A DNA stretch of 64,000 nucleotides from Auanema rhodensis (taxonomy: Eukaryota > Animalia > Nematoda): positions 6,386,001 to 6,450,000 of the forward strand of contig OZ059897.1 in NCBI GenBank assembly GCA_964057225.1, read 5' to 3'. This document shows, one piece after another, positions 1 through 64,000 of this stretch. The notes beneath the pieces are model-generated. The model was not told where the DNA came from. It did not search any database and was given only the letters and a program-made list of their open reading frames with translations. Numbering within the stretch: position 1 is the stretch's first letter; each line of letters opens with the position of its first letter. Position numbers and translations under genes: made by a program.

Positions 1-1411
1 AATAAGCAAGTACAAAACTGCTAGGCAATACTCTTACACTTACCATTATTTGATTCATTGGTAAAACATATTTTGTAGGCAGAATGCGTCTCTCTAATAT
101 ACTGTAAGTTTTCTCAGCAACATCTGTAGCTGATGAAAAAAAGTTGGAAAATGTTTCCCGGCCAAATACACCCATTTTCGAAACTTCGGATTGTGTTATG
201 TCCGAAAGAAGTTCATTAACTCTCGAAAGCATCATAGGTAAAACAGCAATTCTTGAATTATTGAGGTTGGGAATGAAAAAAAAAAAAGAGATATTTACTG
301 ACCTCCTCCAATCAATTAGCTCCGAAAAAGGTAAAACATGATTAGGCAAAATGATAATGGGAACAGAACCGGAACTGAGACTAAGAGAAAGAAGTGCTTC
401 CACATATGGGAAATTTTCGGTAATCATAACATAAACACTTTCCTAAACAAATATGTATAGGCATGTTTCAGTTAAATTGATAAACTTCAACATAATCAAT
501 TAGAGTTTTCTCCATTAATCGAGATTTTGAATCACATACAGTAAGAAGAGAAGGGGGAGAGCAAGAATAAATAAATATGTGATCCTAGAGCACAAACAGA
601 GTTTATATGAAGAGCACAACAAAACTAACCTCTATTGAAGCATACTTCTGATGATCAGTAAAAGATGAACTCACGGGAATTAAAACTTTACTAATTTTTG
701 ATTTCTGTTTATCCGATCTAATACCTTTTGGTAATAAAAAGGGAATAGATATATCAAATTCAGATCGATAAACTGATTTTGGAAGTAAAGATCCTGCTAT
801 TAGAGGATCTACTCCTTCTGATAATCCCATGAAATTAAAAATTAGAGCATTGTGATATCTGTAATCCATATTTTCAACTTAATGTTAAGCAATTCATCGT
901 ACTTCTCACGCACTGCTGATAATAAACCTGCCCAAACATTAGAGTGGAACCTGTTCAAGTTGAGAAAGTCAATACCAGGTATCACAATACAAGCTTCTTC
1001 AACATTGTCAACAGAATATGGAAGGAAAGCTTTTCTGATTTCAAGAAATTCTTTTGAAGGAACAGGAGATATGGTAATACTCTATAACACCTAATAACAT
1101 ATGCTATTTCATATATTTCCTAACCTTCTGCTGAACTTTAATCAGAGGTTCAATGAAAACATTCAACTGTTCATAATTCAGTATACAGCGTTGAAGATCA
1201 AAACACGATGGAAGGCTGCAGTTGCGGTGCAAACTTTAAAAGAGTAATTAGAGAACTAAAGCGTAATGAAAACTTGAAGAAACCTTGGCGAATCAGTTTG
1301 CACATCATCAAACTCTACAAATACTTCATCCTGATTCGTTTCATCATTCCCCAGTTTGAAAATTAAAATAAAGACTATAACTGTAAAGCATAGTAAAATA
1401 GCATTTCTCAT
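1..1411 (-). CDS. Exostosin-family (GT47) heparan sulfate glycosyltransferase, EXT2-like; 3' part lies outside the window
   Basis: ATG at 1411 follows a tcttcag acceptor. N-terminal type II anchor MRNAILLCFTVIVFILIF. Spliced exons read NCSLPSCFDLQRC, SKEFLEIRKAF, EEACIVIPGIDFLNLN, NALIFNF, YRSEFDISIP, GSVPIIILPNHVLPFSELIDWR and ILERRILP, all matching exostosin-domain motifs. The last visible exon ends at a GTAAGT donor near 43. Confidence 0.85.
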
Positions 1412-1653
1412 TCCTGAAGAACAATACCCATTTACTTTTATAAATCATTCGTCAATCATATTAAGCGATATAGAGCAAGAACTCTTATTCATATTTTAAT
1501 AACATTTCCATAAAATCTCAAGAGTATACACAATTTTCATTCGCATTTATACTAAATTATAACTCTAAGGGACCGGTACAGAACGCAAAAAAAAATTTTC
1601 TGCGGAAAACGAAGAAAAGTGGAACTCTATCTATTTCTAAATCACAATACTTC

Positions 1654-2393
1654 TTAATTTCCCTGTAGCACCTGAGCACGGAATTTCTCGGCACATTCTT
1701 CATATTGTTGAACAAGAGAAGAACATTTCAGTATGCGTTCTGGATTGTTTTTCAAACACTCAACGATTTCCTGAAAGATCAAGAGTTAATGATATATGTT
1801 TCGGAAAAAAACTTACTTTTTCGTTATTTTCACAGACATTCTCCCTTTGAAGATTGAAAAAATTCTTTTCTACTCTTTCTACAGTTTCTTCAAAAATCTT
1901 CTTTCTCTCTTCCAGGTCGACAACGAGATCAGAAGAAAATTCTCTTGGTGCATCAGTAGATTTAGCCTAAAAGTTTAAATAAAATGTTGGTGAGATTAAA
2001 ACAAAATACATTCAGTTCCTGCAAGAGTTTTCTTTTTTCATCTTTCTCTTTGGCAAGTTCGGCCCTTAAATAAAGATATAAAAATAGGAGAAGAAATTTA
2101 ATAACTACTTCAATTTATCCGTATCAGCTGAGTTCAATCCAGGGTTCTGAGCATTAACCCTTTTTACGACTTCGGAAGATACACCTACAGATCTGAAATT
2201 TAAAATTGATAATAAAATCAATAAATAAGGATGTTCAAATTTTTAACTAATTTAAAGGTTGATGTTGAATTATTCGGTCAACATACATGTGGCCGAATCA
2301 AGCATAGAAAATAATGTATGAACGGATGGAAATGTATTCATTGAAAACTAAATTTTTTCAAATATAAATATAAAAATGAAAAAGAACCACGAC

Positions 2394-2424
<31 letters not shown>

Positions 2425-2630
2425 CAAACGTTTAGCCTTCTTTTATCCCAAATTAATATTTTAAAACCAATGTAAATAGCAAATTTTTAGAAGGTTATAT
2501 AAGAAGATTATGTGGTTACTCGAAACTGTATGAAAAAATAAATATTTCCTACTCACTTATACTCTTCTGGTATCTCGCTTCTGTCAATCCTAACAACATC
2601 AGGCTGCTCTTGGCTCTGAGTAGACCCCAT
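1654..2630 (-). CDS. chch-3: MICOS subunit MIC19/CHCHD3 homolog, 5 exons
   Basis: Exon 1 is 2630-2557 and exon 2 is 2192-2109, followed by three more exons to TAA at 1654. Protein reads MGSTQSQEQPDVVRIDRSEIPEEYKSVGVSSEVVKRVN...DLEERKKIFEETVERVEKNFFNLQRENVCENNEKEIVECLKNNPERILKCSSLVQQYEECAEKFRAQVLQGN. It has an MGxxxS myristoylation motif and a C-terminal four-Cys CHCH domain, and closely matches C. elegans CHCH-3 as I recall it. Confidence 0.93.
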
Positions 2631-3369
2631 ACCCTTAAAAAATGAGAACTAAGTTAAGCTTACAAGTTCTACAAAGGAAAGAAGAGTTCAATGCAATGGA
2701 GCTTCTTTTCATTAGCTGCGAGCGGTAAAAATGGCAGCGCACATTTTAGCAATAGAGCGCAATCTTTAAGCACTTTAATTGAAACCTTAAATTAAGAAGA
2801 TAGATTGATATTATGATAAGATAAAGTTTTCTTCGGCTTATTAGAATTTTGATTCTTTCACCTATACTGCATAAATATTCAGTCTAGAATATCTCTTACA
2901 ATAGAAAGTTTTGTGTTTATGTTACATTTGTTTCCTTAGATTCCATCACCCAATGTTGCAATCAATATCCAACGTTATTTTAATCTTCTTCTATTTATCA
3001 CTGATATTCAATATAAGAATTTAGCCTTTAAATAATTTATAATTGTTGATATATTCATTACGATTATTCGAATTTATTAGTAAAGAAAATAGAAGAAAAT
3101 ACAAGGCCATAACTTTGTTCTTGTTTTTTAACAACAAAAACGTTAATGCCATAAATGAACGAACATTACGGCAAAAGCTAGTTGGTTAAGATAAAATTTG
3201 TTGAATATTTTGTATTGTTCTCTATTATTCTTTTGCCTATTGAATAAGGGTGCATAACGTAATTGGTGCTTCAGGTGATATACATTGTGTAGAACTTCAA
3301 CTGTTTGGACAATTTCCTATGTATTCTTCATATTAATATTTCAAAACAATTCATTTTTTTCAGTTAGGC

Positions 3370-6300
3370 ATGAGAAATGGCAGTGTTAGTGGGTCTGAAA
3401 CAGCATTGGATCGTAGAAATCATAATGGTTATTGTGAAGCTACAACATCGAAAGCAAATGAAACGAATGAAATGAAATCTATTCTCAGGTATCTATGTAA
3501 ATCAGTATTTAATTTCATAATTTAAACTTTATATTGCTAATCCCATGAAACGAACAATATTAAACTGATATTTTTACTAATACTAAACTAGAAGCGTATT
3601 CGATGCCAGTGGAGAAATAGAGCTGAAGCATGCGAATGAGCCCAATCCCTAGCTGATATTTTATCAACATGAGGTGTAACCTTGGCAACAAGCCACGCCT
3701 TACTTGAAGGCGAAGAAGTGTTTAAGTTAATGTAATCAGTTTCATAGGTGAATTATGAACCATGAGCATCGGCGTAAATGAAAGTAGTGCTCTAAGTTTG
3801 GAAAGCGTGATTCGCTTTAAGATTTAACTTTGACTAGTTGATACTTGAAACATGTATACATATCGAGAGGTAGAGAAATTTTGTTTAGTACAAGATCTTA
3901 TACTGCATATTTTATTAAAACATCGATTTTTGAATGAATCCATCCAATAATTATAGAATAGATAACACTCATTAACATAAAGTGTAAGCAAGAATTCAGT
4001 TGAGTAGATTTACTCTTTGAAAATGGTTTTTACTACGAATTTCTTTGTTTTTGCTGTAATCTAGTAAGTTATAAGATTCAATATTTAGAAATATACAAGT
4101 AGTAATACCATATCATACAGTACGGGATTATTATCATCTATTAATATTAATATTGATTATTTGATATATAAGTATATAAATGTATTCAAAAGCCGTTCAA
4201 AATCTGAGAACCAAAATAAAAAAGATTGAATATAGGAAAAAGTTATTTAAATTTTTTAAAATTAGTATTTATAGCTAGTTTTATTATTCTACTTTCAGTA
4301 GTAAAAGCAATTGTCAACTTCGTGCTCCTCGCTTAGCAACAGCCTTAGAAACGATATGGAAAATTAAGATGAATAGTATGGCTTCCGAAAAAAAGGAAGA
4401 AGGGTATGACTTTTAAAAATTTTTCATTAGATATTTTAAACTAATTTCATTCTTTTATCACATACGTTAAGCCATGCTAGAAACTGATTGCTTAATATTA
4501 TATATGACCTGCTTGGATGCCAATATCTCAAAGTATATGGAAAGAGAACAGCAATATATTATTATTCTAAGAGGATGACCTTATTATTAGTCTTATATTA
4601 ATTAGAAGTTGAATTAATTTTGGGAAACTTCTATATATACTTATCCATAATTGTGTGACAATGAAAAGAGGTTGGCGATTTAAATATGAAAATAACAATA
4701 CTATTTTTGATTAGCATCACAAAAAACGTTAGAAGAAAACTTTATACGATAATAGTTTTGTAATATTTTTTCTTTAAAACGTCACAAACATTTTATAATG
4801 GTAAACTCACCCCCTCTTGTTTAGTATTCCAAAGATGAAGGCGAACCAAAGAAAACTCATAAATAGTGTTTGATTTAGTGGTTGTACATATAGGATTCTC
4901 GCTATTCAGTAGTTAATAGAGAGCATGTGCTGAAAGGAAAAAGGCAGGTGCCCTTTTCGTCCATAATCTTGTCCAGGTGAACCTAATTGGGACGTTACCC
5001 TTGCTTAACAGACTTTAGTTGGCCTGGTCATCCTTGTCGAGTTCAGAAAATTCGTTTTGGCACCCATAGCTTGAATCAGATTATTACGTTTTAAGTTATA
5101 AGCAGGCTATGTGTATTATTAGGAAAAATATTAATATAAAAAGAAAATTGTAGATTATCTTCATGTAGTATATGTTTATAGGACCTCTACGGACGATCAA
5201 GATGAGGAAATTTTAAAGAATTGTCTAGCTCGAAAAAAGATAAAAATAGAAGATAATATTGAAGAAGATTTGAAAGTTAAAGAACCTCTAACTACGGATG
5301 TAGATTTTAGTAAAAAGACTGTTCTAACCTCAAAAATTGGCGTAAAACTGAATGATGAGGTAATTTATTGAAGTTATTACCCGGTTTCTCTTCATTTCTT
5401 AAAAAAACACATTCACTTTCGTAAATTATATAGATTTTTTGAAATTATGAGAACTATATTTTTCTCGATTGTTAATTATTTTTTTCAGCCGGGGCCTTCT
5501 GGTGTTCGTACGTCAGCGCGATTATCTAAGAAAGGTAAGTGTCTTCATATTGATGGACTGCCTAACTAAGTATTTTCTAATGTCTCACAAGAAAGCCAAC
5601 CTCCCCAATTAGAGTTTTTGAAACGGGCCACATTATGACATTGGGCTTATGAAGCATCAAGTCTGCTACGGTAGATGGATAGATTAAGCTTAAAATGTAA
5701 AAAAAGGATGGGCAGGTAAAGGAGACAAATGGGTAAAATATGAAAGACTAAAATGATGTGCAGCTGAAAAGAGAGGCCAGATTTTCGGAGTTACTTTTGA
5801 AGATGAGGTAAAATGCAGAGAATCTAGAGAATTATGTTGAAAGAAAAAGTTGACGAGTCAGTAAAACAGACTTTTTTTCTCATAAATTGTGCTTCTCTTC
5901 ATGGGTTTTTGTATATGAAAATATCGAAAATTTATGCTAAACGTCTAAGCCGGGAGGCGGATGTATCTATTTAGTTTCGGCTTAGAAAACCATTTTGGTG
6001 TAACCTTTTGGGTGGTCCACTCTAACCGAGTAGAGGTTAGATTTTCAAAAAGTTGCTGTTCATTCTAAATTTACATTTCAATTTCTGAATTCTATAATAC
6101 CTAACTTTTTGATATTTATCTATGTTATTATAACTGCAATATGGATATATACGGCATGTTTTATTCTGGAAATTATCAACGTGCTCCAGGTTAGTAAGCG
6201 TTAAGTTGGTTGTCTTCTTCTCTAACAAGCTTTTCGAAATTACTCATTTAGTAATTCATTATATATTTCTTTATTTGTTTTCTTTAATATTATATTCAAT

Positions 6301-9300
6301 TATTCAAAATTTTAAAATATCTATTTCAATATTAGTTAATTATATATTGACTAATGCGCTTATAACGTTTATTTGAAAGCATTATTTAATGAAGTGAAAG
6401 TATGCCCCTCGAGTTACAGTATCTCTTGTGCTTAAATTCCATTCTCAATGTCGTTTACGGTTCTTTATTTCCTTTTACCAATAAGAAGCTTGACATGACA
6501 AGAACAGTTGCTTTCTCAATTTCAGCTGAATTTCCTCTTTAAATATATCCGGTAACAGCAATTGCATTCATGTTGTAGGCTTGACCTTTCAGTATTTTTT
6601 CTTGATCCCAGCTTAAAAAGCCATACGATCGTCCAAACAAATCCACGCATTAATATAAAATGATGAAAATCTTCCTAATCTTTCCTTTTAACCATATGAA
6701 GAACCTCAACAATATTATTCTCCAATCTTCAGCTTGATCACCTTGAGATGACTATTCCGACCCTAACCCTGCTATGTCCAATCTGAGCCGATAGCTAGAG
6801 CTGCCATCAGCTGGCGCAGCTGCTGGTCGAACGGCCAGCCTACCTTGTCTCATGTTCATGTGACATTTCGTGCTCCTACTATATCTATATTAGTGGTTGT
6901 AACCTCTTTTGTAAACTAAAGGAATTGCATCGAACTATCTATACTGAAACCATGTCGTCAAGCAGTTTGAGCTTATTATTACCCCTATCATCTGCTTCGC
7001 TACATCCACCATCCTTAATATCTTTGGGTAAGTTGTTCTGTAATAATCGAGAATTCTTCAACATTCCCTCAAAGTGATGTAGAGATTTTTCAACTTTTCT
7101 ACATTTTGAATTTTCTTTTAATTCTTTTGATTAATTTTGAAGTTAAGCTTAGCATGATAATTGGCTCTTTCGCCAAATCAACAAGTTTAATTGATTTATT
7201 TCTAGATTAGTGATCTCTAACATTTTTGATTCGCATGAATGAGCGTTGTTGAGCTGAAAGTAAAAGAGTCTTCGTCTCAGTCAGTACCATGCTCTGAAAC
7301 GTTGAGCTAATAGTGCACTTTGAATGGTCAGTCGTATAGTATGAAAATGCAAAGGCTGGTCAGGTCTTTAGTTCAGTTCGAATTGTTACATGTGCTACTA
7401 AATGTATGTACATAGATGGTGTGTGGGCTGTTTCTTAACTAAATGTCGGACGAGTTTCAAAGACAATGCCTTGTACGTGCATAATACATGGAGCTGGAAA
7501 GCTCAGGTAAATGGTGGTCGAAAATCTTCGCATAAAGACTGAAGGAATAGGGAATTGGCACGTGTAGAGGGAGCGAGGGAGTGAGTGAAAGATGAGTCAG
7601 CAGAATAGCTTCTTCATACGTAGCAAACGATTTTCGTTAAAAGGCCTTTACCTTATGCGCACAAAAGAAGGTGAAGGGTTTGCTTCAAACTATAGAACAA
7701 TGAAGAGAGGGACAAGAAAGAGAAGAAGAAGAGAGAAGGCGGAAGAATATCATTCTATGAGTTTCTGAAGCTGCAATAGAAGCATAACTGAAACCGTGGC
7801 ATTCTATGCTCATGATCTTGATCAGCATTTTTACTTCCAACTAGTGCCCACGTGTTAAACCGTCTGTTCTCCTCTATCCTCATCAGGAATCAACAACTAC
7901 TTACTTTTCCATATTGCTTATCATGATCAATAGACAGAAGTGTTAGAGCACCTGTTGTAGAGAACCGACACGTTTTCATAATTGAATACCTTGATATACC
8001 ATATTAGGAAATGTTCAATGTATTTGACTATAGTAGCGCCATGCGCCAAGCTTCGGTGGCACGGCATCATATGTGTGAGTTTGTCTTTTATCTTCTTCAG
8101 CTGATGAGTCGAGTGTTAGATTGCTATTTTCCCCTCAACTTCCTATCAATGCAGACAAAATTTGTCGTATGTCATAATTATCTATAATCATAACCAAAGC
8201 ACTGCAATGCTTATTGATCAACAACTAGCTTTTTTTATTCGTTTTCAAGTTCAGTATAGGGATATGCTTATATGAATCTACTCTCCTGGAAATAGGATTC
8301 ATTCACTTCATATATTCTTAATATGTGCTGTTAACTCTTTCCTATCTTCTGCAAGAAGCGTCTTAATTTCAATGCATTTGTAGAAATCTCTCTCGGAACA
8401 ATCTGAGAGAGATTGAAGTGCTCAATTTTGTCGTCAATCCATGAATGCCATTCTTGTCGATCCCCATACTAGCCTCGTGCCTGAAGGCAGTTTTATCAAT
8501 GATAATCAGGCTCCAATGTTAACGCTGGCTGATATTGAGCGAGAGCTGCGGCGCCAGCCAGGCCATTTCATCTACCTCCATTTCTCTATATCTCTATATC
8601 TCTATATCTCTATCTTTACATGTATTTTATCTTTCACACTTTCTTTTTCTCTCATGCATGCCAATATCTAATACTATACCACACGGCATATTCAATACTG
8701 GCATCTAGAAGCTTGAGGCAACCATCACAATCCCACTTGTTTTTAATCAATACAGTTTATCGTTTCTAAGATCATATGTTTTTGAATTTTTCATTTCCTT
8801 GAGACAAATTAGAAATTAAAATGCAAGAAAGATAACGTAGAAACCGTTTTTCACCTTGTCTCGATATCAGTTTTCCAAGTCAGCAAGCTTTAGCTCATCT
8901 TGAAGATGTTTCAAGTCGCAGCAGTTTTCAGTGGCTGCGATTTGAAACTTTTGTCTTTTCCCTCCATGTTATCTTTCAATCTTTTCCCGATAACATAAGC
9001 TACTTCATATTAGTAAAGAAATCTGACATATACTCTATTTATGGGCACATAAGCTAATAACACTATACATTCTCTCAATCTTAATCGAAATGTATACATC
9101 TATATATATTGAAACCCATATGATCTACGGCTTCATGTGAATTTTCAGTTTTCATATTTTATTCTTAGAATTGGTTTTCGAGAAATACTTACTTAGTATA
9201 TTATAAAAAAATAAAATATTTGAAGCAATTAATTCAATTATGTGTCTATTATATCTTCTGTATCTATATTTTGCCGTATGTACATGCCCTTTTTTTATAA

Positions 9301-12300
9301 AATAATGCTTGATCGAAGCTAATCCACTTCTTTCGTATGTATTTCATATCAACCTCAATCTCAGCTTCTTTTCATGTATGAAAATAATATTTTGTAGTAC
9401 CTTGCCTTGATAATAATTCAAACAGGAAGAATATACATATATTAGATGAAAAGACAATTTCATTGTGATGGATTATGAAATGTAGAAGTTACTGAATGAT
9501 ATGATTGGGTTGAGGGGGGAGGGATGGGGTGATATATAGCAGCATATCATTAGCTTAGCTCTAGCTGGTGATAGTTGAAATCATTTTGTTTTCAACGACA
9601 GTGAGTGTTCAACCAAATTTTCTTTTTTTTCTGTCCCATAAAGTATGATTTCGAATATTCGCATCATATGACAATGGGTAAGCCTCAAAGATACAAGTAA
9701 ATATATTTTCAAACACTTTTCAACTTACTGGTACTTTTTTTTTTCAAAAAACAAATGCTAATTATGAAATGAAAGTGTTAATATTCTTGTTTCAATGTTG
9801 AAATATCTATATTTCTTTTTATATAAATTAGCTTTCGGGTCAGGTCGGTCTTAATGATCATACATGTTTTCTATAGTGACACCTGCTGCTATTTAGCTGT
9901 ATCTGCTTAAAAGGTTAACCGCCTATATAAGTAGAAAATAGCTCGAAGATAGAGAGAAAGAGATAATACGAATCTGGCTGAGCCCTCTGTTGTTATTGCT
10001 ACGGTTTTAATTGTTAATAAAAAGTCTATTGAGGACGGCAACAAGACATTGGGCGGCAGCTTTATATTTAGTAAATTTACCTGATGCTTCAGCTCGTTAT
10101 AGAAAAAAGAGAAGATAAAAGAATGTAAAAAATAATTTGCTGTCAAGCAAGAAAACAAACAACGATCAGTTTGCAAAAATATAAAATAACTTTCTTCGGT
10201 AGAACAACTTCTGATAAAAAGTAATTATATGACAAAGTTATTGAAAGATTTTACATTCTTATTATAAAATTTTTATTTTTTTTAATCAAAAATTATATTA
10301 ACTTTTGTTTTTGTTTTATGTTTAGTTGAATAGCTTTTATCATATTTGCATTACTGCGTTCGTCCTGGCTAACGCTTTGGTGAGTAATTAACATACTCAC
10401 GCATCACGTGAACTCATTACGCTGTCTATCATTTTGACCTGATTAAATAGCGTGAAACGGTTGTGATATCTCTACATTTTTTCAATTTTTCTGTGAAATT
10501 TAAAACTGAAATTTGAAAAAAAAACCACAATTTTAAACAATTGAACATTGCTGGTACAAACAAAATTACCTGTTAGAAAGAATAATTATAATTTGGTTCG
10601 TAGGGAATATTTATCGAATGAAAAATTTTCATTTGAGTATTCGTTTTCGTTATCTACTAGTAATTTCGAGAGAAAAAGAATAAAAGATTTTTGCCGGAAA
10701 CAACGATAATTTTCGTTTTGCAATATTATTCGAAAGCATTGTCAGCAGCTAGTTAGCTAGTTTACATAACTAATCTCATATTGACTCCCTTGATTAGGGC
10801 ATTAGTTTTTTGAAAAGCCTGTTGAAATTTACTATCAATATATTTTTAATATTCAAATAAATAATTAAGTTTCAGGTAGCGATCCTTCGGAATTACTAGA
10901 TACGTCAGGATCCGGTTATACGAACGGAGTTCACACCCAGTACGTTGGAGATTTTGGTAATATGGAATACTCACTGCAACAACAGTCTCATTTAACCAAC
11001 AAGTTAGTTCTATTTAAGGACCAGACGAGGTAATACATGTGGGTATGGTTATTGGTGTTAGGATATGGTGCATAAAGAATCAAAATAGCAGCATTTGAAA
11101 ATCTCTTAATCTTGATAAATTCCGATAACATTCATGATATAGAGAAGTAGAAGAAGTTTTAAGCAATAAACACGTATATTTTGGATTATCGTGATGTTGC
11201 AGTCATGAGAATTTGGTTGCCTAGTTGCCATTGCCACAAGTTAGATATTGCCAAGCATGGAAGCAGATATATCCGAATATCTTTGCCATCGCTAAACGAT
11301 ATTAGGTATAAAAGCTCGCAGCACAATATCTTTAAGTTTCGAAACTCAAAAAGAGTTGGTTAGCTGAATGTACAGTAGAATGATTGACCTATTTCGAAAG
11401 TGCATCTCATTTCGTGTGATGGCTACTGAATGTTTAATCATTTTACAATTTTTTCTAGGGTTTCTCCAACAATTGAATATGATGGAGGTAAAAAGGTAAA
11501 AGCGTTCATTATATAGAAAATGAAGATAGATAACATGTGTGAGTGAATCGAAAATTGAAACTATTCAACTTAGAATTTTCAATTGACACGGATTACATTG
11601 TGTTTTAAGTGAAGTCGAACAACGAGCTAAGCGAATAACGACTTGTCTCCTTGGTGACATGAAAAATTTCATGGCCAGTTAAAGAAAACATATAAATTTG
11701 AAGCTAATGAAATAATGAACAGTCGCGAGTTAAAACATTCGAAATATTAGAACAATGTTAGAGTATTGCGCTACGGAAAGAAGACGGAATATTCGTGGAA
11801 TAGGTGGCTGAAAAGTTCGCAACAAGCTGACAATGTGCGCGTTCAGCACCGACGGCATTCAGATGTGAATTTTAACTCCTCTGCCTGGTTGTCATCGATG
11901 CCGTGACTAGTGTTTGAGCGTCCATGTATGGTTGATAACGGAGACGGTTGCCTGGTGAAGGGGGAGGCCGGACCGGGGGTCGCCTAGGCGATTCACGAGT
12001 TCCGCTCTCCCTCTCTCCCTTCTTTTCCTAACTAGTTGAAGAGAGGAGAGAAAGAAAGATGAAGAGAGATTCAAGATACACGTATATGCACAAGCCTTAT
12101 TTGGTATCCCAGAGACTGAGAGAGGGAGGGAAAAATGAGAGCAAAATACGTAAGAGAGAGTAAAAGGAGAGCAAGCAGGAGCAAGATGGAGTCAAGGCCG
12201 TCTCCATAGCTCCCGTACGTCTTAGTCAACCAACACTCACTTTGCTTCAACCTCCTTCAGACGAACTACACCCTAAGTTTTGCTAGATCAGTATATTCCC

Positions 12301-15300
12301 TATATTTGCAGCCATTCGAGCGTCGTTTTCATTTTTCTTCTATGTTATTTCATTTTTTTTTTGTATTTCTCGCCATTCATTTTTCATGCCACATTTTCTG
12401 TATTTGTATTCTTCAAGATCAGCGAAGAATTTACTACGGTATGCAACAAGTTACAAAAGCTTTGATGTAATGCCGAATAGTAGAGAGTCCTAATTATGGA
12501 TATAGAAGTAAGTAATCGGATGATTAGTAATCGTTTCCTCATATTTTAAATTCTATCGGAGCTTAATAACTTGGTAGTAGCGCAAGTTCCAATTATTAGA
12601 TAATCAGGCTCGAACGACTTCTCAATCAGATAGCTCTCAGATATGCAACGTGATCACAAAACTTTCTTCAACTTCTACAACATCTGCATAATATAACAAA
12701 ATATAATTTGTTGTTATATTATCAAATGATATATAATTTAAATAAATTATAATAAATTATATTTATTAAAACATAAAATAAAATACAATTTTACTATTTA
12801 CTATGTGTATATTCTTCTGTAAATAGTAGATATGAAAGTCTCTTTAGGCAAATCACAAAAAAGTATTTCAAACCATGGATAACCGCAGTTCAATATTTCT
12901 GGTTACCACGGTTTCGAAACAGCTACTTGTATATCTTTGAATTATCCTCAAGTTTGGCTGTATCTGGAATGATATTTCTATTCTTTAAAGAAATTGTACC
13001 CTCAATTACATGGTTGGGAATGTGATAACGCCTTTCTGAAACCATTTTCTTCAGTCCATTAGGAACCCTTCTTCTCTCTATATTTTTCTTTGAAATAGCT
13101 TCATTCTATTGACAGTCTTGATTGCTTCTAGAAATACTTCTGGAATATTCTCCCTCAGCGCTTGATAGAGAAACACCCGAAGTTTTTAACTTTGTCTGTC
13201 TGACTCTGGTATTTTGTAGCACATAGCGGCTAGGCATTTGGTAGGCCAGAGAGTTCCCCACTCACTTTTTCATATTTCCTCTGCAACTACACCTTTCTCT
13301 AACTTCCCGCTTTTCTGCTCACTTGTCTATCTCCCTTTCTACATTGTACTCTCTTCTCATTCTCTTTCATGGGCTGGAAAGGTTTGTCGAGACAGCTCTC
13401 AGCCTGCTTTAGGCCAGAAAACCCTTCTAGTTCAGCCTCTCGGACCTAATTACCGTATACCGGAAGGCGGGCAGACGCCAGGTGCTAGCCGCTGGTCAGC
13501 AGTCTTTCGAACCTTACTCACCCTGGTGCACTCTATAGACACCTCCCCCCACGTTCGTGCCATAATATTCTGTTCTTCGATTGAGGTAACCTAAGGTCTG
13601 TTCTTACCAACCTCAACGAAGAGTCAATCAGAGCTGAGTTAAGTCCGTTGCCTGGCTTCTGCTTCCAATTGAGCTACAGAATTTTGACTACGCCGAGGGA
13701 TACCACATATTCCATCTGCATCAGTCACTATCCACATATCATTGAACCAACTAACTAGGGTTCGAACTTTTATTACTGCTCAGTGGAACTTTTGCCCACC
13801 ATCTATACACCGCACCTATCAACATGTATTCACCTACTCTTTATCCACCGTCATCTGACTTAGATGATTGTTGGAGTGGCAAAGCTGACGATATGCTTCT
13901 TTTCAGTAATACAACATATGTCTATGCAGGTGATACGCCATCTTACCAATACTACCAAGTAAGTTTTTTTTTCTTTCAAAAGTTCACTTAGCTAGTTACA
14001 ATGCGAAACTTGTTGTTTACTATTTCACTCTCTCTTAGACTATATTTTCACATAATATTTGGGTAAAAATCTTACTTTTTCGAGTCTAAAAGGACATGCG
14101 AAGTTATTCTAAGAGTTTATTCAACATTCTTGTTTTCATGATAGCAAAAAACCTAGTTAATATGCTTTACTTAATCATTGTTTCAATAAGATTTTCGTTG
14201 AGCATAGATTGATCTCGTAAAATAATTATTTTCCTGAAAATTTATTAAAACTTCTTTTAATTGTTTTGTCCTCTAGCTACGTTTCCTATAAAACAAAGTT
14301 AAACTGAATAATTAAAGCTCCGTTTTAAATGTTTTCATAAATCATAATTTATTTGAAAAATTTTAAAATAATCTTCGATTTAAAATATCTTTGATTTGAT
14401 ATTTTTTCTAAAAAGTTGAGAAAAGATTCCATGCTTTTCGCATATATATACAAACCTAATGATAGCCACAATCTGGCCCCATCACATGATGATTTCGATA
14501 TAATATTTAGAATTGAAGAAATAATTATTTTAAATCGTTTTTCAGTATTCGGGAAATGTGCACTCGCCTAACCAACAGTATATCGTTAGTGGAAATCATT
14601 CTCCAGGATCAGCTGATGACGATCACAACACCGGCATTCAGCATGCTACCAGGGCTTCACCAGCCACAGTGAGTCATTCATTTTTTTCGGCAGTTGCATA
14701 ATGGTGCAGAGATCTTGAAACTTAAGTTCGGAAGTTCGCAATGTGAAGGTTTGGCTCTTTCTAGCACAGCCTCTTCCTAATTGATTCGAACTTAAATAAT
14801 GATGTAGAAAACGCTGTGTAGGCACAAGCCTAATTTTCCTCATCGATAGATAGAGTTCTACGTCTTAGGTCACAACATATTTTAATAATTGCTGTCGAGA
14901 ACACGCGTTCTCAGCTTCCGGTTGTCGGCCACAAATTATTTTTCTTTTTGGTTCTGCAACATTGCTGACACTAAGCTTTTGATTCTTTCATTGACAAAAT
15001 GAGTTTGAAAGAGTTTGTATGTGAGAGAAAAAGCTTTAACCTAGTGTTACTATCAGTAAATAACATTAGTTTGACACAAGAGTTCATTTCATAGATCTAT
15101 ATACTACTCTCAGTTAAATACATTCTAACTGAATTATTGAGCGACGGATATGGAATAAATGGATTGAAATGATACTTAATGAAAGGGAGTACGAGCACGG
15201 GGTGAGAAACATGACGAATGGTGGGTGGCTTAACAGATAATTTTCTACCTAGCATATATAGATAAGATGATTATATGTATATTGAGCTAGTGAAAGCTAT

Positions 15301-17889
15301 AATTGTCAGCTTTACCTCTCATTTTGAACATTTATCTACTTGACATGACCAATTATACTCGAATGGTGTATGTACAAGGCAATGGTTGGATCGGAGAGCA
15401 ATATGTGTCTCCCCCTTCCTATTAGGCAATGACAAGGATAATTCTAAGTTATTATCGTTTTTGATTATTCAATATATCCATCTATATATCTATATATCTA
15501 TAATAAAAATATATTTTAGAACATCATTATGGTCTGAAATCAATAATTATATTAGAATATCGTAGATGAAAATGAAATTATCTGCAACCAAAAAATATAT
15601 AAATACATATCTATATAAAGAAAAAGAGAGAGGGAGAGGGAGAGAGAGAGAGGGAGAAGGAGAAGCTTTGATATTCATTGTGCAAATATTCTGTTTTTAC
15701 AGCTATACGCTTTTTTCGAATATGAATAGGAACTACATCATGGCAAAGCTTAGATTTATGACAAAAAAGAAATCTTTATTTTGAGTTGCTGATTCTTTTG
15801 TTTATCCAAATCAATTTCAATAGATCACATAAGAATGTGAGAAAATCTGTGTGTTGTTTCAAACAACAAGTTATAGAAAAAGAATATTCTCCCTCTCTCT
15901 CTCTCTCTCTCTCTGTCTTTTTCTTTTATTTCTGAAAAAAAATATTTTTGGTTGAATACAAATTACGAAGTCTGATATAGATATATCAACTGTTTTTCTC
16001 AGATATAAATACATTTTTCTTGTAATTCTGTTCATATATCACCTTTTGCTTTTACCCCCCCCCCCCCTTTCCTCTCAATTCCAATGAAAGACACACATAA
16101 TAGAAAAAAAAGAAAAAACGAAGGAAAGATTCTTAAATTTTATATTTCTCATATTAGAAATATTTGATCTCTGTTCATGAAAGCAGAATTTAAAATCTAA
16201 TTAGTGAGACATATACGAGTTTAATATAAGTTGAGTGATCATTCTTAAATGATTATACGCGATCTCATAAATCAGTCTAATTCGCTTATTACGTCAATGC
16301 TTGATATAAATATTTATCTCTCACACACTATTCGTATTGTTAGCTTGGAAGCTGGACAGCTGAATTTAATAAGTAAGCTGTAATTCAGATCTATATCCGA
16401 CCTAGAACAGGATTATAATTGCTGTGCGGGTGTGTTCCAATCATAAAGGTCATTGTGCTGTAGCTACCGTGAGCCTTATTTGGTCATTCTGATTCTCGTG
16501 GCAGTCATAAGGCTAGGATTAAAATCAGGCTTCACTGTTTTCTTAAATTGGATGAAGCTGAACGGTGAAATTGCCCAGAAAGATATAGAAGAGAAGTAGG
16601 CGGTAGAAGGTATGAAAGAAGAAAATAGTAATATAGGGGAGGTATGAACATTCTAAGAAGTGTTTGGGGACTTAATGTTTTCATGAAACACCTCCAAATA
16701 TTGTGAAGTATTTCTGTCTGAGCTTGCACCTGGTTACCTTCATCTTGTACATGGTTTCTCGTGCCGGAAAATCTATACAGAAGCCTCTGGAAAAATCATT
16801 TAGAAGGCTAATGGCATATGATTCAAAGCAATTCCGAAAAGCTTAAGCCTAATCCCTACCCTTATCTTGCAACAACATCCAATGCTTGCTTGTCTCATTT
16901 TGTCAAAGCATGAATTCATATTTACGAAGAATAATATAAGAATATTCTGACTGTGCTTTCATATGTCATTAACTTCTTCATACATCATATTACGTTTAAT
17001 TCGATGTCAAAAAGATAAAAGCATCTGTAAACTCTCAAAAGAGCAGCAGCTTGAGTAATAAGCTATTCCATCAAAACAGTTAAGTCTTCTTGAAAGAGCG
17101 GCTGCTGAGGAAAATTAGAGCGAGGTAATTAGGTCAAGCTTAGAAACATATATATGAGGTAGATAGCGGCAATATAAGACCAATTAACTTATGATGATGA
17201 GAGGACTACTCACATATACCCGTCAATCTCCATGGATTGTTCGACTGCCACGGTTTTCTTTCCTATTTTCCTGAACAGCCGTCTGGGGCCACATTATTAA
17301 CGAACCGACGGACAATTGTTACTAGAATTGCTCAGAACCTGCATCAAGGCTATTTAGCACAATAATGACAATATGTCACGCAATTTACGTGAGAATAAGA
17401 GATTTCACGTGTTCACGTTCACTCATTAGCATGATGTTAGCTGAAAGCGGTTGCATTTCTATCATTCATATCAACAAATTTCAAATAAATTCTGTACGCC
17501 GAAAGAATTTGTTGACGCTGTTTTTTATTTATCAGGATAGATCAAATCTATAAGATTGATTTCTATAAGATGTGTTACCTTGTTGAGAAATAGAAAGAGG
17601 GGAACATACAGAAAGAGAGAGAGAGATATATATTAAAACCTTTCTTCCATTTTCTCATGTAAAATTGATTTGAGTAGCTCTGATTTTCTACGAAGACTGA
17701 TTGTAGACATTGGGGGAAAACAATCTTCAAGCTCACTGAATAGAGACATAACTAGGAACACCAGCTGAAACTAATTACACTCACATGGTGGTCCCTCTCA
17801 TTGTCCTGTTATCTCATGTATGCTCTATTTCTCTACTTCACTAAATCAGCTCTCTTATTCTTTTATATACCTTTTTACATGCATCTCTG

Positions 17890-17951
<62 letters not shown>

Positions 17952-20900
17952 CTTGCTTAAGTCTTTCGATTTCCGGACTTCATTAGAGAAGTTATCTGTT
18001 TACGGTCACCCAATATGGCTTTATTCCATGTTAAATGATAGACATTTAACTAATATTTTCCAATAAAAGCTTAAACAAGAGCTAACTACCGAAGTGTAGA
18101 ATCTGAGAAAGGAAGTGAATTGACTAACATACATCATCAAGCAGAGCATACAGGAAAACAACAGCCGTTTCTAACAGTATAACGACGATTTTTACCTTAT
18201 GAAAAGAGTAGTGACACTGAATAAATGGTCATTAGTCAATTCTATTCTCGACATTATTCATTGTAGATTGAAGACGAGCAACAGGTGTTCGCCAATGGGC
18301 CAAATTAGGTGGCCGGTATGACCATCTTCGAATTTCTTATTTTCCAATCAGATACATCTTTTCCATATTTAAGGGATATTAAGAAAAAACAGTATTTCAT
18401 GTGTTTTGATGAATTATTTCAGCTTGAATAGAATTGAAGAAGGGATGTACAGTAGTAATATACTGTCTGTATTAATGGAGGGAAAGGAAAGCAAAAAAGA
18501 AACAGAGAGTGAGAGAGAGAGAGAGAGAGGGGGGGGGGAATGGTTGAGAAATTAATAATGGTTTTAACAACAAGCTTGCTAATTTGTATTTAAGGTAATC
18601 ATCGAGGGAAATGAATTGAGAGGGATTATTTTGAACAAGAAAATAGGGAATATTTTGAAGGAAAATAGAGCCAAAAGGTGACAGATGTTTTTTTAGAAGC
18701 AAAGCCGCAGCTAGTTTATAGATTAGACGAGATTATGTTTTAATATCATAGGTTGAGGGAAAGATTCCTAAATGGAAAAAGAACAAGGTGAATAAAGGTC
18801 ACCTGCTCCGATTATGTTGGAAGAAAGAGATATAATAATCCGAAGACATTTGATTTCTCTCTCTCTCTCTCTCTCTCCCTGTATGTCTCTATGTCACTAG
18901 TATTCATAGCAAAACCAACAATATCGTACTCATTCGTTTCATGAAATAGTTGAATTACTGTTGAAAACTCATATTCATCGGTATTTCAATCGATCTACAA
19001 CATGGGCTAACTGACTGCTCTGTCTTGCTGTCTTGCATCCGGTAGACAAAGTAAGAACCATTGAATCATAAGAATTTTTGACGAGAAATAGACTAACTTG
19101 AACATAAGTATGGATCAAACGTCTAAGAGCTAGAGCAAAAGAGTTAGAACGAAAAGTATATAGCGCAGTTGTTACCTTAGCAACCTAGAGTACCTAGTAC
19201 TCCCCGGACCTTCAAAATTTGTGTGTTTAGCCTCGAAGTTTAAGCCATTTTGAGAGAAAACTTTTTCCTATTCTTTGATATTCTTTGGAAAGAATATAGA
19301 AAAAGTTTCAAAAATTAATTTGTATAATTCAATGACCATATTCCTATCTATATCTATGCTTCCGCCACGAAAATTGCATCATTTTCAAGTATAGACATTC
19401 GAAATTTCCCTTTTTTTCCCTGTAAAATTGCTATTTCTCTAATTGTTTCTAAAAATGATGTTGGATTCTTTATTGCGAATTGACTCATCACCAGAAACTC
19501 GTCTACATGTAAGGATTGAATTAAGCAATATTCTCATAACAACCTTATAAAATATATGAAAAAAATTTAAATTAATTATAATTTATGTAGTTATTTATAT
19601 AAAATATTTTAAATTTATTGAAATTCTTTTAATTTCAGATACAGTGGTTACTGGATAACTATGAACCATCTGATGGGACGTCTTTACCTAGATGCACCTT
19701 ATATGACCATTATAAAAAGTAAAATTTCATGAATATTTCTTTAAAAAATGAAAAATATTACTCATATTCTTAAATATTATTTTATGGAAAACTTTATTCA
19801 AAAGGATTAGTGAACTTCTGTCAATGTTTTAACGTTGCCATGGCAACCAGTTCTGAGTATTTTGTCCTTCGGACCTATAGTTAAACACTCAAATATTTAT
19901 AAGTTATGCTAAGCAAGAAATAAATTAAAGAACGAAAAATAGAATTTCAGTCTTTTTTCTCTTTTTAAAAAAAAAATGTTCGAAAGAAAATTATATATTT
20001 CGAAACTTTAGGCATTGCATGGAATATAAGTTAGATCCTGTTAATGCTGCTTCATTTGGTAAACTGATTCGGAATGTTTTTCAAAATTTACGAACAAGAC
20101 GTTTGGGAACTCGAGGCAACTCCAAATATCATTATTATGGAATAAGGTTGTTTGATTCTTTATAATCTTTATTCTAAATTTCAATGTAATTTCCAGAATA
20201 AAGCCAACTTCAATATTGAATCGTGAGAGAATTCATGATTATTCATCAGAAGAAACTTGTGCTCCACCAAGACAGTAAGATTATTCATTATTTGATATCA
20301 TTATCTATTCAATTAAGACATTCTCGAGCAGCCAAGAGAGCAGCCCCACCATCTCAGACCTCTGTTAGTCCTCACTCAACCAGCAGGTTTGTAAACTTCA
20401 ATCTTTGGAATTGAATAGAAATAATTTTTAGCTTCAGCCCTGTTCCTAATCTTCCAAACCCTTTGATCTCAAATACTGATACAAACGTTATAGTTGGTAA
20501 GTTTGTTATTAAATTTCTTTAAAGTTCAAAAATAAATGCAAGAAAGAAATGTTTAAACTATCAATATTTAGCTTCTGAACTCGATAAACAATCCTTGGGT
20601 GATGGAGAATTGCCAAAAGTTGAGCTTCACTTCCGAGTGGGCTTGGAAGACGAATTAAGAAAGTTTGGTTTAGAACTGTCGCATGTGTGCAAGTTTGTGG
20701 AAATCTACAAACTTAATTGTGCGGTAAGAAGATTTTAATATAAAAAATATAAATTATTATTTATAAAATATTCAGGATGTGATATACTGTGTCAAAAACA
20801 TTGCTTTTGATAACGTTGGTCATTTATGGGCTTCCTTCTGGCAACCAGATGATTTTCTAGAGGATGACGAGTATGTTTTTCTTGTTTTCTCTTCTTTTCC

Positions 20901-21967
20901 CTCATTTGGTTTTTTTTAGCAAAACCACCCGGCTAACTCAACAGCATCTCTTCTCTATGTGCACAATTCCATTGATTCAATCTTTCATCGTTAGAATGGA
21001 TTTGGCTTTGTATCAGGTTATTGTGGATATTCTCGTTCCGGATGTTTTACTCTCTGAAATGACTCGTAAGCCTATTCCATATATTGGCATAATTTAATTT
21101 TTCTTTTAATCTTCAGCTCTTCTCATTCAAGCCTGTCGAAGTTTTGCAAAGAATGCAGAGGGATTTTTGAGAAAAGCCATGCAGGGTGCTCCTGACGTGA
21201 TTCAGAAAAAGAAAATTCAAGCAATTAAATATATGGCGCAGGGATTAAGAAGGTTGATAAAGCCATATCTCTATTCTCATATTTATTCATTTTTAGATAT
21301 ACATCGTTAAATCATCTCTCTCAAGCTGCTAAGGCTGTCTTACACAAGCCTGATCAAGTTGCTGCAATGTATACTGATTATATTAAGTATGATTATTTGT
21401 ATTTCTTTTCCTCAAAATATATTTAACTTCAGAGTTGACATTTCTCAAGTTCAAGAACAAGCTGGCTGGGTTTGTGGATGTGATCCTGTCACAATCAAAC
21501 AGATTCATAATGCTTTCAAAGATAATCTCCAGAAAGTTGCTTCTATGGCAGAGTGGGCTGAATGGATGGAAAGTATAGTTGATCAGGTATTTTCAATTAG
21601 ATTTTCGAATAATTCATTTATATTTCTTATTTAGAATGTGCAAATTCTATCAAATTATCATGGAAAACCAATCCAAGATGTGTCAAAAGTTGCCAAAAGA
21701 TTCTTATTACATTGGAGTTTATATACGTAAGTTTATGCTTTTGAAGCAGTTTATTCAAATTTTTATATGTTTCAGCTCAATGTTAATTCGTGATTTGACG
21801 TTACGATCAGCTAATTCTTTCGGCTCTTTTCATCTTATTCGATTATTATCAGATGAATATATGCTCTATCTCATTGAATCTAAATTATCAAAAGCGATGG
21901 ATAGGCCAACAATAGCAGTTATGACATTGGTAAGTTACAACTTGAATCTCTACTCTTTTTCAAATTA

Positions 21968-22033
<66 letters not shown>

Positions 22034-22521
22034 TTCAATTCCTTAATAACCGCCATTTCAGCCAACAGATTATCCAATCTTTGATGATCTTATCATTCAC
22101 GGACCGTCATCGCCTGTTCTACAAGTGCCTGCTCCTCTCCCGCCTATTTCCTTAAACTCTTTGTATATGCCACATGATTCTCTCTTATATGGTGATAAGG
22201 TGGGATTTTCAGTAAGTCAATTAAACTCTAACATGTGTCGTGAAATTTCTATGAATATGAATATATAAGGAAATATTGTAAATCGTATTGTTTTCAGTTC
22301 ATAATTGGAAGCGACGAGCATATTAATAGTCCTGTTGTCGTAACAGATGGTGGAGGTTTGTACATTATTTTCTTTTTCTTATAAAACTTATATAAATTAG
22401 AATTTTTTCATTTTTTAACATGAAATATATCATTTTCTTGATTCCTACAACAATCCTCTAAATAATATTTTATTTTTCAGAATTACTATCTAGCTTACAA
22501 CCATCTGGCGAGCTTTTATAA
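3370..22521 (+). CDS. daf-19: RFX transcription factor (long isoform, more than 20 exons)
   Basis: N-terminal exons [23 protein letters not shown] (3370-3488) and IWKIKMNSM (4299-4403) match the C. elegans DAF-19 N-terminus. The RFX DNA-binding domain reads TRASPAT|[27 protein letters not shown]|[45 protein letters not shown] (exons near 14546, 19639 and 20012). The dimerization region contains [22 protein letters not shown] and [28 protein letters not shown]. Stop TAA at 22519-22521. Confidence 0.96.
3676..3689 (+). promoter_or_regulatory. X-box (RFX site) GTAACCTTGGCAAC in daf-19 intron 1
   Basis: Fits the nematode X-box consensus RTHNYYWTRRNRAC at every position. Confidence 0.55.
11645..11658 (+). 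promoter_or_regulatory. X-box GTCTCCTTGGTGAC in a daf-19 intron
   Basis: Fits RTHNYYWTRRNRAC. A further X-box-like near-palindrome, GTCGCCTAGGCGAT, lies at 11979-11992. Confidence 0.5.
17892..17945. repeat. (CT)n microsatellite in daf-19 intron
   Basis: Directly visible dinucleotide run. Confidence 0.95.
19171..19184 (+). promoter_or_regulatory. X-box GTTACCTTAGCAAC about 270 bp upstream of a candidate internal daf-19 start
   Basis: Full match to RTHNYYWTRRNRAC. Confidence 0.6.
19455..19508 (+). CDS. daf-19: Candidate alternative first coding exon of a short daf-19 isoform
   Basis: aaaaATG start, 18 codons [18 protein letters not shown], strong GTAAGG donor in phase 0, in frame with the DNA-binding-domain exon at 19639. 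SSPET mirrors ASPAT at the end of the upstream exon. Confidence 0.55.
19834..19847. promoter_or_regulatory. Perfect palindromic X-box GTTGCCATGGCAAC in the intron splitting the RFX DNA-binding domain
   Basis: Exact 14-bp optimal RFX palindrome in otherwise very AT-rich intron sequence. Confidence 0.75.
21972..22025. repeat. (CT)n microsatellite in daf-19 intron
   Basis: Directly visible dinucleotide run. Confidence 0.95.
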
Positions 22522-23142
22522 TTCACTCCGTAGTCTGCTTAGTTTTGCAAGCTACTAACATTGAATAGATTGTCAGTGAAAAATTTCTATTTTTAGTGTA
22601 TAATATATTTTTCTTTTATTAATATACATATTTATCTAATAAGTATTGTTTCATCGTTATCTGCGGATTTTGTGCAATTATCAGAGCGAGATTGAGTTAT
22701 TAGTCATTATACACTTGGTGTTTAACATTTTCTCTCAAAACAAATCAGTGAACAAAGTTGTTTTAAAAGCTAAAAAAAAGCTATCCTTTATTACTTGCCA
22801 TATATATTTTTTCTTTTTCTTTTTTTTTATTAAATTCATGTTATTAATAATCTTTTTCTCATTCCTTATCATGTTCCTATTCCCAATACTTATGTCTCCT
22901 CTCATTTTATGTTTATATTATGTTTTTAATTATATGTGTCTGTACTTTTTTTATAGTTAGTTCCTCGTATCGAGATCTTTGCGAATTTTTTCGATGTGAT
23001 ACCAACGAATTGGCTTTCTGTCCTGTTCTTGTGTGTAAATTTTATTGATTATTGAGTAAATTTTTGGGCGTATTACTGTCTTCATATAAAGCATTTATTT
23101 AATTTCAAAGATATGAAAAACAATTATATTAAAATACACCTA

Positions 23143-25453
23143 TTATCCTCCTAATCGAGCATCCGGGAGTGGAGCTGTCTCATTACTGTAAGGATCGACC
23201 TGTTCTAAACCACTGATTTTTGCATTCCGACTTCTACAGAAGAAGAAAGTACCAAAAGAACTTAAAATATATATTTTAACCGAAAGAATAGTTAATGATT
23301 ATCACTTACAATACTGATATAAACGCTAGACAAATAACAATCAATACTATATGCCATTGATGTTCTCGTACAGCTACTCTGAAAATTGAAAAGCTATTTA
23401 GTTATTTAAAGCTAGACAAATTGATACGATGACGACGCCTTCTTCGACTAATTAGCATAGCAAATGCACTTCAACGTGACACTTGTGCGTCGCGTGTGAA
23501 GTGTTTCATTTCATTTACAAATTCGTTAAATCGGTTGCTTTCTGTATTCAATAGCGAAACGGTAAGTCTTTTTTATTGTTTTGATTTTGTATATTCGTTA
23601 ACCTGTGAGGCTTTGGAGTAGTTTGATGAGGAGGTATTGTAGTTGCATGAAGACGTTGATATTCTGTTTCTGTTACGATTGAGCATTTACCGTAATTTTG
23701 AACAGTACGAAAGTATGGGCAACCCTTAAAAGTTATATTAGTTTATTATAATATATAATATAATAATATACCACAGAAGGACAAAAGTATGAATCTTGTG
23801 AAAGAACTGCTTCCGATAAGTTATAACTCGGTCCCGTAATAAGTCGATTCCATAACCATTTAGCAGCATACATGTGTCCTTTTCTGTAAAATATTGATAT
23901 TCTCTACATATATCTATATGCTTAACAATAATAATAATAATATTATTTTTATTTTTATTATAAAATAAATCAAATGTCTATTACCTGTTGAGCACTGGTT
24001 TATCTTTAACAAACAGAGAATCCGGATTTCGAGAATGTATTGTTAATTGTGGAATTGCAAGTACTCCAAACGTTGTATAGTTAAGAGAATTGAATTCATT
24101 CTAGTAATATTTGGTTTAGAATTATATTTGAGTTATAGTTCTCATAATTACTTGAACTGACAGAAATACCCGTTTCCATTCGGCAATAATGAGCAAATAT
24201 TTCTTCTTTGATATGGATTCTAAGCACGGACAACGTTGTCTAAATACGTACTTATAAGCAAAAAAAATTGTTTTCTGTCAAACCTTAAGAGATCTCGGTT
24301 TAAGCTGTATGAAAAAGCGACATAAGCTGGGCCAAGTAAAACAACAAACGCTCTTGGAACTCCTTTTCGTAGTGTTCCCAATGCTTTTCTGATTGATGTA
24401 TGGTTTGGAACATCACAATGGTAACAAAACTAAAAAATTGTGTCAATGTTTCTTGTTTTATTTCATTTGTTTTACTTCTTCTGTTCCTGTTGCTATAATG
24501 ATTAAAGCCCATTTTTCGTTTAATTTCTGGGAATATTTGTTAATTCGAGTTACTAACTCAACAGCCTTAACAATTTTTTATATTATAAAGTAAATAGATA
24601 AACACATACTTGATCTGGCAATTGCTCAGTTTCCGAATGAGATTGAGCCACGTTATACTGGTAAGGCGGTAGCTGATCTCTGTCACCCATACCATGAGCA
24701 AGACCATCAAGTTTTTCATTAAATTGAAGCAAAATATCTAAATTTATTGATTAAATAAGCATTTTTAAATTCATATTTATTTACTTGGAATTGTTACTAG
24801 TCCATCAATATTCGCATCTCCTCCAATTGGAAATGCTGCTCCCCGAAAATCTACATCGGTATTTGACCAAAGACCTCGTCCAGTCTAGAACGATATGTTT
24901 GAATTCAACAAGGTTTTTCTTTTTTTTTTAATTTTCCGAACTCTTTCATATTCTTTTAACAATTTTTATCGAAAGTTTAGTTGTAAAAACAACATACAGA
25001 TAGGGAATCACCCATAGCTGCTACGATATCAATATCTTCTGGAGATAAATTGCTCATATCATCTCCCTAAAATATAAAAAAAAATATTGAGATGGCCGAG
25101 TTTACAAACTGTATGAAGTGCGGGCTTAACCAGCGGACATGCAAATGTTCCTCGAGTCTTGAAAGCTCCTTCAATTTGCAGATTAACATTATCTTGATGA
25201 TCTTCAGGTTCAGGAAGAAGACTGTCAAAAACAATATTTAGCAAATAAATTGAATTCAAATATCAGACTCATAATCGTCGCTACTGGAATGTTGCGATCG
25301 TCGATATCTACGGCGAGAATTCAATCGTTGAACATCAGAAGAACTAACCTATGAAGAGATGAAGATATTCATAAATTGACAACTCAAGTCAAACTATACC
25401 GATAATGCAAACAAGCAGGTTAAAAATATAAATAAATATATTTGAAGTTCCAT
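23143..25453 (-). CDS. Phospholipase B1-like SGNH/GDSL hydrolase-fold protein with signal peptide and C-terminal TM; probably catalytically degenerate
   Basis: Signal peptide MELQNIFIIFLTCLFALS. Motifs LSPEDIDIVAAMGDSLSTG, RGAAFPIGGD, KWALIIIATGTEE, KGHMYAAKWLWNRL and FCPSVGCPYFRT match the PLB1 family. TM segment WHIVLIVICLAFISV. Stop near 23143. Confidence 0.85.
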
Positions 25454-28379
25454 TCAGTCAATCAACTGTACATCCGTTTTTCATTTGAATGTTCTGATGT
25501 GTATAAATAGGAATATTGACTCATGAAAGGATTACATGAATAATAATGAATATATATTTTAATATTCTTTTACTTTTACTTCCACATTTCAAATTTTCAT
25601 GCGAAAAAAGCTTTTTTTTTTCTAATTTTTCAATTGTTCTTGAGAGAAATTTAAGTAAAAACTCGTTAAGACTCGTTAAGAATAACACTGTTTTCACGCA
25701 AAAATTCCTTTATCACCTGATAATTTTAAGAAAAAAAAATATATTTATAATGACATTGTTGATAAAAAAAATAAAAAAATAATAACAATCATAGAATCTT
25801 CTCTCTTCAAGCTTGAGCGTCAATTGTTGATTGTGAAAACGAAACGGAACTGTCAGCCCGATACTGATCATCTGTAATAAAGGTCGTGCCATTGACTGCT
25901 GTTGAAAACTATTCAACGGAACCGGAATTTTTATTTGGCCTTTCTAACTATTTGTACATTTATACATAATTTCTTGCCACGTGATTTGATTAAAATTTAT
26001 AGTTCTTTATAAAAAAAAAGAAAATTATTTTTTATTTGAATAATTAAAATTTTGTGAAACACTACTTGAATTTCTAGAAATTGGAATTAAAAAAATAATA
26101 TGAGAAATATGTGTTTTTCTTGAGTTTTATGTGTAGAAATGTGAGTTTTAATGTTATCTCTCAACAATTTTTTTTCGTTTTCAAATCAAATGCTAACCTA
26201 CTCAACTCAGTCAAACAGCTTAAGTTTGAACGTAACAAAATTGCTGGAAAAAACAACAAAAAAACACGAAAAACCCTGACATTTCTTCCGATTCTGATGT
26301 TTTACAGTTTATACTTTGGGAGGGAGAACTTTCATTTTTTGTGTTTGAAACACACCAACCAGCATGATTAAACAACTGTTCGTAGTGGTTTTTGAAACCT
26401 TGTCGTGCATCCCCATGTCTATCCCAGTCTAAGACCCTTTGTCATAAATCTAAAGCTCAGCTGAAAAGTACAGTTAAAATTTATTATTAAAAAAATTTCC
26501 ATTTTATTTGTTTTTCATCATATAAATCTAATTAAATTTAAATTTTCTTTTCTTTTTTCATCCATGGATTATGAATCAGAAATACATCTTGTAAGCTTAT
26601 CATCATGAGCTAGTCTGTATTCAAACAAGTTTCAGTTCACTTTACTAATTGATGTTGCTACAAGTTTATAACAAAATTGCAAATTATTTGTCATGATAAA
26701 GAGAAAATAGCTGGAAAAACGAAAAGTTTCTACATTTCCACATACTTCATCTCTTTTTTTCATTTCTGTACCTCAATTTCTAAGAGAATCTCAGTGTTTT
26801 CCCAATTCAATTTTCGTCCATACTGGCAGTCAAGATGCTCCATTTTTCTTGTTTTTATTTTGTCAATTCCTTTTTTTAAATAAGATTTGTAATGTCATAA
26901 ATTGCTCAGAGCAAGAAGCTAAATGAGATTTCCTAAGAAATTTCGAAAAATAGGAAAAATGCAGTTGATGGACGATTCGTATTCAATAATGTGTGCGTCC
27001 ACCTGGTTCAAGTGCAGTAGCATTTTGAAAAAAATTTGCAAATTAAAGCTTTTTGAGCTTATATGTTATAAGCTGATTTCAAAATGCTCTAATGTCGTTA
27101 TTTAGTATATTTAGATAGATATAGATGTAGTTATAGTTATATAGCTATGTATTTATTTATTTTAAAACTAATTGAAGAGGATATTGAGATTGTGAGATTG
27201 AGGATAAGTAATTTAAACTGGGATTGAGTCAACGTCAGTGTCAAAATCTGCACGATAAATGAGAAGATGAAGATAGAAAAATTTAAAAAACGTGTAATAT
27301 GTATATAAAAGATAAACTATATTGATGCATAATATTTTGGGGGAAAATTAAGAACAACATGTAATAGTTGAAAGTAGTAAAACTTGTTTTCAGAAGGCTG
27401 ACATAACTGCCAGCGGTTTTCATCGAAAATGGGCAGTTTAGCTCATTCTTCATGTCATAATGCTAACACTTTTTTTCATAAGCATACACATACATACATA
27501 GGTTTTTGAACGGCTTCTATGATGTATTGTTGTTCTTCACGTATACATCCACAACATCTTCGGTTTTTTCTTCACTATCCCTTCATATTCTTCGTTTTCT
27601 TCTTCGGTTGATTGTCGAACCGATTGTCTTTTCCATGTCCTTACTCATCTTATCCGTCTTGTCCCCAGTATTTAAAAAAGAAAAAAAGATGAAGAAAGGA
27701 AAATATGAGATAAGCAGCTTGTTTCATTCAGCAATTTCTTAAAATTGTTGAAAAGGTGACGTAGTTGCTTTGCCATCATACTTTCAGACAAATTCTTATT
27801 GTTTTTCGTCAGCGAGTTGTCAAGCCTTTCAACTATGCGATAATTCTCAATTGCATGATGCCATAAACTCATCGAAATCACATCATCTTTAGCTTAACTG
27901 ATAACAAGCTAGAAAATTCATTATGTGTATTACTCATGTCCATCTTCAATATATACATACATATATCCGTTCTACCTCTCTTCATCACACTCACTGTCTA
28001 CGAGTCATTCTCTTATTCATTTTATTTCTCTTTCTCTCTCTCTCACCCGCTTTCTCTCATTAATTTTTTCCTCGTTTCTCTTTCATTTTATCGTTTCCTC
28101 CTCTCATTCAGTCATTCATTCTAATTCCTTTTCATTCATCTATCTCTCATCTTCTCTTCTCTCTTACTATTTCTTTTCCTTTTCTTTCTCTCTATTGCTA
28201 GCTTTTTCATTCTGGGCCTCTCCGTGTTTTATCGATCCCACCTGCTCTCTGGCTCCAGCTTCTTACCCAAAAACTCCTCCTTATATACTTTCCATACATG
28301 CGTTCATACTTCATTTTCAACTTTTTCATTTTCTTATAGAGTCAATAAGATATTCCTTCTAATTTCTATACTAATTCAG

Positions 28380-29253
28380 ATGTCACCTAACAGCATATCA
28401 TCGGCTTGTCACCCACCGTTGAAGGAATACCTTAAAACCCCAAGGCTTTGCTTACTTAAACCTCCTCCAAATATAGGCTGTGCCAACTGTGGAGATCAAA
28501 CAAATATTATTCTGGTAAGTTAATTTAATTAATTTCATTTTCAATACAATTATAATCTTATCTCAACTATTTCCAACTCAGTTTTTATGAATTTCCGTAT
28601 TGACGTTGTGCTCTATCAGTGATCTCACGCGGAAAAAAGCATCATCTCCCTTTATTTAAACAATTTTTTTTGCATCATTGCTTTACATATTTCTGTCTTA
28701 TTCATACTTTTCTATGTTTAGAAGAAGTTTGTCAGCAGCTGTGTCTCACTAAACTATCTAAAAACATAAATATGAATGAATTATTGACCGTTTGACACAA
28801 GAACAAAAGCATGCGAATACCTAAAATATACGATTATGACCAAAAATTTTTGTGTAAATGTGGCTCGGACTCGACTTTCTTTCTCTCTCACTCTTCCTCT
28901 CACTTTCCTTTTTTTTAGTTTTTTTTTTCTTTGAATTGTTAATCCTGTCTTTAAACTTCCTCATGATATCTTCAAACTTCTTCTAGCTTCATCATCAGTC
29001 TTTGTTTCAGTGCTGTTCTATTTGCTACATATTTGGACGTCATAAGCTTCCAGAATTATTCAAATGTTTCTATTGTTCCTCATCATGCTACAATACTCAG
29101 AAATCCGAGCATCAGCTTACTTATCACCAATTTATGGAAAATTTTCCCCATTGTTTGTCAAAGGATAACGAACATCAACATACAGCTGACATGAGTTATC
29201 AGAATTCTGATACAGAATCAGAACATGAAGATTACGAGGAGATGAACGAATAA
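28380..29253 (+). CDS. Small Cys/His-rich putative zinc-binding protein of unknown family (2 or more exons)
   Basis: Exon 28380-28514 (ttcag|ATG, GTAAG donor) splices in phase 0 to tttcag|29011-29253. Product includes CANCGDQTNIILCCSICYIFGRHKLPELFKCFYCSSSCYNTQKSEHQLTYH and an acidic tail. A possible extra 5' exon, MDYESEIHL|gtaag, lies at 26564-26590. Confidence 0.6.
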
Positions 29254-32200
29254 TTCGGATCATATTAGGTCAGCTTTCAACATCTTAACGAGAAGATTAT
29301 ATTTGCTAATTTCAGAGAATCAGATCAAGATATCTATACAACATACTTTAAGAAGAATGCTAAAGAAGTTCTTCATTTCACTTTCCACTTTTATCTCATC
29401 AGCATATTCATCAAATACGGATGATATGTTTATGTATCAATACTTTTTCTTTCCATAACACCTTGGTAATCATAATTGTTTTCATTAAAATGACCAAAAT
29501 CGAATAGAAAGTAGTTAATTGTGTCATATATGTATGTTCTTAGTCCATTGTAGTAGTCAATATATTATTATGTATTACTTTAATTTATTATTTCTTCTTC
29601 ATCTGGAATCTCATTCATGCTAACCATTTCCCTGCTGACCCCCCCCCCTAACACTCTCACCTCTTCTTATTCTTCCACCCCACAAAGTTCTCAGTACATT
29701 TATAAGAATATTGTAGTATTCTATACATTGTTATTATATAAATATATATATATATCGTATATAATATCGTTTTTTAAAAATAAAAAATAAAATTGAATGC
29801 TTCCCACTTTTTTCATTCATTTTCAAACATTTTTCAAACTCTTAACATTAATGAACTTAGAACGTATGACGTTCGTCGTCCTCAACTGCATTTGCACTTC
29901 AAGTCAGGAGAGAGGAAGAAGAAAAAGCATATATATATATATATATATATATATACTATAATTATACTATTTTAGACATATATAGAAAAATATAAAATTA
30001 ATTTGTTTGTCAAATTATTTTTAGATTAATTATCTACAAACAGGAAATCCTTATTGAATTAAATGATTTGACGTTATTATACTTTAGTTTATTTGACGTA
30101 GAATAAGGAAGATTTTTGATTATTTCATACATACTTACTTAACTATTCATTTATAGAAGCATGGTTGCAAATATAAGCTTATAAGGTGATTTATCTTTTA
30201 AAATTCAAGTTCAATGTAGTTATTTTGTAGACAAATTTTCTTTTTTTTTTCTTTCAGCGAGAGTGAAGGAGAGAGAGAAAAGTGCTCTTTTAACTTTTGC
30301 ATATCTAGAAGCTTGACTGAACATGAAGGACGTTGAAACACTTGCGGAGATAACTATACTTAGCCACACCTAGCTTGAACAGGGAAAGATAGAGAGAGGC
30401 AAAGGTCTTCCGGTTCGTAACCCGGAGATTCAAAATGTCATTGTGCTTATATGGGCACGACGTTTATCCGGATCATTCAAAATGAGAAGAGGAAAGAGCA
30501 TTACGTTAAGGGAGAGATTTCTAGAGAAAAGCTGTAAAAGGTAGAGGAGGAGACGGAAGCTTGTTACCTCGAAAAGGTAAAAGAGCTTGAGTCATCGCTT
30601 GGACGCTGCCATATCTCCGGTTGGATTTTTCTTCGACCTATTAGCAACTTGAAAGATCAAAAGTTTATGCTGCTATAAACTTTTCAGAAACCTTTCAGTA
30701 GTTGAGCCTGTAAGCTCGTGCTCAACTATATTCCTTTCATCAATATTGTGCTTCTTATATTCGACTTCAGCCCTTTCTTGTTTCACTTAACGCTATGCTT
30801 TGTTCGTACTTCTTTCGACGTCATCGTCCAGCTTTCTCCAGAATTTCATTTGTCATTGCGCGATCACATAATTTTTTTTATGACACTTTTCTGCAGAACA
30901 TTATATAATAATTTAATGATTTTTGATTCGTTTTAAACTATTTCCTCATTATGATATCTATATGTATCCACGTAATTCATAACAAACTTTGTATATGCTT
31001 TTTATAACTTGATTAATAGTTAACATATGAGCATATACATCCATTAAAAACTCGTACATTTTAAAATAATAATAACAATATTATATTATTACATATATAT
31101 CTATATATATATATATATATACATTTATAACTTTTGCATATGTCTGATTCAGCAACGTCTTGACCTTCTTTTTTGATATTTTTGAAGATTAAGCCTTTTG
31201 AAAAAGTTCAATTTTATGAATTATGCTGACATTACGTCTACGCCGATATATACCGAACAAAAACAAAATACGGCAAGTGACATCAGGAAAAAAAAAGTTA
31301 TATTTATGCCTACATAAACTTAAATAAACTTAATTTTAACTTACACTATTTCTACAAAGTACTATATCGAATGCAGATGATAAAAGGCTTTCCTGTTACT
31401 AGCTAGCATCAAGAGAGAGTGAGAGAGCAACCAATTGTTGTGACAATTTGAATAAAAATGCATAGTAAGGCACGTTGCCTACGTGTTCACGTGAAACTCA
31501 TTAGCATATTATTATAACTTTTTTTTGTTTCCACTAATATATGAATATCATATATAATTAAAGTTGATGACATTTTAAAAATAATAAAATATATAAAACA
31601 TATCATATATTTATAACTTTTTCGAATATTATATAACAAAAAATGTATATAGCATGTATGCAAAATATTAAAATTCTATTATAGATAATTAGGTTAATTC
31701 TTAGTAAATGAGGTCAGTTCAGAAACTATTACATTACGTCATCAGTATATGGAAACATTGGAGAATTTTAATTTTGGTAGTAAAAGAATGAAGTAGAATT
31801 TTGAATGATAAAACAAGAAAAAAAGACAGAAAAAAAGAGATAGAGTTGTGTGAAGTAAAGAAGACATGAATTACCCTTGAAAGATATATCAAAAAAAAAT
31901 GTTCGTCTTGAAAAATGTAGAAAAAACATCATTTTCATTCTTTTCTACATCATTCTCATTTTAAATTGAAATCAGCCATCATCACTATCTTCATCATATT
32001 CTATGACATCAGGGTGGTGTCAAAGTGACGATAGTAGAAATACATAACAGTTCAATATCTCATTATGCTCATCCTTTATTATCTGAATTTTGAATACTTA
32101 ATCCCAAATCTTTAAGCAACAAGTAAAAATAAAAAAAAGATCTTTAGGTTTACCCGGCAAAGAGGAAGATGAATTGAAGAAAAATCTTTTCTTCTCTCTC

Positions 32201-33782
32201 TCTCCTTCGCTCTCTCTCTCTCTCTCTCTATTCCCCTCTCCCCTTCTCTATCTCTTCTCTTAGTTAGTTCAATGCAAAAAATTGCTAACAGCACTCAGAA
32301 AAATATTATTTTTAGTATTTGCGCATTTATCTCTTTTACTTATTTTTTTTTTGTCAGATACATATACATACGCATAAATTTAATATTTTAGGTTTTCCTA
32401 CACATCATTATAACGTAACATTTTAATTCATTTTACAGATCTAATAAAAAAAATTCTAAATTATCCTGCTCAAGTGTGTTAATTGTATCATTAAACCAGT
32501 TTTTTTCCTTTTCATTATCGTAATTGAATTGAATTACCTTAAAAGGTTACTTTCTTTGAATATAACACTTTGGAATATAAGTTCTCTAGTGATGATAGAG
32601 TATGAAGGGGAGTGAAAGCCAAGAGAGAGAGGGGGAGAGAGGGAAATAGAGAGAGAGAGAGAAAGAGAGAAGAAAAAAAGAGGGAAGAGAGAAGGCGGGA
32701 TTTTTGTGGGCACCCCACCACCAGGCTATCATAAAGCAGCAAACAAAACCGATATTCAAACTTTTCTCATACAGGATACCGTGGTCGCTTTCACACCCTC
32801 TTCATGGATAAGACAAGAATTTTTCTCCTTTTTGCAGCTTTTTTTGTTGTAGAAAAATATATTTTCACTCTGTCTTTCAACATCATATGTAGTTGTTTCT
32901 GATTAACGTTGGGCCTTCGTTTTTGTGTGTCTGTCTCAGTCTTCTTCATGTTTGATATATTCGGAATTTGTCTTGTAAATGCTCAAAGGAATCCATTCAT
33001 TTTTTCTCCAAATTTTTATCTCTTGAGGCAATTTATAGTGATAAATTTGGTTGTACAAAGATAGAAAATACCACTCAAATTTATTTATTACTCAAAAACA
33101 TAACAACGAGGGAGCAAGAGCGAGAAGATATGACGTATCCTGACAAACAACAAGCAACACATGTAAACTTCGTTCTCATTCAGTTGTCTCATTTCTAATC
33201 ATTATTGTATCAAATTATTTTTTTTTGTGATTAACTTTTAAATTTTTTGATCTATACCTTACAATGGTATCAAATATTTTGAGAGTTTCCAAACATATTC
33301 TGAAGATTTGGAAATTTGAAGAAAAGAATATGAAGATTTATAAAACTTTCTTTTTAGAATTCTCAATTTCAGAATAACATACATAAATTGCTTATGTTAA
33401 CTAATAAATCTTAACGATATTATGAATAAAAATATATAAATAGGTATCAATACATTTATCAAATATTTATAATTGTCATTGTATCCAGTTTCATCTATTT
33501 AGCAACAATTTTTGGAGAATTGAATTCATGTCTTTGGGGGGGAGGGCGATATTAAGCTTTATTATAGTAGACTAACTCATACATATTATATCTTTCTTAT
33601 ATCTATGTATGTACATAAACATTTCAAACTTTAACAATCTGATTTTGGATTTATTCTTAAGAAGATTAGTAGAAAAGTGCATAATATATGAAACTTTAGT
33701 TGCTATATTCATAAACATTTAAAGTAATTAATGAATGAATGTCCGTCTTTGTTTCTTGTATTCTGCTCACATATCTCTCATT

Positions 33783-33784
<2 letters not shown>

Positions 33785-33827
<43 letters not shown>
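33785..33827. repeat. (CT)n microsatellite
   Basis: Directly visible dinucleotide run. Confidence 0.95.
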
Positions 33828-33833
<6 letters not shown>

Positions 33834-34302
33834 GTTTTTTTTATTTTTTGACATCATTTCTCTTCATTTTTTTCTTTTTTTTCCTGTATATTATGTCTTG
33901 TCAACAAATCTAATTTTGTAAGCAAAATTCAATCCTTTTCTTTTCCATAATTGCCTACTACTTCATGGTAATGCTAACCTCTAGGTCTTTCTCCATGCTT
34001 CATAGCAAACAAATAAGTTTTTATAGTTCTATCTCTCTTTTCGCTTTCATTTTCTTAGCATTTTTTTTTGGTTACAACAGCTTCTCATTTCGTCTGATCT
34101 CTCTTTCTCTTCCTCTATTTATATCTCAACTCTACACTTATATATATATCAAATATACAAAAGAAGAAGAAGAAGAAGAAGATGAAGAAGAAGCATGTAT
34201 GGATAAGAGTTGTGTATATGTGTGTATGCGAGTGTATGCGAGTATCTGTTGATGGTTTTTGTGAAAATCTGGATGAGATATTGGGAAAAGGAAACACGAA
34301 AG

Positions 34303-34306
<4 letters not shown>

Positions 34307-34363
<57 letters not shown>
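34307..34363. repeat. (AG)n microsatellite
   Basis: Directly visible dinucleotide run with one interruption. Confidence 0.95.
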
Positions 34364-34367
<4 letters not shown>

Positions 34368-36990
34368 CCAAAGTCATGTTATTACGATTTGATAACTTTC
34401 AGTTTTTTTGCTGTTTAATGCAAAATGTTTGTGCATAATTATAATTTATAATTGATATAGTTTGTTTTCCGTATTCCGGAAAATCGTTATGAAAAACGTT
34501 CTTCTGCGCCATAATCTTACGTATGCTCAGAGTAATCAATCAAAACATTCGTTTTTCTCAATACTTACGTATTTCTCATAAATGGAAATATGATCGCTAA
34601 TTAGGTAGAAAGTTCTTATTCAACTATTTTTGGTTTTAGTCAAGTTCTTATTCAGAACTTTGAAATGATTAGTTCATTATGGAGATGAGCATTCAGAGAA
34701 GATTTTCATATCAATTAGCCGCCTGTTGATTGTACTTTCTATTCTGTATTTATCTCTTCTATTTCTTCACTATCCATACCTTGTTTCTATCTCTCTCTCT
34801 TTATCTTCCCCTTCTCTATCTATCTTTCTCTATCTCTCTATTTATCTCTCTCTATGCCTATTATTCTTTCTTCCGTTTCCTGATTACCATACTATTATTT
34901 AAAAATTATCTGTGTGTTCCATACAAAGTTGTTATAGCCTATAGGATTCACAATAGATTCAGATGTTGTGTTGCCGTGAACTCCCACGCGTTTTGTTCTT
35001 TTTTTTCGCTTTTTTCTTTGAATTTCAATTTGACCGTATAGATTTTTTTTCTCTTCCGGAACTCTGTGAGCTTAAGATGATGATGAGCTCAAAAAGCCTT
35101 TCGGCACAAATTTCATTTTTATTTATGCAAACTGCAAATGTGTATCAAACATCTCATCATCAAAAAGATCTTTTCACTACTATTCATGGTATATTCAGCC
35201 GGATTCAAGAATATTAATTCCATGTAAAACACAGAATATCCTTGTAGACCAATCTCGTGGCTTGTAGGTTTCTCACTGGAGAGGGAGTGTCATGCCCTTC
35301 ACGTCAAATCCTCTAACTTCGTATGATACAAAGATCAATAGCATACTATATGCTCTATGCATTACCACATATTTATGTGTAGATGTTATACATATAGTTA
35401 AAAAAAATTCTATATTCCTAACTTACACGGGGGCGAGCCAGTAGCTAAGATTTGACATGTTACAGAGCTTATAGCGAAAATGCTGAATGGAATGTCACCA
35501 TACGATTTCTCTTTATGAGTTCAGCCACACTTTTGACGTCATCTAGGTTCTTACCGTCGGTCAAGCGCGAAGTAACTGAACTGACGATGTCGTATACTAA
35601 AACATTAACCTCAACACGGAGACCTTATGAACATCGAAGCTATATTAGCTGCTGCATATTCACGTCATTGCTGTGTTATAGAAGATAAAGCCCAACGGTA
35701 ACACAGCAGCACTAGTCATTCAGTTACCGCAGTCAGCCATGGTGACTTTGATGCTTGTGAGTGTAAGCAGAGAAAATCACTCATGATAACATCTCATCTC
35801 ACCTTCTAATACCATATACATACACAGCTGAATTTAGTGTTTTCTTGTCTGTTAGGCTTTTCCCACAGATAAATATTTTCTGAGCTCAGCTAATCACAAT
35901 CATTTCATCCTACCTTTTCAATGTAACCACTTAGATAAAGCCTTTGAAATTATTTTTGAAAATATGTCGACACCTTAATACGGATGTTGCGGAAACCATT
36001 CATCCCCGATGAAGTGGTGACTTTTCAGAAGAGACGAGTTCTTTTCACAGCCTCAGCTTCTATTTCTGGAGCTAGAGCATCATCAGGCGTGCGAATCATT
36101 GCCATTCATCATGACCTTTGCCAAGATCATCCTTCAAATCCAGCTTCTTTCTATCTTACTCAACGCTTTTTCCATCATGATGTCTCTTAACAGCTCACAA
36201 GGAACTTTCGAAGAGCTTTTAGCCACACAGGCTCTTTCTATTGAACTTGTCGTCATAATGTCCCTAGAGACGTAATAATTCAGGGCAAATCTATGTACAT
36301 GTATTTTTCCATGTATCAATCATACATATACACATACGACAAATCGGCTTGGTAGCCGTTTTCCTCTTCTATAATCTCTAATTCACAGTTTTCTAACGTT
36401 TAGCTTCAGCATTTCGAGACCGTCCCCACTTCCTCTTCTCCGGCGAGTCAGTCACTTCCATACTGCTGACGTCATCACCAAGCTTATTACTCTTTCAGTG
36501 CTACGTAAGAATAATTGAGGAACTTCTTCGTGAACTCTGAGATATTCCCTCCGTACCGTATTCTCCATTACTTCAACTATTTTTTTAGCATAATTTCAAC
36601 CTTTAAATAGCTTTACAGCTTATAAAATTGTTTTTTATTTTTTGCAAATTTCTGTTTTGCATGCAGTCTAAAAAAATTTTTTTGAAATATTTCTCATTTT
36701 ATAGCTTTGAAATGTATATTAACATGTCAAAGAAATTAAAAATAAATAAATTTTTTCAAAGCTTTCTTATGAAAGTTCGAAATTTCAATCAGTTTCCTCC
36801 AAACATTGTTCTCAAATTCAGCAATCAAGTTCCATTCAAGTACAGAGAGTATGGTATTTTTCAGATTCTTTAACTCATTATGTTGTGATAAGATATAAAC
36901 AGAAAAAACACTTTTTCCTATCTTATCTTGTTACCTTCATCAATGAACATATTTAACAAGGTTCTCTCTCTCTATCTTTCTCTCTATCTC

Positions 36991-37025
<35 letters not shown>

Positions 37026-37069
37026 TCTTACTCCCCTCCCTTTATTTCTAGCAGACACACACATATATA

Positions 37070-37104
<35 letters not shown>

Positions 37105-37308
37105 TATAGTAAACGCCCTCATTCCCTCCCTCTCTTTCTCTATCTGACACCGTTCACCCACCTGTCTTCTGTTTTCCTATTTTTGATTTGTTCCAATATT
37201 TCGTGTTGTAAGTAGATTCATCTTTTCATTTCCTGTCGTCTACCTGAAATTTCATTTTTTTTTAACAAAGATTACTTTTCAGACAAAATCCATCAGATCA
37301 ATTAAGGA

Positions 37309-37671
37309 ATGTATAGATTAATTTTACTATATATTCTTGTCGGATGTATCAATTCTTTAAATTTTCAAGTTCCATACGGAATTAAGCCTTCACCAACTGC
37401 CGTTCATTCCGTTCTTCAACAATTTCCAAATTGGGTTTGTATTTCTTAACATTAATATCTTAGAGATTATAATAGTAGATAGAGATTATAATATTATTCA
37501 TAAACATTCTTCAGATTTCTGATAAATTTTCAATAATTATCCAAGAAGAAAAAAATTATTTGAATGAAGATGAAGTTTTACTAACGTTAAATTCGAATGG
37601 TCAAACTGAAGTTATAGCATCTAGCAGTATTGCTGCTCTTTATGGTATTAACGTAAGTTATGCTTTCTCCC

Positions 37672-37714
<43 letters not shown>

Positions 37715-40458
37715 TCTCTCTCAACCATCTTATACGAATTCCTCTTTTCTCACAGAATTTGATCGAAAATGATACTTTCAGTACTATCTCCGGAATTATT
37801 GTTTTACACAAGTTACATGGGATAACAGTAGCATTGGATCTGAATGTACAGATGCTAAAGTTCATGATGTCATTCGATTACAAACGCCAGCGTAGGATGT
37901 TCTTCGGAAACTATTTGAAAACATAAAACTAACTTTGTTCAGAATACGATATTTCGGTAATCCATATGCATTCAGCTATTCATTTGCTTGGTGGAATTGG
38001 GCTGATTGGGAAAGAATGTTGGACTGGATGGCTTTAAGTAAGTTTTCTTTGTCGTTCAGCCAATATTGAACAGCTTTTACATATCGTAAATAAAGCTTTA
38101 TTTCGAAGTAATTATGTGAATATAGCTTTCACCTTGTATATTTGCAAATTGAATTGAAAATTTGGATCAAAACATCAAGTTATTCTTGTGAAATTCGTTG
38201 ATATGATATCATTTGCAAATGCTTATTTTCTTAAATTTCAGATGGATTTAATATGGCTCTCATGCCAATTGGACAAGAAGCACTATGGAGAGATGTTTAT
38301 ATGAGTATGGGAGTTACAAGAGCAGATTTGGACAAATTCTTTACTGGTCCAGCATATTTAGCATGGTATTGTAGTTGACACATTTTCATTTTCTTCCAAA
38401 AACTAAAAATAAACTATGAGCCATTTCCTACAACGGCAATTCACAAATTCAATGAATCTATTTCAGGAATCGGAATGGAAAATTGAAGAATTGGGGCGGT
38501 AAACTAACTGACGAATTCATGGATTCACAGTTGGATTTAGCAAAAAAGATAATTGCCAGAATGAATGATCTTGGAATCATCCCAGTACTTCCCACATTCT
38601 CAGGTGTTGTTCCTGATAGTATGGAAAGGTATTTCACACTCAAGATACTAAAACCATAAGAATTTTCTGCTCAGTTTTCTTCCGGATCAAAGCTATAATC
38701 GAAATATGTGTTGGAGTTCTTTTAACGAAGATCAGACTTGTTTACTTTCCATTCAACCTACATCAGGTTTATTCCAAGAAATTGCAGATAATTTCATTAA
38801 AAAGGTTCGCTTCAACTACTGATTATCCTGAATATCTTGTTATGTTGAAATACTCTTAAACAAATTCATTATTATATTACTAAAATCTATTTTTTATTCT
38901 TTTAAAGATTATCGGCAGATCTCTCACTTCAAATTTTCAGCAACAAGAAGCATTTGGACTATCAACTCATATCTACAGTGCAGATCCATATGTGGATATG
39001 AAATCCGTATCAGACATACGACAACTGAAGTTATTGGCCAAATCAATTTATACAGGATGTGCTCATAGTGATCATCAATGTATTTGGTTCGTCAATAGCA
39101 TCAGCATGACTAAGCCTAAAAACAATACGTATTTAATCCATTTCAGGCTACTGCAATCGTCAACATTTGAAAAGTGGCCATCAAAATATGTCAAAACGTT
39201 TCTATCTGGTGTTCCGATAGGAAATCTAATAATTTTGGATCAAAAAGCCGAATATCGCTCTTTGTGGGTAGATTATAATTCGTTTTATGGGCATGCTTTC
39301 GTCTGGTGTCTTCAACACAATTCAGGAGGTAGCTCTGAATTACGAGGAAATTTACGTCATATTGAAAAGGTTTCAATTAAAAACAATGTTATAATATGAA
39401 TTATAATAATTTATAATTGTTTTTAGAGCTATCAATATGCTTTACAAGCTGAAAATACGCTTGTGGGAGGTGGATTAACTATGGAAGCAATTAATCAAAA
39501 CTATATTGTTTATCAATATATGATTGACAGAATTTGGAGAAAAGCTTCGGAACCTATTAGTATATGGTATTATACATTCATTTTTAAGAAATTTAAATAA
39601 GAAAAATACAACTCTTCTCAGGTTATCTTCATTTGTTTCATCTCGATATAGTTCTCATGATGAAACGATGCTAAAGGCTTGGAATCTGATTGTGCAATCG
39701 TTCTACTCCGAGCCACTATCAGCAAAGGATTATCCTAATTTTTCGATTTTCCTCTACGAGCGACCAAAGTTTAACCAGAGGATAAAGGTATATATCTTTC
39801 AGATGTTTTCACATAATTTGTTTATTTATTTAGTATTGGTTTGATCCAAAGTTGATTGGAATTATAGCTAACTACTTTACACAGAGTAAGGAAAGCTTAT
39901 GGCATAACAGCTTGTTCCGGTACATTTTTTTCTAACATCACTTTTGTATCTTATTCAACGTTTTTAGTATGGATTACAATGATATAATGAGAGAATATCT
40001 TCAATATGAACTGGGAAACAAGGTCATACTTCAGTTCTATGAGGGATATGGTTTGGGAGATGATGAGATGATGGAATCATCCTGCTTAGATATTCAAAAA
40101 ATGTTTAAAAAAATAAGTCAACACACCAATTATAATCTCCTTGACTATGAGAAAGCCGCTGTAAGCTTAGGATCTACGGATCTAGAACGTAAACAACTAT
40201 CAGAGAATGCTCGAGATCTTTTAACGACGTGGGGCCCAACAGGGCAAAATTTAGGTGAGACAACGGCGTTTAATTAAACTTAACGAAACAAATGCTTCAG
40301 ACTATGCTCAACGAGAATGGTCTGGCTTGATTAGTGATTATTACCAGCCAAGGTGGGCATTCTTCTGTAAATGGGCGTTATCCCATCAATATTTCAACAG
40401 CACATTTTTCAATCAAATGATCTTTGAAAGAGTGGAAGTGCCATTTGTGACAACCTGA
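37309..40458 (+). CDS. Alpha-N-acetylglucosaminidase (NAGLU, GH89)-like lysosomal protein, divergent active site
   Basis: Signal peptide MYRLILLYILVGCINS. GH89 motifs [82 protein letters not shown] and DYAQREWSGLISDYYQPRW. Confidence 0.93.
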
Positions 40459-41315
40459 TCTTTCTTATTTGTGTTAATTTTCTTGTTCCTTCAATTGTTT
40501 AGTTGAGAGCATAGAATACAGGTCAACAGCCTCTTCCAGTGGTCATCAGCATTAACTCTGATCTTCTTCGTTTCATCGAAAAATTTGATAAAATACAGAA
40601 GATTGCCGAACGCTAGCAATTCACCTAATTGTTGTAGAAACTTCAAAAAATAAAATAATCCTCAGATCACTAAACTGATTGAAAGATACAAAACGTTAGG
40701 CAAAGAACCTCTACAACACATTCGTTCTTCAACGCAACCTGAATAACTTACTGATTGTTAAATTTACTTCTTTCTTCGATCCTTTCCCTCCGTTTCTCTT
40801 CTTTCCTTGTTTTATTTAATGTCATTTTGACCTCTCTTTCTCACCCCTCTCTCTTTTTTTAATTATTTTTATCTCTCTCCATCTATCTTGCTCTCTCTCT
40901 ATCTATCTTTTGTTTTTTAAAGTAATATATATAACCATTAAAAAATAATAAACTTTTTGTTTTAATAAATTCATGTTCAACAAATGTGAAAAGACAAAAC
41001 ATTGTTTTAATAATTTTCCTTTTCTGATGTTGTATAATTAATAAAATGAAAATATTTTCATAGTAAGCTTGGTAGTTTTCTGAATTTACAATTGTACAAT
41101 GATAATTACAATAAATAAAGATTTTAATAAAGCAAAAAGAAATAAAACTTAATAAAAATCTTAATACAATAATTAATGCTATGGGATTACTCGTTTGAAT
41201 GAAAATGCAGCTTATATGTAAACGAGGATGTCCGCAACTAACCTCACAGTCGGCTGAAAATAATTCAAATATTTAATAAGTTGCTGCTTGTAAATTTTCA
41301 AAGCAATACGCTGGA

Positions 41316-44300
41316 ATGTCAGATGAGGTCGAATCAAAGGAGGCTGAAGGATGGGAAGAGTCGGACAGACCATCAGTGATTCTGTCGTTGTGTTTTAGGT
41401 TCGAACCTTAAAATGAAATATGTATTGAGGTCATTGCAGTGGCGGATTTCTTGGAGCTGCAGCTTATTACCAAGAATCAACAACTATTAAAATGCTAAGA
41501 GATATAGGAGAAGATGCTGATTATCGTACTGTTGATGCCCGTATGTCTATAGAGGATCTTTATGGTTTTGAAAAATTTAATAAACTTTTTTAGTGCTTTA
41601 TCAAATTGAACCAACTGCAATATTGTTAAATAAAGGCCAGGATATATTTTATATTCGTCATGTGTCTCAACGTTGTTAGTACTTTTAATCCAAAATAATA
41701 CAACTTATTAAACGTTCAGGTGGCGTATTAGAAATTCCTGAAAAGGATATAGAAACCGATGATGCCAATCAAGAAGGCGAAAACACTGCTGCAGGTTCCT
41801 AAAAATAATTTTTGAATACTACGGAAGAAATGCTTCAGCTTTAATCAACAGTTATTTATCTAAATGTTCATCGTATGAAAATAATGAAGACCCTGATGAG
41901 GAGGATGAAGCAGACAGTATGGATAAAGCTTCTATACATCTACTTCCAAATGCAGCTTACCGTTAGACTTAAAGTTTTATATATTTTGCAACAAAAATTT
42001 ACAGAATTTGAAGCTGCATCAAAGCGAATAACACAGTTATTTGCCAGTGAATGTTTTAGTGATTGTGAGAAATCTCTCGTTTTAAATTTCCGTTTAGATA
42101 CCAATTCTGTGAATATGGTAAGCTTTTTGTTGTTTTCATCAACTCTTATATGCGTTGCAGATTCGTGCTCTTGGAGCTCTTTTAAGGTATATGGATTCTA
42201 CTAGAACGGGCGTTGAATATGAATCTTTGAATAAAACAACCCCAGTAACCGCTATGAATACCATGGTTGTGTATGGTTTACCATTACTTCATCTCACACG
42301 ATATTCATTTTTGTAGAGAAGAAATGATGGAAATCGATTCTACAACTTACAGAGCTTTAGAAATTTTTGGGGAAAACCGAAAGAAAGAAGTGTTATATCA
42401 ATTCAATATGAAAAACAAGTTATTTAATTTTTAGATTAGTTGGAAGAAAGTTATGTCTTCTGATGGTAGGAAAGCTAGCTTGTTCAGCTTATGTAACAGA
42501 TCCAGATCAACACCTGGCAGAAATATGCTCAGGTGGTCAACGTAGTTCCCACTTCTAATGGTATAGGAATTTTCAGAAAATGGTTTGAACATCCAACTAT
42601 GAACATAGAAAGACTGAAAGAACGGCAAAATGCTATTTCGTATTTCGTACAAGTTTGTACTAAGTAATCTGTTATTTTTAATATATATATATATATTCAG
42701 GAGAGTAACTCAGACACTGTTACAACTCTTCATCAATGTTTAGGACACATTAGGAGCTTAAGAGTGCGTTCAACATGGCAAATACTATGTTTAATCTATA
42801 ATTTAGTTAATTCTACGCAGAATGAGATCTTCCAGCTGCCAAGTTCCTCACTGGGAAAACATGTTCAAGGTACGCACTTTTCAGCTTTCAACTATGTCAA
42901 TAGTTGTAGACTTTACTTTCGCTCGTTGATATTGGTCGTTGCATGAAAGAAAAAGATATTAAATTATCTATTATGAATGATAGCATGAAGTATTTTGGAG
43001 ATGAATTATCTGAAATAACTACTGTTATAGCAACATTGGTAAGAATACTCTGGATATCGGATTTGATTTCATCTTTAGTGTGATTTTGATGAATCGCGAC
43101 TAGAAAATCGACTTGTAGTTAAATCAGGCATTGATAGTGAATTGGATGAAAGTCTGAATATATCTTGTGATTATGTTTTTTTAATAAAAAATTACTTTAG
43201 TTAAACATATATATCGTCAACTACCAGCTATTCTCACTCGTGTTGCTAAGGAAGAAGCCGACCGGCTGCAAGCCGAACGATGCTCGGTTGGGTATATACC
43301 GATGGTTGGATATATACTACAGTTACCAAACAGATTTCCTGTGGAAAATTATCCTGAGTTTGATGTTTCTAGCTGGTTACATCTTTGTTTTTCAATTTCA
43401 GCCTACAACTTTTATTTTCTAATGATAATGACATCAATGTTAAAAGTGATAAAATGGAAAAATTGGATCAAGATTTAGGAGACTTGAAAATGCAGATTAT
43501 TGATAAAGAAACAACAATCATGCTCAGGTTACTTGGAAATTCTATCACGTACTTTCCATTTTTTTAAGATTACAGAAACTTATTTTAAAAGGTAGCTCGT
43601 TAATTCTTGGTGCTTGTAATGGTGCTGCTATTTTGGATGCAGTTATATCATTAGCGATGACAGCAAGATACTATGGGTTTGTTTTAGCAAAATAGGATAT
43701 GTAACTCTTGTAATCATTCAGATGGACACGCCCATCTTTAGTAACTACTCCGGTAATTGAAGCTAGCGAAGTTGTTCATCCCTTGGCTCTCTTAGTTTCG
43801 AAAAAACAGCAGTTTGTTGCTAATCCTGTCCGGTACGTTCTATTATTTTGGAACTTGAACCACTTATTTTCAGAAGCGGACAGAAATATACCAATGTCAA
43901 GATTTTTACGGGCCCAAATGCTTGTGGTAAAAGTGTTTATTTGAAACAAGTTGGAGTTCTTGCGTTTCTTGCCCACATTGGTAGTTTTGTGCCTGCTGAA
44001 AGAGCAGTCATAGGACCTATAAACCGAATAATGACTCGAATGTATACGGTGGATGGAGTTTTAGATGGAATGTCAACGTTTGCTAAAGATCTCACTCAAG
44101 TAAAAATAATATTGTCTGACCAAACTTTATAATAATTCAAGGTTGCAAGTGCTTTGAGAAGGGGAAATCAGATGTCCCTCGTCATCATTGACGAGTTCGG
44201 TAAAGGCACCATGACCGTAAGCAGAATTTAAAGTTATTTATTTGATTCATATTGTCAGGAAGTTGGACTGTCATTATTAACAAGTTCTCTAAATTATTGG

Positions 44301-45729
44301 ATTAGAAAGGGCAAAGAAGGTTGTCCTCATTTATTTGTGGCGTCCCATTTTCACGCTTTACCAAAACTGATTGAAATTGATGAATCAATAGTTTCTTTTA
44401 ACGTAGGTGAACACGAGATTAGCAAATTATTTTTGAATTCAAGACGTTGGAAGTTATACGAAGAGGAGCTCAACTTGATTTCAAATTTCGTTTAGTTGAA
44501 GGGATTGTGAATAAATCTTTTGCTGCCTATACAGCTTCTAAGATGGGCATAGAACAGAGTGTTGTGGACAGAGCCAACGAGGTAGAATGAATAAAATGAT
44601 CAGGATTCAATCCTATTTCAGGTTTATGAACTTTTGAGGAAAGGTGTTGCTCTCTCAGAAGTGAAAGCAATGCAAGAAGAAGAAGAAAAGTGTAATTGGC
44701 TCGCTGAACGGATGGATAATTTCATGTTTGTGATTATCTGTTGCAAACTATTAATCATTTATTTATTTTAGGTATGAACTTGAAACTTGGGACATAGATA
44801 ATACTTCTCTTGAACATTTGATCAGTAGAATAGAAGAAGTTTTCCTTGACGAGGATGAAACATTGACAGCTGTCGACTATAACAAGGTCCCAAAACCATC
44901 TTATTTGGAAGAAGATCTTGCATCAGAACCAAGTAGTGAGCATCAGCAATCTCAATTGCCTAGTTGTGAAGTTGATCATGATCTCAAAATTTCAGTTACA
45001 TAAAAGATTTTCAGAAAGCTAACACAGACTCATGTTCCGCCACTATGTTTCCTGACGAAAATAGTCAAGAAAAGTCCATGGAAGAAGTCTGTCATTCTGA
45101 GGTTTCAGAAAAATCTGAAAGTTCATGCCCGGAAACAGAAAGAAGCATTTTAAAGACCTTGTCATCTCGATCACGAGGGTAAGATAAGTTTTAATAATGA
45201 GTGTTCAACATGATTGTTTCAGGAATTTATCTGTTTCATTCATGATCGAAGAGAATGATACTGAGAAAAAAGTACAATTGCCACCAAGGTATCAATATCA
45301 AAAAAGAGCATTTTTACTTTTTCATCTTTAGTGAAAACGAAACTGCTTTGAATGTTACGCCTGTAAAACTAGCTGAAGAGGATATAATAATTCCCCTTTA
45401 TGATTCTGACGAGGATGATATCCTTCACCTAGATGATAATGTTTTTTTTGTTTTGTTTATAAATTGACTATGTTGACTTTTAGGCAAATATGGAATTCTC
45501 TTTTTCAAAAAATATGTCAATTTTGGATAGTGAGGTACTCACAAACTCGGAAAAAAAACTCGAAAACACAGTAAAATACTTTTTGAATCAAAAGGTTTCA
45601 ATTATGTTCTGTTTTTAGGATGTATCAAATAAAGTAGCTTTCCCGATGAAGAGAACAGTAGATTTATCTTTAATATCTTTACTACCAGGAGAAAAATCTG
45701 TACCTTTGAAGCGATTACGTTCCTGTTAA
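41316..45729 (+). CDS. msh-5: Meiotic MutS-gamma subunit MSH5
   Basis: Walker A IFTGPNACGKSVYLKQ, LAHIGSFVPA, GMSTFAKDL, Walker B LVIIDEFGKGT and SHF are present. The N-terminus lacks the mismatch-binding domain I. More than 25 short exons and an acidic C-terminal tail ending KRLRSC*. Confidence 0.95.
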
Positions 45730-45874
45730 ATTAATACATATAATAATAATAATAATTATAGTCTGAAATATTGTTCTGTGAAAATAATAAATTTGTATTC
45801 CGTTACAATGTTTTCTCAAGTTTTCCACGTATGCGCCACGTGACCAAGTTGCAGCGTTTTCATTTTGTCTAAGC

Positions 45875-47023
45875 ATGATTACGTATTGGTCAGCTTTGTG
45901 TTTTTTATTATTTGTTACTGCGGTAAATGCTGATGGAGAAAGAAGAATAGGTTGAACTATATTTTTTACTTTATTACAAGTTGGATTTTAAAGGTGGAGC
46001 GTGTGTTAACGCTTTGAGAGGATGGTTCTCCCAAAAAGCAGTATCGCTCGACGATGAGCCAGATAGAAACATTGCTACAGTCGATGCAGGCGGTAATGTA
46101 AATTTTCATAAACCAGAGACATCTGCAGCTTTAACTGTAAGAATAAGCGGTTGAGATTAATGTTCAAATACTGTTTAATTTAGTTTGGTTTTGACCAAGG
46201 AATATATACATACGCTTATGCGGGTAAAACTGAATTAACTGTTTTAAGGTAAAAGTAATTATTCTGTATGTGTTTTATTGGTTTGTTTTAGAGTTTACAA
46301 AAAATCTAATCAAGTTAAAAGTGTATTATGTACGTTTGCTTATCCAGATGGAATTTATTCAAAATATCTTCTTAAAAATCTTAGTTGTACTATTAATAAC
46401 GCAAGGTATGAACACTAGCTATTCGATAATTTCTACCTTCTCAATAGGACTAAATCTATCTTTCGTCTTTATGCTCTTGAACAAAATCTTCCTCAAATGG
46501 CTGAAACTGCTGCTGTACCCTGTAAAAATTTGGATCATATGATTTCCTATCGTGCACTTGAAACATATACATTTATTCCTTTGAACCGGCACGTGAGTTT
46601 GTTGAAACTTTTGTCAGATGTGAAACCGTTCAAAAAGTTTGTATCTCTTTTTGATTTGCTTTTACACTATAACAATTTCAGCTCAGAAACTTATGCTTTT
46701 CTGGCTGCTTCAACATTTTTTGCATTAGCTGTTGCCTTGTGGCTGTGCACTGCCTTTGCATTAAACAATCGCTTCAAATCTCATGTTCTAGATAAATGTT
46801 ACAAAATTGTTCAACAAATCAAGAACGGCAGTAAGCTTTGCATTTTTCTTTAACTGATATTTTTCAAATTAAAGTTGCGCGTGATATGACTCAAGTTGGC
46901 ACAGCTCGGGAAACAGAGTGGAGTACAGGTGGTGGTGGTGGTACCTACACATGCACTGCTGGTACAACAGCTGTTACAAAGGGAACAAGAACTGGGACAA
47001 CAGCTCCTGTAACATCATTCTAA
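45875..47023 (+). CDS. Unknown type I membrane protein with Thr/Gly-rich cytoplasmic tail
   Basis: Signal peptide MITYWSALCFLLFVTAVNA, several in-frame short exons, TM YAFLAASTFFALAVALWLCTAFAL, tail ...WSTGGGGGTYTCTAGTTAVTKGTRTGTTAPVTSF*. Confidence 0.7.
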
Positions 47024-47147
47024 GATCTGATTTAATCATAATAATTCATTTAATGTCATTGTTATTAACCTATCTAAATTAAACTATTTTTATTAAAATT
47101 CTTTATCTTTAAATACAATTCAAAATAAAATAACTAAATTCACGAGT

Positions 47148-47994
47148 TTAATTGAAAATTTTTGTTTTTTCTTGTTCATGTACAGCACATAACATTTCAA
47201 AACGATCTGGTGGTAAATTGTTTGATCCTAATTGCCGGAGAAGCATGTTGATTACAATTTTCTGATATAGTTTGGTAAGTTAATTCATAAAATTTCTTAT
47301 ACCTTTCCATTTTGAATAGAAGTATATACACTATCATGCTCATAAAAAGTTCCTATATATTTAGGTTTAGATGTATTTCTGCGATCTCTATAAATAAAAA
47401 TCATTAAGCGAAATCGTTGAGCTATGATGGCTTACGGCTTATCAAGTACCAAAAGGCCACCGTTATATGCTACAGGCTCTACACATAAAGACTTTTTTTT
47501 CAAATACTGTAGAAGATTAGTTCTTTTCATTCTGATGAGAAAAAAAGAAGGATAACAGTGAAAACCGAAAATCAACTTACTGATAATGGTTCATATGCAA
47601 GAGTAAAAACATTGAGCTATTACCGCATTTCTTAGAGTGATAGTATTGGGAGAAGAACTCAGCACAATTTGTCTTAGTATCATATTCAGCGAAAACGCCA
47701 CGATTTTGTTCATCAAAGCTAAAGCAGTTTAATCCTTCAACTGATCAGAACTTAAAACAATCTCACAATAATGCTATTGGTTTAAAAACATTTTTTCCTA
47801 TCTCAGTGTTATCAATTACTATTTGATATCTGCTCCCCTCCTTTTCCGCAACCGGGACAGCAATCTATAATATTCATAATATCATCATATATATATAAAT
47901 CAAAAGAATTTAAAGATACAAATAGAAAGAATAATGAAATTATTTCTAACCGGATATAGAAATGAGCCTTTAGCTTGTATTGAAAGTATGGCAT
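47148..47994 (-). CDS. Unknown ~200-aa Cys-containing protein, possibly secreted; start uncertain
   Basis: Five exons join in frame through GT-AG introns: ...DCCPGCGKGGEQISN|IEGLNCFSFDEQNRGVFAEYDTKTNCAEFF...|MKRTNLLQYLKKKSLCVEPVAYNGGLLVLDKP|DRRNTSKPKYIGTFYEHDSVY...|...RFEMLCAVHEQEKTKIFN*. Confidence 0.6.
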
Positions 47995-48577
47995 AGCATA
48001 CGAGAAAAAACAACCGCTTTAACATATCGAAAAAAATTAAATGAGATCATTGAGCATCATTTTTTAAAAAAAATAATTTAAAAATCGATATTGAATACGA
48101 ATCTTTAACGTATTAATTGAATGAAGCGGATGATTTACAAGGAATAATCTAGGATTCCCCCTACTCAATTTATAATTTTTTTAAATACCAATTACATTAA
48201 GAATGAAAGCTCATATGTCATTGTTTTTTCGGTTCAAAATTCAAACAAATGTATAATAAAAAGGATAAAAGGATAAGAAAGAAAAAGAACAGAAAAAATA
48301 GAAAATAGAAAATCTTTATTAAAGACATTTAAACAAGAAACAAATTATTTTCTTCAATATTTGAATAATAATAATAATAATAAATATATTTATACCCGTA
48401 TCAATAACATTGTGGCAATTTGTATTGAGATATTAATAATTTTAATATTAAAATTATTATATAATTTAAATAAAAATTACTCTAGAAAAGAGATGACGAT
48501 ATAGCATGTATGAGAGTTTGTGACACTGTAGCTTATAGTAGCAAGTACGACAGTTTCCTACTTTTGCGAGATTTTCT

Positions 48578-51051
48578 TCAAACTATATCAACTGTGAGCT
48601 GACTGTTCATTAGCATAAGCTTTTGTTTTCCAATGTGTGGACTATTTGGAACATCTTGGCTAACTGTACTCGATTTAGGTGAAGCCTGTAAGTAATGAAG
48701 TTTATAAAAAACTTTGAAAAGTTTGTTCTGCTTACTTGAGTTAGTGATTGTGGTTGAGGATCATCTAGTGATCCTGCTAAGCTGCTTCTATATGATATTG
48801 ATTGAAGTACTCGCATTGATGAAGTCATCTAAATGTCAAATGTTAAAAAATATTCTGAACGAAAATGAATTAAGTTTGATTACCTGCTTACGTAAGCTTC
48901 GATGGGATGGTGATGTAGCATGTGACATTGTGGATCGTTTTCGACGTTCTGTAGCAAATCTGAAACAAAGTATTATGTATAAGTCACGAAACAAGCTTAT
49001 TCTACCTGATTAGATTCCGTAAATCCCGATTCATTGCCGCATAGAAGATCCAATCTCCAGCAGCACTAACATACGTAGCCCAGTTTGCAAAAAAGATTAT
49101 CCATCGTATGGAACTAAAAACAAATGAAAGTCGAGATAACACAAGGTGTTTTTTTCGTGAAACATACGAAAAATCTTTGAAGTTATCAAACATCCTAATA
49201 GAAGCTGTCAAATCAGATACCATACTGGCATCAGGAATAAATTGAACAACACAGAAAGGTAGCCAACATAGAGCATGGAAGCAAGCCACACGAACGATTG
49301 CTGATGTCATCTGCCGCATATATCGAGGTTCCGATACCAATGACTCACGTTGACGTGTATGAGCAACAACTAGAATTAATATACAGACACATGTATATAT
49401 TCACATGCCAAATCTTACCTCTGGCACGTCTTTTGATGAATTTTCTTCGAACATGACGAACAATTTGCCCATAATTCACACAGATGGTAGTTAGATTGGC
49501 AGCAAATGCCAAGGCTGTCAGATAGGCTCCAAGACGAGGTACCCAACGACCACGATAGGAACGCACACAGTTCAGACCGTCCGAAGAGACGGATACAGAA
49601 CTAACCTGTAATACAATTCTCATTTAATGCTTGAATTATTTGAAATCAATACTTGAAGCAGGACAGCTGAGAGGATCATGGTGAAGAAGCCAAGTGCTGC
49701 AATAGGTGTCATTCGCACTACGCGCTTTCGTATCTATAATAAGGGATTTTACAATTATTTTATATAAGAAATCTAAACAAACTTGACTACAAAATGGTTT
49801 TCTTATTGTAATATATCGTTCAATGCTTATGCATGACAAAACACATAACGACGACATTTTGAGTGCATTTTCCAGTATGAACATGACCCGACAACTATTT
49901 GCATCTAAAAATATAATAATTAGAACATAAATTAATAGATATATTTAAAGAATACAATTACTATGCTATTGTATCATATTTTTAACTTTTTATTAAATTT
50001 GTTGATGAAAAACAAAATGTTAAATCAAGTAAAACACCCTAGGCTTGTATCAATGAAAATCATATTATTCCTTTAATTACAACTTCCTAATTTACATAAC
50101 ATTCTCTTTATATTTATATATATATATATATATATATATCTTATAATATAAAAATATTTTAAAAGATTAAGATATAAATTTCGAAAAAAATCTAAAACAA
50201 TCGCAGTTTTTGAGATTATGTTGTCATCAATCAGCCTTGTGTCCTAAGGCTGCTAATCTGCGTTGAGCAGATTTTGAATATATGAGCTACTCGTCGTGTA
50301 TTCTAACTTTACGCTTTTCAATCGACAGTCAAGAAAAGGAAAATCATTGGATGAAAATTATATATATTTGCTAACCAGATAATCACTTGAGATATCTGTT
50401 GATAATAAGAATTTTATACTTACTTATGACGAAAATATTAATTCGTTTCAACGCTTTTTTTCTGGATTAATTATAGTTTTATGCAAAATAAACTCGTGTT
50501 ATCGCAATTATGCAGACAAAAAATGGAAGAAAATGAAAGAATTAGGTAAGTTATCTTAGCATAAGGACTATATATATATAATACTTTTGCAAGAAATCAA
50601 AAATATAACTTCCAAAACTTATAAACATATTACGTGCATAATTATAAATAAAAAATATACGAAGTTATTGCAGAAGAAACAAAAGCATTGTAGTTATTCA
50701 AAAAATTTTGTAATTAATAAACAAATTTTGTGAACAAAAACTATATAAAAAATGAGTAACATACCAAGCATGAAATGTGGAAGAATGAGATAAAGTGATC
50801 GAACCAATAAGGCCATAAGTACGGTTAGATCAACTATAGCTAATACGGAAATATAGGCTCGTAATCGATCGGACGGCGAGCTATTGCCCATTAAACTTCT
50901 AAAAAAAGATTCGATATACATGAAGAATTTGTGTATATCTTTACCTAGGTTTACGACTTCTGGCTACTGAGCACACTACCCATACGTTTCCGAGTATGCC
51001 GCAGAGTACTGTACTTAGGTAGAGACCAGCAGCTAGATAGGGTCCTAGCAT
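48578..51051 (-). CDS. Class A (rhodopsin-like) GPCR, neuropeptide-receptor type
   Basis: TM1 GILGNVWVV, TM2 LAIVDL, TM3 CISIERY, TM6 HALCWLPFC, TM7 SAAGDWIFY with helix 8 NRDLR, and a Ser/Thr-rich C-tail ending TVDIV*. ATG at 51051, with an upstream tttcag acceptor near 51100. Confidence 0.9.
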
Positions 51052-51586
51052 TTTACAAAAAAAAAATAACAGAATCACTAATCGTCGTCTATGTCTGACC
51101 TGAAATTGAAACGAAAAATCAATTTTTTTCTATATAAAGTTAGAAAGAATTGAAGGAAAGTTTCAAAATATTTGTAAATATAAACATTTTCACACGAATC
51201 GATGACAATCCTCCTAAAGTAATGATATTTTGGGAATATGTTCAAGAAGAGAAGCAAACACAAATCATAACAGATTGAATATGATTTAATGATGAATATT
51301 TGTATCTCTTTCACATAAAATTAATTCGTTTAATTATAATAAATAGATTTAAGTTAATAAATATTAGAAAAAGATGGTACATCTTAAATAAATGAAAAGA
51401 AATTATTAAAAAATCATATGAAAACATTTAAAAGATTAATTATAATATTGAAAAACAAAAAACATAGACACAAGATATCATTAATGTTCATTTTTTGTTC
51501 GTCGAATTCGATATGATTAGTCTGAGACAAAAATATCAATATTAACTGGCTAACTGCTATTCAATGAACTCTCTCTCTCTTCCTCT

Positions 51587-51638
<52 letters not shown>

Positions 51639-54600
51639 GTTTCTCTTTTACTCCTCTCAATCTATTACACAATATTTATAATTAGACAGAACAGTTATAC
51701 AAGTTTATTATTTATAAAATCAAAAAAGGAGAGAGAGAGAGAATACAGGCTATAAGTGGCAGTTATCGGGGATGGGAGGGATGAGATCTTTTTGGATAAT
51801 ATTCGCTGCTTCATCAGCTTCTCAGCATAATTGCCTACAGGATTAACGGCTTTGAGTTGTGCACCTCTCCAAAACATAATTAAGATCACACGTAAGTGGA
51901 AGTGAACAAAAAAAAATAAAGATAATAAAGATAAAATATAAAGATCATTTGATATAAAGTTCTTTTAAAGTAAAATTATAAATATTTGAAGAAGCTTTGT
52001 TTAAGTTCAGAAATTAGTTGAGAATGAATGTGCTCAAGAGAGAGGGAGAAAGAGATACCTCACACACTCAGAAAAAAAATAATTGAAACTCTATTTAAAT
52101 AATATTTAATATAATTTATATAATAGATAATATTATCAGATATAAATTAAGATTAATTCTTGAACACCAGTAACAGAATTATAAGTAAAAATTGAGAAAA
52201 GATGAGATCTTATGAAATTAGTTACATAAAAATAAAAATTAAAGTTGTTTTATGTAACGAAATTGATTTATTTGACATTTTTCATTTTAAAATATAAAAG
52301 TTTATTGAAAACTTAAAACTTATATCACAGCATAATTGGATATCGTTTAATAATAGGACAAAATATTATTTTTTTCTTTAAATAAACAGCAAAAGATTTT
52401 ATGTTAAAACTTTTATAATTTTGAAATGTACTTCGAGTAATTGCTTCTAATACTTTGTAGGTTTCTCCCTCTCTATCGATCTCTTTCGCTTACTTTATCT
52501 CTCTTAGCTTGTTAGTTAATCAAAAAGATAAAATGTATCAATAAGATTAAATAAGACTATTCGTTGAATTACTGAGAAAAAAAAGACTAAATCTTCTTTT
52601 TTAATTAAAAACTACCAGATACCATATTATAGCATAGTTTTCAGTCACACAGATTTTTACTACAGCAATATAAAAAGAAAATTTAAAAAAACAGGAAAAG
52701 GATGGATGAAATCTGAGTATTTTTCGAAAATTTTGTGAAGTTAAATGAAGGACATGATGGAATCTTCACTATAGCAGCTTATGCTAGAAAAAATTTAACA
52801 AAGTAAAATCAAAATAAACTTTTCGCTTTTGGTGGCAAAAAAAAGACAAAATAAAACAGAATAAAATCTAAAATAATGAAAGAGAATAAAAAAGAAAAAG
52901 TCATATGGTACTATTGATATTGATTAGAAAATTTTTATAAACTTCACAAAGATTCTGAAGTAAAGATCAATCTGGTAGGATTACCAGCATCAAGGATATG
53001 ATGAAGACCCAACAAATTAGAAGCCATGAGCAAACATGATATTAAAAGCCATGAAAAATCCGATCTTTCTCAATGTGGGTGTTAATACATATAAAATTAG
53101 TAAAAATTTGAATATTTTTCTAATTTTTTGTGAAACAATTACAAAAATAGGGAAATCTTTGAAAAGATGTTAAGATGAGTGATGTGAATAGAAGGAAAAG
53201 CATATATGTGTATTCTCACATGTTGTTATTACTAACTATTCAGACTTGAATAGAAGCTTTACTATCCTACATTACATATGTTGAATTGTTGTCAAAAATT
53301 AGAATATACGTGATATTTTCACCAACTATGCGTAATAAGTACGTGAAAACGTGAAATTTCATTTTTTTTGAAATGTTGACAACAAAGAATGGTTGAATAC
53401 TTATTTACCTATTCTATCTATTATTAACCTTCTGAAGCTTCATTAAGCAGTTGCTTCATCTATATCATATGTTTCTTCTCTAAACTAGAAAGAAACTTGT
53501 TATCTTTTTTTTTTTTTGAAATTATCCGTTTGAAAGATAGTAAGAAATATTCAGTTTGGTCAAACTCTTCTACTTTGATATTGGGCACTGTCGTCGTCAA
53601 TCAGCCTATTCAGCATGAAACGATTAGCCGTGATTTGCCTGGTTACCAGATTCCAAATAAGGAATGAGCTCATCAAAGAGAAAAAATTAAAAAAAAATCG
53701 AAACCCACGAGAATTATTATTTTTCTATTGGTTTTTGCTGAAATTTTCATGAAAATTATAGAGCTGTTGAAGTAGATGTGTATGCATGTATGTTGATAGA
53801 ACTATAGACTTTCTTTAAAGGACTAATAACTTATAGAAAGAAGAATATAGTAATAAATGGATTAAAAGTTGAAAAAGAAAGACAAATTCATTATTTTTCG
53901 TAATCAAAGTATGAAATAGCTTCTAAGAATGTTGTAATACAATGATATTAACTCATCTTCTATGCATAAACATTGATGATAATGATGATATTTGGTTGCA
54001 AATTTTGAACTTGGAAATGTTTTTGTTTCTTCAAAAACTTAGAAAAAAAAACAACAAAACTGAATATGAATTGATAATAGAAGCAAAAGAAAGAGATTTT
54101 TTAATACAATGATTCCTGAGTTGACGTGACAGTACTAGAAATAAAAACAAATTTTTGGAATGAAAAGTTGTCAACAATCTTGATGAAATATGAAATTTAT
54201 GACAATTTTTGTGCAGTTATTATAGTACTAGTTGATTAAATATTAATTTATACATATATTCATTAAAATAATAAGAAATATGTAAAGGTGAATGAAGGAA
54301 AATTCCTTAATTTTCTTTTTATAGAATATGTGAATTACTAGAAAGTCAGACGAGGCTATTACTTTGCCATGAAAGGGGATGGGATCATCACTGTACCATC
54401 TGTAAATTAGCTCGAATTTAGAAAAGCAAAATTGAAAATTGAATTCGATTATCATGCACGAACAACCGATTATACATACATTTTTCTCCAGAATATATAT
54501 TACAGAATATTCAGAGAATAAGTATTATAAACATATAAATGGAAGAGATGATGAGGAAAAATCAGCTGTTAGTTTGGCTTGATTTAGGGAGTCAAGAATG

Positions 54601-54707
54601 ACCAGAGAGGGAGAGAGAGAGGAGAAGGAATAAGGAGGGACAGAATATAAAGAAAGGGAGATAAAAGGTTTTAGAAAATATAGAACGTTACTTTAACGAG
54701 GGAAACA

Positions 54708-54711
<4 letters not shown>

Positions 54712-54774
<63 letters not shown>
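54712..54774. repeat. (AG)n microsatellite
   Basis: Directly visible dinucleotide run. Confidence 0.95.
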
Positions 54775-54778
<4 letters not shown>

Positions 54779-55825
54779 AGCATCTATGGCTATGCAGATG
54801 TTAAGATTAGCTTGCTAAGGTAATAAATATATAAAACAAATGATGAAAATACGTAAAAGTAACAATGAATGAATGATGATAATCATTACAGCCCTTGTTT
54901 TTTGTGTTTTTTTCTTAGAAAAATCGTTATTAATAGAATTTTATTTATATATTTTTGCAAAAATTGCATATAGCATCATTGTATCGAGTCATATGTAGCC
55001 TATTATGAAGATCATAATGAACTGACTACCTTTTCCGGGTATATAGGTAGACAGAGAGTTGTTTCCCTAATACTAATATAAACTAATTTGTCTACTAAAA
55101 TGTATTAAAAATGTTATTTTTATATATTGTAATTACAATATGATGGTGTGCAAGAGAGGGAAGTAGTGGGGGAGGCTTATAAAGCATGACTACAATCAAA
55201 CTTAGAGTATACGATTTTTGGTCATTTTTTCAGATTTTAATCTAGCAAATATTCTTTTTTCTTTTCAATTTTGAATAACTTTCAAACTGATCAGAATAAG
55301 GCTCTCCTTGAAAATCTTTGTATTTCTTAACATAAATCTCCATTTTCGTCACTTATTCTACTTGACTCATGTTAGGTTAGGACATCATCTCTTATAACGT
55401 TGTTCCTCCTTCAATGGGCTTGAAAGAGATAGTAAAATGGAAGATGTACATCATGTAGACAAGAAGAAGATAGAGATAAAGATAGAGAGATTTAGAGAGT
55501 AAAGCAGAAGATCTCGAAGATCAATGTGAATGAGTGTTAGTCAAATGTGTATGAGCTGTAGGTGTTGATGATGGTTGATGATAATCTAAATTTTAAACTT
55601 ACCAAACAAGTTAAATATGATTAAAAGACAGAAATATTAATAACATCATCATTAAACTATCAACTTAAATTATGAAAATGAGAAATTAACAAACAGACTT
55701 TCAGATATTACAGGTAATTCCTTAGTTCGACAAGAAATATGTATGCTAGTTATTACTAAAAGTAATTAGTCCAATGATATGGAAGAGAGCACAAAAATAT
55801 TTATATGCTACCCTTATACTCACTT

Positions 55826-55860
<35 letters not shown>

Positions 55861-57666
55861 TTCTTTCTTTGTTTCTCTTTCTATTTAAAAAAATCATGAT
55901 TAGAAAATATGAATTCACGTCAGTTCGTGGGGAATAGTCAGTATAGGCTGTTGGCAGACAAATATGAAAATTTCAAATTTTGTCTGTCGGTATGTATAGT
56001 GTATTATAAACTATATGTATAAGATATATCTTCGATATAAACAAAACAAAATACGAAAGATAACACGAAAACGATGAAAAAACGATTTTTTTTCTCTCTC
56101 ACCACGACGATGACAACAAAAAATCAGAAGAAGAAGAAGAAGAAGACGTAGAAACAGAATTGTTTAACATCTTCAATGACATAATTGCTTACCAATACTC
56201 TTTCATCATTTTGGTTCAAAATCAGAAGAAAGCCGTATGGAAAGAAAAAGAGAGGCGGTGGTGTAGATGTCTATGTAGCTGCTTAGTGCTTCATCCAACC
56301 ATTATCCAATCAGTGAAACCATTTCTGTGGCTCTTTCAGGTTTTTTCTTTGGAATTTCAACTTTTAATCTTTTTTTTTCAGATTTAAAATCATAAAATGA
56401 AAAATCAAGGAATGAGAAAAAGCTAAAAAGATTATTTATATATAGTCTATAGATAGATCTGAAAACGTTAATGATGTTTCTTCTATTATATATTTATTCT
56501 ACATGAATACGTGATTGTTAATAACTATTTTGAATCAAAAATCAGTAAAACTTTGAATAAAAACAGTAAAACAACAAAAAAAAATGAAGAAGAATATCGT
56601 AAGCCATAATATTCTTCAAGAAATCAATGTTTTCTTTCTATAATAATTAGTTGTTGTCAAATTTTCATGTAACATCTTATCTTCAGCACAGTCCATGATC
56701 AAGCTTTTCTACATCTATTATGATTTTCTGCTCAAAAAAGTCGCAACAACGTGGTTGACTAATAAGCATTAGAAGTGAATTGAAAGATATCTGATGTCTG
56801 AACATTACATCCATATTTAACTAATCATTTATATTAATATAAACTATGTATACGTAGATATATTTATACATATATAGTTATAATATAATTATAGTTATTA
56901 TATAATTTTATATGTTTATTCACAAAAAATATTAAAAAGTAACAAAACCAATGATCAAACTATATGGTTTTGCTCGCTTCGTTCTCATCAAATTCAATAA
57001 TCTGATTTAAAAAAATTAAGAATAAACGTGAAATCTTGAAATTAATTTAAATACAATGTATTAAACAGCTAATTAACAATTTAAACACAAAAAAAAAGAA
57101 AAGAAAATCTTCTCGGCAACAAGATAGAAACGCCATATAGCTGTGAGATGAAGAAGAAGCCTGAAAATCATTAACATCAAGTATATCAATCATAATATTG
57201 AGATATAACGAATTAATAAATACATGATCTCCAGATTATATATTTTAAAATCTTTTGACATCCTTAAGAAACAGAAAAAAAAACAATATTTTTACTTTTT
57301 CTTTATATTTCATTCACATCTCACCTCCCTCATATATGCCTGGTTCACCCTCTTTCTATCCCCCCCCCCTCCTCATTGTGTGATTAATCTTTTAATAGTT
57401 ATAGCATATGTTATAGCATAACATCACCAGCTGATTTAGTACTTCATGAAAATTCAATTTTTCAAAAAAAAAAAGAAGGAAATATTCATAAACTTTCAGA
57501 TGATGTATGATTTCAATTTTTTAAATTCAATCATGAATTTATTTTTAAGTTTCAGGATATTATGCTTCATCAGATTAAACTAAACTCTAGAAACTGAAAA
57601 TTATGTTTGTTAGAACATCATCTTCTCTTCTCAGACTGAACCTGGTGCGCATTACCGTGATACCTA

Positions 57667-58370
57667 CAGTCCTGTGCAATGAAGGTTGCACACCCCTATG
57701 TTAGAGGCTCCAGAAAACCCCTTCAAAATACAAAAAAAATTATTTTAATTTTTTAAACTTTGTGAGTTCATATAGTTTATATTCAGTCGAAATATATGTT
57801 AATATAATGAAAACTGATTTTAAAATTATTTTTTCTAAATTTATAAGGAAATTTAGTGTTTTTTGACTATTTTGAATAATTCATCTTAATATAACAAAAT
57901 TTAAAATTAGGAACATGTTATTTCATTAAAAATATTTTAAAATGATTCTAAGCACAAAACTCGATCAATAACCAAGTTTTATCTGCAGCATAGCTTCAAA
58001 CAAGTAAGCTTCAGCATCTGAATCTTACTGAATATCTATGAAGAGAACTTGGTTGACGTACAACCAAATTCTCCCATTTAAAAGAAAAATTGACGTTTAG
58101 CGTTGTTGACTCTTAACACTATATTAAGAGATTATATCTTAATTTTTGATGAAACTTCTGAAATTCAAGAAAGAAGACTTCAAGCAGTTTATAAAAATTT
58201 CGGAGACTTCAGAAAATACTTTTAAACATGATTTTTTGATTATTTTAAAATAGTTTTAAGTTCATTATCATTTTTTAACACTCAAAATATATTTTTTCTG
58301 ATTTTTTGTAGTTTGTCTGAGAAGGTATAAGGGATTCCAATGAGTGTCCCAACTATTTCGTACAAGTCTG
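57667..58370. mobile_element. Degenerate non-autonomous Tc1/mariner-like element (MITE)
   Basis: TA flanks both ends. Left end CAGTCCTGTGCAATGAAGGTTGCACACCC versus right end reverse-complement CAGACTTGTACGAAATAGTTGGGACACTC (about 18/29 identical), with further patchy sub-terminal inverted similarity. No transposase ORF. Confidence 0.5.
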
Positions 58371-58658
58371 TATATATGAATATAATTCATAAGATTACCT
58401 TTATACATATATGTGTGTGTATAAACTGAAAAAAATGCTTAACAATTTAAAAAAAACTTTCATTCAAACTGCCTATTAGTATGGATGACTGAACTTTAGA
58501 TTTGAATTTCAGAAAATTATGTATCTTGTAGGAAGTATAAATATTTCTTCAAATTCTCTTATATATGAAAACTTTATTATCTTTTCCAGAATCAGATTGT
58601 AGAAGATTAATAAGAAGCTGATAATGAAGATGTTTCTCCCATCTCTCTCTCTATGTGT

Positions 58659-58661
<3 letters not shown>

Positions 58662-58711
<50 letters not shown>

Positions 58712-58720
58712 GAGAGAGAG
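58662..58720. repeat. (AG)n microsatellite
   Basis: Directly visible dinucleotide run with one interruption. Confidence 0.95.
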
Positions 58721-61700
58721 ATGGAAGAATTATATCTGTGATTTAAAAAAAATGAAATTATTAGAAATTAGTTCTTCATAATTATGCAAAACATAACAAC
58801 TTATTAGTGTCGTAGCGTACCCTCTTGCTTCTATCACTCGCTGGCATCTTGTTTTCATTGAGTCAAGGAGTATATTAATTCTATCTATAAGGATTTTCGC
58901 CCATTCCTAATGCAATTGAGCAAATTTTTCATTGACGTTCCTTGCTGTTTTTCCTATTAACCGACGTGCCAACTCTTCCCAAAGGTATTCAATGGATATG
59001 ATGCCGACGGATATCAACGACGATGGTCTCAAGCATGTGAATTATTATTAATATTATTATGGCAGTTTTTTGTAATTTTACCTTGTTATTTCTAATCCTA
59101 TGCTTTCAGATCGGTGACTAACCGGGTATGGAAAATTTGAGTGTCGGATCGTTCTGATCTACAGCATTTCATGAGGAAGGCGTTTTTTCGGACCCAATAA
59201 TAGACTAATGGTGTGCCTCAACTGTCGTCGTGCCAAGTAGCCTGATGCGCCTACAGAGACTTGGCGCCTTGCGAAACAATAATGCCTTTGTATTACTTTT
59301 GATAAATAAAAAACCTTTGAAATCATGCTTAAATTGATAAAACTTCACTTTTGTTGAAAAAACTCACTTTTTGTTGAAAAAAAAAACCACTTTTGGGAAT
59401 TGGGGGAAAAGGTTCGTTATCTAGACACATTATACTACTACTTGGAATGCCTGCAAATAGAGAGTTCAAGATAAAATTAATGTATAAATGAAATTAAAAT
59501 ATGTAAAAAGACAATACAAGATATACGTATATACACATGTATATGTAAGTATTTCAAAATTAAATAAAATTCGGTAGTTAATATATGGTAATGCTGGTAA
59601 AAAGGTTGAAGAAGAAGAACTTAAAATTTGAAATAATGACATTGAACTTTCATAAGATCTAACTTCCTGGTTATATGTTTTACTCTTATATGTGTACGTG
59701 TTTTAAAATATTATTACTCAAAATAGTAAAGGAATAGAAACTAATTCAAGACTTAATAGAAAAAGAGAGAGGAAAGCGGGGCCAGGGGGATTCGTGGAAA
59801 AGGAATGAAAGAGGAAGAGTTATTTTAAAACTCTGATCAGACAGTTGATATTTGGCTAATTTAGAAATCAAGCTGTGAATTCCTTTTGTACGCCACTTCC
59901 GGAGCGATGCAGCGATGCTTCAGAAGTCAACTACGTCATAGGCGTCTGAATTGAACTCGCATTGCATATTAACAGAAGTTTTGTCTACCAGCTTTTCAAC
60001 ACGATCATCTATTATAGAATTCAAAAAAATTCTTCTGAATTGTGATGACGAAAGAAATAAAGTTTTTAATTAGTTTAAGAATCTTCTGCTGGTTACCCAC
60101 TTATTTCCGCAACTTCCAAAAAATCTAAAAATAGTAAAAGCATATGAATGATGAATGAGTCTGTCTCTCCTCTCTATATGCTTCAGTCCAAACTAAAATT
60201 AAAAAAAGAAAGAAGAAAAGACGGTTAGATAAATGACAAATCGAGATGAATATGTTTTTACTATATACTTTATTTAGCTTCTTTTTCATCTTTTAGTAAA
60301 AACCATATGATATATGTTTCTTATTTTAATCTATTTTAGGAATTTTTTAGCACTGAATCATAATACATAACCTTAATATGTGTATATATAAAGATATATA
60401 CATGTATACTATATGTATAATTAAAAGTGAAATTATACGTAATATATATATATATATATATTTCTTGTACTTATATATTTATATATTAGATATATTATGC
60501 AATATATCTAATATATCATGTGCCATATAACCTCTGCTGGTAATCAAAACTTTTTTCTTTACTTTTTGAATCGCACACACCTTTTTCTTTTGTCTTCTAT
60601 GAAATTCAGTTCCTTGTTAAGTTGGAAAAAAGATTCAGTGTCTTAAAAATCGAAAAAGTATTGGCAGATTGTGATTACTGAAGTAGGAAAAAACAATTTG
60701 TTTTCAATTAGACTTGCGGCTTCTACTTCAACTCCTAAACGTTTCCACCATTGCCAACTGCGCTCTCCTATCTTCTACCTCATATTTTGTGTGCTTTAGA
60801 AAGTGAACATTGACATGTTTCTTTTGCTTTTTTTCTGCAACTTCATTTCATCTGTTACGTCAGCTTAGACGAGTCATCTACAACTTGTGAATGAAAGCCA
60901 CATTCATATTTTTCCAGCATGCAATTTGAACAATTTCAAAGTACAGATGATCTTCAATGTTTTAGAAAAAAAATGTAATTCTATTATAAAAACTGAAATC
61001 AGAAGAGAACTGTAAATGAATGGACTGAATATAATAATAAGGAGAGCTGTGACATCAAGGAAGAGAAAGAAAGAGAGAAAGAAAAAGAGAGAAACAAAAA
61101 GGAGTCAAGGGAATAAGAAAAGAAGAATAGAAAAGAAAGAGAGTGAGAGAACGAGAGAAATATAGAAATATTAAAAAAGTGATAGATGAGGAAGAGGAAA
61201 AAAGTGGGAAAGAGGTAGAAAATAGATTGAAATCCAACCGTTCGATGAAGAAGTTAAGAAAAAATGAAGTTCACGTCACGCCATCAGTACGTGATTTTTG
61301 CAACAACCCGGTCATTTAAATTCTTTCAAATACTGATCAGAAGATTTGTTTGAAGACAAGTAGTTATTGCACAACACACCCACAGATCCATTCAAAATTA
61401 ATACTATACGATAAGTTATTTCATAAATATTTCTTGAAATTGAAAGAAAATAACAAAAGAAAGCAATTAATAAGCTTAATTATAAGAATGTTGTTGAATT
61501 ATAAATTTCATGTTTCCACGAAATCCTGAACTATTCAAATCAATTTCGAAATTTCTTATCATTTTTTGTGGAATTTTCACAAAAAATGTGACGTGTTAGA
61601 GCTTTCACTGCTCACCATATATGCATTTTATTCTTTTTTTTTCTAAATATATAATTTCCTTTTTCAAGTACAAAAAAAACACTAAAAGTTTTACTTTAAC

Positions 61701-62864
61701 AGCTTTTGTTCACCGCCCCCTCTCCCCCACCTCCGCTACAATCAACTCTTTCACCTCTTATTGCACACATCATTTCATGATATGATCTCAGGATTTGTAA
61801 CAAATTACTTACTCATTAAAACTTTAATCAAATTTGTATTTTAAACCTGACAATAACCTAATTTCGATTTGATTTGGATGTGATTTATTACTTTTTAAGT
61901 AGAAAACTCAATTTATGTGCTATTGAACAGCCACCAACTCATACACATATACACAGAATGCAAAAAAAAAAAATAAGTTATCCTAATTTTCAGATTCAAG
62001 TAGAGAAACGGATGGGTCTGCTGTTTCAACTATCAGCTAACTTTTTTGAAAATAGATTCATCATTTGAGCCTGACTCATCTGGAATGGCTGTTAAAATTG
62101 TAAGTTGATGTATGTATATGTATGTACATGTAAATATGATCATCCGGTAGTTTATAGTTAATTAAGTTACTGATTAACGTTATGTGTTTTGTTATCCTCG
62201 TCCTTTTATGCTTCTTCATTATGTGTATATAACTGCAAAAACGTTTTTAAGTATTCAGATGAGACATTGAAAACCAGTTTGAAAGCGTATAGATCTGTTG
62301 CAAAATAGATTTGCTTTTAATTTTCAATCTTATTTATCTTTTCTTCATTCTTAAGTTAATTAGTCTTTTCTATTTTTCTTCATTTTCACGGAGGTCAGAG
62401 GGCTGGAACTTATGCATACAACTAGCCGTTGACTCCAGACTTGACGTCATCCACTACTGATAGAATTAATGACGTTCTATGCGTGAAGCTCTTCAAGCTC
62501 ACAGCCATTACTAATATATGTTTATGACAATTTTTTTACTTTTCGGAATGACCTTAAGATTATGTCATTCCCAGTTTCATCAGTCTGTCAAATCTGAAAT
62601 TCATATAAACTCTGATCATTTTCTTTTGTATGCATCAATCATCAATAGGCTACTTTCACAATATTTTAAATATTAAAACAGAAATTAAGCTTACGGCTAA
62701 GAAGCTTACTTTGATCAAAGAAAAAAAATTAATTTTTTATAATAAGAAAGAGAAATCAGAATAAGCTACTTCTTGCGCTGGCTTCTCCTCAAATGAAATG
62801 TTTTTATTAATTTCAAAATTTCCAAAAATAGAGAAAGAGAATGAACCGTACAGAAAAGGATATA

Positions 62865-62866
<2 letters not shown>

Positions 62867-62925
<59 letters not shown>
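62867..62925. repeat. (AG)n microsatellite
   Basis: Directly visible dinucleotide run. Confidence 0.95.
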
Positions 62926-62929
<4 letters not shown>

Positions 62930-63123
62930 AGGAAAAACCGTACAAAAAAAGATTTGAAAGAGAGTGTGTGAAAGAGAGTGTGTGAAAGAGAGAGAGAGAG
63001 ATGGAGGAAATGAAGGAAATGAAAAAGAGAGAGAATAAACATATACCATATTTACTATTACGTTTGAATCATAAAAAACTATTTTAATAATTACAATATA
63101 ATTCTAAATATATATAATTAGTT

Positions 63124-63156
<33 letters not shown>

Positions 63157-64000
63157 TCTAAAAGTATTATGCTTATTTTAAAAATATTTATAATGAAATA
63201 ATTATGTTCTTTCGATATTAGTTCGTATCTTCCTATTTCATATAAGTACTTTATACTCACTCACCACATTCAGCAAAACATTTCTTCATTTTATCTTTTC
63301 GTTCATTTGCTGCTTAATGCTACTACTATTTAGAAGAGTATGAACTGGAGTATATGCATATCTTACTTCATTGAAAATTACCTTTGGTCTCTCTCCCTCT
63401 CTCTTAGCAGCTCTATTACTCTCTCTATCTTGCCAACTATCACTTTTGCTCTTTTATTTCTCGCCTTTACCTCCTACACTAAATTATTTTCGCCTCAGTT
63501 ACCTAAAAACATTTCTTTCAAAATCTCTATTGAAATAGCTTGCACGTCTTAAATGTCAAAATTACGGCAATTGATCTTGAAATCTCAGGAGAGGTTGTGT
63601 GAGGGTGGACACGAATAGATGTCGTCATCCGTCAAGAAAACCTTTTGAAGCATTTTTCATCCAGAACCCTCTTTATTCATTCGAAAATCAGTGTTCGATA
63701 TATTGAGAATGAAGGCTGACAGGACAGACGAGTTATTTTTCTTTGTTTTACTGAATTTGTATACAATGCTCAAATATATTTATATAATAGATTGTCCTTC
63801 TTTCAAGAAAAAAAAGTAATTTCACATCATTTATTGTAAAATAATACTTAAAGCTGTCACTTATTACTATTTGTATACATATATACAAGCACACATAAGG
63901 CACACATCGTGTGTTGTTTTGTTTTTTTCTAGTTTTGTTACTAGGAAATTGAATAACTCATTCTTTCCATTGAAAAGCATCGCTTGACCAACCTGCTTTC

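Follow-up and report, generated by a model that had tools for sequence, protein, structure and literature searches.

In Auanema rhodensis, daf-19 probably regulates itself via three conserved X-boxes, through which its DAF-19M-type promoter would be activated or maintained. Self-regulation is considered very probable because three X-boxes are conserved and one of them lies just upstream of an internal start exon. As judged from sequence comparisons, the view that DAF-19 binds its own X-boxes appears well supported; we infer the binding, whether it activates or represses, and the direction of control between isoforms. RFX factors act as the master switch of cilia, and the control of their own level and of isoform choice is poorly known. 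Conserved self-sites, one of them at the promoter of a short isoform, offer a testable model in which ciliated neurons lock in RFX expression. The original prediction for the 64-kb stretch of DNA analyzed here (the window) was that DAF-19 controls its own internal promoters. Enrichment and conservation of the sites speak for self-regulation, and just one site is located at a putative internal promoter, that of the M-type exon.

The window carries a daf-19 orthologue on the plus strand, the sole RFX gene of the genome. In a profile search, the RFX winged-helix DNA-binding domain (DBD) gave a single genome-wide match to PF02257. The domain shares 36 of 44 residues with human RFX1 as present in the DNA complex 1DP7, with near-identity in the recognition part. 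Downstream of the DBD, the dimerization domain (BCD, PF25340) is matched in four exon stretches (20915-21893). Nematode DAF-19 proteins, BMA-DAF-19 and CRE-DAF-19 among those retrieved, are the best relatives, and Auanema sp. JU1783 is the nearest of the relatives available. The sole genomic RFX DBD, the BCD domain and the closeness of the nematode proteins confirm the predicted identity of the gene.

The exon structure (Table 1) was assembled from spliced RNA contigs of four runs, which contain 14 GT..AG joints, and from homology. The reading frame was checked on joined exons, and searches were made with single exons or database proteins. The gene extends past 22355 and resumes at 22481. At their loose end, the RNA contigs match 14639-14668 exactly, where the genome continues with GTGAGT, and the sole junction into 19639 in the contigs of the four runs comes from 14668 and skips the M-type exon. 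Conserved start exons are found at 3370, 8011 and 19455; from 14639 onward, the contigs display only the M-skipping form. As in C. elegans daf-19, there seem to be three start regions, with an upstream ATG at 3370, a middle one at 8011 and a downstream one at 19455. In exon A, the ATG comes 6 nt past the acceptor TTTCAG and the donor is conserved; the coding sequence of a long isoform probably begins here. Compared with JU1783, exon A has a 3-nt indel, 15 identical, 11 synonymous and 9 amino acid-changing codons, while exon B has kept its acceptor and donor and shows 24, 4 and 3 codons of these classes. Both exons would be joined to daf-19 transcripts. The long DAF-19 N-termini of other nematodes gave no window match upstream of 8011. 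The ATG at 8011 corresponds to the start of a 681-aa protein annotated in JU1783. The M-type exon has 18 codons, a GTAAGG donor and a frame matching 19639, and shows homology to the N-terminus annotated for each of three DAF-19 proteins from strongylids. On the codon comparison with JU1783 (6 identical, 8 synonymous, 3 amino acid-changing), it is coding and under purifying selection. It was not found in the contigs assembled from the four RNA runs, and absence from contigs is not proof of absence. Together, these comparisons indicate daf-19 exons so far unannotated in Auanema.

Table 1 Features of the daf-19 locus of A. rhodensis (positions in the window)
Feature	Position	Strand	Evidence or remarks
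Exon A, upstream coding, conserved	3370-3489	+	JU1783 alignment; daf-19 membership inferred
X-box 1, GTAACCTTGGCAAC	3676-3689		One mismatch to palindromic core
Exon B, upstream coding, conserved, in frame with exon A	4299-4404	+	JU1783 comparison
Middle-start exon	8011-8076	+	77% aa identity to P0150 residues 1-22
Coding exon	10881-11000	+	P0150 residues 24-62, 77.5% identity
Weak X-box-like 14-mer, GTCTCCTTGGTGAC	11645-11658		Two mismatches to core
Highly conserved non-coding intron block	11874-12268		88% identity; core ~98%
Coding exon, bounds approximate	13905-13964	+	Homology mapping
Coding exon, spliced to 19639	14546-14668	+	RNA contigs; 89% aa identity to P0150
96-bp conserved block, ~1.2 kb upstream of M-type exon	18199-18294		94% identity to JU1783
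X-box 2, GTTACCTTAGCAAC	19171-19184		284 bp upstream of M-type exon ATG
DAF-19M-type alternative first coding exon	19455-19508	+	Strongylid homology
RFX DBD first exon	19639-19718	+	RNA contigs and homology
X-box 3, GTTGCCATGGCAAC	19834-19847		Perfect palindrome; in 293-nt intron interrupting DBD (RNA contigs)
RFX DBD second exon	20012-20144	+	PF02257, 78 bits; human RFX1 1DP7 match
Thirteen more exons, BCD included	20195-22355	+	Spliced RNA contigs

The strict RFX consensus, GTNRCC(N0-3)RGYAAC, is an imperfect inverted repeat; it was scanned as GTNRCCNNRGYAAC with spacers of 0 to 3, a pattern picked after the sites had been seen. Four consensus X-boxes had been predicted, and a 14-mer is indeed present at each of the four positions, with the strict consensus matched by X-boxes 1, 2 and 3. 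The palindrome of X-box 3 is perfect, as claimed. The site at 11645 is not regarded as a consensus site because of its two core mismatches and because its class has 14 members scattered through the window; it is probably a chance match. The near-matches proposed at 11979 and 12902 likewise fall outside the consensus and were ruled out as X-boxes, with two mismatches each in the critical right half. The 64 kb hold no other strict match with spacers of 0 to 3. A repeat origin was ruled out by the single-copy flanks of all sites. As for the predicted intronic location, it is confirmed by spliced RNA contigs for X-boxes 2 and 3 and by homology-mapped exons for 11645, and X-box 1 lies between exons whose daf-19 membership is itself deduced. 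X-box 1 is placed between the conserved plus-strand coding exons A and B, 187 nt past the donor of exon A; the ATG at 8011 lies 4.3 kb downstream of it. X-box 2 is part of a conserved block (19020-19187) in the 4970-nt intron which precedes the DBD according to the RNA contigs.

The density of strict sites exceeds the background. In shuffles of the window, 0.06 strict matches were expected against 3 observed, and none of 100 shuffles reached 3. Over the 181 Mb of the genome, the strict core yields 118 strand matches; its reversed control yields more, 256. At the rate of the strict core, ~0.01 matches are expected in 16.2 kb against the 3 observed (Poisson P ~2e-7). Loosening the core raises the genome-wide count to 1027 sites and the expectation in 16.2 kb to 0.09 (P ~1e-4). 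Among the matches listed, no second interval with three sites was present.

Comparison of orthologous introns separated the strong sites from the weak one. All three strong sites are retained at collinear places in JU1783, where X-box 1 has its counterpart inside a conserved block (L002:6743) and X-box 2 is found as an identical 14-mer (L002:19214), and 11645 has no counterpart at the collinear place. Most intron sequence is unalignable between the two species. In Ancylostoma and Angiostrongylus, an X-box precedes the M exon by 296 or 381 bp, and counterparts of X-box 3 occupy the DBD intron of JU1783, Diploscapter, Ancylostoma and Angiostrongylus. Altogether, 11 daf-19 loci contain 13 X-box matches versus 2 for the control. 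In Pristionchus mayeri, daf-19 has only one X-box; its spacer is 1 nt long, and the site precedes the first DBD exon by 438 bp. The arrangement is not universal, since the Mesorhabditis, Steinernema and Dirofilaria daf-19 loci showed no strict X-box and the Caenorhabditis sites lie elsewhere. Nor is it particular to A. rhodensis, being common to JU1783, strongylids and Diploscapter. Parasitic strongylids share an arrangement that is seemingly altered in the model worm.

The proposed mechanism starts from the placement of the X-boxes in intron 1 of the upstream form, 284 bp before the downstream start, and in the intron splitting the DBD. DAF-19 made from any start would have full DNA-binding and dimerization domains, and by binding its own X-boxes it would exert feedback on daf-19 transcription. 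Most likely, DAF-19 already present in ciliated neurons would activate or maintain the downstream, DAF-19M-type promoter, an effect that the X-box pair on either side of the M exon and first DBD exon may mediate. In A. rhodensis, the BBS5 and IFT46 genes have X-boxes just upstream. Among 446 published data sets for 259 transcription factors, DAF-19 ChIP-seq is absent (PMC10393296).

Other explanations of the sites were considered. It is unlikely that DAF-19 represses its own gene via the X-boxes, in which case the sites would serve to buffer dosage and not to maintain or switch isoforms. Such negative feedback would agree with RFX1 autorepression, the sole case of RFX autoregulation mentioned in the literature examined, and with the position of one site within a transcribed region (the DBD intron), where it could hinder as well as enhance transcription. 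Nevertheless, nematode ciliary-gene X-boxes activate, and a site 200-380 bp ahead of a start exon is placed as in a promoter. Moreover, C. elegans daf-19 mRNA is ~3-fold lower, not higher, in daf-19 mutants, a comparison confounded by mRNA decay, since nonsense-mediated decay of the mutant transcript may account for the drop. The X-boxes could also be real RFX targets serving other genes, with X-box 1 acting on the minus-strand neighbor and the intronic sites on an unannotated nested transcript. A divergent minus-strand neighbor ~1 kb from X-box 1 (a minus-strand gene of JU1783 ends at L002:5810, collinear with ~2640 in the window) and the conserved non-coding blocks in the introns would fit this explanation. 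It is nonetheless quite improbable, as the JU1783 annotation is without a gene inside daf-19, X-box 1 is flanked by two plus-strand coding exons, and two sites bracket the M exon and first DBD exon of daf-19 itself in five species.

Chance palindromes, or a conservation unrelated to RFX and due to another factor, RNA structure or splicing, are very unlikely to account for the sites. The post hoc choice of the pattern favors chance, as do the chance-like behavior of one site in four (11645) and the looser core, which could yield roughly one cluster of this kind at random in a genome. Against this stand the position of the cluster at the one RFX gene of the genome and the collinearity of 3/3 strong sites in JU1783 despite mostly unalignable introns. 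Furthermore, deeper relatives keep two of the positions though sequence and spacer differ, which fits selection on RFX binding and not on an invariant stretch of RNA or DNA. Self-activation or self-maintenance through the X-boxes is the preferred reading.

A self-regulating RFX circuit is of a familiar kind. In yeast, Crt1 regulates itself. Among human RFX1-8, autorepression of RFX1 is reported as the sole exception, RFX genes not being generally self-regulated (PMC5838959). RFX1 and Crt1 are likewise RFX-family factors acting on their own gene through X-boxes. Their sites are repressive, promoter-located and tied to replication stress, whereas the A. rhodensis sites are intronic, one of them at the internal promoter of a ciliogenic RFX gene. 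The 14-mer consensus of the daf-19 sites is also common to the canonical ciliary X-box promoters (bbs, ift, and xbx genes). In ciliary effector genes, the X-box is at most a few hundred bp away from the start, while two of the three daf-19 sites are deep inside the transcription unit of the regulator.

An X-box in C. elegans daf-19 (F33H1.1a) was already listed in 2006 among the 'known X-box motifs' (Chen et al. 2006, Additional data file 1, PMC1794439). C. elegans daf-19, like its A. rhodensis orthologue, is the only RFX gene of the nematode and contains the motif that its own product recognizes, and a 14-mer identical to its X-box is found in intron 2 of C. briggsae daf-19 (L004:9745). A partial literature search found no functional test of C. 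elegans daf-19 self-regulation. The Caenorhabditis X-boxes are placed ~75 bp upstream of exon 1 of the long isoform and in intron 2, unlike those of Auanema. The Caenorhabditis DBD intron measures 51-86 nt and has no X-box, in contrast to the X-box-bearing intron of 293 nt in A. rhodensis. Of the C. elegans transcripts, DAF-19M is the shortest; it starts at the promoter lying farthest downstream, and its short first exon, unique to this form, is spliced to the exons encoding the DBD (PMC3685541; bioRxiv 10.1101/2021.02.03.429678). The layout at 19455-19508 is the same. The C. elegans DAF-19M promoter reportedly needs UNC-86 and CFI-1 sites, with no mention of an X-box in the same sources; in A. 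rhodensis and strongylids, a canonical X-box is located 190-380 bp upstream.

Tentatively, an ancestral cascade may be envisaged, in which a pan-ciliary DAF-19 drove the DAF-19M-type isoform via the X-box pair in the ancestor of strongylids, Auanema-like rhabditids and Diploscapter, and Caenorhabditis lost the pair. The Caenorhabditis DBD intron would then have shrunk to ~50-90 nt, and the M promoter would have been rewired to cell-type selectors. If true, this cascade and its loss would explain the absence of the circuit from descriptions of the model species.

Further conserved sequence is present in the introns. The conserved blocks matched no Rfam family at threshold, which leaves the idea of a small RNA there unsupported. 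Position 11979 belongs to an ultra-conserved palindrome within the block at 11874-12268. The 96-bp block upstream of the M-type exon is a candidate enhancer.

Three conserved X-boxes (RFX binding motifs) within daf-19 would, on the best-supported reading, be bound by DAF-19 itself. The window (C5:6386001-6450000; G+C 32%) holds the single RFX DNA-binding domain (DBD) found by six-frame search in the entire 181-Mb nematode genome, with a BCD domain downstream. Nematode DAF-19 proteins were returned when one exon was searched without a profile and the best match was then used for a word search; with the sole RFX DBD, this confirms the gene as daf-19. The closest protein is that of Auanema sp. 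JU1783 (P0150). Spliced RNA contigs from four public runs match the window at 100% identity across 14 GT..AG joints. The contig sequence 5' of 19639 matches 14639-14668 exactly, and GTGAGT follows in the genome; this join places site 19171 inside a 4970-nt intron (14669-19638). The contig-defined exons likewise place palindrome 19834 inside the 293-nt intron dividing the DBD. The sites were originally predicted to be intronic in daf-19. Spliced RNA bears this out for these two, and 3676 lies between two coding exons that presumably belong to a long daf-19 isoform. Long GA/CT dinucleotide runs in daf-19 introns (17880-17960, 18480-18540, 21970-22030) match one another and the JU1783 locus by BLAST.

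Features of the daf-19 region, in window positions
Feature	Position	Strand	Basis or remark
Coding-like exon, ATG directly after TTTCAG acceptor	3370-3489	+	conservation with JU1783
X-box 14-mer GTAACCTTGGCAAC	3676		fits general RFX consensus
Coding-like exon, in frame with 3370-3489	4299-4404	+	conservation with JU1783
daf-19 exons	8011 (P0150 start codon), 10881, ~13905, 14546	+	homology to P0150
X-box-like 14-mer GTCTCCTTGGTGAC	11645		two mismatches from palindromic core
X-box 14-mer GTTACCTTAGCAAC	19171		fits general RFX consensus
M exon (candidate DAF-19M-type first coding exon)	19455-19508		
daf-19 exon	19639-19718	+	RNA contigs
X-box 14-mer, palindrome, GTTGCCATGGCAAC	19834		fits general RFX consensus
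RFX DBD	20007-20150	+	six-frame search
daf-19 exon	20012-20144	+	RNA contigs
BCD domain	20915-21893		six-frame search
Thirteen further daf-19 exons	to 22355	+	RNA contigs

Four X-boxes had been claimed. All four 14-mers are present, but the general RFX consensus used for scanning (GTNRCCNNRGYAAC, spacers 0 to 3) does not fit 11645, which is one of 14 two-mismatch 14-mers dispersed across the window. The proposed near-matches at 11979 and 12902 fall into the same weak class. A scan of the whole 64 kb returned only 3676, 19171 and 19834. The earlier observation was largely correct, with three sites and not four.

L002, the JU1783 locus, is collinear with the window; its non-coding DNA has diverged except for islands of similarity. 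X-boxes are present at the counterparts of all three sites. The counterpart of 3676 (L002:6743) lies in a conserved block, L002:19214 is identical to 19171 and sits within a ~90-bp conserved block 192 bp upstream of the JU1783 M exon, and the DBD-intron site (L002:19700) has one base changed. No motif was found at the place corresponding to 11645. In distant species the introns are unalignable, yet X-box positions recur. An X-box lies 296 bp upstream of the M exon in Ancylostoma duodenale and 381 bp upstream in Angiostrongylus cantonensis. The DBD-intron X-boxes of these strongylids (L005:6705, L011:10583) are perfect half-sites 3 nt apart, not 2; the position is conserved, the spacer is not. 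Diploscapter pachys has the DBD-intron site, and none was found upstream of its M exon. Self-sites are therefore not peculiar to this species. Pristionchus has one X-box, 438 bp ahead of the first DBD exon and with a spacer of 1 nt, and no strict X-box was found in the daf-19 loci of Mesorhabditis, Steinernema and Dirofilaria. Unlike Auanema and the strongylids, Caenorhabditis has a DBD intron of 51-86 nt without an X-box. Two X-boxes are common to C. briggsae and C. brenneri, with nearly equal spacing in both: the first precedes exon 1 of the long isoform by ~75 bp (L004:6684, L010:5928), and the second lies ~3.1 kb further downstream, in intron 2 (L004:9745, L010:9023). With spacers of 0 to 3, the consensus matched 13 times in the 294 kb of 11 orthologous loci, and its reversed control matched twice.

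There appear to be three start regions in this gene, the same number as in C. elegans. The two coding-like exons flanking 3676 precede the start codon annotated in JU1783, where their counterparts (L002:6430-6539, L002:7180-7274) have conserved splice sites, differ mainly at the third base of codons and carry a 3-nt indel; the public annotation has probably missed this long isoform. The M exon is an 18-codon open frame from its ATG to a GTAAGG donor, agrees in frame with 19639, and is homologous to annotated DAF-19 N-termini of A. duodenale, Haemonchus contortus and A. cantonensis. Its codons compared with JU1783 (6 identical, 8 synonymous, 3 replacement) show it to be coding sequence under selection; it is absent from the RNA contigs of the four public runs.

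X-boxes at two genes make the classical RFX ciliary regulon recognisable in this genome. BBS5 (C3:14424130) has a strict one 97 bp upstream (G000:C3:14424033), and IFT46 (C6, minus strand) has one at G000:C6:15437620, ~650 bp upstream of the first detected domain exon. Compared with DNA-bound human RFX1, the second DBD exon has 36 of 44 positions identical and an unchanged basic wing segment. From these sites and this domain, it is reasonable to infer that A. rhodensis DAF-19 recognises the three X-boxes.

A chance or non-RFX origin of the matches is very improbable. Dinucleotide-preserving shuffles gave 0.06 expected matches in the window against 3 observed. Genome-wide, the strict consensus occurred 118 times (62 + 56 by strand), less than half as often as the reversed control (131 + 125; 256). 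This count predicts ~0.01 sites in the 16.2-kb span (Poisson P ~2e-7 for the 3 observed), so that density is far above background, and no other interval with three sites occurs among the 100 genome-wide matches listed. With one mismatch allowed in the core, 1027 sites were counted against 917 in the control (0.09 expected in the span; P ~1e-4). A repeat origin was ruled out, since each of the four sites lies in 300 bp of sequence that occurs only once in the genome. Among the strict matches listed, all lie at ~4-19 Mb of large contigs and none in contig ends; this placement, the shortage relative to the control, or both could reflect motif avoidance or arms that are masked or withheld.

Self-regulation is a plausible interpretation, backed by these background statistics and the phylogenetic footprints. 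The two X-boxes that bracket the M exon and the first DBD exon would most likely serve the short isoform, as its promoter and an intronic enhancer; the direction of effect, and which isoform drives which, we infer. The literature search found no paper describing daf-19 self-regulation. According to one paper, the 259 factors for which ChIP-seq data exist do not include DAF-19, and the daf-19 locus is bound by FKH-8 at five places (PMC10393296). The daf-19 (F33H1.1a) X-box heads a list of "known X-box motifs" (Chen et al. 2006; PMC1794439), and its 14-mer is also present in C. briggsae daf-19 intron 2. In principle, self-sites at RFX genes have precedents; self-regulation is described as uncommon for the human RFX genes, the exception being RFX1 autorepression (PMC5838959). 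Negative feedback of DAF-19 on its own gene seems unlikely here, and on the array of Chen et al. daf-19 mRNA was ~3-fold lower in daf-19 mutants (PMC1794439), a drop that mRNA decay could explain too. Somewhat less likely still, the X-boxes serve neighbouring or nested genes.

Two further non-coding blocks are conserved with JU1783. A ~400-bp intronic block (11874-12268; 88% identity) has an almost invariant core of ~65 nt, a perfect 12-nt palindrome that is the near-match at 11979, and a half X-box near 12200; it matches no Rfam family and may be a promoter or enhancer of another isoform. A 96-bp block (18199-18294; 94% identity), ~1.2 kb upstream of the M exon, includes an E-box and AT-rich motifs that we take to be POU/homeodomain-like. 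In this it recalls the C. elegans daf-19m promoter, for which control by UNC-86/CFI-1 has been reported.
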